A stretch of 62,497 nucleotides of DNA, the filler included. It is 7 parts of 7 records of this genome, joined end to end, with 100 filler letters (N's around TTAATTAATTAA, not from the genome) between each part and the next. Parts side by side here need not be neighbours in the genome. Positions count along the whole stretch, not along the records: positions 1 to 12,186 come from SRR31156797_27270; 6 more parts are not named here. One strand, written 5' to 3'. The notes beneath the pieces were generated by a model, which made no database searches, was not told the DNA's origin, and saw only the letters and a program-made list of their open reading frames with translations. This document shows, piece after piece, positions 1-62,497 of the stretch. Each line of letters begins with the position of its first letter. Positions within the stretch are counted from its first letter, which is position 1. A program made the position numbers and the translations under genes.

Positions 1-2
1 AC

Positions 3-374
3 CGCCAGGCAGGTTCCGGGACCCGGGTCCTTTTTGACTACAAACTTAACCGGGCCGGAATTTCTTCGGATAAGATCGAAGGATATGACCATGAGGAATT
101 CACCCACATGGCGGTGGCGGTGGATATCCTGAGCGGGGCCGCTGATTGCGGCATGGGGATTCATGCGGCGGCAAAGGCCCTGGATCTCGATTTTGTCCCC
201 ATCGAACAGGAACAATATGATCTGATTGTGCCGACCCGGATGCTGGATCAGCCGAATATTCAAAGTACGCTGAACACCATGAGTTCCGACAATTTCAGAA
301 AACGGGTCGCTGCACTGGGCGGATACGATCCGTCGAGGAGCGGCGAACGTTTCGCGGAGGTGAAAAGTGGGTAA
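3..374 (+). CDS. C-terminal PBP-like (molybdate/tungstate-binding) domain of a MoeA-PBP molybdopterin biosynthesis protein, 5'-truncated
   Basis: Frame is open to the window edge: RQAGSGTRVLFDY...EEFTHMAVAVDILSGAADCGMGIHAAAKALDLDFVPI..EQYDL, typical of the PBP_like domain; next to modE-like and mobB genes. Confidence 0.85.
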   Translation, partial: RQAGSGTRVLFDYKLNRAGISSDKIEGYDHEEFTHMAVAVDILSGAADCGMGIHAAAKALDLDFVPIEQEQYDLIVPTRMLDQPNIQSTLNTMSSDNFRKRVAALGGYDPSRSGERFAEVKSG

Positions 375-708
375 AGACGTATCCCTAAGACTTAAAAGCC
401 GACACTGGGTTGTTGATGACCAGGACCGTATCATCATGGGAGAAGGGCGGAAGGAAATCCTGGAAACCATCGAAAAAACCGGATCCATCAACAAGACCGC
501 AAAACTGATGAAAATGAGCTACAAAGGGGTCTGGAGTAAAATCAAGGTCACCGAACAATATCTGGGCAGGGAGATCATACACTCGGACCGAAGAGACGGC
601 AGCCGGCTCACGTCGGAGGGGAAGGCCTTGATGGAAAAATACCGTACTTTAAAAGCACGTTGTCTGGAGGAAGACAACCGTTGTTTCAGCGACATTTTCG
701 GCGAATAG
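367..708 (+). CDS. ModE-family winged-helix regulator (N-terminal domain only)
   Basis: MGEGRKEILETIEKTGSINKTAKLMKMSYKGVWSKIK...GSRLTSEG matches the ModE wHTH pattern; overlaps the upstream stop. Confidence 0.85.
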   Translation: MGKDVSLRLKSRHWVVDDQDRIIMGEGRKEILETIEKTGSINKTAKLMKMSYKGVWSKIKVTEQYLGREIIHSDRRDGSRLTSEGKALMEKYRTLKARCLEEDNRCFSDIFGE

Positions 709-735
709 TTATCGATCGCAGGGAGGAGAAGCGGA

Positions 736-1245
736 TTGAATGAAATGAACCACCCCCCCATTATCTCCGTTGTGGGCTATTCCGGGGCGGGAAAAACAAC
801 CTTGATGGAAAAACTGATCGGTGAACTGACCCGCCGTAGTTACCGGGTCGGCAGCATCAAACATGACGTGCATGGGTTTGAAATGGATAAACCGGGAAAG
901 GACAGCTGGCGCCACAAACAGGCGGGGGCCTGCACAACACTTATTTCATCCCCCCACCAGATCGGTATGGTGATGGATGTTGACCACGATCACAACCCCG
1001 ATGAACTGAAGAAATTTTTCAGTAACGTGGATGTCATCTTAACTGAAGGGTATAAAAAACAACGCCGACCGAAAGTGGAAATTTTCAGATCCGAAATTCA
1101 TACTGAACCGCTCTGCCGCAGTGATGACAATATCGTTGCCATTATGAGCGATATTCCGGTTGAATTGAAGGTACGTCGATTCGCTCTGGATGATGTGGTC
1201 GGTCTGGTCGACTTTCTCGTGGAAAGATTTAAACTGACCCACTGA
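736..1245 (+). CDS. mobB: Molybdopterin-guanine dinucleotide biosynthesis protein B
   Basis: GYSGAGKTT Walker A, IKHDVHGFEMDKPGKDSWRH, LTEGYK; GGAGGAG 7 nt before a TTG start. Confidence 0.93.
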   Translation: MNEMNHPPIISVVGYSGAGKTTLMEKLIGELTRRSYRVGSIKHDVHGFEMDKPGKDSWRHKQAGACTTLISSPHQIGMVMDVDHDHNPDELKKFFSNVDVILTEGYKKQRRPKVEIFRSEIHTEPLCRSDDNIVAIMSDIPVELKVRRFALDDVVGLVDFLVERFKLTH

Positions 1246-1380
1246 ATTCCACAATCCACATTCCGCATTTGTAAAGATTCTTCTTGAAACCTTACCGCAA
1301 GCACTATAAAAGTAGGACATGTTGAACTCCGGGCCGCCCTTAAATGCATCGCCCTATTTATTGGATCACAAGGAGAGCCA

Positions 1381-2184
1381 ATGACGAGTATTCCCATAGC
1401 CGTTCTCATCCCCGCGGGCGTCAGTCTCGACAGCGCCTTTAACAACGATATCATTCAGATGATTCTGCATGCGGGACCCATGGTGAAATTTGTTCTGTTG
1501 ATTCTTTTTCTGTTTTCAATCGGTACATGGGCCATCATTTTTCTAAAATTCAGGTTGCTCCGAAAAGCCAGAGATGAAACCGACGATTTTCTGGAGCTTT
1601 TCTATGAATCCAGGGACATCAAAAAAATTTACCGGTCAAGCCAGTCTTTGAAACGCAGCCCGGTGGCCCGCCTTTTTCGTGCCGGCTATGCTGAATTCAC
1701 ACGATTCAGAAAAATACAAGTCAGCGATCCCGAATCCATATCGAAAGCCGGAGCCGCCCGCCAAACGGATTACCCGCTACGAAGCCAGCAGACCCTGATG
1801 GACAACCTGGAAAGGGCGTTGCGAAAAGCGGTGATTGATCAGAACAAGCGGCTTGAAAAGGCACTGGGGTTTCTGGCCACCACCGGAAACACAGCCCCCT
1901 TTATCGGCCTGTTCGGAACGGTCTGGGGCATCATGGAGTCCTTTCGCAGCATCGGCCTGAAAGGGTCTGCAAACCTGGCCGTGGTGGCCCCCGGCATTTC
2001 GGAAGCCCTTATCGCCACCGCCGCCGGTCTGGCGGCAGCCATCCCCGCCGTGGTGGCCTTTAACTATTTTACCCAGAGCGTAACATCCCTCCGCGCCGAA
2101 ATGGATATTTTCGCCACCGATTTTCTGAGCATGGTGGTCAGGCAATTTTTCAAGAAACCCACCGCAAGGAAGGGCGTTTTGTAA
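1381..2184 (+). CDS. tolQ: TolQ (MotA/TolQ/ExbB proton channel)
   Basis: LATTGNTAPFIGLFGTVWGIM, VAPGISEALIATAAGLAAAIPAV; operon with tolR/tolA/tolB. Confidence 0.95.
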   Translation: MTSIPIAVLIPAGVSLDSAFNNDIIQMILHAGPMVKFVLLILFLFSIGTWAIIFLKFRLLRKARDETDDFLELFYESRDIKKIYRSSQSLKRSPVARLFRAGYAEFTRFRKIQVSDPESISKAGAARQTDYPLRSQQTLMDNLERALRKAVIDQNKRLEKALGFLATTGNTAPFIGLFGTVWGIMESFRSIGLKGSANLAVVAPGISEALIATAAGLAAAIPAVVAFNYFTQSVTSLRAEMDIFATDFLSMVVRQFFKKPTARKGVL

Positions 2185-2185
2185 G

Positions 2186-2596
2186 ATGTCATTTAATACC
2201 GGTGGAAACAACAGGCAATTGATGTCGGAAATCAACGTTACACCCCTTGTGGATGTAATGCTGGTCCTGTTGATCATTTTCATGGTGGCCGCCCCCATGA
2301 TGATACAGGGTGTTGATGTTAATCTTCCGAAAACCGAGGCCAAAAACATTAAGACGTCGGATGAACCCCTCATGTTGACGGTGAACAGTAAAAAGGAAAT
2401 TTTCCTGGAAAGCCATAGAATTCCCATGGAAGGCCTGGAAATAAAAATTCGTAAAATCTTTGAGAACAGACGGAATAAGGAGGTGCTGTTGCGGGCGGAC
2501 AAGGATATCCCCTATGGGTTTGTCATTAATGTCATTGCCAGCGTGAAAAAGGCGGGAATCGAAAAGCTGGGAATGGTTACCGAACCTGTGGACTGA
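2186..2596 (+). CDS. tolR: TolR
   Basis: MSEINVTPLVDVMLVLLIIFMVAAPM, LRADKDIPYG. Confidence 0.95.
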   Translation: MSFNTGGNNRQLMSEINVTPLVDVMLVLLIIFMVAAPMMIQGVDVNLPKTEAKNIKTSDEPLMLTVNSKKEIFLESHRIPMEGLEIKIRKIFENRRNKEVLLRADKDIPYGFVINVIASVKKAGIEKLGMVTEPVD

Positions 2597-2601
2597 TTTT
2601 G

Positions 2602-3444
2602 ATGGAAGGCATACAGGTAAAAACCAGATCGGATCGCGAGATGGAACCTAAGATGAGCCGGTTCATATTGTTATCCCTTCTTCTTCATTTGGGGGCTTTG
2701 TCCCTGCTTCTTTTCCTTCCCGATCCCACTTCCACCCGAAAGATGAGCGGACCCACGGTTTACGAGGTAAACCTGGTCAGTTTACCCGCAGCCAAGCCGA
2801 AAGCATCGGCAAGATCCACTCAACCCGAAAAGACCGCAAAAAAAGTGTCCGGCTCAAAAAAACCGGTGGCGACCAAAAGGATCAGCACGCCCCGGAAAAA
2901 AGAAAAACCCGTTATCATTGGAAAAAGAACGGTTGAAAGAAAAAAAAGCACCCCCAAGAAAAAACCTAAACCCAAAAAGCCCAAGGTATCCCCATCCAAA
3001 CTCATAGACCAGGCTGTGGCGAAGATCAAAAAAAATGTCAGAACCCAAAAGAAAGAGCAACACCTGGACCGGGCTATTTCCAAAATCCAAAACAGTGTCA
3101 AAAAGTCGGAAACAGCCGGTACGGTAGGCGGGTCCGTGGAAGGGTTTTCCTTCCGCCTTTACCAGATGGAAGTGGAAGTGCGGATCAAGGACAATTGGCA
3201 GTTTGCGGTTGAACTTATCAGTCCGGCCAAACGAAAAGACGTTGAAGCCACAGTGGTCGTCAAGGTCAATCAAGATGGCACCATCTTAAAATCGTGGTTT
3301 AAGGACCGTTCAAGCAATGCCATCTTCGACGCTTCGGTCATAAAAGCGGTGGACCGATCAAATCCACTCCCCCCTTTTCCGGAAGGGTATAATAAGCGCC
3401 AGGATGAGATGGAAATCAGGTTCAATCTCAGTGAACTGGATTAA
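2602..3444 (+). CDS. tolA: TolA/TonB-type energy transducer
   Basis: N-terminal TM helix with SLLLH, Lys/Pro-rich linker, C-terminal SSNAIFDASVIKAV..PLPPFP; lies between tolR and tolB. Confidence 0.85.
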   Translation: MEGIQVKTRSDREMEPKMSRFILLSLLLHLGALSLLLFLPDPTSTRKMSGPTVYEVNLVSLPAAKPKASARSTQPEKTAKKVSGSKKPVATKRISTPRKKEKPVIIGKRTVERKKSTPKKKPKPKKPKVSPSKLIDQAVAKIKKNVRTQKKEQHLDRAISKIQNSVKKSETAGTVGGSVEGFSFRLYQMEVEVRIKDNWQFAVELISPAKRKDVEATVVVKVNQDGTILKSWFKDRSSNAIFDASVIKAVDRSNPLPPFPEGYNKRQDEMEIRFNLSELD

Positions 3445-3488
3445 AATTGAATTGCTACACAACATTAATGGCTGGTGGAGGTTAATAA

Positions 3489-4799
3489 ATGAGACGGACA
3501 CGGTTCCTATTGGGATGGTTTTTTGCTTGCGTTCTGCTCTTCTTTTGCTTGGAGGGTGTCACATCCGCGCGTATCTATATCGATATTAATGCCCCCTCCG
3601 TACCGAAATTCAATATCGCCATCCCGGATTTCAAAACCCTAGGGGGAGACAACAAACGTCCGGCATTGTCCACCGAGCTTTCCGGTGTTATAAGCAACGA
3701 TCTCGATTTGAGCGGTTATTTCAACCCCCTGGACAAAGGGGCGTTTCTGGAGGAAAAAGACGGTCCCCTCAAGGGAAAGGATATCAATTTCAAGGACTGG
3801 TCCGTCATCGGCGCCGAGCTTCTTTTAAAAGGCGGCTACATCTGTGTGGGCAATCGCCTGGAAGTTGAAATCAGACTTTTCGATGTCTTCCGGGGGCGCC
3901 AGATCCTGGGCAAGAGGGCACTGGGGAAACTGGATGAATACCGGCATCTGATGCATCGGCTCTCAAATGAAATCATCCTCAAACTGACCGGACATGAAGG
4001 TATTTTCCTGACCCGCCTGGCATTCGTGGGGACCGCCACGGGACAAAGGGAAATCTATGCTTGCGATTACGACGGACACAACGTCAGGCCCCTGACAAAG
4101 GACAAGAGCATCGCTCTTTTGCCCAGATGGTCTCCCGATGGGAAAAAGATTGTTTACAACTCCTACAAAAATGGCGGACCCATGCTTTACCTGAGAGACC
4201 TGGTCACCGGGGCTTTCAGACGTCTGTCGGGCCGGTCGGGACTGAACATCGGGGCATGCTGGGCCCCTGACGGCAAAGAACTGGCCTTGACCATGAGCCA
4301 CAAAGGGAATCCCGATATCTTCACCATCGATCTTCAGGGAAAAATCCAGAAACAGCTTGTGGAACATTGGGGAATTGATGTGTCTCCGGCGTTTTCCCCC
4401 GACGGCACCAGGCTGGCGTTTGTCTCCAACCGATCCGGTTCTCCGCAGATCTATCTTCTGGAAATTTCCAGCGGAAGAGTGGACCGTCTCACCTATGAAG
4501 GCCAATACAATACATCCCCCGCCTGGTCAACGCTCAACCGGATCGTCTTTGTGGGAAAGACCGACGGAAACTTTGATATCTTTACCATGGAACCGGACAG
4601 CGGCCGAACCAAGAGACTCACCGCGGATGCCGGCAATAACGAGGACCCCTGCTGGTCACCGGACGGCAGGTATATCGCCTTCAGCTCCAACCGAACCGGC
4701 CGGTACCACATCTATATCATGAACGCCAACGGGCGGACCCAGCGACGGGTAACCTTTGAAAAGGGAAAGCAGACATCCCCTTCCTGGGGGCCGGAGTGA
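3489..4799 (+). CDS. tolB: TolB beta-propeller protein
   Basis: Signal peptide, IAIPDF N-domain, repeated PxWSPDG (PD40) motifs. Confidence 0.95.
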   Translation: MRRTRFLLGWFFACVLLFFCLEGVTSARIYIDINAPSVPKFNIAIPDFKTLGGDNKRPALSTELSGVISNDLDLSGYFNPLDKGAFLEEKDGPLKGKDINFKDWSVIGAELLLKGGYICVGNRLEVEIRLFDVFRGRQILGKRALGKLDEYRHLMHRLSNEIILKLTGHEGIFLTRLAFVGTATGQREIYACDYDGHNVRPLTKDKSIALLPRWSPDGKKIVYNSYKNGGPMLYLRDLVTGAFRRLSGRSGLNIGACWAPDGKELALTMSHKGNPDIFTIDLQGKIQKQLVEHWGIDVSPAFSPDGTRLAFVSNRSGSPQIYLLEISSGRVDRLTYEGQYNTSPAWSTLNRIVFVGKTDGNFDIFTMEPDSGRTKRLTADAGNNEDPCWSPDGRYIAFSSNRTGRYHIYIMNANGRTQRRVTFEKGKQTSPSWGPE

Positions 4800-4891
4800 T
4801 TGTCAAAAGAGGATAATGGAAAATGATATCCTTGAGGCATCCCGCACAATTAAGATGCTGAAACCGATCATTGTCAGTCACTTGAGAAAAC

Positions 4892-5407
4892 ATGAAACCG
4901 TTTCTAAAAATCCTAGTCGGTTGCTGCTGGATCGCCCTGCTGCTCTTCTTTGCGAGCTGTGGGGCTCCCCAGCGTTATTGGCCGCAAGAAGACATAATTG
5001 GGTCGGAAACGGCCGTGCCCGTTGGTAGTCGAGTCGTGCTTATCGCATCACGCAGCAGCGATTTCAAGAAACTGCTCGTGGCAAAATTGCATGAGCAACT
5101 CGCCGCTGTCGGCTTGGCGCAGAAAACAATCGGCGTTAGGGGACTGGCGCAGGTCGATTCAACAGACTATGCGGCTGTGGTTATTATCAACACCTGCCTT
5201 GCATGGGGATTCGACCATGATGTTCAGACATTCTTGGACCGCCAAAAGACGGACGAAAACATTATTGTCCTTACCACATCCGGCAATGGCGCCTGGCTCC
5301 CGGACCAGGGTGGAAAAGACTTTGACGCCATTTCTGCTGCATCGACGATGACATCCGTGGACACGGTAGTTGGAAATATCATGGCCGGCATCCAATCACG
5401 GCTGTAA
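4892..5407 (+). CDS. Hypothetical lipoprotein with an alpha/beta (flavodoxin-like) pattern; not Pal
   Basis: Lipobox LFFASC after a hydrophobic stretch; RVVLIAS...DYAAVVIINTCLAWG...IIVLTTSG; no OmpA-like GHTD motif. Confidence 0.7.
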   Translation: MKPFLKILVGCCWIALLLFFASCGAPQRYWPQEDIIGSETAVPVGSRVVLIASRSSDFKKLLVAKLHEQLAAVGLAQKTIGVRGLAQVDSTDYAAVVIINTCLAWGFDHDVQTFLDRQKTDENIIVLTTSGNGAWLPDQGGKDFDAISAASTMTSVDTVVGNIMAGIQSRL

Positions 5408-6193
5408 TACGAAAACCAAAACCGAAGAATTGATGGCAACTTTTCTGAAAGCTATCGGGCCGGCTTGCTGAATTCCATATTCCGGCAGCCCGAAAAAGTG
5501 AAGACAAAGCGTTTTCCGATCTGCTGAACAAACTTGTGGGATTTGCGAAGAAGCAACAGCTGAGGCGCCCTGAACATCGAAGGGCGCAAAGAGCTGGCAA
5601 TTGCATGATCGCCACCGCCCAAGGCATTACGCTAGGGGCGGTGACTAGCACAAAACCAACAGGTCAAGGGGTGCAGAAAATTCCATGTCACAGGTCATTT
5701 CTGAGACCCTATCTTGTTGAAACCTGACCACTATATACTGTGGTCGACTCAATATCACTTTTATTCCAAATATCAGCAGTAACAACAGGTTTAGCAGAAG
5801 CGATGTATGTTGGAGGTATCTCAGTGTTTCGTTCCCCCTACATTTGTTTGGCATCCATGACATATCTCAACCTTCGATTCGCCCCTCTGAATGATGATAT
5901 CACACGTTTTACCTCGGTTGACCTAAATAGCAGTTAGCACAACCCCTCCAACGCTGATAATATAAATGCGAAGGAGCACGGTTAAGCGTCAAGGAAGAGC
6001 CTTCCTTTGGTACGCCATTTGGACCTGGCCCGAGCGTAAAATGGGGTTACAGATTGATTAGGGTAATAACAACGCAAAATCCCGCCTTTCGCTGAAGAGT
6101 AATGGGGTTTTTGTGCGATCATAGACCACTTCTAATCCTCTTTCCCCTCTCGAAGTTGAAAGACGAAGATTGCTTCAGAATCAAGCGTAATTA

Positions 6194-6219
6194 GTGGCCG
6201 GAATGGGCCGGAATATGCA
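6194..6219. mobile_element. Orphan IS21-family-like terminal repeat
   Basis: GTGGCCGGAATGGGCCGGAATATGCA (reverse complement TGCATATTCCGGCCCATTCCGGCCAC): TG..CA end with tandem GGCCGGAAT units, as in IS21 ends; no istA/istB nearby. Confidence 0.6.
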
Positions 6220-6359
6220 CGTGTGTACTATATTGGCAGTTAAATGATTTTGTGATTTGCGGTAATATCCTTAAAAAGAGATGATAAAATTTGTTCTGAT
6301 CTACGTGCAGAATTAGGCAAGATAGCGCTGGGAAATAATTAACTTAAATCTATTGGTTA

Positions 6360-6497
6360 TCAGTCATCTTCTAAAACTTTCAGGAGTTCACTCCATTCTC
6401 CAGATCGTTTAATCTCTTCCAAAAGTTCTTTCTGGGATTTTAGCTCAAATTCATCTGATTCGAGACCATATAAACCATCGTCATATTGCTCAATCAT
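6360..6497 (-). CDS. 45-aa acidic small protein MIEQYDDGLYGLESDEFELKSQKELLEEIKRSGEWSELLKVLEDD (below the ORF-track cutoff)
   Basis: Read by hand; ATG 10 nt after the upstream TAG, with GAGG RBS overlapping that stop; 15 D/E versus 5 K/R. Confidence 0.65.
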   Translation of the reverse strand: MIEQYDDGLYGLESDEFELKSQKELLEEIKRSGEWSELLKVLEDD

Positions 6498-8648
6498 AAC
6501 ATTTCCTCTATGTTTGTATAGGATCTTTCTTGAACTTGTCTATATATACAATATCGTCATCTTTCGCAGATTGTAAAGAATTAGTTTTTAATGTTTTCAG
6601 CATGTCATTAAATGCAGCATGAATAACGCCTCTGAGGTTTCTATTTTCTGTTTCATGCTTAAGCTTGCGGAGCTTAGTAGCGGACGAATCAGATCCCACA
6701 TTGATTACTCCGATTACAGGCAATGATTTCCATGCAGCTGGAATTCTATCTTCTTTATCAGCAAGTTTGTCAAAATATTCTGTAATTGTAGGATGATATA
6801 ATGGAACTGAATAGAGCACCTCATATTTAGTCCCGGTTTTGGAAGCAACGTAAATATATTCATTAGATTCGTTCGCAATATATGTTATTGGGACACCTCG
6901 TTTATAAGCAATGCCCGCGTTCCCAACTCCTGGTTCCAAAACGAAATCCCAGCTGATATCTTTATCGCGACCATTTGTTTTCTTTAAGCCCTCAAATATT
7001 TCTAAACTATTTTTATGTCTGTCATAAGTCATGAAAGTCACACAGAATGTTTCATCCCCGAACCCACAAAACTTTTTATAAAGATCGTTGTACAAAGCAT
7101 TTATTATTTCAGATATTCGTTTAATAGGTATACCATTTCTCTTCATCCTTGTGGATCTGTAATTTGTAAGTAGAGCGCTGAAGGCATCGGTCTCGCCTTT
7201 AATATCGGACATAGGGAAATTTATGGGCATTTTTTCGCCAGATAATTCCCATGATACAGAATATTTATATCCAACAATGGGGTTTTTAATTTTTAATGCC
7301 CATTCTCCGTTTTCTGTAAATATTAAGTTGTTTTTTTCATGCTCTTGCATATAAGGGTCAGGGTCCCATGAGCCTCCTTCAAAAATGAGTTCACCTGAAC
7401 CATCTTTATTTGCATTAAAAATATTTTGATTGAAATATACCTGTAAAAAAGGCTTCCAGCTTTTCTTTTTTTCCGCAAAATCTATGACCAAATTCAGAGC
7501 CTTAATCGGTTGTTTAACAGTAAATTCTGTTGATTCAATAGGAATTTTATTTGAAGAGACCGCCCGAAAATACTCTTCCTTAGTCATAGCAAATGCACCT
7601 TGGGTTTTACTCTCAAAGCTAAAAGACAATGGTTGGTCGATATGCGAGACTGCGTAACCAAAAATTATTATACCTCCTAAACATTTATCATTGTTATTAT
7701 CGTCATTTTTCTGAAAAGTTATTCCTTTTAGCTTAGATGACTGATCAACATCAGCATGTACTATCTTTCCTTTATCGATATACACTTTTATTTGTTGGCT
7801 GAACTTATGCATATTTTCGATTACTTTTAATTCTCCATAATCAATTCTATGATCAGCTGTTCCGTCTTTAGAAATAGATACACGCTTAGTTACAGTATCA
7901 ATACTATATCCTTGATATCGGCAATTTCTTTCAAAAGCTCTGACTTTTTGACCTTCCCTTGTAAATAGTGATATTCCTTTGGGTTTTTTATCAGGTCCTG
8001 TTCCAAGAAAATCATGAGTTATTAAAACTCGACCATTTTTATAGATCGTGATTATATTGTATGAGTTTCTTTCCGAGTTTCTTCTTTTTGTTGAACTGCT
8101 CGCCGATAAAACACCCATTTCGTTTGATTCATCTGGTTCTGATTTTAATCTATAAAAATGTTTGTAATGTCTGTGTCCGTGCAGCACTAAGTCGAAATTA
8201 TTTTTAGTCAATTCACCTAATAATGTACCGGCATTACGCAAAATCAATAAAGGCTCGAAACTAGTAATGCCCTCCTCCTTTGTATAAGGAATTGGCAACG
8301 GGTGGTGGTGCATTAATGCAATTCTTAACGCATGCGCAGATCCTGGTGTATCCATTAGCTTTGTGGTAAGTGAATCAATGCTATATATTTCTTTTTTATT
8401 TATCTTGCCTGTTGCTAACCATAGCTTGCAGTTTGAATCGAAACAAAGAATGAAAATTCCGATATTCCTTAATGTTTCAAACGCCTTTTCTGAGAAGTTG
8501 TTTTCATTCAATTTGTGTTTTGTGCTTAATTTTCGGCAAATTGCTACATAAGCATCTTGTATTATTAACTGCAAATAAATATTAGGTCTCCATTTTTTGG
8601 TAAATGGATTTGTTAGCCACCGACATTTTTCGGCACCCTTCTCAAAAT

Positions 8649-10241
8649 CTGAAGTTTCACCGTATTTGACCCGCGATTTTTCAGGCGACCATGCGCAGCA
8701 AATCCGCCACAAATGATTTACGGGGGAGTTTCTCGTTTTTGTTGCAAACACGATTAAAATCCGGATCCAAGGCGGCCTTCGAAATGATGTGTCTGAGATC
8801 CGAGAAGGCGAAACTATTGCGACCTCTGACTTTATGTCGGCGTTCGGGAGTATTCTCAAGCCGAGCACCATAAATCCAGATAACAGCAGCAGCCATCATA
8901 GAGAAGTTGATATGATTGATGACGGCATGAGCGTTTCGGGCTTGGGTTTTACTGCTCCCAATGTCCTGTTTAAGTTCTTTGAAACCGGATTCGATCTTCC
9001 ACCTTGCGCCATAGTACTCTATGATTTGCTCTGTAGACAAGCTGAGATCAGTAGAAAAAATGGCAATCCACTGAGTTTTTCGAAAAACCCAGACCACACG
9101 GACGGGACATTTGAGGGTTTTAAGCATCAACAGTTTTGTGACAGCCTGCACTTCACGGTAATGGCCATAGAGGAACACGCGATGACATACTGCATCAAAT
9201 CTTATTTGGACAGCTATTTCGGAACATGACCCAAGACGGTCTCCATACTTACGGGTTCTGCCACGTTGTCCCTTTTTGCGCTTCGAAGGCATTGCATAGA
9301 GTACAGTGTTTGAACGTAACCGAGAGATCAAACTAAACAAAACGCTAAGATGTTTGTGCAGAGGCTTGTATAGACCGTTATTTCCAAACCAGCTGTCGCA
9401 AACAACAGTTACCGGGACATTTACAAAATGTGTTGCTAATTCGACCACCATTTCGACGGCTTGTTGTATTTTCGTTTGAAACTTTGAGGTCACTCCAGGG
9501 ACTGTCATGTTTTCTTTTTTGGCCGCGAGCGCCTTTTTGGGCAGATAAAATCGATATGAAAGTGGGATGCAAGCCCATCGGCCTTTGATGATTTTGAGCA
9601 GACCAACAACAACTACGTTTTGAGCCCAAGGGTATTTGGACTGGTTAGCCTTGGCAGCGTGATCGAAAATGTTGGCACATCCGAAGATTTTCTTCCCCGT
9701 TTTCGGGTTGATGAAATCATCAAGAGCCAGCAACAATCGTTCATTTGTCAGAGGCGAAGGAATAATGCCCCATAATTTGCTCCAGAGGTTTCGCCATGGG
9801 AGTTTGTTGGATGCCATGAAAGTATAGAACCGGCGACGATTTACATCCAAACCGAAAAGAGTATTAATGCATCGGAGAACATTTGAAGTAATGGAAGAGG
9901 AGAAAGGGGTAATGAATGCCAGAATGGTATATGCAAACCATCTGCTCCTTTCTTTGCCGAGATTAGTATGTGAGAATACTTTTTGAAGAGGACCAAGGAT
10001 ATCGTTTAGAATAAACATTTTGAACCATTCCTTTCTGCTGAGATATCAAAAACTTATGCGCATATTTTAGCACAAAGAAAGGGTGAGGTTCAAGAAAAAA
10101 GTCAGCCTATGTAGCTGAATTTATTGGCATATTAATTGCGAATTTTTCAAATTCCATGCCAGTTTTTGAGGCCCGCACGAACAAACCGAGCGGAAATGCG
10201 CGCTGAAATTCTGGCAGTTTAAAAAAAGTGTGAAACTTCAG
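8649..10241 (-). mobile_element. Complete 1593-bp insertion sequence (DDE type, IS701/IS4-like clan; family not resolved)
   Basis: TIRs CTGAAGTTTCAC (8649-8660) and GTGAAACTTCAG (10230-10241); 8-bp direct repeat CTCAAAAT at 8641-8648 and 10242-10249. Confidence 0.93.
8681..10018 (-). CDS. DDE transposase, 445 aa
   Basis: LALDDF, VVCDSWFG, YYGARWKIESGFKELKQ catalytic D/D/E pattern; enclosed by TIRs. Confidence 0.92.
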   Translation of the reverse strand: MFILNDILGPLQKVFSHTNLGKERSRWFAYTILAFITPFSSSITSNVLRCINTLFGLDVNRRRFYTFMASNKLPWRNLWSKLWGIIPSPLTNERLLLALDDFINPKTGKKIFGCANIFDHAAKANQSKYPWAQNVVVVGLLKIIKGRWACIPLSYRFYLPKKALAAKKENMTVPGVTSKFQTKIQQAVEMVVELATHFVNVPVTVVCDSWFGNNGLYKPLHKHLSVLFSLISRLRSNTVLYAMPSKRKKGQRGRTRKYGDRLGSCSEIAVQIRFDAVCHRVFLYGHYREVQAVTKLLMLKTLKCPVRVVWVFRKTQWIAIFSTDLSLSTEQIIEYYGARWKIESGFKELKQDIGSSKTQARNAHAVINHINFSMMAAAVIWIYGARLENTPERRHKVRGRNSFAFSDLRHIISKAALDPDFNRVCNKNEKLPRKSFVADLLRMVA

Positions 10242-10848
10242 CTCAAAATATGCCTTAAAGGGTAAACGGGTTAGAATTCCAAATGAGACATTTCCCCACA
10301 ATCCGATATCATGATTCCCTGGTACGATAAATAATTCTGCATTTGATGCGTTTGCCAAATCAGTTAAATAATTTTTAGCTTTTCTAAATAACTTAGGCCT
10401 TGGAAAATCTACTAAATCTCCGCTTATCGCTATGACATCAGGTGACTGATTTTTTATTTTTTTGAATAGTGCAGTCCACAAATCATCACTAAACGGGCTG
10501 CCAAAATGCAAATCAGAAATATGTGCAATTCTGCAATGAATTGGAAAATTGTCAATTTCCTTTGCCATATACATGCCTCCAGTAAGATTGTAAATCACAA
10601 TGGATGCATTTGAAGGTGCATCAATTAAGCCCCAATTTTTGGATTATTCCAAATAGAAGTTGAAATTAGGTGATAAAAATTCCCTTTTTGTGAGGAGACG
10701 AATATGTAATTTGACCTTGTGTGTTAATGAGAAAGACCACCCATGATGTTGTGGAGCCTGGTCTTGAAGTGAAAATGGCGAGGATGGGAGCAGAAAAAGG
10801 ACCAGGATATAGAGAAGTGGCCGTAATAAAATGGGGTCAAATCTTAGC

Positions 10849-11120
10849 GGGCTGTTGCCCAAATGATTTTGCCAACATACTTTGACCATAACAATCCTTC
10901 TTAATATCATAAACGCCAAGTGCTTCCATGGTTGCAGCATCTAACCTATTTGTAATATAATGTTTACATATTTGTCTTAATATGATAATATTAATGGCCA
11001 AAACGCCAATAGAGGATTTCTGCCATGATGGGTCACCAACCAAATTATCAAAGCAAGCTTTTTATCACCGGGTTCAACCTTGATAAACGGATTAGAGACG
11101 ATCATCCTTTAAGAAAAATC
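10849..11120 (+). mobile_element. IS1182-like remnant: left end plus the first 32 transposase codons (11025-11120)
   Basis: MMGHQPNYQSKLFITGFNLDKRIRDDHPLRKI resembles the IS1182/DUF772 N-terminus; candidate end GGGCTGTTGCCCAAA at 10849-10863; similarity stops abruptly. Confidence 0.7.
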
Positions 11121-11200
11121 CGTTCAAGTTCATCGGACAGTGTCTCAAAAGCTGAAACAGTCTCGACAAATCCATCCGTTATTAAGTATTTTTCTCCCAT
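11102..11200 (-). pseudogene. Probable 5' stub of a second cassette gene (MGEKYLITDGFVETVSAFETLSDELER...), broken near 11120
   Basis: ATG 11 nt downstream of the attC R' box; frame runs into the antisense of the IS1182-like stub and stops. Confidence 0.45.
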
Positions 11201-11211
11201 TGTTTCCGAAC

Positions 11212-11301
11212 GGTTAACGCTGGGTTAACGGGTTTGGATAAAGCTTTCGTAACGAAGTGGAGCGGGCTTTACCCAAACCCCAGTTCAACCCCTTGTAAGC
11301 G
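11212..11301 (-). other. Integron attC-like recombination site (90 bp)
   Basis: Minus strand CGCTTAC-5nt-GTTGAACT...GGGTTTGGGTAAAGC/GCTTTATCCAAACCC...CGTTAAC-5nt-GTTAACC: long imperfect hairpin with an extra base in L'', 3 nt after a stop codon; R'' and R' are degenerate. Confidence 0.75.
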
Positions 11302-11304
11302 CCC

Positions 11305-11886
11305 TCAAAGTTTTAATATGCGACGAATAGCCTCAGTTCCAATACCAACGGCTATTGTTGCGACTATGCTTTCCGTAACACAATATACAGCCAAATCTAC
11401 AAATAGATTTATGGCTAAAGCCGATAGTATATACACTCTGCGGAAAGGAATGATTAGATAGAGCAAGCCTTTATCCAATCGAAACCTAATTCGAGTGACA
11501 TCTATGTTATTCGATTCAAAATCTTCATACGGTTCTGAAACAGGATCAATAAATAGATATTGTAAATAATATTTATAGTAAAGGACTTGTATTATTTGCT
11601 GACGAAACATATTGGTGAATAGACCGCTTGGTATATGCAGATTTAACTGGTTTGGCTCACCATATTTTCGATCTGCATCTTTATTTTCAGGGCAGCCGCT
11701 ATTTGAGGACGTAAATACCAAACTTTCCAACAGCTCCTCTCCAAATATAATCTCTATGAAACAAAGCCATACCCACCGCAGTCTCGGCACCTTATCCTCA
11801 ACTCTATCCCCTCGAAGAAAAATCAAAGAGAAATATTTTTGCTTAATCGGGCTTTGGTTATCAATTACCTTTAAGTAATTTGGCAT
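11305..11886 (-). CDS. Hypothetical 193-aa protein with C-terminal hydrophobic helices; gene-cassette-like
   Basis: AT-rich ORF with GTTAAAC (GTTRRRY) 16 nt upstream and an attC-like site directly downstream. Confidence 0.7.
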   Translation of the reverse strand: MPNYLKVIDNQSPIKQKYFSLIFLRGDRVEDKVPRLRWVWLCFIEIIFGEELLESLVFTSSNSGCPENKDADRKYGEPNQLNLHIPSGLFTNMFRQQIIQVLYYKYYLQYLFIDPVSEPYEDFESNNIDVTRIRFRLDKGLLYLIIPFRRVYILSALAINLFVDLAVYCVTESIVATIAVGIGTEAIRRILKL

Positions 11887-12186
11887 GTTGATCCCAGACT
11901 TCGTTTAACATTAGATATTAACTAGTTGGCATGTTTTTGTTCCATATAGAGACTATGATCGGTTTTTGGTTGTAAGGAAGTTCCTTTTGGGCTAATAACA
12001 AAAGGTCAAAATCTTTGACAAGCCCTGAAGTGTGTTCATTTTGGCAGAAATTCAAAATATCAGCAAGTTAAAAAAAGCTGTGATATCCTCAATTCAGTTA
12101 TATAGAGCGAACCTGAGATATCTGATTCCGTATCTCAGGCTTGGCATTTATTGAGATATATTGAGAATAGCCCATAAGAATCGTTC

Positions 12187-12286
12187 NNNNNNNNNNNNNN
12201 NNNNNNNNNNNNNNNNNNNNNNNNNNNNNNTTAATTAATTAANNNNNNNNNNNNNNNNNNNNNNNNNNNNNNNNNNNNNNNNNNNN
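12187..12286. other. Artificial contig linker
   Basis: N44-TTAATTAATTAA-N44. Confidence 0.99.
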
Positions 12287-13365
12287 GGTCCGTTACCGTT
12301 ATGGTGATCTCTTGTCCGTGTGCGCTGGGTGTAGCCATTCCCGTTGCCCGTCTGGCAGGTATTTCCCTATCCGGCCGCAAGGGGATTCTTGTTCGCGAAA
12401 TCGAAGCCTTCGAGCGGACAGTCGACGTTGACACGATCGTTTTCGATAAAACCGGAACCCTGACACGGGGGCGTTGGCAACTCAATCGTCTGGACTGCCT
12501 GCCAGGGGTTGGCGAAAGGCTTGTTCTCGGCTGGGCAGCAGGGCTGGAAGAGGCGTCCAATCACGAAATCGCACGTTCCATAAAAGCGTATGCCAGACGT
12601 AGGGGCATTTCACCGATACGGCTGGACAAGACCATTGTCTTCCCGGACGGAGTTGAAGGCCATGTGGACGGGAAAATCCTTCGTATCGGGAGCCGTTCTT
12701 TCTGCACAGGGGAGAGTGGCGCTGAAACGCCAGTCCATGAGGAAAAAGAGGGCAGGATGATGTCTCCTGTCTATTTCAGTATAGATGGCTCTTTGGTGGC
12801 TAAACTGCTGTTCGGTGACACGATCCGAACATCCGTGCCGGAAATGGTAAAAACGTTGGCCGCAGACGCCTATGGCCTTCACCTTGTTTCAGGAGACGGT
12901 GGTGAGGCCACCCGTACGGTGGGGCAAATTGTTGAAATTTCATCGACAACGGGAAACCTTTTGCCTGCAGGCAAAGCCGCCTATGTGGAAAAATTAACCA
13001 AAGATGGCCACCGTATCGCAATGGTTGGAGACGGGATTAACGATGCAGCCGCCCTGGCCCAAGCAGGCCTCGGGGTGGCCGTCTATTCCGGGAGCGGTCT
13101 TGCCAAGGAGGCCGCCCACATTACGCTCATGCGCGGAGATCCTGCACAATTGCTTGACTTTTTTCCCTTGGCTCGGCAGGTGAATCGTAAAGTGACACAG
13201 AATCTATGGTGTGCCTGGATATACAACCTGATCAGCATACCCGTGGCCATGAGCGGATTGTTGACACCGTTGTTTGCTGCAACGGCAATGTTGTTTTCCA
13301 GCCTAACGGTGATTGGCAATACGCTGCTGCTTGTCCGGGGGAAGAAAAGCAGAAACAGGTCGTAG
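12287..13365 (+). CDS. Heavy-metal P1B-type ATPase, C-terminal half (Cu+-type residues), 5'-truncated
   Basis: CPCALG, DKTGTLT, MVGDGINDA, YN and MxxSS in the last TM helices. Confidence 0.93.
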
Positions 13366-13598
13366 CTGTATACCCTTGTTTCCGTAAAAAAGTTTGTAAG
13401 AAGCGCAAATCAATTGCGGTTTCCCTTGAACCGTGTGATTTATTCATTGACCTGGTTGCCCGTATTGCATAGATTCACTGGGGTTGCCGATTCCATCGAG
13501 GATCAGCGTAAACGAACGATTAAAATCAACGAAGTTGCAATAAAGGGTCGCATGGAAATAGTGACGATTTCCTTGTGCGCGCCCTAAGGATGGCAATT

Positions 13599-14768
13599 GT
13601 GAAAGTTCTTGTATTAGGAGGGTGCGGCACTCAGGGTAAGGCGGCGGTCCACGACCTTGCAAAAAGTGCCGCTGTGAAGGAGGTCATCTGCGCAGATGCC
13701 GACTTGAGCAGTATCGTAGACTTATCTACCTTTTCAAACATGGCAAAAATTCATCCGGTTGTCGTTGACGCCAATGATCAAATCGCATTGGGCAAACTGA
13801 TGAACGAGGTGGATGTGGCAGTAGACCTGCTGCCGAGGCAGTTCATGGAAAATGTCTGCAAGGTGGCCATCGATGCCGGTGTCAGTGTCGTAAATACCAA
13901 TTACGCGGCGTCCATTGCCCATTTAAATGAGGAAGCACGGGACGCGGGCGTAAGTATACTTCCGGAATGTGGCCTGGATCCGGGAATCGATCTGGTTTTA
14001 TACGGAGAAGCCGGAAGACGGTTTGACGAAATAACCGCCATCAACTCCTACTGCGGCGGTATTCCCGAGCGAAGTGCCTGCGACAATCCGCTGAACTACA
14101 AGGTTTCGTGGGTCTTCGAGGGTGTTCTGGCCTCTACCAAACGCAGGGGACGCATCATTCGCGACGGAGAGATCGTACATATTCCCAGTGAGCGTCAGCA
14201 CGATCCGGTGAATGTACATGAAATTGATTTTCCCGGGGTAGGAACCCTGGAGGCGATTCCCAACGGTGATGCGGTCCTTTTTACGGACGCATTGGGGGTT
14301 ACTGAAACCATGCATGAGACCGGTCGTTACTCCTTGCGTTGGCCCGGTTGGAGCGCATTCTGGCACCCGTTGAAGCAGTTGGGTTTTTTGGGTGAAAACC
14401 CGCTTGACGGACTGCCCTGCAATGTTTCGCCTTACCAGATGGTGGATAAACTCTTAGGACGGCAACTGCGGTATCAGGGGAATGAAAAAGATCTTGTGGT
14501 GATGCTGAACGTTTTTGAAGGAAAGAGAAAGGGTGCACTGACCCGTCTAACGAGTAAACTGCTCATCGAGCGGGATATGAAAACGGGGCTCATGGCCATG
14601 GCGCAAGGGGTGGGGTATCCTGTATCCATTGTGGCGCAGATGATTGCCACAGGTGACATCGAGGAAAAGGGTGTTTTGTCGCCGATGAAACATATTCCTT
14701 ATTCTACGTTTATTGATGCGCTGCGTAGAAGAAATATTGTTGTGGAGGAAGAGGAACGTACACTTTAA
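13599..14768 (+). CDS. Saccharopine dehydrogenase family / lysine 6-dehydrogenase-like oxidoreductase
   Basis: KVLVLGGCGTQG Rossmann motif, ECGLDPGID, SYCGGIP..NPLNYKVSW; GTG start after AAGGA (ATG at 13590 is an alternative). Confidence 0.88.
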   Translation: MKVLVLGGCGTQGKAAVHDLAKSAAVKEVICADADLSSIVDLSTFSNMAKIHPVVVDANDQIALGKLMNEVDVAVDLLPRQFMENVCKVAIDAGVSVVNTNYAASIAHLNEEARDAGVSILPECGLDPGIDLVLYGEAGRRFDEITAINSYCGGIPERSACDNPLNYKVSWVFEGVLASTKRRGRIIRDGEIVHIPSERQHDPVNVHEIDFPGVGTLEAIPNGDAVLFTDALGVTETMHETGRYSLRWPGWSAFWHPLKQLGFLGENPLDGLPCNVSPYQMVDKLLGRQLRYQGNEKDLVVMLNVFEGKRKGALTRLTSKLLIERDMKTGLMAMAQGVGYPVSIVAQMIATGDIEEKGVLSPMKHIPYSTFIDALRRRNIVVEEEERTL

Positions 14769-14795
14769 AAAGCAGTCAACAGAAAAGGAGACGTT

Positions 14796-15593
14796 ATGAT
14801 GATGAGAAGAGTTATCGCAGTACTGCTGGTATTGACCCTGGTGATGACCGGAACCGCAATGGCCAATACGTTGGCGGACATCGTCAAACGCGGTGAGTTG
14901 CGCGTGGCCGTGCAGTCCGGCGCGGCCCCATATGCCTTCGTGGATAAAAATGGCGACCACGCCGGCTCCATGGTCGATTTTGCCCGGGACATGGCAGAAC
15001 GCATGGGCGTCAAGCTTACAATCATCGACTTTGACTGGGATGGATTGATCCCCGCCCTGCTTTCCGGAAAAGCGGACATACTTGCCGCGGACATGACCCC
15101 CACACTCAAACGTCACCTTAAAATCACCTTTTGTGACCCATGGTACTATGTGCAGCCCTGCGTTTTCACGACCAAAGACGCCACCTTTATGATGCCCAAG
15201 GACGTCAACAAGCCGGAGGTGACCGTAGGTGTGCTGTTGGGCTCTACCGGTGAAACCATCGCCAAGAAATACCTGCCCAAGGCGAAGATCAAGACGTACA
15301 AAGGCGGTGGCCGCATGATCGTTCAGGCCCTGCTGGCCGGTCACGTGGATGCAGGCGTCAACGACGACCTGGCTGTGTTGACCGTGCTGCCGGATTTCCC
15401 GCCCAAATCGGTACGTGTGATGTCCAAGCGCTTAGGTGAAGGAAAAGATCCCCTGGCTTTTGCCGTACGCCATGACTCAGTGAACTTGTGGCAGTGGATC
15501 AACCTGTACTTCAAATTTGCCCGCAGCGACGGATCCTACGACAAAAACGTCAAGTACTGGATGGAATCCACGGATTGGAAAAAGGACCACTGA
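14796..15593 (+). CDS. Polar amino-acid ABC transporter substrate-binding protein
   Basis: Signal peptide, KRGELRVAV, WDGLIPALLSGKADI. Confidence 0.92.
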   Translation: MMMRRVIAVLLVLTLVMTGTAMANTLADIVKRGELRVAVQSGAAPYAFVDKNGDHAGSMVDFARDMAERMGVKLTIIDFDWDGLIPALLSGKADILAADMTPTLKRHLKITFCDPWYYVQPCVFTTKDATFMMPKDVNKPEVTVGVLLGSTGETIAKKYLPKAKIKTYKGGGRMIVQALLAGHVDAGVNDDLAVLTVLPDFPPKSVRVMSKRLGEGKDPLAFAVRHDSVNLWQWINLYFKFARSDGSYDKNVKYWMESTDWKKDH

Positions 15594-15631
15594 TTTAACG
15601 ACACTGCGTTTGTAGATCCTATTTGCAACCG

Positions 15632-15667
15632 GCCATGGGAAGAAGGGATACCCCTTTTTCCCATGGC
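15632..15667 (+). terminator. Intergenic stem-loop after the SBP gene (partial terminator or mRNA stabiliser)
   Basis: GCCATGGGAAGAAGGG / CCCTTTTTCCCATGGC inverted repeat. Confidence 0.6.
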
Positions 15668-15687
15668 AAATCGCCGAAGGGGAACTG

Positions 15688-16356
15688 ATGCTCGAAGGGT
15701 TTAATTTCAGAATCATCTGGGAGTACATGCCGTTTTTTATGGAGGGGCTGCGCAACACCTTTCTGATATCCATCGTCTCACTCTTCCTGGCCCTGATTGC
15801 CGGCATTACCGCCTGCGCCGGCCGGCTGTCGCCCTGGAAACCGGTTCGCGGCCTGGCCATCACCTACATCGAATCCATCCGCTCCACCCCCCTGCTGGTC
15901 CAGATCTACTTCTTATATTTCGGCCTGCCCACCCTGGGGCTGAAGGTACCGGAGCTTCAGACGGGCATCATTGCCCTGATGCTCAACAGCGGCGCTTACA
16001 TCGCCGAAATCGTGCGGGCCGGAATGACCTCGGTGCCCAACGGCCAGATCGAAGCGGGCATCGCGTCGGGACTGAATTACTTCCAGCGCATGCGGTTCAT
16101 CATCCTGCCCCAGGCCCTGGGCGTAACCGTTCCGCCCCTGCTGGGCCAGGCCATCGTCCTGGTGAAGGACTCCGCCCTGCTCTCCCTGATCTCGGTCATG
16201 GAGCTGACCCGTTGCGGCCAGACGCTCACCTCGGAGCGCTTCATGCCTACGGAGGCCTTTTTCACCGTGGCCTTCTTATATCTGTGCATCTATTTCGTTC
16301 TGAAATCTATTGCCGACTGGTCACAGAAAAAGCTCATCTTCAGAGAGGCATACTAG
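15688..16356 (+). CDS. Amino-acid ABC transporter permease (HisM/GlnP type)
   Basis: IRSTPLLVQ, AYIAEIVRAG, GQIEAG EAA loop, VKDSAL. Confidence 0.93.
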   Translation: MLEGFNFRIIWEYMPFFMEGLRNTFLISIVSLFLALIAGITACAGRLSPWKPVRGLAITYIESIRSTPLLVQIYFLYFGLPTLGLKVPELQTGIIALMLNSGAYIAEIVRAGMTSVPNGQIEAGIASGLNYFQRMRFIILPQALGVTVPPLLGQAIVLVKDSALLSLISVMELTRCGQTLTSERFMPTEAFFTVAFLYLCIYFVLKSIADWSQKKLIFREAY

Positions 16357-16358
16357 CC

Positions 16359-17027
16359 ATGATGTTATTTTACTTCCAGCGGTTGGTTGAGATTTTCCCC
16401 TTTTTCCTCAAAGGGCTGTGGATGACCGTTGCGGTGTCAGGAATCAGTCTAATCATGGCAACCACTTTCGGGTTGCTGTTGGGCATTGCTCGCGCATCGG
16501 AAAACAAGCTGCTGGTCGGGATCATCGGCGCCTATGTGGCTGTCATCCGGGGAACGCCCTTCGTTGTGCAGATTTTTATCATTTTTTTCATCCTGCCGGA
16601 ATGGGGCATCCAACTGGACGCCTTTCCGGCGGCCGTCCTCGCTTTGACCATCCTGGGAACGGCGTTTATCTGTGAGATCGTGGCCGGCGGCATCAAGGCC
16701 GTCCCCCAGGGCCAGTGGGAAGCGGCCTCTTCGTCGGGACTCAACGTCTATCAGCAACTGCGCTACGTCATCGTCCCCCAGAGCCTGCAGACCATCCTGC
16801 CCCCCCTGGTGGGCCAGTATGTGCTGCTGATCAAGGATTCCTCGGTCGTCTCGGTCATCGGTGTGATGGATCTAACCCGCGTGGGATGGGTGACCGTGAA
16901 TCGGATTCCGGAAGGGTTGATGGTTTTTTCGCTTGTGGGAATCCTCTATTTCGCCATCTCCTACCCGCTGATCCGGTTGTCCAACCGGCTTGAAAAGAAA
17001 ATGGCTACTCAGCAGGTAATGCTTTAG
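16359..17027 (+). CDS. Amino-acid ABC transporter permease
   Basis: IRGTPFVVQ, GQWEAA, IKDSSV; ATG 2 nt after the upstream stop. Confidence 0.93.
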   Translation: MMLFYFQRLVEIFPFFLKGLWMTVAVSGISLIMATTFGLLLGIARASENKLLVGIIGAYVAVIRGTPFVVQIFIIFFILPEWGIQLDAFPAAVLALTILGTAFICEIVAGGIKAVPQGQWEAASSSGLNVYQQLRYVIVPQSLQTILPPLVGQYVLLIKDSSVVSVIGVMDLTRVGWVTVNRIPEGLMVFSLVGILYFAISYPLIRLSNRLEKKMATQQVML

Positions 17028-17057
17028 CAACAGCTATTACCGGAATCGGAAAAACCA

Positions 17058-17786
17058 ATGATTAAATTCAACGGTGTCAATAAGTGGTTCGGCAAGCTGC
17101 ATGTCCTCCGGGACATCGATCTTCATATAACATCCGGCGAAGTCGTCGTGGTGTGCGGCCCCAGCGGTTCGGGCAAGTCTACCCTCATCCGCTGTATCAA
17201 CCGCCTTGAAAAATTTCAGAAAGGGGAGCTGTTCGTTGATGGAACCCCATTGCACGACCACTCCACCAATCTGACCAAACTTCGGGCGGAGATCGGTTTC
17301 GTCTTCCAGCAGTTTCACCTCTACCCCCACATGACCGCCCTGCAGAACGTTACCCTGGCCCCTGTCAATGTGAGAAAAATGAAAGCCGCAAAAGCCGAGG
17401 AACTGGGCCGCGAAAAACTGGCCCGCGTTGGATTGGCGGACAAGGCCGATTCATATCCGATGCAGCTATCCGGCGGGCAGCAGCAGCGTGTGGCAATCGC
17501 CCGCGGGCTCGCCATGTCGCCCAAGATCATGCTCTTCGACGAACCCACCAGCGCCCTGGACCCCGAGATGATCGGAGAAGTGCTGGACGTCATGGTCAAA
17601 CTGGCCAGTGAAGGGATGACCATGTGCGTGGTGACCCACGAGATGGGGTTCGCACGGCAGGTGGCCCATCGGGTTATTTTTATGGATGAAGGAAGTCTGG
17701 TGGAAACCGGCAACCCCCACGATTTTTTCGATAACCCGGAGACGGATCGCGCTGCCCAGTTCATCAGTAAAATCCTCACGCACTAA
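17058..17786 (+). CDS. Amino-acid ABC transporter ATP-binding protein (GlnQ family)
   Basis: [36 protein letters not shown]. Confidence 0.95.
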
Positions 17787-17923
17787 GGTCTTTCCATAAT
17801 AACGGTTGGTTGTTTATCAATGGCCTTGAGTTCTGATCCAGCTCTTTTCAAGTCCAAAAAAGATGGCAGGGGGCGACACGTCTGCTGTAAAAGGTGTTGA
17901 CAGAAAGAAGAGATGCGTGTACG

Positions 17924-17952
17924 CAGATATATATCATTATGATATATATCTG
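17924..17952. promoter_or_regulatory. Perfect palindrome, candidate PadR operator
   Basis: CAGATATATATCAT-T-ATGATATATATCTG (14-bp arms), 21 nt downstream of TTGACA (17897-17902), upstream of the Fe-S gene and padR. Confidence 0.7.
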
Positions 17953-18050
17953 ATTCGTTTTCGATGCAGCAACACTTCGTGATTGGGTTGATGGCTTTGG
18001 GCGAACAGACCCCACCGTGCCGCACGTAAAAAAGTAAAAAAGGAGAGAGC

Positions 18051-19133
18051 ATGGCAGACCAGTTATATCACCAACTTCGTGAACAGATGGATCAGTATTC
18101 AACGGGGTTTCCGTCCACCGAATCCGGAGTGGAATTAGAAATTCTTGAGAAACTCTTTACCGAAGAGGACGCAGAAATCTACCTTGATCTTTCCATGCTC
18201 CTGGAGGCGCCCGATGACTTTGCTGCAAGGACCAAACGCTCACCGGAAGAGGCGGCAACGAAACTGGAAAGCATGGCGAAAAGGGGATTGCTCTTTCGCC
18301 ACGTCAAGAATGGCAAGAAACGGTATTCTGCGGTTCCCTTTGTCATCGGTGCATATGAATTCCAACTCGGACGGATGGACAAAGAGCTTGCCGGGTTGAC
18401 CAACGCCTACATGGAGGAAGCTTTTCTGTCGGGCATGAGTGACAACGTACCCCCGCTGAGAACCATTCCAGTGGGAAAGTCCGTGGATGTTGTCCATAAG
18501 GTGGCGGCTTACGAGGATGCCAAGACCATTGTTAACAGACAAAAAAAGATCGCAGTGGCGAACTGCATCTGCCGTACGCAGCAGACTTTTCTCGACAAAG
18601 GGTGCGATAAACCAAAGGAAGTTTGCCTGCTCTTCGGATCCCACGCAGACTACTACGTTGAAAACAAGATGGGCCGGTATATAACCCGTGAACAGGCCTG
18701 TCAGATTCTGGATCAATGTGAGGAAGCCGGACTGGTAAACCAACCGGCCAATATGGTGAACCCCGGAGGCATGTGCAACTGCTGTGGAGACTGCTGCGGC
18801 GTACTCAGGGCCCTGAATCTCCTTCCCAACCCCGGTGAGCAGGTCTACAATCGGTACTGGGCTGTCGTCGACCAGGATGAGTGCACCGGATGCGAAGCCT
18901 GCATAGACCGGTGTCAGATGAATGCCATAAAGATCGAGGATACCGCAAAGGTTGAAGCTGCAAGGTGCATCGGATGCGGTCTCTGCGTCACCACCTGTCC
19001 AGTTGAGGCAATCCAATTGGAAGAGAAACCCAAGGAACTCCAGGTTTCCCCCCCCGCCAGTGGACGGGAGTTCATGGCCATTACTGCAAAGAAAAGGGGA
19101 ACCTCTTTGATTCCTCTTAAAATGCGGCAATAA
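18051..19133 (+). CDS. 4Fe-4S dicluster domain protein
   Basis: CICR..C...C, CNCCGDCC, CTGCEACIDRC and CIGCGLCVTTCP. Confidence 0.9.
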   Translation: MADQLYHQLREQMDQYSTGFPSTESGVELEILEKLFTEEDAEIYLDLSMLLEAPDDFAARTKRSPEEAATKLESMAKRGLLFRHVKNGKKRYSAVPFVIGAYEFQLGRMDKELAGLTNAYMEEAFLSGMSDNVPPLRTIPVGKSVDVVHKVAAYEDAKTIVNRQKKIAVANCICRTQQTFLDKGCDKPKEVCLLFGSHADYYVENKMGRYITREQACQILDQCEEAGLVNQPANMVNPGGMCNCCGDCCGVLRALNLLPNPGEQVYNRYWAVVDQDECTGCEACIDRCQMNAIKIEDTAKVEAARCIGCGLCVTTCPVEAIQLEEKPKELQVSPPASGREFMAITAKKRGTSLIPLKMRQ

Positions 19134-19258
19134 GATTGAACGGAACAGCTCACAGGAGGTTCGATCTTGCTGCTCTACTGGGCTGAGATAGAATTTCATA
19201 TGGCCGGTATCGTCAGCAGGGCGATCGCTGGCAAGAGAATTGCGACATTGAGGTCGAT

Positions 19259-19631
19259 ATGATTGAAATGATGCTGTTGGGCTTTCTCATGAATGGTGAA
19301 AAAACCGGGTATGAGATTAAAAAGTATATGGATAACAGCACCAACTTTTTTTTTAACACCGGGTTCAGCAGCATTTATCCTAAATTCAGAAAATTGGAAA
19401 AGCAAAGCTACGTCCGCGTCAGCCAAGAGATTAAAAACGGAAAGCTCAACAAGGTTTATTCCCTGACGGATGAGGGGAGGAAGGCATTTTTGGAGTGGCT
19501 GGAGATCAAACCTGAAATAGGACGCATCCGGGATGAGGCCATGTTAAAAATTTTCTTTTTTGATTATCTTGATAAGGAGAAAAGAGTAGTCCAACTGAAA
19601 GAATATCTCGGCGATCTCAAGGAGCATATCC
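19259..19631 (+). CDS. PadR-family regulator, 3'-truncated
   Basis: LLGFL..KTGYEIKK..SIYPKFRKLEK..KVYSLTDEGRKAFLEWL. Confidence 0.92.
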
Positions 19632-19731
19632 NNNNNNNNNNNNNNNNNNNNNNNNNNNNNNNNNNNNNNNNNNNNTTAATTAATTAANNNNNNNNNNNNN
19701 NNNNNNNNNNNNNNNNNNNNNNNNNNNNNNN
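19632..19731. other. Artificial contig linker
   Basis: N44-TTAATTAATTAA-N44. Confidence 0.99.
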
Positions 19732-19870
19732 CTAAAAAATATTCTATATATTTTTTAAAGTTAAATTTATTCTTGTTTTTATAACATATATTATATCATA
19801 GTTTGGCATTTCAAAAAAGAGATGTATTATCATGTATAATGAATGTTGTAAATTTTAATCGTGATTGAGT

Positions 19871-21958
19871 TTAGTCATCCAGTTTGAAAAAATCAAGATC
19901 ACTGTTTAAATTATCAATTAATTGATCCAGAGATTTTAATTGATTTTGATTTTTAATAATACTATCTTTAATACTAAGTGATATTTCATTAGTTTCTATA
20001 CTTAACTGTTCAATCTCTGAGGAGTTATTTACAATTGCAGAGATAGAAGTGGTTATCTCATCAGATGCTTTATTTTGCTCATCTACAGAGATTGAGATAT
20101 CCTTTATCTGCTCAGCATTTGTATTGTTGAATGAGATGATTTTTTCCATATTCTCTTTGGAAGTATTTGATAAGTCTAATCCAATAACGACCTTTTCCCT
20201 TACTTCCTCTCCACCTATTTTTACTACTTCAACTTTGCTCTGTATAGTATTAACTAAACCTTCAATTTTACTGGTTTCTTTGTTAGTTTGCTCAGCCAAT
20301 TTTCTTATCTCATCTGCTACTACTGCAAATCCCTTACCAGCATCACCTGCACGGGCAGCTTCAATAGCTGCATTGAGAGCAAGCAGATTAGTTTGTTCAG
20401 CGATGTTATTGATAGCAGTGGTAATATTACCGATGTTGTTGGAAACATCTTTTAGCTGCTCTATTTCTAAATTAGTTTTATTCGTACTTAAATTTATATC
20501 ATTCATATTTGCAGTTAAGTTTTTGATATTTATAGAACTCTCATTTGCTATTTTTAATGTTTCGCTAAATGATGAAGCGGTAACATTGATATTTCTGCTT
20601 ATTTCATTATTAGTTGCAGATATTTCCTCCAGAGCTGCCAAGCTTTGCTCCGAAGATGCAGATTGATTTCGCACATTGTCGAGAACACTCTCAACAGCTT
20701 GATTTAATTGAAAAATACCGCTGGATAAACTTTCGCTTAATTCCATATAGTACTCACTATTTTCTCCGGAAATTAGATTGTCCATTGATTTATTTACCGA
20801 TGTATTAGCTTTGATTACATCTTTTGATAATGATTTGATATTTTTCAAAGATGAATTTAATTTCGAAACAAAACCATTAAATTTATTAGTTAATTCTCCT
20901 ATCTCATCTTTAGTATTTATGTTTAATCTGGCATTTAATTCCCCTTGTGCCAGTTCGTTAAACTCTACGGATAATTTTTTTATCGGGTTTGCAATTGAAG
21001 AACCCAGGAAATATGAAATAAACAATGAGAAAATAATAAATAAAATTAAAAGTATAACTATATATTTAACTAAGCTGTTAATTTCAGCTAGCGCTTCACT
21101 TTGTTTTACTTCAAATAATACTAAATCACCTGTAACTAACTCGGCAAAAGTTTGTATGTAGTTTTCGCCGTCTTTGTTTACTATCTTGATTCCTTGTGTG
21201 ATCTCTTCTGAATTAGTTAATTTAAGATACTCTTCGTTAAGAGTACCCATAAGATTTTTATTTATGATAGTAGCAGAGCCGGTTTCATAAAATTTAATTT
21301 TACTAATTTTATCTTTGAGTTTTTTATCTTTTAAACCCAGACCAAATACACTGATGATCCTACCATCATCTGAAAAAACAGGTGTGTTGTAATCGATACT
21401 AACTTCACCAGTTACAGGGTTTATCATAGTACTCCAAACACCTTTTTTTGCATTCACTGAACCGTAGAACCAATTCATCTGAGGTTCATCGGGATCAAAA
21501 GCAGATTTGTTAATATTAATTACATTTTGGAAATTACCATTTAATTCATTGTCCATGTACCAAAATCCATAAATATTATTACTGGATTTTGGAGTAGTAT
21601 CCGGTGAAAAAGTAACAAAAATACCATATATTTCACCGCTTAGATCATGAGCGATCTCTTTTAAATATTTTGAGAAATTTTCATTATAGTTTTTGGTGTA
21701 CTCTTCCCCTATAATATCAACTTGACTTAAATCAAAGCTTGATTTTACATAATTAACTAATGATTGTTGTATGGCGCTATAACGATAAAAATCTGAGTTA
21801 AACTCATTTGTTTGGCTGATAACTTTTTCCAGCATAGCCTCTTCTACTTTTTTAATCAGAAGCTTTTTGGATATATTCAAGCTTAGAATTGTTACGATTA
21901 TCAGAGTAACGATAACTGTACTCGATAAGGCAATACTTATTTTATTTTTAATTTTCAT
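19871..21958 (-). CDS. Methyl-accepting chemotaxis protein (Cache-like sensor, HAMP)
   Basis: Two TM helices, [49 protein letters not shown]. Confidence 0.95.
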
Positions 21959-21991
21959 ATATAAATCCCCCAAATTTTAGATGTATAAAAT

Positions 21992-22016
21992 TTAAGCCTC
22001 CATAAAGGAGGCTTAA
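21992..22016 (-). terminator. Intrinsic terminator after the SDR gene
   Basis: TTAAGCCTCC/GGAGGCTTAA hairpin with T-rich tail on the minus strand. Confidence 0.7.
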
Positions 22017-22028
22017 TTATAGAATGTT

Positions 22029-22808
<780 letters not shown>

Positions 22809-22836
22809 TTATAATCTCCCTTATCGTTTTTATTTT

Positions 22837-22928
22837 AAACCGTGCCTTTGCGGCACACGCACAAACCTGATTATCAATATTACGATGGAACGTAAGGTTC
22901 CCGTGTAGTGCTGACGTCAGCACGGTTT
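22837..22928. repeat. GC-rich inverted REP-like doublet between the oxidoreductase and SDR genes
   Basis: Outer AAACCGTGC/GCACGGTTT; inner hairpins GTGCC-TTTGC-GGCAC, GGAAC-GTAAG-GTTCC and GTGCTGACGTCAGCAC (overlapped by GTAG). Confidence 0.6.
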
Positions 22929-22939
22929 TGATTCTTAAT

Positions 22940-24847
22940 TTATTTTATATTTCTTACTGCATACCATGCTTCGTGGAAACATTCGAATATCTTTCTACCT
23001 TGTACAGCATCTCCTATTTTGAATACCTGTGGTGCTAAATTTTCAAATTGTTGGTTAGGAATAGGAGTCAATCCAGTTGCGTATACTACAGTATCAGCTT
23101 CATATTTTTGCTCCTCACCATTTTGGCTAAAGATTATTCCATCATCTAATATTTCAACAACTTTTGCATTTAGATGAATATCAACATCATTTTTAGCAAG
23201 TCTGGCTTTTAGCGTTCCCTGTGACAGAGGTTCATCTTCCATTGCGATGTCTTCTCTCATCTCGAAGATACCACCCTTTTTCCCCTCTTCTGCTAAATAA
23301 AGAGCCGTTTCACTTCCAATAAGTCCTCCACCGATGATAGCAGTTTTCTCTCCTGCTAAGCTTGGATCAAGTAAAACTTTATCAGCTGAAAGTGCTTTTT
23401 CTATTCCCTTAATTGGTAATTTAATATAGTCAGATCCGGTTGCAATAATCACTGCATCAGGATTAATCTCCTTTATTTTTTCAGGATTAACTTCTGTATT
23501 CATTTGAATATCTACACTACTTTTCTTTAGCTGGGTTTTAGCCCATTCAACTACTCCTCTTCCCTCCATTTTGAATGAAGGTTCTGTAGCTTCCAGGAAT
23601 CTCCCGCCAAACTCATTAGTTTTTTCAAATAGTGTTACTTTGTGACCCATCTCATCAGCTAGTCTTGCAGCTTCCATTCCTGCAACTCCTCCACCGATAA
23701 CCACTATATTTTTAGGATCATTTGTTTTTACTACTTCATACTCTTTTTCTCTTCCAACTTGTGGATTAATCTCACACCTAATAGGACACCCTTTGAAGAA
23801 TAAAGAGATACAACCTTCATTTCCTCTAACACATGGCTTGATATCCTCTAATCTATCTTGCTTGATTTTATTAGGCAGATCAGGATCAGCCAGTAGAGGT
23901 CTTCCGAATGAGATTAAGTCAGCTTGATCGTTTTGTAGTGCTTCTTCTCCCTCTTTTGGTCCCATTGAACCTACTGCAATTACTGGAATATCAACCACTT
24001 CTTTCATTCTTTCAGCCAAGTGAACAATAGGAGCTCTTTCAACATATAATGGTGTAATCATGTGGAAAGCCATTGATTCATATACTCCGGCTGATACATG
24101 GATATAGTCTAATCTGTCCTGAACAGATTTAACAAATGCTGAAGTATCCTCAATTGTTAATCCGTCCTCTACAAATTCAGCTCCACTGATTCTGTAACCT
24201 ACTATGAAGTCCTCTCCTACAGCTGCTCTTATTTTATTAATAACATTTGTTGGGAAAGTTCTTCTTTTTTCAACGCTTCCACCATATTCATCTTCTCTTT
24301 TGTTAGTAAATGGTGATAAGAAAGATAGAATCAGATATCCGTGAGCACCATGAATCTCAACTCCGTCAAAACCTGCTAACTTTGCTCTCAATGCAGCTGC
24401 GGCAAAGGCATCTTCGATCTCTACTATTTCATCTCTTGTTAAAACATGAGGTTCATTTCCTCCGTAATCAACCATTGACGGAGCAACAGGTCTTCCACCT
24501 GCAGCTTCAGGAATTGCTTGTCTTCCACCATGATTAATCTGAATAACTGCAACAGCTCCGGCCTCTTTTATTGCTGATGAGATTAAAAATTTACTTGCGA
24601 TATGATTTCCTGTAGATAGTTTTGATGATGCAAATGATGATCTACTAGCCTTATCATCGATGAAAGTACTCTCCACTACGATCATTCCTACTCCACCCTT
24701 GGCTCTTCTACCATAATGTTGAGCCATAACTTCACCAGATGTTCCGTCAGGGTTAGATAATCTTGTTTCGATTGGTGGTAGCACCATTCTGTTTCTTAAT
24801 GTTTTGTTTCCAATTTTTACTGGTTCTAATAGTTTCCAATTTTTCAA
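22940..24847 (-). CDS. NADH:flavin oxidoreductase (OYE TIM barrel + FAD/NAD domains; FadH/BaiH/enoate-reductase class)
   Basis: RNRMVLPP, GFDGVEIHGAHGYL, NKREDEYGGS, VIGGGVAGMEAA, IIGGGLIGSE; TTG start 8 nt after AGGAG. Confidence 0.93.
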   Translation of the reverse strand: MKNWKLLEPVKIGNKTLRNRMVLPPIETRLSNPDGTSGEVMAQHYGRRAKGGVGMIVVESTFIDDKASRSSFASSKLSTGNHIASKFLISSAIKEAGAVAVIQINHGGRQAIPEAAGGRPVAPSMVDYGGNEPHVLTRDEIVEIEDAFAAAALRAKLAGFDGVEIHGAHGYLILSFLSPFTNKREDEYGGSVEKRRTFPTNVINKIRAAVGEDFIVGYRISGAEFVEDGLTIEDTSAFVKSVQDRLDYIHVSAGVYESMAFHMITPLYVERAPIVHLAERMKEVVDIPVIAVGSMGPKEGEEALQNDQADLISFGRPLLADPDLPNKIKQDRLEDIKPCVRGNEGCISLFFKGCPIRCEINPQVGREKEYEVVKTNDPKNIVVIGGGVAGMEAARLADEMGHKVTLFEKTNEFGGRFLEATEPSFKMEGRGVVEWAKTQLKKSSVDIQMNTEVNPEKIKEINPDAVIIATGSDYIKLPIKGIEKALSADKVLLDPSLAGEKTAIIGGGLIGSETALYLAEEGKKGGIFEMREDIAMEDEPLSQGTLKARLAKNDVDIHLNAKVVEILDDGIIFSQNGEEQKYEADTVVYATGLTPIPNQQFENLAPQVFKIGDAVQGRKIFECFHEAWYAVRNIK

Positions 24848-24911
24848 TACATTCACTCCTTTTACTTATAAAATAAAGATTAAATTCACATAATAACTTT
24901 AAAAATATTTT

Positions 24912-24978
24912 TATAATTCGTCAATAATGAACTAGTTCTATATAATTGAATTATATGATATAATTATTTAACTGTCAA
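24912..24978 (-). promoter_or_regulatory. Consensus sigma70 promoter of the oxidoreductase operon with an overlapping dyad operator
   Basis: TTGACA (24978-24973), 17 nt, TATAAT (24955-24950); dyad TATAATTC-N9-GAACTAGTTC-N9-GAATTATA at 24912-24955. Confidence 0.8.
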
Positions 24979-25223
24979 TACTTCTTCGCAAAAATACATG
25001 AAAAAATTTATTATTGATGAATTAAAAATTAAGAATCAAAATAATTTACGGGAATATGAAAAATAGGATAGGAAAATTTAAGCAATAAAATCACTATTAC
25101 TATATTTTTAGTTAGTAACTATCAAAAAAGTACCTAATTGAAAAAAACGAGGACTAGTGTTAGGATTATGCTTATACTTGATAAAAATTAATATAGCAGT
25201 TAACTATAATTAGGGAGAAAAAG

Positions 25224-25853
25224 ATGAGAGATAAAAAATATATTCAATCAATTCAAAGAGCATCTATGATTTTGAATTGTCTGTCAGAAAGAGGAGCGGT
25301 AAAATTAAATGAAATATGTCAAATTACCGGATTAAAAACCTCTACAGCATTTGGGATAGTTAAAACATTAGAGGAAGTTGGTCAAATAAGCAGGATTAAC
25401 GACGGACTACACTATACTTTAGGAATTAACAGTTTAAAATTCGCACTTTCGTATATAAATAATTTTAAGATTAATGATGAAATAAATATTTTATTAAAAA
25501 AACTTGTTGCTGAAATTGATGAAACTGCTTATGTAATGATGAAAGTAGGGAAAAGCAGCTACTACTATCTTGATTCTATTCTTTCATCACATCCGCTTAA
25601 AGCAGTACCTCATGATGAAAAATTCATTGAATTGCCGGATATATCAGCAGTAGGAAAAATATTCAAAGACAATAATCTTGAATATGCACTTGATATAGGT
25701 GAAGTATATGAAGGAATGAATTGTATAGCGATTCCATATAGAGTTGATGGCACATTAATTGCAAGTATTGTTATTGCCGGTCCGGATTGTCGTTTTACAG
25801 AGGAGAAAGTTAGAGGAGTTTATAATAAATATTTAGGGATTATAAATCAGTAA
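25224..25853 (+). CDS. IclR-family regulator (short effector domain)
   Basis: IQSIQRASMIL..LNEICQITGLKTSTAFGIVKTL HTH; GEVYEGMNCIAIP..ASIVIAGPDCRF. Confidence 0.9.
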   Translation: MRDKKYIQSIQRASMILNCLSERGAVKLNEICQITGLKTSTAFGIVKTLEEVGQISRINDGLHYTLGINSLKFALSYINNFKINDEINILLKKLVAEIDETAYVMMKVGKSSYYYLDSILSSHPLKAVPHDEKFIELPDISAVGKIFKDNNLEYALDIGEVYEGMNCIAIPYRVDGTLIASIVIAGPDCRFTEEKVRGVYNKYLGIINQ

Positions 25854-25907
25854 AATAAAAAGGCATAAATGATTAGGAAAAACTAAATCACTTATGCCTT
25901 TTTATTT
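25853..25907. terminator. Bidirectional terminator between convergent genes
   Basis: AAATAAAAAGGCATAA..TGATT / AATCA..TTATGCCTTTTTATTT. Confidence 0.8.
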
Positions 25908-25930
25908 GATTTGTAAACTTAAAGCCCTTT

Positions 25931-26674
25931 TTACCAGTTGAAATTAAGTTTGTATTTATTTTTATAATAATCAAAACGGCCCTCTTTTTTCATATTTACC
26001 AGTTCTTTTTCAAGTTTTGGAATTAAATCATGATGTTTTTTATGTAAAAAAATATAAATCGCAATCTCCTCCATGATGGCCACTTCATGAATTTTATCTT
26101 TCAGAGTTTTCCCCTCATCAGAATTCAGGAAATCATGTACAAATATTCTTGCATCTATGTATAAATCAGTTCTTCCATAAATTAATTTTTTTACTGCAAT
26201 TTCTATATTTTTAGCAACACTTATATTATTTGCCTCAACTACTCCCTTTAATCCATTTTCAACAGCTTTTATCCCTAATCTTCGTTCGATTATAAAATTA
26301 GAATTTTTAAGACTAGTCCAATTTTTCAAACTAATATTTTTATCTAATGAAAAGGCTGAATAGACTTGTTTTATTATAATTTCATCAACTCTTAGCAAAT
26401 TGGGATGTGAATCAGAGTATTTATAAACTCTACCTAAGTGACCATCGACAAGACCGTTATCAGCTAAATATACAATTCTATTTGGAGGATAAATTTCATA
26501 TTTAAGCTTAACTCCTAATCTTTTAAACGCTTCAGTTTCAATATCAAGGATAAACTTCATGTAGCTATTTTCTATTTTTCTACCACCGGCAAGTATAATC
26601 TCTTTTGGTAGTTCAGCAGAGTATAGAGAAGATGTTAAGGTTAATATAATCATTAACTGAATAAACTTTTTCAT
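25931..26674 (-). CDS. Substrate-binding periplasmic protein (family 3-like), stand-alone
   Basis: Signal peptide, YPPNR..GLVDG, LIYGRTDLYI, LVNMKKEG. Confidence 0.8.
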   Translation of the reverse strand: MKKFIQLMIILTLTSSLYSAELPKEIILAGGRKIENSYMKFILDIETEAFKRLGVKLKYEIYPPNRIVYLADNGLVDGHLGRVYKYSDSHPNLLRVDEIIIKQVYSAFSLDKNISLKNWTSLKNSNFIIERRLGIKAVENGLKGVVEANNISVAKNIEIAVKKLIYGRTDLYIDARIFVHDFLNSDEGKTLKDKIHEVAIMEEIAIYIFLHKKHHDLIPKLEKELVNMKKEGRFDYYKNKYKLNFNW

Positions 26675-26918
26675 CTATTCCTCCTTTCTATATTTTATGA
26701 ATTATTAACTTTATTTTTTCTCAATTTAATTATACTTCAAATTCATTATTGAAACTTAGAAAATGTGAAAAATCAAGATAAGTTTATAGCAGTATGACGT
26801 AAATTTTAAAGGCATTTTATGTTATTGAATTTAGTAATTTTTAGGAGTATAATTAGTTTAGTGGTTTAGTAATGAAATAGTGGTGCATTAAAATATTAGT
26901 AGAATCTAGGAGGTTGTT

Positions 26919-27632
26919 ATGAAAAAAATAGTTATAGTATTGACAATGTTTATTGCACTTAACAGCTTTGGTAAAACTTATAATCATGCAGTAATTCAAG
27001 GTTTAATTGAACAGGAAATTGGTGAGGTTATTGTCTCTGAAGTTTATAATAATTTAGGATATGGTATTAAGATTACTCGATTGCCGGGAGCAAGAGCTGC
27101 AGATGAATCAAGTACCGGGAAAAAAGATGGAGAGATTATGCGTGTATTCGTTTTTGGAAATGCATTTCCTACATTAGTGAGAGTACCAACTCCATATTAT
27201 TTAATTGATTTTACAGGCTTCATCAGATCAGATAGTGGTGTAACAATAAACTCTAAAGAAGATCTGAAAAAATATAAAGTTGGTTATGTCCGTGGTGTAA
27301 AAATAGCTGCTGATTTAAGTGAAGGAGTTAGAAATATTACAGAAGTAAACAGTACAGAGCAGTTAGTGAAAATGGTAAATAGTGGAAGAGTTGATGTAGG
27401 GTTAATTACTGCTGTTGATGGTCGACTTGCAGCGAAAAAATTTAATCTGACAAAAGTAGTAGAGTTAGATAAACCACTATTAGGGGTTAAAGGTTATCAC
27501 TATCTTCATATTAAAAATAAATCTGTAGTTGATAAAATTGACGCAGAATTGCAGAGAATGAAATCAACAGGAGAACTGGAGAAATTAGTAAAAAAAGCTG
27601 AGAATATTGTGTTTGGCAGACATTTAAAATAA
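26919..27632 (+). CDS. Substrate-binding periplasmic protein (family 3-like), stand-alone
   Basis: Signal peptide, LPGARA..GKKDGEIMR, VGYVRGVK, SGRVDV, YHYLHIKN. Confidence 0.82.
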   Translation: MKKIVIVLTMFIALNSFGKTYNHAVIQGLIEQEIGEVIVSEVYNNLGYGIKITRLPGARAADESSTGKKDGEIMRVFVFGNAFPTLVRVPTPYYLIDFTGFIRSDSGVTINSKEDLKKYKVGYVRGVKIAADLSEGVRNITEVNSTEQLVKMVNSGRVDVGLITAVDGRLAAKKFNLTKVVELDKPLLGVKGYHYLHIKNKSVVDKIDAELQRMKSTGELEKLVKKAENIVFGRHLK

Positions 27633-27649
27633 TAATAAAACTATTGAAT

Positions 27650-27692
27650 ATTCCGCTTAAGTCCTAAAGGACTTTGGCGGAATTTCTTTTTT
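27650..27692 (+). terminator. Intrinsic terminator
   Basis: ATTCCGC..AAGTCC/GGACTT..GCGGAAT followed by a T-run. Confidence 0.75.
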
Positions 27693-27770
27693 AAAAAACA
27701 TACCTGACTTTAGTAAACATATGGTATAATTTTAGTAAATATAACAGTGGAGGAAAGACAAAGGAGAGCC

Positions 27771-28377
27771 ATGGCGACTTTAAAACAAATAGCTCAAGAA
27801 GCAGGAGTATCGATAACAACAGTATCACGTGTACTGAATGAAGAGAATGCAAAGATAGCAAGTAAAGAAGTAAGAGAAAAAATATATAAAATAGCAAATG
27901 AATTAGGTTATATTAAAAATAAAAAAAAGCGTACTACAAATAATGAGATAAAAAACAGTGATAATGCTCAGATGATAGAGCTTTATTGTTTGTGTGCACG
28001 TCCCTATGAAGAGTCAAGTGAAGATACTTATTATGAACAAGTTATCACAGGTATGAATAAAGCAGCAAATGAAAATAATTGTATTTTGTTTAGCCGTTTA
28101 GAATTACATGATCTGGATAACGGAACGATTGAACGACTTATGGAAGGTAAAACTCAGCGGAATTTAGTTACTATAGGATATTTAGGAGCCGAATTGCTTA
28201 CACGACTGTATCATTATTTTGATAACATTGTTTGTATAAATCAAAATGAGTTGGAAGTGCAGTATACGGATAAATTTGATCAGATTGTGTGTGATGGTTC
28301 TTTAGCCTGCTACAAAAGTATGGAATATCTTTATGAATTAAATCATCGAAAAATAGCATTTATCGGACAGAATGAAT
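27771..28377 (+). CDS. LacI-family (EbgR-like) regulator, 3'-truncated
   Basis: MATLKQIAQEAGVSITTVSRVLN HTH, HRKIAFIG; AAGGAG RBS. Confidence 0.92.
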
Positions 28378-28477
28378 NNNNNNNNNNNNNNNNNNNNNNN
28401 NNNNNNNNNNNNNNNNNNNNNTTAATTAATTAANNNNNNNNNNNNNNNNNNNNNNNNNNNNNNNNNNNNNNNNNNNN
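28378..28477. other. Artificial contig linker
   Basis: N44-TTAATTAATTAA-N44. Confidence 0.99.
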
Positions 28478-28587
28478 AAGAATACCTATTACTATTTAAA
28501 ATACAATATTTTAAGTCGGATAGTGGACTGCCTCGAAACCTGTACCTGTGAGTAATTGTCGGATTCTGATCTGGCAGAAAATAAAAG

Positions 28588-29283
28588 CTAGCCGTTCTTT
28601 CTTCCGGTTGTTAATTTCGTATAAACTTCCTTTCGAACTCTACCCGCGAGTCTTTCGTGGTATTTGTTCATAAAATTCTCCACGGCTTTTTTATCACTTT
28701 TCGAAAGTTCTCGTAAGGCCCACGAAAGAGCTTTAACAATCATGTCGTCGCGGTCGTCAACTACTTTTTCACAAATGAATAGTGTACGATCTACGTCGCC
28801 GGTTCCTCCGCGCGATCTAAGGTTTAATGCAACAGTTGAAACAACAGCAGTTCGTCGCCACCAGCGATTATCAGAATTAAGCCACTTTAGTACATCGTTG
28901 TTGCTTATTTGTTTTTCGCGCCAGGCCCACCCGGAAATCATAAGAGATAAGGTGTCAACCGTTACCCAATTGTCGATATTCTGTCCTAATTCTTCAATAT
29001 CTTTCAACCGAATTAACCGAAGTGCCTGTTTGTTTTTCCAAAGCAACTCGAAAGCTACCTGGTTGGCTTCAATTATTTTAGAATTAACCAGTTTCTTGGC
29101 AAATTGAAGCAACTCTTCAGGAGTTTTTGATTTCATTTCTGCCCAGCAATCGTTTGCCACTTGTTTTATCCCGGCAGATCTTACGCCAAGTACCTCCATT
29201 TGTGAGGGAAACATAACTTTGGATCGCTCTTGTCTTTCTTTTTCAGCTAATAGCTTTAATGATTCAATGGTTTGCCTGATCAT
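28588..29283 (-). CDS. DNA alkylation repair protein (AlkD-like HEAT repeat)
   Basis: LGVRS, IDNWVTVD, WLNSDNRWWRR, DDMIVKALSWALRELSK. Confidence 0.9.
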   Translation of the reverse strand: MIRQTIESLKLLAEKERQERSKVMFPSQMEVLGVRSAGIKQVANDCWAEMKSKTPEELLQFAKKLVNSKIIEANQVAFELLWKNKQALRLIRLKDIEELGQNIDNWVTVDTLSLMISGWAWREKQISNNDVLKWLNSDNRWWRRTAVVSTVALNLRSRGGTGDVDRTLFICEKVVDDRDDMIVKALSWALRELSKSDKKAVENFMNKYHERLAGRVRKEVYTKLTTGRKNG

Positions 29284-29371
29284 AGTAGATTTACTTAATA
29301 ACGTAAAGTTTAGAAGTTTCAGAAATAAACACAAACATAATGTTACTTTTGGGATATCATTAATTAACGTT

Positions 29372-32362
29372 TTGAAAGTAGAAAAATTTATAAACCGAAA
29401 GGGACCATTGATATTGTTAGGGATCGTGGTTCTTGCATTTTGGCAAGTTGCTTTTCTGCAGAACGGTATGAAATGGGATTTTGTTGATGCCTACCTTCCC
29501 TCACGTTATTTTTTTTCGGAATGTATTCTTAATAATGTTTTTCCATTTTGGAATCCGTATATGCTGTACGGGGTACCGTTTTATGCCGATCTGGTGTCGG
29601 TATTTAATCCGGAATTTTGGATTGTTGGCAATATGTTTGGTTATTCCAATGTGGTGCTTCAATATGTGTTTCTCGGGTATGTTTTTGTAGCGGGCTTGTC
29701 GTTTAGGTACTTTCTAAAACAATTTAACACCCATTCTTTCTTTGCACTGGCAGTGTCCGTTGCTTATATGCTGTCGGGATTTACAATAGGTAACGCCCAG
29801 CATGTTGGATTTGTTGCCGGCTATGCGCTGTTTCCATTGGTTGTTGGTAGCTACCTGAAATTTGTAAGGAATCCTGATAAATTGAGTCTTAGTAGAAGTT
29901 TACTGGTATTTTTAATAATGGTGTATGCGAGCTATCCTGGATTAACCATTATTCTTGCATACTACTTATTTGGAATTTTTATTTATTATTTAGTAAGGAG
30001 CAGAAAGGATTACAAGCATTTAAAAAAGCTCGTATTATATCACTTGTTATTTGCCATTGTTGTTATTGCTGCTTGTGCTGTTTTTTGGGTTTCGTATGTT
30101 CAGGCGCGTCCTTTTTTAACTCGTTACAGTGGAATCTCGCTTGACCTGGCTTTAAAACATCCATTTACCATACAGTCGTTTTTATCATTTGTCTTTCCCA
30201 TGACCGTTGGTAGCGATCCGGCTTTTTTTAAAACTGATTTATCTATGTCGAATGGTTATTTTGGGGTGATAAGTTTGGTACTGCTGGTTTATTGTTGGTT
30301 TAAGAAACGGCGGGAAAAGGAGTCGTATATTTTTCTGTTTCTAGGCATATTCTTCTTTTTAACTGCATTGGGAGAGCAATTTGTTTTGCGAGAACTCTTG
30401 TTTGAATATGTTCCTTTAATGAACATGTTTAAATATCCAGCTATTTTCAGAGCTGCCGGTATTTTTAGTTTTCTGGCTTTTCTGGGTATTAACTTTTCAG
30501 TATCAGACCTTAGGTTACACCACAAAAAACGGTTTTTGATTATCATTGGAGCTTTTATCCTTTTTTTATTTTTAACGGTAGTTTATTCGGCCACTAAAGA
30601 TTCTTCTTTTGCAATTTCAAACGTTCTGAAATTGTTCCATAACAGACTAAATAGCACCCGACTGTATGAAGCTATTGTTTTACAGGGAGGCCTAAATCTA
30701 TTCTTGTTGTTTTGTTTGCTGTTTGTTGTACTGCGGCTTAAGAATGTTAATATAATCGGGTTAATGGTGTTGGTATTGTTTGCCATTGATGGTATTGTGG
30801 CAACACAACTAAATCTGCGTTATACGGTTATCAGTGATGTAAAACCTGTTGAATTTAAAAGATATTTGGATGCCTCTCCTAAGGGATTTCCAATACCGGG
30901 TAGGTATCCCATTGGGCAAAATTCCGATAAAAATGCTTCATCAGCCTATACCTGGATGAACAACAACGTTTTTCCCAAACGGGTAAGTTTCGATGGTTTG
31001 GTTTCTTTCAAACTCGATGGATACGCTTTGTTAGCCGATAATTATCCAGGTCTTTTAGAGGAGATAAAAAATGAACCGTTACTTTATTTCAGCGAGGATA
31101 TCCGGGAAAACAGTAAAGTTGAGAATTTTAGAAAAAACACTGTTTTCCTGTTACCAGAAGATTACCGGAAATACCAATCAAAAATTAGTTCTTCAGTAAT
31201 ATCAGACCAAATAAGAATAACAGAATATTCTCCTTTAAAAATACAGGCCGAAGTAAAGGTAAAGAACGCACAGTTGTTGGTATATCAGCAAAATTATTAT
31301 AAGGGCTGGCAGGTTTTTGTGGATGGGCAGAAAACCGATTTGATTCAAAGCAATTTTGCGCATATGGCAGTTTTTATTCCTTCAGGTGAACATGATGTTG
31401 AGTTTCGTTACAAAAATCCACTTGTAATTGTTTCATTTATTTTTTCTGCCTTTGTATTTTTTGTTCTGTTGAGTGTGTTTTTTTATTTAAAGATTTACTC
31501 AAAACCCGGGGGAAAATATTGGGCTTTTGCGGTCGTAGCAATTTTTATAAGTACCAGCCTGATAAATCGAATTATATATCAAAAAAAGAAGTCAGGTCTG
31601 TTAACCGAAATTGAGCATACTTTTGCGGCATTAAAAAATAAAAATCCAAACAATGTTACAAGCTTTTTAAGCTATGCATCAAATACCGTTTACAATTCAG
31701 AAAATATTGATAAAGCTTTTTTTATAGATGGTAAAAACAGTTTTGCCGACTTTGTTGAGGTATTAAGTGAGGCCAAAACCGATACTTTCGCTTTTGGTTG
31801 GGTAAATGGCCAGGTTAATCCGGAAATAATTGAGCTGATTAATGTGTTTTATCCAGAAACAATTCAGCAAAAAGTTACCGCAAACTCGGGGCTAATGGTC
31901 GCGGTAAAAGGCGATAGGGCTAATTTTTTCTTCGAAGAAGATTTTGAACCGGGAACAATATCTCACTGGTCGAAAGATCTGAAAAGAATAAAAACAGATA
32001 CTTCAGAAAAGAACCGTTATTTTACTTTTTCGTCGACAGAAAAATGGGGAACTACGCTTGGGGTCGAGATTGAGGAAGACCTTGTTTATTCAAACCGCAT
32101 AACTGTTGTAGCAGATATTCAGATGAAAAAGGAGCTGAAGGATGTTTTATTGGTTGTTGAGCTAAAAAGGGGAGATGAAAGACTTGAGTATGAGGCTTTC
32201 GGGTTGGGATCTTATATAAAAAGGGCAGAAAGATGGACAACCTTTGCAGTTGTGGCAAACATCGATTCTGAACTGCAGACAGGAGATAAATTAATTGTAT
32301 ATTTCTGGAATAAGGATGAAGCACAATTCAATATTGATAATTTAAGGCTTCGTTTCCACTAG
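29372..32362 (+). CDS. YfhO-family GT-C membrane protein with a long C-terminal extension
   Basis: PFWNPYMLYGVPFYAD, many TM helices, YQQNYYKGWQVFVDG..FIPSGEHDVEFRY; Bacteroidota TAnnTTTG box at 29344-29351; TTG start inferred. Confidence 0.85.
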   Translation: MKVEKFINRKGPLILLGIVVLAFWQVAFLQNGMKWDFVDAYLPSRYFFSECILNNVFPFWNPYMLYGVPFYADLVSVFNPEFWIVGNMFGYSNVVLQYVFLGYVFVAGLSFRYFLKQFNTHSFFALAVSVAYMLSGFTIGNAQHVGFVAGYALFPLVVGSYLKFVRNPDKLSLSRSLLVFLIMVYASYPGLTIILAYYLFGIFIYYLVRSRKDYKHLKKLVLYHLLFAIVVIAACAVFWVSYVQARPFLTRYSGISLDLALKHPFTIQSFLSFVFPMTVGSDPAFFKTDLSMSNGYFGVISLVLLVYCWFKKRREKESYIFLFLGIFFFLTALGEQFVLRELLFEYVPLMNMFKYPAIFRAAGIFSFLAFLGINFSVSDLRLHHKKRFLIIIGAFILFLFLTVVYSATKDSSFAISNVLKLFHNRLNSTRLYEAIVLQGGLNLFLLFCLLFVVLRLKNVNIIGLMVLVLFAIDGIVATQLNLRYTVISDVKPVEFKRYLDASPKGFPIPGRYPIGQNSDKNASSAYTWMNNNVFPKRVSFDGLVSFKLDGYALLADNYPGLLEEIKNEPLLYFSEDIRENSKVENFRKNTVFLLPEDYRKYQSKISSSVISDQIRITEYSPLKIQAEVKVKNAQLLVYQQNYYKGWQVFVDGQKTDLIQSNFAHMAVFIPSGEHDVEFRYKNPLVIVSFIFSAFVFFVLLSVFFYLKIYSKPGGKYWAFAVVAIFISTSLINRIIYQKKKSGLLTEIEHTFAALKNKNPNNVTSFLSYASNTVYNSENIDKAFFIDGKNSFADFVEVLSEAKTDTFAFGWVNGQVNPEIIELINVFYPETIQQKVTANSGLMVAVKGDRANFFFEEDFEPGTISHWSKDLKRIKTDTSEKNRYFTFSSTEKWGTTLGVEIEEDLVYSNRITVVADIQMKKELKDVLLVVELKRGDERLEYEAFGLGSYIKRAERWTTFAVVANIDSELQTGDKLIVYFWNKDEAQFNIDNLRLRFH

Positions 32363-32441
32363 AGTAAACTGAATTCTGAAATCTTGATACCGTCAAATAT
32401 AAATAAGGTGTTTTTGTTTACATTTACCCAAAATTCAGAAT

Positions 32442-33020
32442 ATGAAACTTGTTTTTGCAACAAATAACCAACATAAGCTTGAAGAGCTGCAAGCAATTTT
32501 AGGGGTTGATTTTCAGCTTTTAAGTTTAAAAGATATTCAGTGTTTTGAAGAAATTCCTGAAGAACAACCTACCTTGGAAGGGAACGCAAGGCAAAAGGCT
32601 TTTTTTGTGTACGAAAAATACGGATATAATTGTTTTGCAGACGATACAGGGTTAGAAATTGAAGCTTTAAATGGAGAGCCGGGAGTATATTCTGCACGTT
32701 ATGCGGGAGAAGATAAAAATGCAGCCGCCAATATGAAAAAAGTATTGACTAAGCTGACTGAAATAAAAAACAGAAATGCGCGTTTTAGAACTGTAATTTC
32801 ACTGGTAATTAATGGACAGGAAAAGCAGTTTGAAGGAATAGTGGATGGCGAAATACTAGATCAAAAACGAGGTGGTTCCGGCTTTGGCTACGATCCAATA
32901 TTTCAACCGGAAGGATTTCAACAATCGTTTGCCGAAATGGAGCTTACCGAAAAGAATAAAATTAGCCACCGCGGAAGGGCTGTTCAAAGATTGGTTAGTT
33001 ATTTAAAACAAGTTGAATAA
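32442..33020 (+). CDS. rdgB: Non-canonical purine NTP pyrophosphatase (RdgB/HAM1)
   Basis: [40 protein letters not shown]. Confidence 0.96.
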
Positions 33021-35340
33021 GATGATGCAACGATTTTTACTTTTTATTACTCTAATATTTTTTGTTCTTACTTCTAATGCCAAACGTACTCAGGGTACGT
33101 GGCAAGATTATCTTTCCTATAGTAATGCTTCCAAAATAGCGATTTCTCCGGATAAAATCTATTGTCTTACCGAAGGAGGTGTTTTTTATTTCGATCGGGA
33201 AGATAACAGTGTGAATAAATTTGGCGATGCTGTAGATCTTTCGGATACTGAGGTAAATACAATTGCATACAGTAGTGAAAATAATTTATTGCTTATCGCC
33301 TATAGCAACAGCAATATCGACTTACTTTTCGATGATGGAAACGTAGTGAATTTGCCTGATATTAAACGAAAAACAATAAGTGGCGATAAGTCGGTAAACA
33401 ATATTACTTTTTCCGGGAATGAAGCTTATCTGGCCTGTGGTTTTGGAATAGTTGTTATAAATATTGATAAACAGGAAGTTAAAGATACCTACTACATTGG
33501 GGATGAAGGAACAGCCATGGTGGTTAACGATGTAGATCTGGATGATTCGAATTTGTATGCGGCTACTGACAATGGTATTTATGCTGCTTCAGTACAATCT
33601 TCTAATCTGGCGGATTATACCAACTGGATTCATGTGGAGAATATTCCTCATGCAGATGATGCATTTAATCATGTGGTAAATCATTCCGGAAATATTATTT
33701 GTAATTATTCGGCCGGAGAGTGGTACCAGGATAATATGTACATTCTAAATAATGGAGAATGGGATGAATACATGCCTGCGATTCGATATGCGCACGATAT
33801 GCAAAGTAACGGACAATATTTAAGTATTGCCAGTCGCGATGCCGTTTTTATTATAGATGAATCGCACACAAAAATTGGAGAAATAAAATCATATACGTTT
33901 AGTAATAAAACTGTTAGTAGTATAAAACCAATTAGTGCAGATGTTGCCGAAGATGGTAGCATTTGGATCGCTGATGATGAGCAGAATCTGGTAAAAATAT
34001 TGGGAGAAAGTTTCGAACAGATGCTGCCCCCCGGACCTTTAAGTAACAATGTATTTTATGTAGGTGCTATTAATAATGAACTATGGATTGCCCCGGGGAG
34101 TTTTGTCGGATACACACAACCTTACTTTCAGCGGTATGGAAGTGAAGGATGGACCTATTTTTCAAAGGATGATTATTCTGAGCTGGATGGTTTTTATAAC
34201 ATCGTTACGATTGAAGTTGATCCATTAGATCCTGATCATTTTTTTGTAGCCAGTTGGGGTGGAGGCTTGTTGGAATATAAAAACGATGAGTTTGTTGAAC
34301 GTTATTACAATTTAAACAGCCCTCTTGAAACAGCAGTGCCACTGCAGCCTAATGAGCCTTATACACGGATTGGAGGATTAAGTTTTGACTCGGAAGGAAA
34401 CCTTTGGATGACCAATGCAGAATGTGCCCATAATGTTCATAAGCTATCTTCGTCTGGCGAATGGGAATCTTTTGAACTACCCGAGATAGCCAATGATTAC
34501 AATCCTACAGATATAATTGTAACACAAAGTGGGGACAAGTGGGTAATTGTTCCGGGTTACGATGCTTATGTGCTGGATGAAACAGGTGCGCAAGTTAAAC
34601 AGTTACTGGTAAAGACTTATTTTAGTAACGGTACCGATCAAGTGATAACCCGAATGAATGATGTTAAATCGATAGCCGAGGATTTGGACGGTGCTATTTG
34701 GATTGGTAGCTCAAAAGGAGTAGCAGTTTACAGCAATCCTTCCCGGATTTGGAACGATGATACTTTTTATGGGGCACAACCTGGTCTTGATTTAGATGAC
34801 GGAATTTATCATCCGTTACTCGAAACAGAATCGGTTACCGCTATTGCTGTTGATGGAGCAAATAGAAAGTGGTTGGGAACCGATGGTGCAGGAGTATATT
34901 TAGTTTCGGAAACCGGAGAAGAAGAAATTTTAAATTTTGATACGGATAATAGCCCCTTGTTATCAAATACCATATTGTCTATTACAATAAATCAAAAGTC
35001 GGGTGAAGTATTTTTTGGTACGGATAAAGGATTGATTTCATACCAGGGAGACGCAACGGGAGGTGAAGACTCGTATAGTAATGTGTATGTTTATCCAAAC
35101 CCGGTACGTGAGACATATAGCGGATCGGTAACCATTGCAGGATTGATAGAAAATACCGATGTGAAGATTACCGATATTAGCGGTAACCTGGTTTTTAAAA
35201 CTACTTCTACAGGAGGCCAGGCAGTGTGGGATGGTAATAATTTAAACGGAAACAGGGTAAAAACAGGGGTTTATCTGGTTTTTTGTAACGACGAAAACGG
35301 AGAAGAGACACACATTACAAAGATCTTATTTATTCATTGA
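33013..35340 (+). CDS. porZ: T9SS PorZ-like two-beta-propeller protein with C-terminal sorting domain
   Basis: Signal peptide, [43 protein letters not shown]; directly upstream of recO. Confidence 0.88.
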
Positions 35341-35394
35341 TAAAGAATTTGGTTTTTTTACTCAACTTTTAACGTTTAAACGTTGGACTTTGAT

Positions 35395-36120
35395 ATGATT
35401 GCAGTAACTGAAGGTATAGTATTACACTCGATTAAGTACGGCGAAACAAGTGTTATTGCAACCATTTTCACCAAAGAATTTGGAAGGCAAAGCTATATGG
35501 TGAATGCTTCGCGCAGCCGTAAATCAAAAAATAAGGCGAGTTTATTGCAACCCATGTTTTTGGTGGAACTGGAAGCCTACCAAAAGCAAACGAGAGATAT
35601 TCAACGTATTCGTAACCTAAAGAGCCAAACCGTTTTTCAAAATATTCCTTTTGATATAGTAAAATCTACTCAGGCGATTTTTCTGGCAGAAGTTCTTTAC
35701 AAAACTATTCACGAGCAAGAAAGTTATATAGAGCTTTACGATTTTATTAAACATGCATTAATGTACCTCGACCTAATGGAGGATGGGAAGGCCAATTTTC
35801 ATTTATACTTTTTGTTTCGCTTAACAGAGTATCTGGGATTTATGCCTGATACTGCCTCGATAGGTTTTGAAGGTTGGCTCGATTTAAAAAAGGGAGCCAT
35901 TGTACCGTTTGAGCCATCACATCCCTTGTTTGCAAATAAGAATACAACAGCTTATCTGGTTAAGCTGGCCTTATTGAAGATTAATGAACTAAGTGAACTT
36001 CGAATACCAAGAACTGTACGCGATAATCTGCTTGAGGTATTGGTTGATTATTATCGTTTGCATTTTGAAACTTTAGGAGAAATAAAATCATTGAAGGTTC
36101 TTCAGGAAGTTTTTTCTTAA
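35395..36120 (+). CDS. recO: DNA repair protein RecO
   Basis: TEGIVLHSIKYGETSVI..FTKEFGRQSY, LLQPM, IKSLKVLQEVF. Confidence 0.93.
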   Translation: MIAVTEGIVLHSIKYGETSVIATIFTKEFGRQSYMVNASRSRKSKNKASLLQPMFLVELEAYQKQTRDIQRIRNLKSQTVFQNIPFDIVKSTQAIFLAEVLYKTIHEQESYIELYDFIKHALMYLDLMEDGKANFHLYFLFRLTEYLGFMPDTASIGFEGWLDLKKGAIVPFEPSHPLFANKNTTAYLVKLALLKINELSELRIPRTVRDNLLEVLVDYYRLHFETLGEIKSLKVLQEVFS

Positions 36121-36143
36121 ACAAACAAATTTGAAGATAAACC

Positions 36144-37550
36144 TTAATCTTCTTTAATAATTGTTACCTCGTAGGTAAAAAGTTCAGCCGTTTTCCATCC
36201 ATCCCAACCTAGTCTGGCTTTATCTTTTGAACATCTTTCCAAAAATTCTTCCTTACTCCATCCTGTTTTATTGGCAACCTGGGGGAGGAACGTTCCGGTA
36301 TTGAGTCCGCTACGAATATAAATCCCGTGACGGCCCAATTCAAGTTCATCAATTGAGTTTATCCTATGCAAAGGTGAAAGTATAGAAACTTCAATTTTCA
36401 TGTTTTTCAGTTCTTCTGCTTTCACCGACTCAAAACGATGATCAAATGCAGCAGATACTGCGTGTTTCTTAATCAGCTCTTTTAGCGTTTTTTCTCCGGA
36501 GAATCCTCCAATACAGCCGCGTAGCTTATCATTAACATAAACGCTAATAAAAACACCGGCTTTTTTATTTAAAATGTCGGCAGAATAGGAAATTTTACTT
36601 ACATCCTGACCTAAATATTTGGATATGGAATTATGCGCCAACTGGAGAACTGCTTTTTTATCTGTTTCAGATAATTCAAAAACAGGCTTTTCAAAAATTC
36701 CTATTGCCCAATAGCCTACTACTCTTTTTTTGTCGGAATAATCTCTGGCATCTCCCGAATTTTTGTAATCCAGAGCTTCCAGTTTTAAGTTGTGGTTTTC
36801 AGTAAGGTATAAAAGAGTAAGTACCGATGTCCAGCCGCAAAGCGAGGTATCAAGGTTTAAGATGTTTCTTTCCTTGTTTTTCTGTAGGGTTTTAAGTAGT
36901 TCCTTTGCAGAATTTTTAAGTATTGAATCAGCAGTTATCCTGTCAATTTCGTTTGCCGTTTCGTAGGTCGGGAAATGCGAAAAATCTGTACTGATAAGAA
37001 ACAAATTGTCGGTGGTAAAATAAGGCTTTAGTTGTTGTGCGATTTCAAAACAATCTTCCGGTTTACGGGTGCCAAGTATTATTGGAACGAGTTTAAAATT
37101 CTTTCCCAGTTTAAACTGAAGAAACGGAAGCTGTACTTCCAGGCTGTGTTCATACAGATGAGCATCTGATCGATTGTTAAAAACTGGTGATTTTATGAGT
37201 TGTTCGGCCAGTTTTTTATTGACCTTAATCTCTCCCAGTGGAGTTTCGTAGTTCCCATCGGTATAAACCGATGCACCGGTAAAAGCGTATTGGTGACTTG
37301 AGGCGATAACAAAAACATTTTTATAGCTTTTATTTTCAGGTATTTGTTTATATGCCGAAGCTGCTACTGATCCGCTAAATATATAACCAGCATGTGGTAC
37401 TATAAGCGCCCTTAACAGGTTAGTGGTTGGTAGCGGTTTACGTGAATCGCGAAACAATTGAATTAATTCATCCTGCAAAATTTCGCTTGTTGCCGGGTAA
37501 AATTGTCCGGCAACTGCTGCTGCTCTGTTTTTGTTTCTTTTAAAGATCAT
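36144..37550 (-). CDS. amrB: AmmeMemoRadiSam protein B (MEMO1) fused to protein A (AMMECR1)
   Basis: AVAGQFYP, VPHAGYIFSG, EHSLEVQLPFL, STDFSHF; C-terminal LRGCIG, EVSILSP, GTFLPQVA. Confidence 0.92.
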   Translation of the reverse strand: MIFKRNKNRAAAVAGQFYPATSEILQDELIQLFRDSRKPLPTTNLLRALIVPHAGYIFSGSVAASAYKQIPENKSYKNVFVIASSHQYAFTGASVYTDGNYETPLGEIKVNKKLAEQLIKSPVFNNRSDAHLYEHSLEVQLPFLQFKLGKNFKLVPIILGTRKPEDCFEIAQQLKPYFTTDNLFLISTDFSHFPTYETANEIDRITADSILKNSAKELLKTLQKNKERNILNLDTSLCGWTSVLTLLYLTENHNLKLEALDYKNSGDARDYSDKKRVVGYWAIGIFEKPVFELSETDKKAVLQLAHNSISKYLGQDVSKISYSADILNKKAGVFISVYVNDKLRGCIGGFSGEKTLKELIKKHAVSAAFDHRFESVKAEELKNMKIEVSILSPLHRINSIDELELGRHGIYIRSGLNTGTFLPQVANKTGWSKEEFLERCSKDKARLGWDGWKTAELFTYEVTIIKED

Positions 37551-37710
37551 AACTTCTAATCCTTAGTAAGGTAGTAATTTTATTACGCGTACAGGTAAAA
37601 TTGGTTCGAAACATCATTTGTGAAGAAACATTTAAATACTCTGGAATTTGAGTGAATCGGTTTTAATAGCTGAAAGGGATGCTGTAAATTTACGAGAATA
37701 CATTTTTCTG

Positions 37711-38535
37711 ATGGATAAAAGTAACTTACAAGGTGTTATTGCTGTTATTGCTGAAGCAGGTAATGCAATCATTGAGGTATACCAAAGCAACAGTTTTGAT
37801 GAGGAACTGAAATCAGATAATTCGCCTGTTACAAAGGCTGATAAAGCCTCAAGCAAAATTCTTAATAAAGGATTAAATGTCATATTTCCCGATATTCCTG
37901 TTTTAGATGAAGAAACAAATTTCCCCGAATATGAAGTGAGAAGGCAATGGAAAAACTACTTTTTGGTTGATCCGTTGGATGGAACCAAGGAGTTTATAAA
38001 GCGAAATGGAGAGTTTTGTATAAATGTTGCCATAATAGATGGAACTTCTCCTGTAGAAGGGTGGATTTATGAACCGCTAAAAGAAAAGGGGTGGTATTGT
38101 AAAAAGGGTGAAGGAATTTTTGAATTTAACAGTCTTGGGAATATTGTAAGAATAGAGAAGCCAACAAATAAGCCAGATCGTATCAGGATTGCAACCAGTC
38201 GTTCGTTTTTTAAACCGCGTGAAGCAGAACTGATTGAAAAGATGAAAAGATCCTATCACCTGGAGATCATTCATTGTGGCAGTTCGAAAAAGCAGATTCA
38301 GATGATTAATGGCAATGCCGATATGTATTTAAAAGCCGGACCATGTTCGGAGTGGGATACAGCACCAGGCCAGTTAATGGTAGAAGAGTTTGGGGGTGTT
38401 GTTTTTAGGCAGGATAATTTTGAACGAATGGAATATACCAAGCCGATTCTGAAAAATCCACATTTTGTAATGTTGGGAGAACGTCTTAATAAGGCTGAAT
38501 TTGTGGCGTTTATCAAAGATATTATTCGCGAATAA
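37711..38535 (+). CDS. cysQ: 3'(2'),5'-bisphosphate nucleotidase
   Basis: KSDNSPVTKAD, LVDPLDGTKEFIKRNGEF, EWDTAPG. Confidence 0.9.
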   Translation: MDKSNLQGVIAVIAEAGNAIIEVYQSNSFDEELKSDNSPVTKADKASSKILNKGLNVIFPDIPVLDEETNFPEYEVRRQWKNYFLVDPLDGTKEFIKRNGEFCINVAIIDGTSPVEGWIYEPLKEKGWYCKKGEGIFEFNSLGNIVRIEKPTNKPDRIRIATSRSFFKPREAELIEKMKRSYHLEIIHCGSSKKQIQMINGNADMYLKAGPCSEWDTAPGQLMVEEFGGVVFRQDNFERMEYTKPILKNPHFVMLGERLNKAEFVAFIKDIIRE

Positions 38536-38592
38536 CTGTCCTGTATTTTTGCTTCCTCCGTACGGATATTCTATCTTGGTACAAAAAAAGAA

Positions 38593-38871
38593 ATGAAACG
38601 AATTGTAGTATTATCCATTCTGTTTTTGTTTGCTGCATTGTTATTTGCAGGCTGTGCAACTCAATCAATCAGTAATATTGGCGATACACCAGGATTTTTT
38701 AAAGGGCTTTTACATGGGTTTATAATTCTTTTTAGTTTTATCGGAAGTTTATTTACCGACTACGAGATATATGCGTTTCCGAATGCCGGAGGCTGGTATA
38801 ATCTTGGCTACCTGCTGGGAGTAATGTTCTTTTTTGGTGGAGGTGGTGCAAGTGCCAAGTGTAAGAAATAA
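38593..38871 (+). CDS. Small membrane lipoprotein, hypothetical
   Basis: Lipobox LFAGC; GFFKGLLHG..GGWYNLGYLLG hydrophobic segments. Confidence 0.8.
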   Translation: MKRIVVLSILFLFAALLFAGCATQSISNIGDTPGFFKGLLHGFIILFSFIGSLFTDYEIYAFPNAGGWYNLGYLLGVMFFFGGGGASAKCKK

Positions 38872-39066
38872 AGAGCGTGATTTGAACTAAATTACAGTTG
38901 CGAACAACATCCTGTGCAAAACTTACGTTTGTTATCAAAGTAAGCACAATCATAATGATTATATTCGCTTCGATTTTTAATGGATAAATAGCAAAAAATG
39001 AAATGAGTTTCGGTACATCGAGACGAGTTTCAACCTATGCATTAACGAATAAACAATATTAATAAG

Positions 39067-39615
39067 ATGAAAAAGATAGTTGTTTTTTTGGCCGCATTCT
39101 TACTGATATTCTCATCATGTAAAATATTCAAACAATCTGGTGCGCCGGCTGAATCTACTTATACTTCGGATAACACAGCTCCAACAAAAGTGTTTACTGT
39201 TCCGGGAAGTGAAACCAACGAAACAAAACCCGCAGAAAAAGCGGAAAAACCTGCAGAAACGATAAAAGAGGAGTCCAAAAAAGTAGTACCTGAACCTGCT
39301 CCGATTATAGATGAAAAACCTATTGCTGTTCGTAAAGAGCAGGTTTCGTTTACCGAACAGGTCGATCAGACTGCCAATGCCGGCAATACTTATTTTGTAA
39401 TTCTGGGATCTTTTAGCCAGTTAGAGAACGCAAAAAATGCACGTTCGATAATGATAGATGAAGGTTTTACCCCGATAATTTTACATAGCGAAACAGGTTA
39501 TTACAGAGTGTGTGTAAACTCATACAAAAGCGAAATTGAAGCAAGAAACAGAGTTACCCATATTCGCCAGACATTTCCTAAGTATGCCGATTTATGGCTA
39601 TTAATTAAAGAATAG
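39067..39615 (+). CDS. SPOR-domain lipoprotein
   Basis: Lipobox FSSC; YFVILGSFSQLENA..YYRV..WLL. Confidence 0.88.
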   Translation: MKKIVVFLAAFLLIFSSCKIFKQSGAPAESTYTSDNTAPTKVFTVPGSETNETKPAEKAEKPAETIKEESKKVVPEPAPIIDEKPIAVRKEQVSFTEQVDQTANAGNTYFVILGSFSQLENAKNARSIMIDEGFTPIILHSETGYYRVCVNSYKSEIEARNRVTHIRQTFPKYADLWLLIKE

Positions 39616-39639
39616 GATAATATTCAAATTGATTTGATG

Positions 39640-39661
39640 CGCCGCTTTCGCGGCGTTTTTT
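39640..39661 (+). terminator. Intrinsic terminator
   Basis: CGCCGC-TTTC-GCGGCG-TTTTTT. Confidence 0.8.
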
Positions 39662-39803
39662 ATATCTGGTTTTCTTTAAAAATCCTTAAAATCAAATACA
39701 ATGCTCTCAATGTTGTTATTAATCGGTTGAGAATTGAAAATCAGTACTATTTTTGTAATCGTTTCAAAAAAAGAATACCCATTCAAAAGAAAGAAAATTG
39801 TTT

Positions 39804-40232
39804 ATGAGTAAAAATGAGAAACAAAAATTACTCGATCAGCGCTATTTAAAAATGGCTGACATCTGGGCACAGAATTCCTATTGTAAACGTCGCCAGGTAG
39901 GAGCATTAATTGTAAAGGATAAGATGATAATTTCTGATGGCTACAATGGAACACCATCAGGATTCGAAAATGTTTGTGAAGATGAAGATTCTAAAACAAA
40001 ACCTTATGTTTTGCATGCTGAAGCTAATGCGATTACAAAAGTTGCCAAGTCGGGTAACAGCAGCGACGGAGCTACTTTATACGTTACATCTTCTCCTTGC
40101 ATGGAATGCTCGAAACTAATTATACAGGCAGGTATTAAAAGGGTAGTGTTTACAGAAAATTATCGTGTTGAAGATGGGATTAACCTGCTAAAACGTGCAA
40201 ATATAATTGTTGAACAGGTGGATATAGAATAA
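39804..40232 (+). CDS. dCMP deaminase family protein
   Basis: SYCKRRQVGA, DGYNGTP, HAEANAI, SPCMECSK. Confidence 0.95.
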   Translation: MSKNEKQKLLDQRYLKMADIWAQNSYCKRRQVGALIVKDKMIISDGYNGTPSGFENVCEDEDSKTKPYVLHAEANAITKVAKSGNSSDGATLYVTSSPCMECSKLIIQAGIKRVVFTENYRVEDGINLLKRANIIVEQVDIE

Positions 40233-40313
40233 CGTTAATAATAATAGAAGGATGATTCTGGATAAAGGTTGTTCTTCTTCCGAAGGAATAGCTTCGGCAC
40301 AACTTCTGAAATT

Positions 40314-41486
40314 ATGAATAAGAAAACCAGCATACTTTTACCTACTATCATTGCAGTATCGATAGCAATAGGGGTGTTAATTGGCAACATGTTAAACCGA
40401 AATGTAACACCGGCTATTAATGGATTTAATTTTGCACAACCCAACAAAATTGCGACTATTCTCGACCTGATTGAAAGAGGATATGTGGATAGTGTAAATA
40501 CCGGAAAAATAATAGAGGAAACCATTCCTGAGATATTAAAGAATCTCGATCCACACACCAGTTATATTGCAGCAAGCGACATGCAGGAGGTGCAGGAAGA
40601 AATGCAGGGTAACTTTTCAGGAATTGGTGTGCAGTTTTCGATTATGGAAGATACCGTTCGGGTAATTGAGGTGATTTCCGGGGGGCCATCAAGTAAAGTT
40701 GGCATTATGCCCGGAGATTGTATTGTTAGTGTTAACGACTCGGTAATTGCCGGTGTGAATGTTCAAAATAACACGGTGCTTACGTTATTACGAGGCAAAA
40801 AAAATACCAAGGTTCAGGTTGGCATTGTGCGTAAAGATTACGAGGGTGTGCTGGATTTTGAAATTACACGAGGCGATATTCCAATTTATAGTGTTGATGT
40901 TTCGTACATGATTGATGAGCAAACCGGGTTTATAAAAGTGAACCGTTTTGCCAATACCACATACCAGGAATTTATGGAAGGGATAAAAAAACTGCAGACA
41001 AACGGAGCAACAAAAGTTATTGTTGATTTACGAAGCAATACCGGAGGCTCGTTGGTTGCTGTTTTGCAAATGCTTGACGAATTCCTTGAAAAAGGAGAAC
41101 CGATTTTGTACACCGAAGGGATGAACCAACCACGAAAAACATATAATGCATCTGGAAGATCTTCTTTTAAAGACATTGAAGTATTTGTGATGATTGATGA
41201 GTTTTCAGCTTCGGCCAGTGAGATTTTTGCAGGCGCCATTCAAGATAACGACAGGGGAATTGTAATTGGTCGTCGCTCGTTTGGTAAAGGCCTGGTTCAG
41301 GAGCAAATACCTTTAATGGATGGTTCGGCGCTTCGCCTTACAGTGGCTCGATTTTATACACCAAGTGGTCGGTGTATTCAAAGTTCTTACGAAGAAGGTA
41401 ACGATGATTATTACCATAATATTTATGAGCGCTTCCATAACATGGAGCAGTTGGTGGCTGATAGTATTCATTTTATCGATTCGTTA
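40314..41486 (+). CDS. S41 C-terminal processing peptidase (PDZ), 3'-truncated
   Basis: LDPHT, FSGIGV, DLRSNTGG, SASASEIFAGAIQD, SFGKGLVQ. Confidence 0.95.
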
Positions 41487-41586
41487 NNNNNNNNNNNNNN
41501 NNNNNNNNNNNNNNNNNNNNNNNNNNNNNNTTAATTAATTAANNNNNNNNNNNNNNNNNNNNNNNNNNNNNNNNNNNNNNNNNNNN
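41487..41586. other. Artificial contig linker
   Basis: N44-TTAATTAATTAA-N44. Confidence 0.99.
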
Positions 41587-42219
41587 TCCCTTAAGGCGGG
41601 TCATCCCGAACGGCCCGCCCTGGGGATGGCAGACGTTATAGATGCCGGCCTTACGGCCTGTACGGCCATGGGCCGACAGGCCGTTGCGGGCATCGCCTGC
41701 AATACCTTCCATGCACCGCCTATCTGGAACACATTTATCCGGACTCTTGAAGATAAGGGCGTTATAAAAGAGGAAAATTCTCCTCTGACTGTTTTGAATA
41801 TGATAGATGAGACGGTTGCCTTTATTTCCGAACACTATTCCAAAGGGGCTTCCATAGGCATTCTCTCCACAGAGGGAACCTGTATGGAGAAGATTTACAG
41901 CGCTCCCCTGAGTGAAGCAGGATTCAGGGTTCTCGAACCGGAAGCTCAGAAGATTACCCACGAGATCATCTACAACAGGGCGTGGGGCATCAAAGCCTGT
42001 CCTGAAGTAACTGAAAAGGCCAGAGACGGCCTGAACGGTGAGGTTATCAAACTCAAGGAACAGGGCGCCGAGCTTGTTATTCTGGCCTGTACGGAACTGC
42101 CCCTTGTGCTGGCCGGCAGGAGCGCTTTCGGTGTTTCTCTGCTCAATCCCATGGAAGTACTGGCCCGGGCTCTTGTTCACACTGCGGCTCCTTGTAAGTT
42201 GTTGAAGCCGAAAATATAA
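41587..42219 (+). CDS. Aspartate/glutamate racemase family protein, 5'-truncated
   Basis: Two catalytic Cys motifs IACNTFH and LACTELP; frame is open to the contig edge. Confidence 0.92.
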   Translation, partial: SLKAGHPERPALGMADVIDAGLTACTAMGRQAVAGIACNTFHAPPIWNTFIRTLEDKGVIKEENSPLTVLNMIDETVAFISEHYSKGASIGILSTEGTCMEKIYSAPLSEAGFRVLEPEAQKITHEIIYNRAWGIKACPEVTEKARDGLNGEVIKLKEQGAELVILACTELPLVLAGRSAFGVSLLNPMEVLARALVHTAAPCKLLKPKI

Positions 42220-42256
42220 ATAATTGTCTATTATGCTATAATTACATCCATGCATA

Positions 42257-42287
42257 GGAGAAACTCTTTTATTATAGGAGTTTCTCC
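42257..42287. terminator. Stem-loop after the racemase gene
   Basis: GGAGAAACTC / GAGTTTCTCC. Confidence 0.55.
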
Positions 42288-42348
42288 GCTTATCATCGAT
42301 TCAGCTTTATCTTTAAAGGATTACTGAATCCTGCTCAAAGGGAAAAAC

Positions 42349-44271
42349 ATGCGATTTAATATAAGACTGCTCATTGTCTTCGTTACGATATTTACCTTGG
42401 GTATCGTTCTATTCAGCGTGTTTCAGCATCGATCCAGTACTGATTACATCCTGACAATGGAACTGGATAACCTTGCCAACCGGGGACTTATCATCAAAGA
42501 TCAGCTGGACAGCTATCTTCTGCATGCCGGGGTTATTTTAAAGCATCTTGGCCTGAACTCTGAAATCACTGAATTCATTCGTTCGGAAGAATATAATAAT
42601 ACTTCAAAGATACACATTCTTCTGGATAAAATCAGAGCTACCAGCGTTTCGGAGTTTTCCGTTATCTTTCTTATTGATGAGACAGGGGTATGCCGGGCAT
42701 CAACTGACCGGAGATTTGTCGGTACCGATTACTCTTTTCGTCCCTATTTTCTGAATATCAAGGAAGGTAACAGGGATCTGTTTATTTCTGATTATTCCAT
42801 CGGCCTGCGGAGTCTTATACCCGGAGTGTTCCTGTCGACGCCGGTGAAACACGATGACGGCAGTCTTGCAGGTGTGGTGGTCCTTAAAATAGCGGGCAGC
42901 TATCTTCAGGGTATGATCGATCGCTTAAATGTCCTGACAGAACCGGAAATCATTGAGGAGCCTTTGGGACAGGGGATGAACCGTATCCGTCCAGTTTCTA
43001 TTCCCGTCAGGAAGCCGGAGGTTTTCATCATCAATAAAGACGGCATAGTGATTCTTCATACCAGTAAAGATATGGTGTATAAAAGTGTTATCCCCCTGGA
43101 GGATGAGACCATTGCGGCTCTTGAGATCTCTCAGCAATTCCTGGGGCGTGATATACCTAGTATTGATGAGTTTGTGTTGGGGGAACTTCATCAGAAATCT
43201 CTTGAGTCCCGTGAAGCTACCGCTACAGTTTACAGGGATGAGAAACAGGGGAAGTGGAAGGTTCTGGGGCTCGTTCCTATGAATCATTTTTCCTGGAGCA
43301 TAGGGGTCAGCCTCGATTATACGGAGTTCAAATTTCTCTCCAGGGCCCTTTTGATAAAGACCATGATCCTTCTGGGACTGGTTATCGTAGTTTTGACCCT
43401 GACTTCGTTCCTGATTACCAGAATGATCACTCGGCCTATTACCAATCTGATGGAGGTCATCTCCCATGCGAAAGATAAAAACTGGGATAAAAGGGTAAAA
43501 ATACAGAGCAATGATGAATTCAGTTATCTTGCCAAGCGCTTCAATGAACTACTGGAGATTATCGAAAGCTATTCCAGGGAGATGGAGCAGAAGGTTGAGA
43601 GCCGGACCAAAGAAGTCCTCTCTCTTCAAAGGGAAAATACCCGCTTACGGATTATTGAAGAAAGAGAGCAGCTTTATTCGGATATGCATGATTCCATAGG
43701 AGCCAGGCTTACCAATATCAATATATGCAACAATATCGCCTCCAGTGAGTTGAATAAAAACACGGCTATGGTCGAGGACATGCATAAACGTATAGACTTT
43801 AATTGTGAAGTTGCCATTGAAGAAATGAAAAGACTCATTACAAAAAATAACAATTTGATTGAAGGGGAAGCACTTCTGGGAACTGATATGCTGGAAAGAA
43901 TCCGTAACCGCCTGGCTCTCCGCGGAATCCTTTTGAAGGAAGAGGTGGATGTATCGACAGAGCTTCTCGACAGCCGTCAGAGTCATCAGATTAAATGGAT
44001 TCTGGAAGAACTTGTATCCAATGTACTCAAGCATTCCCAGGCAAAGACGGTCCATCTGGCCGCCGGGATTAAGGGTAAGGAGTTCTATTTGACTTTTTCG
44101 GATGACGGCCAGGGAATAGCTTCGGAAAGTGATGAAAACTGCTTCGGCCTGCGAAATATCACAAAACGCTTAGGCTATGTCGGAGGACGTTGTCAAAGGA
44201 GCTCGTCTTCGGAAACGGGCCTACGTTTCCATTTTTCCATTCCAGTTGGAAAGTGTGAGGAAAGGGCATGA
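42349..44271 (+). CDS. Sensor histidine kinase (dCache, HAMP, HisKA_3-type, HATPase)
   Basis: GTDYSFRPYF Cache motif, SNDEFSYLA HAMP, DMHDSIG H-box, ELVSNVLKHS, DDGQGI, FGLRNI. Confidence 0.92.
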   Translation: MRFNIRLLIVFVTIFTLGIVLFSVFQHRSSTDYILTMELDNLANRGLIIKDQLDSYLLHAGVILKHLGLNSEITEFIRSEEYNNTSKIHILLDKIRATSVSEFSVIFLIDETGVCRASTDRRFVGTDYSFRPYFLNIKEGNRDLFISDYSIGLRSLIPGVFLSTPVKHDDGSLAGVVVLKIAGSYLQGMIDRLNVLTEPEIIEEPLGQGMNRIRPVSIPVRKPEVFIINKDGIVILHTSKDMVYKSVIPLEDETIAALEISQQFLGRDIPSIDEFVLGELHQKSLESREATATVYRDEKQGKWKVLGLVPMNHFSWSIGVSLDYTEFKFLSRALLIKTMILLGLVIVVLTLTSFLITRMITRPITNLMEVISHAKDKNWDKRVKIQSNDEFSYLAKRFNELLEIIESYSREMEQKVESRTKEVLSLQRENTRLRIIEEREQLYSDMHDSIGARLTNINICNNIASSELNKNTAMVEDMHKRIDFNCEVAIEEMKRLITKNNNLIEGEALLGTDMLERIRNRLALRGILLKEEVDVSTELLDSRQSHQIKWILEELVSNVLKHSQAKTVHLAAGIKGKEFYLTFSDDGQGIASESDENCFGLRNITKRLGYVGGRCQRSSSSETGLRFHFSIPVGKCEERA

Positions 44272-44921
44272 ATAAAACGCAGAAAGTCCGTATCGCGATT
44301 GTGGAAGATATGAAAGATGTACGGGAAGGTATGGGATATTACCTGAATCTGGAACCGACATTTCAGGTCCGAGGCTTCTTTGAATCCGCCGAGGATTTCC
44401 TAGCCAGCCTTGAGTCGGGGCAGTATGTCGATGTGGTGCTGATGGATATACAACTACCGGGGATAACGGGAATCGAAGCGATTCCCCGGGTTAAACAGTT
44501 TTCTCCCGATACAGCGGTGCTAATGCTGACCATTTTCGAGGATCAGGATAAAATACTAAAAAGCATCCGTGCGGGAGCAGGCGGATATATACTGAAGAAC
44601 ACCAAGCCAGAAAACCTGATCGAACAGATTAAAAGCCTCTATGCCGGAGGCTCTCCCATCAGTCCTAAAATAGCGCGTACCATCCTTACTGAAATCCAGA
44701 GGGATTCCACACCTGATGCAAAGATGGATTACGGTCTGACTCCCAGGGAACATCAGATACTTGAAGATATCATCGATGGCCTTACCTATAAGGATATTGC
44801 CGGAAAATATAACATAGCAGCATCCACTGCAAAGAAGCATATTCTTCATATTTATCAGAAGCTGAATGTCAGTTCCAAAGTGGAAATCGTTAAGAAAGTC
44901 ATCAGGGAAGGGCTCTTGTAA
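44268..44921 (+). CDS. NarL/LuxR-family response regulator
   Basis: IVED, LMDIQLPG, GYILK, LTPREHQIL..HIYQKL; ATGA overlap with the kinase. Confidence 0.95.
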   Translation: MNKTQKVRIAIVEDMKDVREGMGYYLNLEPTFQVRGFFESAEDFLASLESGQYVDVVLMDIQLPGITGIEAIPRVKQFSPDTAVLMLTIFEDQDKILKSIRAGAGGYILKNTKPENLIEQIKSLYAGGSPISPKIARTILTEIQRDSTPDAKMDYGLTPREHQILEDIIDGLTYKDIAGKYNIAASTAKKHILHIYQKLNVSSKVEIVKKVIREGLL

Positions 44922-45088
44922 TTTCATTTCACAGCGTTTTTTAATGAAATCTCTTCGCTAATGCACCATTTGGTGTACTGTCTTCATCACGTCTTCAGAA
45001 AAACTGCATATCTCTTCTCCCTTGGGTGAATAGTTAGGTAAGAACCGAGGCTTTAAAATTGATTCATTCCACACAAAAGGAGATTCTT

Positions 45089-46087
45089 GTGAAAAAGATC
45101 TTGTTTCTTATTGTATCAATGATTCTGATGTCGTCTTTCGCATTTGCCGAAGGTTCCCAGGATGCAGGGAGTAGCGCCGACAAGGTGTATGAACTGAAGC
45201 TGGGACACGTTGCCGAGCCTGACAATCCCTATGCCCTTGGTGCGGCAAAGTTTGCCGAAATCATGGATGAAAGAACCGGCGGGAAAGTTAAGATAACTAT
45301 CTTCCCCAGCAGTCAGTTGGGAAATCAGCAGAAGCTTATTGAGAGCCTTGTGCTTGGAAACCTCGACTTCGCCCTGACAACTACAGCCGTTCTCGGTCAG
45401 TTTGAGTCCGATCTTCTGGTATTCGGTTATCCCTATATGTTTGAAGATCGCAACCATGCTTACGCGGCCCTTGACAGCATCGGTATCGAAGTCGCCAAAG
45501 GCCTTGAGGACAAGGACATCAAGCTGCTCGGTTTCTTCGAGAACGGCATCCGCCATATGATCAATAACAAACGACCTATCTATACTCCTGCGGATATGAA
45601 AGGTCTAAAAATGCGCGTTATGACGACCCCCGTCTATATTGAGCTGATGGGAGCCCTCGGTGCCGATCCTACTCCCATGGCATTCGGCGAAGTCTACTCC
45701 GCCTGCTCTACTGGAACCGTAGACGGTCTGGAGGTTCCTGCTGTACATATCTGGCAGAAGCGTTTCTTTGAAGTAAATAAGTACATCTCCCTTACCGGTC
45801 ATACTTATGAGTCCGAACCCTTGACCATGTCCCTGAAAACCTGGGAATCGCTCCCCGCCGAGTATCAGGATATTATGAAAGAAGCCATCGCCGAATCCCT
45901 GGAGTATTCCCGCGCACTGGCCCGTGAACAGGAGAGCGAATTCTTCAAGAATATTACCGACTCCGGTAAAACCGAAATTATCGAAGTAGACAGATCTCTC
46001 TTCGCGGAGGCTACAAAATCAGCATGGGATGCTCTGCGAACCGATACCAGCGATGACCTGATCGCCAGAATTCAGGAACTTCGTTAG
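45089..46087 (+). CDS. dctP: TRAP transporter substrate-binding protein
   Basis: FPSSQLG, ENGIRH, DMKGLKMRV, PMAFGEVY..GTVDGLE; GTG start after AAGGAG. Confidence 0.93.
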   Translation: MKKILFLIVSMILMSSFAFAEGSQDAGSSADKVYELKLGHVAEPDNPYALGAAKFAEIMDERTGGKVKITIFPSSQLGNQQKLIESLVLGNLDFALTTTAVLGQFESDLLVFGYPYMFEDRNHAYAALDSIGIEVAKGLEDKDIKLLGFFENGIRHMINNKRPIYTPADMKGLKMRVMTTPVYIELMGALGADPTPMAFGEVYSACSTGTVDGLEVPAVHIWQKRFFEVNKYISLTGHTYESEPLTMSLKTWESLPAEYQDIMKEAIAESLEYSRALAREQESEFFKNITDSGKTEIIEVDRSLFAEATKSAWDALRTDTSDDLIARIQELR

Positions 46088-46101
46088 GAGGTCGAGAACT
46101 C

Positions 46102-46605
46102 ATGCATGAAACTGCTCTTAGAGCCATCAACAAGGTGAATGGGATTCTTGAAAAGCTGTCGATTTTTCTGATGCTTTTCCTGCTGTTTCTCACCTTTGCA
46201 AATGTAATCGGGCGCTACGTCTTTACACGATCTATATTTTTCGCCGATGAGATGGCCCGATTCATCTTTGTCTGGGTGATATTCCTCGGCATTGCCAAGA
46301 TAGTGAAAGACAAAAGACAGGTTGCCGTTTCTCTCTTTAACGAGAAGTTGGAGGGAACTAAATCCGGTTTTATAGTCGAGACTTTTATTGCCGTTGTCGG
46401 GTTGATATTCCTTGTTGTCCTGTTCTTGGGCGGTATCAAGTTATCGGCCACAATGAATTTCTACTCCAGCGCCGCTATGGGCATTCCCATGGGCTATGTC
46501 TATCTGGCCGTGCCCATAGGTTCGGCGCTCACTATCGTATTCCACGTATTGAACTATGTTGAACTGATCCTGGGCTACTCCGGGACTCAAGTAGAGGAGG
46601 AGTAG
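46102..46605 (+). CDS. dctQ: TRAP small permease
   Basis: NVIGRY..DEMARFIFVWVIFLG; 4 TM helices. Confidence 0.92.
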   Translation: MHETALRAINKVNGILEKLSIFLMLFLLFLTFANVIGRYVFTRSIFFADEMARFIFVWVIFLGIAKIVKDKRQVAVSLFNEKLEGTKSGFIVETFIAVVGLIFLVVLFLGGIKLSATMNFYSSAAMGIPMGYVYLAVPIGSALTIVFHVLNYVELILGYSGTQVEEE

Positions 46606-46607
46606 GA

Positions 46608-46989
46608 ATGGTATATGCTATCTTTTTCCTTGTATTACTAGGTCTCATTTTTTTGGGAGTTCCCATTGCCTATTCTCTGGGCCTCTCTTCGATGTACCTT
46701 GTTCTGGCTCATCTTGACCAGCCTCTGGTATTGATCGCCCAGAATATGTTTTCCGCAGCAAACTCCTATGAGTTCCTAGCCATCCCGTTTTTCATGCTTG
46801 CCGGGGCATTTATGAGCAATGGAGGCGTAACAAAACGGCTGATTAATCTGGCTCAGTCTATGGTCGGGCATTACAGGGGCGGACTGGCACAGGTCGTCGC
46901 TGTGGCGGGTATCTTTTTCGGAGCCATTTCTGGTTCTGCAGCCGCCGTGACTGCTGCTATTGGCGCTGTTATGATCGATTCCATGGAAA
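46608..46989 (+). CDS. dctM: TRAP large permease, 3'-truncated
   Basis: GVPIAYSLG, LAIPFFMLAG, GAISGSAAA. Confidence 0.93.
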
Positions 46990-47089
46990 NNNNNNNNNNN
47001 NNNNNNNNNNNNNNNNNNNNNNNNNNNNNNNNNTTAATTAATTAANNNNNNNNNNNNNNNNNNNNNNNNNNNNNNNNNNNNNNNNNNNN
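46990..47089. other. Artificial contig linker
   Basis: N44-TTAATTAATTAA-N44. Confidence 0.99.
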
Positions 47090-47125
47090 AACAAATTTTC
47101 TCATTCGTGGACGGACACTGGATGG

Positions 47126-49237
47126 ATGGTGGAAGATATGACGTCAAAAATACTGGCAGTCGACGACAACAAGGATGATCTGGTTCTTATCTCGGCCCTG
47201 CTCAACGCGCTGATTCCCGGCTGCGCCGTGACAACCGCCCAGTCAGGCGCTGAAGGTCTGAGGATGGCAAGGTCCGGGTCTCCCGATGTCATTCTGCTCG
47301 ATTTCGTGATGCCGGAAATGAACGGCCTGGAGGTCTGTCGAAGGCTTAAATCCCATGAAAAAACAAAGCATATTCCCGTGATTATGGTGACGGCCCTCAA
47401 GACCGATCCCGCGAGCCGTTTTAAAGGGTTGGAAACCGGTGCCGACGCCTTTTTGTCCAAACCGATTGATAATTGCGAACTGGCGTCCCAGGTCAAAGTG
47501 ACCCTCCGCATCAAGAAGGCGGAAGATCTGTTGCGCAAGGAAAAGGATCTGCTCAAGGAGATGGTTCGGGAAAAGACAGCCGATCTCCTCAGGGTGAACC
47601 GGGCCCTTAAGGCGATCGTTGAAAGCAACAAGGCGGTTGCGAACGCCGTAAAAGAATCTGATTTGCTGGATGAAATGTGCCGGATTATCGTGAAGACGGG
47701 CGGATACCGGACGGCCTGGATCGGATTCGCCCTTCAAGACGAGGAAAAGAGCGTGTTCCCCATGGCCCAGGCAGGATTTGAGGAAGGGTATCTTGACAAA
47801 GTGAAAATATCCTGGGCGGATATCGGACCCGGCCGGGGCCCCAGCGGCAGGGCCATCAGGGAGAAAAAACCGATTGTCAACAGGGATTTCATGATCGATT
47901 CCGATTGCCTTTCCTGCCGGGCCGAGGCGGCCAAGCGGGGTTATTCATCGTCCTCGGCCTTTCCTCTCATTGCCGGAGATCAATCCTTCGGCGCCCTGAG
48001 TGTTTATGCATCAGAGCCCGATGCCTTCGACGTGGAGGAGATCAAACTCTTAAAGGAGCTTGCGGACGGTCTTTCCTTCGGCATTACGGCACTTCGGATG
48101 GGCCATGAGCAGAAACGGGCCGTGGAGGCCCTTAGAAGTGAAAAACAGAAGTTCCAAGTTCTGGTGGAAAAATCCCCCTTTGGTCTATCCATCATCGGAG
48201 AAGACGGTCGTTACCAGTACATCAACCCCGGCTTTATTGAGATATTCGGATATGGGCTTGAAGAGATTTCCACGGAAAAGGAATGGTTCAGACGGGCATT
48301 CCCCCATGGAGAGCACAGGCGCCGGGCCATATCAACCTGGACCAACGGCAAGGGAGATTCGGGTCTTGGCAAACCTCGGCGCCGCATATTTACCGTGACC
48401 TGCAAAGACGGTTCGCAAAAAGAAATCCAGTTCATACCGGTAATGTTGGAGACCGGAGACAAGTTTGTCATCTACAAGGACATCACCACTGAAAAGAAAT
48501 TGGAAGCGCAGTTGGCTCAGGCCCAAAAGATGGAGGCCGTCGGCAGATTGGCCGGCGGCGTTGCCCATGACTTCAACAACCTCCTCTCCAGCATTATGGG
48601 CCATGCCGATCTTGCATTAATGGGTCTTGCCGAGGAGAATCCCATAAGGCGGCATTTGACGGGGATCAAAGAGGGTGGGAACCGCGCCGCCGCCCTGACG
48701 CAACAGCTCCTGGCATTCAGCCGGAAGCAGATCCTTCAGCCCGTGGTCTTGGATCTCAACGCGTTGATTAAGGGCTTTATGAAGGTGCTTGAATCCCTGA
48801 TCGGCGAGGATGTGGAACTGGAGGTGGTTTTAACTTCGAAATTGAGGGGGGTGACGGCTGACCGGGGACAGATGGAGCAGGTCATCATGAACCTTGTCAT
48901 CAATGCCAGAGACGCCATGCCCGGAGGGGGGAAACTGACCATCGAGACAGCCAACCTGGATTTGGATGAGGACTATGTGGGCAAGAAGGATGATGCACTC
49001 CAACCCGGCCCCTATGTGATGCTTCGGGTGAGCGACACCGGCATCGGCATGGACGAAAAAACACAAGCCCTTATGTTCGAACCTTTTTTCACCACTAAAG
49101 AGGAGGGAAAGGGGACCGGTCTGGGTCTGTCTACGGTCCACGGGATCGTGAAACAGAGCCAAAGCCATATGCGGGTCTACAGCGAACCCGGACATGGCGC
49201 CACATTCAAGATCTATTTTCCGGCAGTGGATGAATGA
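47126..49237 (+). CDS. Cytoplasmic hybrid sensor kinase (REC-GAF-PAS-HisKA-HATPase)
   Basis: [54 protein letters not shown]; exact start uncertain (47126 or 47138). Confidence 0.92.
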
Positions 49238-49351
49238 GCTTTCCTTAACAGGGCAGAACCAAGGATCTCAGCATCACCAAGGCTTTTATTGCTAAATCGA
49301 TTTATAATTTCCACTGATATATTGTCTGAGGAACGTCCCCTAGGTTTCCTC

Positions 49352-49380
49352 TTGACCTGCAATCCGATTTTATCTATAGT
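49352..49380 (+). promoter_or_regulatory. Candidate sigma70 promoter of ppsA
   Basis: TTGACC-17nt-TATAGT. Confidence 0.55.
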
Positions 49381-49575
49381 CAACCTTCAAGAAGGCAGAG
49401 TCTTATCATCTCATCTCATTTCATCTGCTCGGTGCTGATTGGCTGCCGCACATAAACTGATTTCATGTGAACATATCGATCAGGTTTTTTTTATAAACCT
49501 TTTATATTCCAATTTTTGATCCTATGGGGGTGCAGCTTTATCCCCGGAAATCGGTTGGCGGAAAGGGGGCGGATT

Positions 49576-52050
49576 ATGGATGGAGTCGGGAATAAGCGGT
49601 TCATTCTCTGGTTCGATGAGATCGGCATAGAGGACGTTCCTCTCGTGGGTGGCAAGAATGCCTCTCTGGGTGAGATGTACCGAAAGCTTCGCAGCAAGGG
49701 GATCCGGGTTCCTAACGGATTTGCCATTACGGCCCATGCCTATCGCTATTTTCTCAAACACGCCGGAATCGAAGAGGAAATCGGGAAACTTCTCAAAGAT
49801 CTCGACACGAGGGACCTCGAAAACTTGATGCGCAAAGGGAGAGAGGTGCGTAACATCATCAGGGTTGCCGAGTTTCCCCCTGACCTGAGGGAAGCCATTT
49901 TTGCCGCTTATGATGAGCTGTCAGAGGAATTCGGGCAGAGGGGCCTGGATGACCTGGACGTGGCCATCCGTTCGTCTGCCACAGCGGAGGACCTGCCGGA
50001 TGCCTCTTTTGCGGGCCAGCAAGACTCTTTTTTAAACATCCGCGGCAAAAGGAGTGTGTTGAATGCTTGCAGTAAGTGCTTTGCCAGCCTGTTCACCAAT
50101 CGCGCCATATCTTACCGGAAAGACAAAGGTTTCGGACAATTCGATATTTCCCTTTCTATCGCGGTCCAGAAAATGGTCCGGAGCGATTCCGCCTATTCGG
50201 GCGTTATATTTTCCATTGACACGGAAACCGGATTCAGGGACATCGTATTCATCACCGCGGCCTACGGGCTGGGGGAGAATGTGGTACAGGGCGTGGTCAA
50301 TCCCGATGAATATTACGTCTTCAAACCGACATTGAAAATGGATAAGCGGGCCATCATCAGTCGCAGGGTGGGCGACAGAGATATCAAGATGGTCTATTCC
50401 CTGGAAGATGATGCCACGGTGAGGAACGTGACCACCACCCTTGCCGAACGGCATCGGTACGTTCTGGATGAGGACGAGATTCTGAAGCTGGCCCAGTGGG
50501 CCTGCATTATTGAAGATCACTACAGTGAAGAAGCCGGATATTTCAAGCCGATGGACATCGAGTGGGCCAAGGACGGGGACGGCGTCAGCGTGGGCTCAGG
50601 TGAGCTTTTCGTGGTACAGGCCCGGCCGGAGACCATTCACTCCCAAAAGGAGACAAACTCCTACGAGGTTTATCAGTTAAAGGAAAAAGGCGACATCATA
50701 ACCCACGGAACCGCCGTGGGTACCAAAGTGGGCCAAGGAACGGCCAATGTCATTCAATCAACTCAGCAGATGCACAGGTTTGAGGCCGGACAGGTATTGG
50801 TTACCAGCATGACGGATCCCGACTGGGAACCGATCATGAAGATCGCTTCGGCCATTGTCACCAATAAGGGGGGGCGCACATGCCACGCCGCCATCGTATC
50901 CCGCGAACTGGGAATACCGTGCGTTATCGGAACCGGTAACGGTGACGAGTTCATTAAATCCGGAGACGAAATCACGGTTTCCTGTTGTGAAGGAGAGACC
51001 GGCAATGTTTATGCGGGATACCTTGACTACAAAGTGGAACAATTCAATTTGGATGAAATGCCTGTCACCCGGACCCGTATCATGATGAATGTGGGGATTC
51101 CGGAAAAGGCCTTTGCTCAAAGCATGATCCCCAATCACGGTGTAGGGCTTGCCAGACAGGAATTCATCATCAACTCGCATATCGGCATCCATCCCCTTGC
51201 GCTTCTTGACTATGGAAAACTCAAAGAAAAGGCTCAAACCGATCAGAAGGTGGCCGGCGTGGTTTACAAAATTGACCAGATCACTTCGGTATATGAAGAC
51301 AAAAGACAGTTTTTTATTGACAAACTGGCCGAGGGCGTGGCCCGCATAGCCGCCGGGTTTTATCCTAACGACGTAATCGTCCGCCTCTCGGACTTCAAGA
51401 CCAATGAGTATGAGAACCTGCTCGGCGGCTATCTGTACGAACCCATGGAAAGCAACCCCATGATCGGCTGGAGAGGCGCTTCCCGTTACTATGATGAAAC
51501 TTTTCAGTCCGCCTTCGAACTGGAGTGTCTTGCGCTTCACAAAACCCGCAACGATATGGGATTGACCAATATCAAAATCATGGTACCCTTCTGCCGTACT
51601 CCCGAAGAGGGCCGAAAAGTCATAGAACTTTTGAAAAAATACGACCTCCAACAGGGTAAAGACGGACTTGAAATCTATGTAATGTGCGAGATTCCGAGCA
51701 ACGTTATTCTGGCGGACCAGTTCGCAGAGATCTTCGACGGGTTTTCCATCGGTTCCAATGACCTGACCCAGCTCGCCCTTGGCCTTGACCGCGATTCCGC
51801 TCTGGTGTCACATCTCTACGATGAAAGAAACGACGCGGTAAAGAGACTCGTCAAACAGGTCATTGAAGTAGCGAAGAGCAAAAACCGGAAGATCGGCATT
51901 TGTGGACAGGCCCCCAGCGATTTCCCGGACTTTGCCGAGTTTTTGGTGGAATGCGGCATCGATTCCATGAGCCTCATTCCGGACACCGTGATTAAAACAA
52001 GGCTGGCGGTCGCGAAAAAAGAAAAGGAGTTGAGCATCTCAGGTTATTAG
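49576..52050 (+). CDS. ppsA: Phosphoenolpyruvate synthase
   Basis: VGGKNASLGEM, RSSATAEDLPDASFAGQQ, GGRTCHAAIVSRELG, FSIGSNDLTQ. Confidence 0.97.
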   Translation: MDGVGNKRFILWFDEIGIEDVPLVGGKNASLGEMYRKLRSKGIRVPNGFAITAHAYRYFLKHAGIEEEIGKLLKDLDTRDLENLMRKGREVRNIIRVAEFPPDLREAIFAAYDELSEEFGQRGLDDLDVAIRSSATAEDLPDASFAGQQDSFLNIRGKRSVLNACSKCFASLFTNRAISYRKDKGFGQFDISLSIAVQKMVRSDSAYSGVIFSIDTETGFRDIVFITAAYGLGENVVQGVVNPDEYYVFKPTLKMDKRAIISRRVGDRDIKMVYSLEDDATVRNVTTTLAERHRYVLDEDEILKLAQWACIIEDHYSEEAGYFKPMDIEWAKDGDGVSVGSGELFVVQARPETIHSQKETNSYEVYQLKEKGDIITHGTAVGTKVGQGTANVIQSTQQMHRFEAGQVLVTSMTDPDWEPIMKIASAIVTNKGGRTCHAAIVSRELGIPCVIGTGNGDEFIKSGDEITVSCCEGETGNVYAGYLDYKVEQFNLDEMPVTRTRIMMNVGIPEKAFAQSMIPNHGVGLARQEFIINSHIGIHPLALLDYGKLKEKAQTDQKVAGVVYKIDQITSVYEDKRQFFIDKLAEGVARIAAGFYPNDVIVRLSDFKTNEYENLLGGYLYEPMESNPMIGWRGASRYYDETFQSAFELECLALHKTRNDMGLTNIKIMVPFCRTPEEGRKVIELLKKYDLQQGKDGLEIYVMCEIPSNVILADQFAEIFDGFSIGSNDLTQLALGLDRDSALVSHLYDERNDAVKRLVKQVIEVAKSKNRKIGICGQAPSDFPDFAEFLVECGIDSMSLIPDTVIKTRLAVAKKEKELSISGY

Positions 52051-52113
52051 CGAACGGATGAAACTCCAAACCGTTTTCTTTACACGGTAAAGGGATGCCC
52101 CTCCGGCAAAGTC

Positions 52114-53817
52114 TTATTCCTTGGCGCCTTCCACAAGGGCGATCAGGTCGCCCACAAAGGTTTTCATCTCTCCGGCCTGTGCATTCATCTCCCCGGCGGC
52201 CCCGGCGGACTGTTCGGCGTGGGCCGCATTTTGCTGAACCACCTTGTCCATTTCGCCCACCGCCCTGTTCACCTGATCGATGCCTTGGGCCTGTTCAGTG
52301 GAGGCCGATGCGATTTCGTCCACCAGTTGGCGCACCCGGCCCGTAACCGAGATGTTTTCCTGGAAGGCCTCCTTGGTGGCCGCCGTCAGTTTGTTCCCCA
52401 CATTGACGGCCTTATCGGTGTCCCCGATCAGCACGGCCGTGTTCTTTGCGGATTCGGCGGCACGCATGGCCAAATTTCGGACTTCGTCGGCCACCACGGC
52501 AAATCCGGCGCCCGCTTCCCCGGCCCGGGCGGCCTCCACCGCGGCATTCAACGCCAGAAGATTCGTTTGGAATGCAATCTCATCGATGGTTTTAATGATT
52601 TTCCCGGTTTCTTCACTGGATCGGGTGATGTTTGCAATGGCCCCATCCATGTGGGCCATGTGTTTTTCGACTTTTTCGACGATGTCCTTTGCTTCGCCCA
52701 TCATGATTTTTGCCTGGTCGGCGTTTGTTGCGTTGCTTTTTGTCATGGCGGACATCTCTTCCAGGGAGGACGAGGTTTCCTCAAGGGCCGCCGCCTGCTC
52801 GGATGCCCCTTCGGCAAGGGCCTGGCTGGAGGAGGCAACCTGTTCCGTGGCATGGAAGACTTGCTCGGCCCCTGAATTGACCCCATGGATCACAGCATTG
52901 ATTCTGCCTACGATTTTTTTGATGGAGATGAATGCGTAGGCCGATCCCATGAAAAGAGCCGCCAGTATGGCGCCGAAGATCATCTGAAGCGAAAACCGGG
53001 ATTGATCTTTGAGGATCTGAACGCTCATTTGAGAGAACTCGCCGCAAGTTCTGTTGAGGTTGTCACTGTAGGCGTTCATGAGATTGGCATATTTCCCCTG
53101 ATTCATGACCTGGTCTCTGAATTGCGCCACCTTCGATTGATAATTCTGGTTTTGCGCCGCTATCTCCAGGGCGACCGGTCTCAACTGATTGCTGGTCTCC
53201 ACCTTCTTCGTCCACGCCTTGATGCTCTCGTTAAATTTTACGCCGTTTTCTTCAACTCTGCCCCAGTTTTCATCCGTGCTTCTGTTCATATAGGCCATCA
53301 CGATGTTGGTAAAGATTTTCAAGTTGAGAGCCATCTCTTCGATCCACAATTTTCCTGTGTCGATCTTTTCGAGAAGGGGTCTGTATAGGGTCCGTGTCTC
53401 TGAAGCCAATCGACGCTTTACGTTTTCCGATTGTGCATATTCCCCGAGGATTCTTTTATATTGGGTCACCTCCTTTTGGGCTTGGCTCAGTTTTTTCTTC
53501 CCTTCGGCGTCAACGGTCGGGTGATCCTTGATTTTTCCGACCGTCTCCATGGCGCGGTCCAACTGGGCAGCGGCCCCCTTGTAGGCCTTTCCCTCTTTCT
53601 TTTTGTTGCCGCCATACAGCGCCAGGAGGTATTGATCCGTCTCACCTTTTAGAGAGGATACTATTTTCTGAAATTCATTGATATCGCTGTAGAACGCCGT
53701 TACATTCGAAACCCGGGTGAGGCCCAGATACCCCGCTATTCCCACTACCACCATCAATACAAGCATGATTACGATTCCCATTGCAATTCTCTTTCCGAGC
53801 GTTATTGTCAGAGACAT
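52114..53817 (-). CDS. Methyl-accepting chemotaxis protein (helical periplasmic sensor)
   Basis: Two TM helices, [39 protein letters not shown] upstream of the ATG. Confidence 0.94.
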
Positions 53818-54161
53818 GCCTTTTTCCTCCCCGGTATCATGGAATTTAGAACGTGAATCATCTGCGTTAACATCGACATAATTCCGCAAAACTTAAGCGA
53901 AATCTTGGGTAACGGAAATAAGCGGTCATATGGCGGCACCTTAAGCTACACCTTTTCCGTGCCTTCTCCCGTGGGGGATCCCTTGAAGGCCAAATTATAA
54001 CCTCGCCCTCCGGCGCCATTGAACGTTTCAAAACAACCCCCCGCGCCGGATTCAAATGAATCGGAAGTATTGACAATTTCCGACCAACATGCCATGAAGA
54101 CGCATATAAAATTTGCTCGCCTCATCCATGCCTATTCCTCGGAAATGATCGAATATTCAAT

Positions 54162-57320
<3,159 letters not shown>

Positions 57321-57420
57321 NNNNNNNNNNNNNNNNNNNNNNNNNNNNNNNNNNNNNNNNNNNNTTAATTAATTAANNNNNNNNNNNNNNNNNNNNNNNN
57401 NNNNNNNNNNNNNNNNNNNN
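57321..57420. other. Artificial contig linker
   Basis: N44-TTAATTAATTAA-N44. Confidence 0.99.
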
Positions 57421-57422
57421 AC

Positions 57423-57935
57423 AGCTTTAGAGTCCTTGAGGAAACGATAGGCAATGACAAACATAACCTGGAATACAGGGTTCACTCCCTGGGTCTCAAC
57501 TACAGCAGCTTCAGCGGCGCCAGACTGGGCTTTGTTACCGATCTGACCCTTCTCTTCCCATTCATGACCAGTTATGAATCAGAATCCGAAAAGTCCAACA
57601 GCGGCTTCTCCCTGGACTATATGGGATCGGTGGGATGGAGGCTCGATTACACGCCCGTCGCCTTCATCCCCTATGTGGGCTTCCATGCCGACTACGGCTT
57701 CCTTTCAAAAGATCCGGTGGACGATGATGAATCCAACCATATGCTGTCCCTGGGATTCGGAACCGGAGTAAAGGCCGTATACGAGATCTCTGAGGGCAAG
57801 GGGATCTTTCTGGGACTGAGGGGAACCTTCAACTCTGTCGAATTTTCCAGTGCCGATTATGATTCCAGAGAGATCCAGCTTGAGAGGAAATTCACCTTTA
57901 CCCTCAGCAGCGGTTACAGCTGGCGGCCCAGATAA
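57423..57935 (+). CDS. Probable small outer-membrane beta-barrel protein, 5'-truncated
   Basis: Frame is open to the contig edge; alternating amphipathic strands (FIPYVGFHADY, SLGFGTGVKAVY) and aromatic C-terminus SGYSWRPR. Confidence 0.6.
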   Translation, partial: SFRVLEETIGNDKHNLEYRVHSLGLNYSSFSGARLGFVTDLTLLFPFMTSYESESEKSNSGFSLDYMGSVGWRLDYTPVAFIPYVGFHADYGFLSKDPVDDDESNHMLSLGFGTGVKAVYEISEGKGIFLGLRGTFNSVEFSSADYDSREIQLERKFTFTLSSGYSWRPR

Positions 57936-58531
57936 GCGTCGTAAGCGTCCTGCGTATCCACATCCAGGACGACCGAATCATCCTCCCAGGGTATCATGCG
58001 CTGTCCCCCTTTTCCAATCACTGAGGAAGGACTCCTTCCCCGGCCCGATAGCAGCTTATCTCTCCATCCGGGAGGACAGAGGACAGGGTGTCCCGGCAGC
58101 CCTCCGAAACTGGGCCTCACCACCCTGTCCATATCCCGTTCCTCATAAACGGCCCTCAGATGATCGGCTGTGATCATAGGCATATCTATGGGGAGTATAA
58201 AGAAAAAGCCGTCCACAGCGCTCAGGGCTCTCTGCACGGTACTGAGCATCCCCTCCCTGAATCCCGGATTTTCAAGCACTGAGCCGCCAAAGCCCGGCGG
58301 AATCCTTTCCAGAAGCTCCTCGAACCTGTAACCGCCCACCAGCACCGTCTTCCGGCAGCTCGCAGCGGCGCGCAGGGCGTTGTCGAGAAAAGTCAGACCC
58401 TTAACTGTCTTCAGATCCGCCTTCCAGCGGCCCATGCGACTTGAAAAACCGGCCGCGCAAACAATACAGTCGGCATCGAGGGTCAAGTTTTCAGTAAAAA
58501 AGCTTTCACTATTAGATTTTTCCATCCCCAT
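57914..58531 (-). CDS. MocA/MobA-like nucleotidyltransferase
   Basis: CAAGFSSRMGRWK, GMLST, LPIDMP, GHPV, LDVDT; start uncertain. Confidence 0.88.
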   Translation of the reverse strand: MGMEKSNSESFFTENLTLDADCIVCAAGFSSRMGRWKADLKTVKGLTFLDNALRAAASCRKTVLVGGYRFEELLERIPPGFGGSVLENPGFREGMLSTVQRALSAVDGFFFILPIDMPMITADHLRAVYEERDMDRVVRPSFGGLPGHPVLCPPGWRDKLLSGRGRSPSSVIGKGGQRMIPWEDDSVVLDVDTQDAYDAYLGRQL

Positions 58532-58562
58532 AGGCTATATTATACACAAGGATCGGAATGAA

Positions 58563-59540
58563 ATGACAGTTAGTGAATTCTGCGAACATATTCTTAAAGA
58601 AGACAATTATATCATCACCTGCCACGAAGCACCTGACGGGGATGCCATCGGTTCTGAAATCGTGATGTTCAGCATCCTCAGGTATTTGAATAAAAACTGC
58701 CGGATTATTAATTCGGATCCCACTGAGCATAAATACTCATACATGGACCTGAATAGCGATATCACCAGGATCGGACCGGATGAAAAGCTGCCATTCCGTC
58801 CGGAGGAGACAATACTGATCGTGCTGGATACGGAGCCCAGCAATATCGGCCATCTGGGAGAAAGGCTCAATACGGATACGGTGCGCCAGGTTCTGGTGGT
58901 AGACCACCACGACTATGAGGACCAGATCCCCTTCGAAGGTCTGTTTATTCCGAACGCTTCATCTACCTGCGAGATTCTGTACGAAGTCCAGCAGCACTTC
59001 ACCATTCCCTTCTTCGACCCCCTTACTGAGGCGATGTTCACGGGAATCGTTTACGACACCGGTTCCTTCATCTACCCCAAGACTTCGGCTAAGACCTTTG
59101 AAATCGCCCATCAGCTGGTGCTGAACGGCGCCAGGCCCAATTTCGTCTATTCCAATCTGTACGAAAGCAAATCCACCGAGTCCCTGAAACTGAGGACAAT
59201 GGTGGGCAGCTCCCTCGAACTCCATTTCGACAATCATGTGGCCTTCCAATATATGGATATCGAAACATTGAAGAAGTCGGGAGCGAGTTATGAAGAGTCC
59301 CAGGAGATCGTCAATATTCCCCTCCAGTCCAACGACGTCAGGGTTTCCATTTTCGTGAAGGAAAACGGAGACGGCAAAACCCGCTGCTCCATCAGAACGA
59401 AAAACGAGGTTGACTGCCTGCCGCTGGCTTCTCGATTCGGTGGCGGGGGCCATCCCACGGCGGCAGGATTCAAACTGAGCTCTCCGGTGGAAGATGTTAA
59501 GGCCGAGGTGCTTGCATTCTTCGCCCCCTTTTTTACATAA
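58563..59540 (+). CDS. nrnA: DHH/DHHA1 oligoribonuclease/PAP phosphatase
   Basis: HEAPDGDAIGS, VDHH, SSTCE, YDTGSF, FGGGGHPTAAG. Confidence 0.92.
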   Translation: MTVSEFCEHILKEDNYIITCHEAPDGDAIGSEIVMFSILRYLNKNCRIINSDPTEHKYSYMDLNSDITRIGPDEKLPFRPEETILIVLDTEPSNIGHLGERLNTDTVRQVLVVDHHDYEDQIPFEGLFIPNASSTCEILYEVQQHFTIPFFDPLTEAMFTGIVYDTGSFIYPKTSAKTFEIAHQLVLNGARPNFVYSNLYESKSTESLKLRTMVGSSLELHFDNHVAFQYMDIETLKKSGASYEESQEIVNIPLQSNDVRVSIFVKENGDGKTRCSIRTKNEVDCLPLASRFGGGGHPTAAGFKLSSPVEDVKAEVLAFFAPFFT

Positions 59541-59547
59541 TGAGCGC

Positions 59548-61053
59548 ATGATAAGAATACTCTCACTTCTTCTGACTGCGGCGTTGTTAATGACGTCCTG
59601 CGATCCCGATGAGCAAAGCGACTCCGGTACGGTACCGCGCGTCATCAGCCCCCGGCTGAACGACGGCGCCGATGCGGGAGGCAACGAGACCGTCGGCGAG
59701 GCGACGGATACAAACTACCTGGTTCCCATGATTGACCTCCCCGAGGATGAATACGTCCAGAAAATACAGGACAGCAACCTTGACGAAGACAGTGAAGAGG
59801 AACAGATCATACTGACGAGAGTCAGAATCGATGATAAGGACATACTCCGCCTCTACATAGCTGACTATGACAACGATAATGTCAGATACAGGCGGGCTCT
59901 TGTACAGGACATCAATGCCCAGCAGATGGAAGGACTCAGCGTCCATCTCCAGGATCTGACAGGCGACCAGCTCAACGAGCTGTACATAACCGGTTTCACT
60001 GACGGCGGATTCCATACCATTGACGCCTTTGCCATATCCTCACAATCCAGGGGCCTTGCGTACAGGACGGTGCTCTCCCTAAGCGTAAACGGAACCATCG
60101 ACATCCAGACGAAAACGCGTTCGGAAGCTTATGAGAACGGAGAGAAGACGACCGAAAGCTTCCCCATAATAACCGAAGAAACGAGCACGGAAGACGATGA
60201 CAATCTGGACCTGGTTAAAACCATTTTCAACTGGAACGCATCGGCACGAAAATACCAGCCCTTCTCTGTTGCTAAAATCCCGGGAGTCACCATCAAGGAG
60301 GAGAAATTAAAAAAGCTCTACAGAGGTGATCTGAACGGTTTCAAATCCTTTCTGACCGGTCCCTGGCACAGGGTAAGCGACCTGAACCGCAGAGAGCAGC
60401 CCTTTCTCAATGAAATTCTCTACTTCTATCCCGACGAGGAACAGCTGATCTTCACCGTAGACGATGTCCAGGAGATCTACAGCTGGAAGGATACCTACAG
60501 GACGATCTTTAAGGGTATTTACATTCAGTCGGCCAATATACTGATCAACAGTATCAGAAGGGATGTCTACATCACCGTAGAGGATATGGATTCCATCCGG
60601 ATGAAAATCCAGGGAACCACCGAGTGGGGGGGCTACTACGAACCGGTGAGCCCTACCCTGCAGCAGGAGCTCATCCGCCTGGACAAACTGGAGACCATCG
60701 ACGAACTGACGGCTTTAAGCGGCCTGTTCAAGGGAAGCCGGGGAAACGAAATCTACCTGGATTATCCCTACTTCACCGAGAAAAACTCAGAAGGCGAGAC
60801 GGAGAAAGGTGTGCTCACCTTCTTCGATCTGTACGGAACCGCAGTAATGGAGATGCGCTACCAGAAGGAGAACGGACTCCTGGCCCGAAGAGCCGTCTAC
60901 AGGGCGTCCTTCAGCGAAACGGGAGACAACTCCAGAATCATCAGAACCCTTTCGCTGGAACCCGGATCGCTCAGCGTTTCCGGTTTCAGCAAGGAGCCGG
61001 GAGAGGTCATCCATCTCGAACAGGTGGAGATCAGGGAATCCGGGGAATCCTGA
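59548..61053 (+). CDS. Spirochaetal lipoprotein, pallilysin-related-adhesin-like
   Basis: Lipobox LLMTSC; acidic NLDEDSEEEQII and DLTGDQLNEL repeats; beta-rich body; family assigned from recall only. Confidence 0.6.
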   Translation: MIRILSLLLTAALLMTSCDPDEQSDSGTVPRVISPRLNDGADAGGNETVGEATDTNYLVPMIDLPEDEYVQKIQDSNLDEDSEEEQIILTRVRIDDKDILRLYIADYDNDNVRYRRALVQDINAQQMEGLSVHLQDLTGDQLNELYITGFTDGGFHTIDAFAISSQSRGLAYRTVLSLSVNGTIDIQTKTRSEAYENGEKTTESFPIITEETSTEDDDNLDLVKTIFNWNASARKYQPFSVAKIPGVTIKEEKLKKLYRGDLNGFKSFLTGPWHRVSDLNRREQPFLNEILYFYPDEEQLIFTVDDVQEIYSWKDTYRTIFKGIYIQSANILINSIRRDVYITVEDMDSIRMKIQGTTEWGGYYEPVSPTLQQELIRLDKLETIDELTALSGLFKGSRGNEIYLDYPYFTEKNSEGETEKGVLTFFDLYGTAVMEMRYQKENGLLARRAVYRASFSETGDNSRIIRTLSLEPGSLSVSGFSKEPGEVIHLEQVEIRESGES

Positions 61054-62119
61054 AGCCCTTCAGATCCAGCTTTTTCATGATCTCAGCCGTCTCCGATTCA
61101 TCCCGGGAAAGGAGAATGACCTTATAGACGGCGTCCTCCTCGCTGATCCTGCAATCCAGCCCTTCACGGAGAATGCTGTCACGAAGGCTCCGGGCATTCT
61201 CTCTCTTTCCGAAGGCTCCGACCTGAATATACGCCACAGACGCCTCTCCGGCTGTTTCGTCGGACGATGAAGTCGACGGCCCGGCATCGGAAGCCCCGGC
61301 CTGCGGAGGGCCGATTCCATCCCGCCCCTCTTCACTGTAGGGGGCTTTATCAGCGTCTCCAGAGAGAAGATCGGCCGGAGAGGGCAGAAGGGAGACCCGT
61401 CCGGTCAGAAGATCCGCTTCAAGGCTCTCTGGAAAACGGGACATCAATTGCATCCTGTACTCTTCGGCCTCAGCTCCGAGTCCGTTTCGCCTCAGGCTTC
61501 GGATTAGCAGATAGATCCACTCGGGAGAGTCCAGCAGCCCGGGACGGAGAGCATGAGCCTTTTCCGCCCAGGAAATCAGTTCATCCCGTGACCAGTCATT
61601 ATAAGCAAGGTATAGCAGGAAATCCCCGCTCCCCCCGTCTCCCGGTGTCACAACGGGATCGGAAAGGAGCTCTCCTCTCCCGGGAGGCAGCCTGCCGAAG
61701 ATCCCATCCTCCGGCGCCTGTTTATCGGGAAGCTGCTCCCTATAGCGACGGGAGTCTTTACCCATAAGCTCGCAGAGGGCCAGAGCGTATTCGATCAGAG
61801 CGGCTCTGTCCTCCCCGGGGGGAACGGTGGGGAGATAGCGTTCCAGAAAACCCAGATCCTCTTCTGCCGAACCGGGCATGCGGATAAGATGAAGGAGGGT
61901 GCGGCCGAAACGCCCATCATTACGGTTGGAAAATGCGTCAAGCCAGTCCAGATAAGCCTTTCGGGCCTCATCCGTCCGTCCTTCCCGTTCAAAAGCGCGG
62001 GCCTCGTCCAGCTCATCGGCAGTCAGAGGAGCCGCGACGAATATCAGAGCCGCTATGATACAGAAGAGACTAAAGGATCTCTTTTCCGGCCGATTCACTG
62101 CTGTCCGCATCGGAAACAC
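61031..62119 (-). CDS. SPOR-domain protein with helical/TPR-like N-terminus
   Basis: Signal peptide; LMSRFPESLEA; C-terminal YIQVGAFGKRENA. Confidence 0.82.
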   Translation of the reverse strand: MFPMRTAVNRPEKRSFSLFCIIAALIFVAAPLTADELDEARAFEREGRTDEARKAYLDWLDAFSNRNDGRFGRTLLHLIRMPGSAEEDLGFLERYLPTVPPGEDRAALIEYALALCELMGKDSRRYREQLPDKQAPEDGIFGRLPPGRGELLSDPVVTPGDGGSGDFLLYLAYNDWSRDELISWAEKAHALRPGLLDSPEWIYLLIRSLRRNGLGAEAEEYRMQLMSRFPESLEADLLTGRVSLLPSPADLLSGDADKAPYSEEGRDGIGPPQAGASDAGPSTSSSDETAGEASVAYIQVGAFGKRENARSLRDSILREGLDCRISEEDAVYKVILLSRDESETAEIMKKLDLKGFRIPRIP

Positions 62120-62450
62120 TTGCGGCAGCCTTCTTAACGGCTTTCCGCTTCATCAGTTTATTCTTTTTCTCTGGTGCGGCAAGCGGAGCGGCCTCCGCCG
62201 AGCCCGGCTGTTCGAGTTTCTGCTGCTTCAGCTTTTTCTTCTTCTTCAGACCGCTGCCTATGACAAAAGGGATGACTGACAGGGCACCGAAGATATACAT
62301 CACGAAAAAGCTGATGAAGATGGGAACATCCGTCAGGCGGGCGCTTTCGCTGAACCAGAGATTGATATCCGACGTGTTTCCGAGATTAAGACCGATGAAG
62401 ATAAAGATGAAGATGAGGACGATGATGTACCATATCAATCTGAACGGCAT
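62070..62450 (-). CDS. LapA-like small membrane protein
   Basis: Two TM helices with FIGLNLG..DINLWF..DVP, then a basic tail; AAGGAG RBS. Confidence 0.65.
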   Translation of the reverse strand: MPFRLIWYIIVLIFIFIFIGLNLGNTSDINLWFSESARLTDVPIFISFFVMYIFGALSVIPFVIGSGLKKKKKLKQQKLEQPGSAEAAPLAAPEKKNKLMKRKAVKKAAASVSDADSSESAGKEIL

Positions 62451-62469
62451 GGGCGACTCCTTTTATCCT

Positions 62470-62494
62470 ACCAAGGCTCCACCGGAGCCTTGGT
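62470..62494. terminator. Perfect 11-bp stem-loop
   Basis: ACCAAGGCTCC-ACC-GGAGCCTTGGT. Confidence 0.5.
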
Positions 62495-62497
62495 GAT

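Follow-up and report, generated by a model that had tools for sequence, protein, structure and literature searches.

Organisation of the locus

The window analysed here is a stretch of DNA of 62,497 nucleotides, filler included, in which contigs are chained by N-TTAATTAATTAA-N spacers. The locus contig is the first and stops at 12186. The following features were located on it.

10587..10614, minus strand: promoter-like hexamers TTCAAA-16-TACAAT upstream of the large gene, a weak consensus match only
10242..10568, minus strand: 5' piece of the disrupted gene (N-piece), 109 codons, with metallophosphoesterase motifs I-III (DLH, GDLVD, GNHD)
8649..10241, minus strand: IS701-family insertion sequence, 1593 bp, transposase gene at 8681..10018
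8649-8667 and 10223-10241: terminal inverted repeats of the insertion sequence, 19 nt, 84% complementary
8641-8648 and 10242-10249, no strand assigned: target-site duplication CTCAAAAT, an 8-bp direct repeat flanking the insertion sequence (repeat family D11)
6508..8640, minus strand: 3' piece of the disrupted gene (C-piece), 710 codons and a TAG stop, with the phosphoesterase second half, the middle domain and the GAF domain
8005..8541, minus strand: metallophosphoesterase second half, C-piece residues 34-212, with HHH at 111-113 and GHRH at 155-158 (local family HMM)
7165..7947, minus strand: middle domain of ~260 aa, C-piece residues 232-492 (alignments A3 and A4)
6541..7164, minus strand: GAF-like C-terminal domain, C-piece residues 493-700
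6360..6497, minus strand: 45-aa ORF, candidate small partner, net charge -10, beginning 10 nt past the stop of the large gene

The ORFs found on the minus strand were 10107..10598 (163 aa), 6508..8871 (787 aa), 8681..10018 (445 aa) and 6360..6497 (45 aa). A first-pass annotation had read the first two as one gene split by an insertion sequence, and this was confirmed by the ends of the element, by the 8-bp duplication CTCAAAAT and by the reading frame. The pieces 10568..10242 (109 codons) and 8640..6511 (710 codons) join in frame with zero internal stops in each, and the closest intact homologue, P0004 (732 aa, 38% identity), is colinear across the join point. The transposase belongs to the IS701 family (NCBIfam NF049999, E 2.2e-118, 395.7 bits against a cutoff of 170), and the element is present in one copy in the whole window. 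The source-run contig crosses the insertion sequence, and the empty-site joint was absent. Since the insertion sits between motifs III and IV, active enzyme cannot be made from the window copy. This copy is dead and is useful only as a pointer to its family.

The same annotation had described the gene as more AT-rich than tolQRAB and its product as lacking a clear transmembrane segment. Both descriptions held: the large gene has 33-37% G+C compared with 47-54% in mobB-tolQRAB and a background of ~52%, and no membrane segment was detected in the large protein (highest Kyte-Doolittle 19-mer, 1.22). Upstream of the large gene's ATG (10568), the sequence GGAGG at 10576-10580 reads as a ribosome-binding site. 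Promoter-like sites numbered 25 versus 16.6 +/- 4.2 in shuffles, which is no evidence by itself. The annotation had also placed the gene among IS debris and an attC. A search of 4800-12186 with Rfam gave nothing, and a putative IS5-like N-terminal peptide at 11025 had zero matches in a tblastn search of plasmids. A P-type ATPase fragment was rejected as a neighbour, as it lies beyond 12186 and outside the locus contig.

Domains of the large protein

The calcineurin-like motif set (DxH, GDxxD, GNH[DE], H, GHxH) is complete across the two pieces, as had been claimed for the joined protein, with DLH at 19, GDLVD at 50 and GNHD at 84 of the N-piece and HHH at 111 and GHRH at 155 of the C-piece. 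The N-piece matched Pfam Metallophos (PF00149) above the gathering score (E 2e-12, 48.4 bits versus a cutoff of 21.5), and the motif columns were invariant or nearly so in an alignment of 60 sequences. When five intact homologues were compared with NCBIfam, the top model in all five was NF053862 DS9_1, "anti-phage phosphoesterase" (E 8.5e-18 to 1.1e-24), followed by DS8. The housekeeping models LpxG, SbcD and YaeI reached 2.9e-6 or weaker, a lead for DS9_1 of at least 12 orders of magnitude by NCBIfam scores only. Against DS9_1, the N-piece gave 2.4e-8 and the C-piece 8.7e-11 at model positions 360-478. DS9_1 scores were at most 87 bits, far under the model cutoff of 420. No CpdA-type NCBIfam model was matched at E<=1e-3 by the window pieces or the five homologues. 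The phosphoesterase may group with the Calcineurin-CE ("conflict effector") clade, reportedly defined by Nicastro et al. 2023, and not with housekeeping clades. A family profile of the N-terminal motif region searched against the PDB placed GpdQ first (2.1e-12), then Rv0805/Icc (~1e-11), Rv0805 being a cAMP phosphodiesterase.

The middle domain, which the first-pass annotation proposed to be beta-strand-rich, is marked by the invariant residues P454, Y460 and W464 in the 60-sequence alignment and is not related to the GAF part. It gave Pfam matches beyond chance in none of 24 members, zero matches to PDB sequences, and scores against Atlas no better than chance.

The C-terminal part carries the conserved motif G571-x-G573-x-x-G576-x-A578 together with P613. 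As judged by family profile, it is a GAF domain (PF01590 / PF13185), the window's own C-terminal sequence having no individual Pfam match. The 24-sequence profile found GAF structures in all top five PDB places (1ykd, 1.7e-5; 5w10, 5.8e-5; then 3e0y, 4mcw and 3trc, E to 9.8e-3), GAF_2 was present in 10 of the 24 members tested, and the Atlas lead for homologue P0028 was to GAF clusters at 0.90-0.93. In Pfam over 60 members, Metallophos and a single GAF_2 match were found and nothing else. The GAF-like C-terminus that had been annotated is thereby upheld at the level of the family profile, and the proposed order phosphoesterase, middle domain, GAF is kept in full-length homologues.

The small partner ORF

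The 45-aa ORF has its own ribosome-binding site, GAGGA at 6504-6508, 6 nt ahead of its ATG. Same-strand ORFs of 45-180 aa whose start falls between -20 and +160 nt of the stop were found at 60 of 66 unique loci, whereas among control genes the figure was 226 of 373 (odds ratio 6.5, p 5e-7), and several loci scored empty by the mechanical scan hold an overlapping partner ORF. Downstream ORFs matched other downstream ORFs 191 times versus 30 matches elsewhere; several of those 30 also lay just 3' of the big gene, outside the positional window (L033, L085, L102, L118). Partner subfamilies A, B, C, E and F each correspond to a monophyletic group in the tree of the big protein. Gaps between the big gene and its partner are about 2-30 nt, with some overlaps.

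Partner sequence is poorly conserved across loci, though the position is kept in nearly all of them. Partner ORFs, including those of the AT-rich loci L163 and L169, share a similar hairpin motif, G-hydrophobic-x-hydrophobic. Among the 44 partners compared, 19 are acidic and 9 basic. The small partner first described stands as a positional constant of the family, but its acidity is not conserved. The window ORF is the shortest among the 44 compared. It had zero family matches in Pfam, PADLOC and NCBIfam, its exact sequence was absent from a collection of 15 billion proteins, and its similarity to other partners was not significant (best hhalign probability 13%; 4% in another run), leaving its homology to them not statistically demonstrable.

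Effector swapping on the middle and GAF cassette

The middle and GAF cassette is also found behind SEFIR/TIR with PNP_UDP_1 (P0195, P0235 and P0236) and behind Trypsin_2 (P0237). Sharing of the cassette was supported by BLASTP at 1e-26. On the cassette tree the swapped-effector proteins nest within the phosphoesterase-bearing members with an SH-like support of 1.0. The swapped N-termini matched the PADLOC models bSEFIR (1.3e-43), PDC-M60C (1.6e-27), a CBASS PN-superfamily effector (7.7e-19) and LmuA (1.8e-15), and also RT-Protease_XI and Avs1b. Kaur et al. 2020 (PMC7159879) count calcineurin phosphoesterase, PNPase, TIR and trypsin among the conflict effectors that can replace one another, and name GAF as a domain that binds nucleotides in conflict systems.

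Distribution and neighbourhoods

A word search with the 3' piece gave 78 homologues, and the clusters matching this piece numbered 873 at E<=1e-3, 349 at 1e-10 and 46 at 1e-30. Intact relatives of 700-930 aa are numerous in metagenomes (349 clusters, E<=1e-10) and rare and patchy in genomes. The middle-domain profile detected the family in 4 of the 151 genomes sampled from one genus and in 1 of 37 from one order; in two phyla, each sampled with 401 genomes, it was detected in 3 and 6. These frequencies are lower bounds, because only 6 or 17 first-look candidates per genome were scored. With a positive control in the search, the profile found no member in the five nearest relatives by TolB. Synteny of mobB-tolQRAB is kept in the nearest of these relatives, but downstream of tolB there is no match to window positions 4892-12186.

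Neighbourhoods differ among loci. Mobile or defence-type neighbours were seen at 8 of 23 loci, a count made without a control, and comprised M78 with patatin, C5-methylase with DUF6119, S8 with AAA, capsid with resolvases, PIN_8, SocA_Panacea, an Eco57I-like gene and IS66. At the other 15 only ordinary neighbours were present. In Roseateles/Rubrivivax the chromosomal setting is alike at L002, L004 and L006, the three scanned of the related loci L002-L006, and these copies look vertically inherited. The module had been called mobile, which is supported only indirectly, by its patchy distribution and by its absence from the same site in the relative, and no family copies were found on plasmids, phages or IMG/VR viral contigs.

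Comparison with known systems

Among the closest known systems is DS-9, or PUA-Cal-HAD (NF053862; a PUA-Calcineurin-CE protein and a HAD phosphatase), in which a sensor domain is likewise fused to a calcineurin-type effector. That effector turns dNDP into dNMP after ligand sensing (bioRxiv 10.64898/2026.01.15.699771), and the DS-8 and DS-9 phosphoesterases lose defence when mutated at catalytic residues (PMC13092281). In contrast to DS-9, no PUA-like domain is present here (Pfam, 60 members), the proteins begin ~10 residues before motif I, and DS9_1 model positions 1-190 were never matched by the window pieces or the homologues. The putative sensor is C-terminal (middle and GAF) and not N-terminal as in DS-9, the partner is a protein of ~45-100 aa and not an enzyme, and a HAD gene is absent among 131 neighbours of 23 loci. 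A "Hydrolase" ORF at 12301 was considered as an adjacent HAD gene and rejected, as it sits on another contig.

DS-8 (metallophosphatase-NACHT, NF053861) likewise consists of one large protein, with a metallophosphatase effector at its N-terminus and a sensing/assembly part at its C-terminus. Its N-terminal motifs were matched at E 1e-6 to 1e-11 by three of the five homologues and at 3.7e-4 by a fourth, with no match in P0006; the match is limited to the first ~90 residues, and NACHT or a P-loop is absent from the family. The class III cNMP phosphodiesterases and GpdQ (CpdA/Icc, Rv0805) have calcineurin-like motifs in common with it and are the nearest solved structures for motifs I-III, but they are ~270-330 aa long, without the middle and GAF cassette or a small partner. 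The cyanobacterial cyclase CyaB2 and animal cGMP phosphodiesterases resemble it in having GAF fused to a nucleotide-metabolising catalytic domain. There, however, the GAF lies at the N-terminus, usually in tandem, and the catalytic domains have different folds, whereas here one GAF lies at the C-terminus behind the middle domain. The sister proteins of the cassette have the same effector domains as bSEFIR, the CBASS nucleosidase, the Lamassu LmuA protease and the Avs / DRT proteases, but the cassette family lacks the parts that serve as sensor and partner in those systems. PADLOC-DB v2 gave only N-terminal, motif-level matches of at most ~90 residues (PDC-S60, PDC-S10, "Effector Endonuclease"), and the middle domain, the GAF domain and the small ORF were all unmatched. 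The first-pass annotation had not recognised this architecture from any named system, and no named system in PADLOC, Pfam or NCBIfam covers it.

Interpretation of the module

We consider it probable that the locus held a horizontally acquired two-gene sensor-effector conflict (anti-phage or anti-mobile-element) module, inactivated in this genome by the IS701-family element. The intact large protein would be a cytoplasmic, three-part sensor-effector, whose N-terminal calcineurin-type "conflict effector" phosphoesterase may hydrolyse nucleotides or nucleotide-derived metabolites. The middle and GAF domains would act as a regulatory or sensing cassette, and a small-molecule or protein cue would free the effector. 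The small downstream protein is co-inherited with the cassette. It is predicted to carry a hairpin-like motif at the N-terminus and then a helix, and may regulate the cassette, for example as an inhibitor or adaptor. The first-pass proposal of a candidate anti-phage system is favoured by the effector swapping and by a phosphoesterase nearest the DS-9A model, while DS9_1 scores below the cutoff and ordinary neighbours at 15 of 23 loci weigh against it. The patchy distribution, the absence from the same site in the nearest relative, the low G+C, the varied neighbourhoods and the linked partner ORF also speak for the conflict module; the lack of a PADLOC model for the cassette, the failure to find copies on plasmids, phages or viral contigs and the PDB ranking of GpdQ and Rv0805 speak against it.

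If the family served housekeeping signalling, the protein would be a class-III (CpdA/Icc/Rv0805-like) cyclic-nucleotide phosphodiesterase, allosterically regulated by its GAF domain and without a conflict role, a bacterial analogue of the eukaryotic GAF-regulated phosphodiesterases. The PDB ranking of GpdQ and Rv0805/Icc for the N-terminal motifs fits such a role, as do the label "CpdA" given to homologues in several sources, the best GAF matches (the cAMP-binding CyaB2 GAF pair and a cGMP-phosphodiesterase GAF) and the ordinary metabolic genes around some loci. We nevertheless regard it as improbable. NCBIfam was led by DS9_1 and DS8 with CpdA-type models absent, the gene is rare and patchy inside genera and phyla, and CpdA-type enzymes are not known to have a tightly linked small partner gene. 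The same cassette is carried by SEFIR/TIR-PNP and protease proteins, neither of which is a cyclic-nucleotide hydrolase. NKFDE is the signature of cNMP-binding GAFs, and by the conserved-column list only, the conserved GAF columns (G-x-G-x-x-G-x-A, P) are without it. A selfish pair of the toxin-antitoxin type, with a large toxic nucleotide-degrading enzyme and a small labile antitoxin kept by post-segregational killing, would explain the tight linkage of a small, fast-evolving and probably translationally coupled gene, the patchy distribution, and the knockout by an insertion sequence, a common fate of costly modules. It is quite improbable in our judgement: in most type II pairs the small gene is upstream and here it is downstream, no copy was found on plasmids, where addiction modules are common, and the combination of a large sensor cassette and effectors that can be exchanged is seen more typically in immune sensor-effector proteins. 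A toxin-antitoxin arrangement would in any case be compatible with a defence role.

The window could also hold a single broken gene, the 45-aa ORF being a chance open frame and not half of a two-gene module. Its shortness, its lack of significant similarity to any other partner and the absence of its exact sequence from the collection of 15 billion proteins would be expected of such a frame, and ORFs of similar size follow 61% of control genes in related loci. We think this unlikely, given that the ORF is on the same strand, starts 10 nt past the stop and has GAGGA before its ATG, and that a partner ORF with a similar hairpin motif is found at this position in nearly all family loci, including L163 and L169. 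In AT-rich DNA (about 37% G+C) 45 codons would be expected to stay open by chance only seldom.

Beyond the conflict module itself, and more tentatively, it is possible that the middle and GAF cassette with its hairpin-helix partner is a previously undescribed family of immune sensors, with interchangeable death or depletion effectors (calcineurin-type phosphoesterase, SEFIR/TIR with a nucleosidase, trypsin-like protease) and the GAF domain as receptor for an infection-derived small molecule. If so, a domain of second-messenger signalling would have been brought into anti-phage sensing, and a new sensor cassette would join the bacterial immune sensor-effector proteins. The calcineurin-type "conflict effectors", only lately tied to defence (DS-8, DS-9, PUA-Cal-HAD), would gain a new context, and the family would offer a tractable two-gene system for GAF sensing in infection and for the role of its tiny partner.

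Disruption of the phosphoesterase-GAF gene

Mechanical calling gave four ORFs on the minus strand of 6360-10598, encoding 163, 445, 787 and 45 amino acid residues. The 445-aa product is an IS701-family transposase (NF049999, E 2.2e-118; also DDE_5 and DDE_Tnp_1). The features of the interrupted gene are as follows.

10568..10242, minus strand: 5′ piece of the disrupted gene, 109 codons, stop-free
8640..6511, minus strand: 3′ piece (C-piece), 710 codons, stop-free
8649-8667 and 10223-10241: 19-nt inverted repeats, the boundaries of the IS
8641-8648 and 10242-10249: 8-bp direct repeat CTCAAAAT, flanking the IS
6360..6497, minus strand: 45-aa ORF, candidate small partner

Since both gene pieces are stop-free, removal of the IS and one repeat copy gives a single frame of 819 codons, as the first-pass annotation had proposed, and the five calcineurin motifs lie where it had placed them. 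Across the IS join, the rejoined protein aligns colinearly with P0004, its closest intact homologue (732 aa, 38% identity). No further damage was found in either piece, so the disruption looks recent as judged from the sequence. The G+C content of the gene is 33-37% versus 47-54% for the tol genes, in agreement with the AT-richness noted earlier. The copy in the window is a dead allele within a foreign AT-rich stretch. A search of sequencing runs listed one DNA run with the locus, probably the source, and no RNA run. The empty-site joint was absent from the IS-spanning contig of that DNA run; contigs lose rare variants, and an intact allele may still be present.

The 787-aa ORF starts inside the IS (8681-8871, minus strand), where it shares sequence, in a different frame, with the 3′ end of the transposase gene, and continues in frame into the 3′ piece of the disrupted gene. 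It owes its existence solely to a frame that by chance stays open between the IS interior and the gene. IS-borne signals could in principle allow a truncated, catalytically dead sensor protein to be produced from it.

Domains of the large protein

Pfam Metallophos matched 59 of 60 alignment members, leaving out only the truncated C-piece of the window. Across the 18,950 NCBIfam models, DS9_1 'anti-phage phosphoesterase' was the best for all five intact homologues (8.5e-18 to 1.1e-24) and DS8 the second for four of the five (1.3e-11 to 3.7e-4), while the LpxG, SbcD and YaeI models scored 2.9e-6 or weaker. None of these scores comes near its equivalog cutoff, indicating kinship at the level of the domain and not membership. 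The N-terminal motifs were closest to GpdQ and Rv0805 in a PDB sequence search. No transmembrane segment was present in the rejoined large protein, as previously described. We rejected a membrane anchor in the phosphoesterase insert, a strongly hydrophobic 19-mer occurring in just 7 of 59 members.

The five best PDB matches of the 24-sequence C-terminal profile (A2) were GAF structures (1.7e-5 to 9.8e-3), and Pfam GAF_2 was detected in 10 of the 24 members, the window's own sequence giving none. The GAF-like character assigned to the C-terminus is thus borne out by the profile. Its conserved residues include G-x-G-x-x-G-x-A and a P. An Atlas feature search using a homologue's C-terminus returned GAF-named clusters at 0.90-0.93, which we take as a lead only.

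The middle domain, about 260 aa long and putatively beta-rich, contains the invariant block P-x-x-G-Y-x-Y-x-x-x-W and had no match in Pfam, PDB or Atlas; an Atlas search using the middle domain of homologue P0028 gave chance-level matches only. That it might be a second GAF was rejected (hhalign probability 0.5%). Genome G601 encodes six paralogues of about 580-700 aa (L168, L172-L176), each with two middle-domain copies and with neither phosphoesterase nor GAF domain, indicating that the middle domain is an independent, mobile domain. By eye, an XRE-type HTH seems to precede each copy. The middle domain also stands alone at L171:367-1953 (plus strand), behind a region with a caspase-like His/Cys motif seen by eye, and at L170:250-1101 (minus strand), behind an N-terminal hydrophobic segment. 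The HTH and caspase-like readings were not retained, as PDB phmmer lent no support to either (E 0.14-0.64 only for a G601 paralogue, nothing for the L171 N-terminus). No obvious small partner ORF was seen downstream of the L170 and L171 genes.

Homologues and effector swapping

A word search with the C-piece matched 78 proteins, and an exhaustive search found 873 clusters at E<=1e-3, 349 at 1e-10 and 46 at 1e-30. Most homologues are 700-930 aa long, and the matches cover query residues about 54-690. The middle-domain (A3) and C-terminal profiles occur together in 211 of 237 collected proteins, 204 of which also carry the phosphoesterase, confirming that full-length homologues with the proposed domain order exist; four have other N-termini and three are fragments.

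The complete middle-GAF cassette follows SEFIR/TIR and PNP_UDP_1 in P0195, P0235 and P0236 (about 970 aa), and Trypsin_2 in P0237 (760 aa). PADLOC matches of these swapped N-termini were bSEFIR (1.3e-43), PDC-M60C (1.6e-27), a CBASS PN-superfamily effector (7.7e-19), Lamassu LmuA (1.8e-15), RT-Protease_XI and Avs1b. According to a midpoint-rooted FastTree phylogeny of 81 cassette sequences, the four proteins form one clade (support 0.995), which nests with phosphoesterase-bearing proteins (1.0), and this nest lies inside a larger clade with the window's protein (0.862). Judged from sequence and phylogeny, effector swapping is the most telling result for the reading of the family as a conflict module. 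Kaur et al. 2020 (PMC7159879) describe calcineurin phosphoesterase, PNPase, TIR and trypsin as interchangeable effectors of conflict systems, and GAF as one of their nucleotide-binding domains.

The small downstream ORF

Partner ORFs were counted in 80 related loci with both the A2 and A3 profiles, 76 of which extend >=250 nt past the gene. In 70 of these 76, an ORF of 35-180 aa on the same strand begins between -20 and +160 nt of the stop. Under stricter rules the linkage held for 60 of 66 unique loci versus 226 of 373 control genes taken from these loci (odds ratio 6.5, p 5e-7). Mechanical ORFs are frequent in GC-rich DNA, so the stronger evidence for a partner comes from its sequence. In an all-against-all comparison, 191 matches linked one downstream ORF to another, against 30 to ORFs elsewhere; some targets of the latter also lie directly downstream, beyond the positional limits set for a partner (L033, L085, L102, L118). 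Inspection of loci scored 'empty' found a stop-overlapping partner ORF in L009, L027, L029, L081, L087, L097, L102 and L118, and none that was obvious in L016/L108. A partner ORF also lies behind the gene in L162, L163, L167 and L169. At L030 / L126 (2439-3950), three tandem paralogous partner ORFs follow the large gene, with starts at 2439, 2855 and 3696.

The partner ORFs fall into eight subfamilies, of which the five named A, B, C, E and F are monophyletic on the large-protein tree. Pairwise comparison of the subfamily profiles gave weak matches (hhalign probability at most 19%), and the partners have in common no more than a pattern, by eye a short strand, a Gly turn, an alternating-hydrophobic strand and a helix. 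Overall, the two-gene nature of the phosphoesterase-GAF family is well supported. An acidic partner had been put forward; as a family trait this was not borne out, 19 of 44 partners being acidic and 9 basic, with the window's ORF the shortest and most acidic.

Distribution and genomic setting

The family is patchily distributed. The middle-domain profile matched 4 of 151 genomes in the genus of locus L012, 1 of 37 in the order of L017, 3 of 401 in the phylum of L017 and 6 of 401 in the phylum of L031, frequencies that are lower bounds because the genome searches scored just part of the first-look candidates. No full-length copy was found in plasmids, phages or viral contigs. Nor was the middle domain found in the five nearest relatives by TolB, the same query being positive in five of five known carriers.

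The TolB of the window is 72% identical to that of G327, a genome from the phylum of L017 labelled Desulfarculaceae, where mobB-tolQRAB is syntenic with the window (48-76% identity). The genes after tolB differ in this nearest relative, nothing downstream of its tolB matching window 4892-12186. The window's tol-pal cluster appears to be interrupted by foreign DNA. The surrounding features are as follows.

4892-5407, plus strand: lipoprotein-like 171-aa ORF after tolB, no Pfam match
11025-11120, plus strand: peptide MMGHQPNYQSKLF...DHPLRKI, which may resemble the N-terminus of IS5/IS1182-type transposases; no tblastn match against plasmids
11305-11886, minus strand: 193-aa ORF with a hydrophobic C-terminus, upstream of the disrupted gene and sharing its AT-rich stretch; no Pfam or PADLOC match, and no counterpart in related loci by Pfam
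12187-12286, 19632-19731, 28378-28477, 41487-41586, 46990-47089 and 57321-57420: contig spacers, paired 44-N runs around TTAATTAATTAA

The contig with the disrupted gene ends at 12186. The TTAATTAATTAA spacers, with a stop in all frames, join contigs, so genes across a spacer are not neighbours.

Alternative readings and proposed function

The neighbouring genes are not conserved across 23 loci; they include mobile or defence-type genes in 8 loci and none in 15, and the genomic setting looks conserved in Roseateles/Rubrivivax. We consider it probable that the locus family is a conflict module. A housekeeping cNMP phosphodiesterase gated by its GAF domain is an unlikely reading of the same loci, and a pure addiction module, built on the linked gene pair, is slightly more unlikely.

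The window's own 45-aa ORF starts 10 nt past the TAG stop of the large gene, with GAGGA 6 nt upstream of its ATG. When compared with the other partners, it matched only itself in phmmer, the subfamily HMMs gave no cross-match, and the best hhalign probabilities were 13% and 4%; it has no significant similarity to them, and these results were not accepted as proof of homology. It is nevertheless quite likely a real partner, and a chance frame, which would be compatible with the conflict module, is doubtful, if less so than either a housekeeping enzyme or an addiction module.

PADLOC matched no system to the locus. It is not DS-9/PUA-Cal-HAD, because it has neither the PUA domain nor the HAD partner, nor is it DS-8, since a NACHT domain is lacking. 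The first-pass view that the architecture belongs to no named system therefore stands; overall, its observation was confirmed, and its interpretation was supported in part and sharpened. Nicastro et al. 2023 (NAR) reportedly define Calcineurin-CE and its architectures. A full-text literature search found no phosphoesterase-GAF defence architecture, though a prior description may exist.

The locus has its effector type in common with DS-8 and DS-9/PUA-Cal-HAD, and is predicted to act as a sensor-effector protein in the way they do. Experiments on DS-8 and DS-9 show that phage defence can require metallophosphatase catalysis (PMC13092281). In PUA-Cal-HAD, a sensor binds a nucleotide ligand, after which the calcineurin-type domain depletes deoxynucleotides (bioRxiv 10.64898/2026.01.15.699771). 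For the family studied here, the analysis establishes the gene anatomy, the partner linkage, the patchy distribution, the exchange of effectors and the relationship of the phosphoesterase, whereas the mechanism is a proposal. The individual mechanistic details of the proposed conflict module are clearly less secure than the module itself. The N-terminal effector would be kept inactive by the middle-GAF cassette until a cue is sensed, for which a phage product and a small molecule bound by the GAF pocket are both candidates. The small partner may modulate the cassette, as an inhibitor or adaptor. Once released, the effector would degrade nucleotides or a nucleotide-derived metabolite, and the infection would be aborted.
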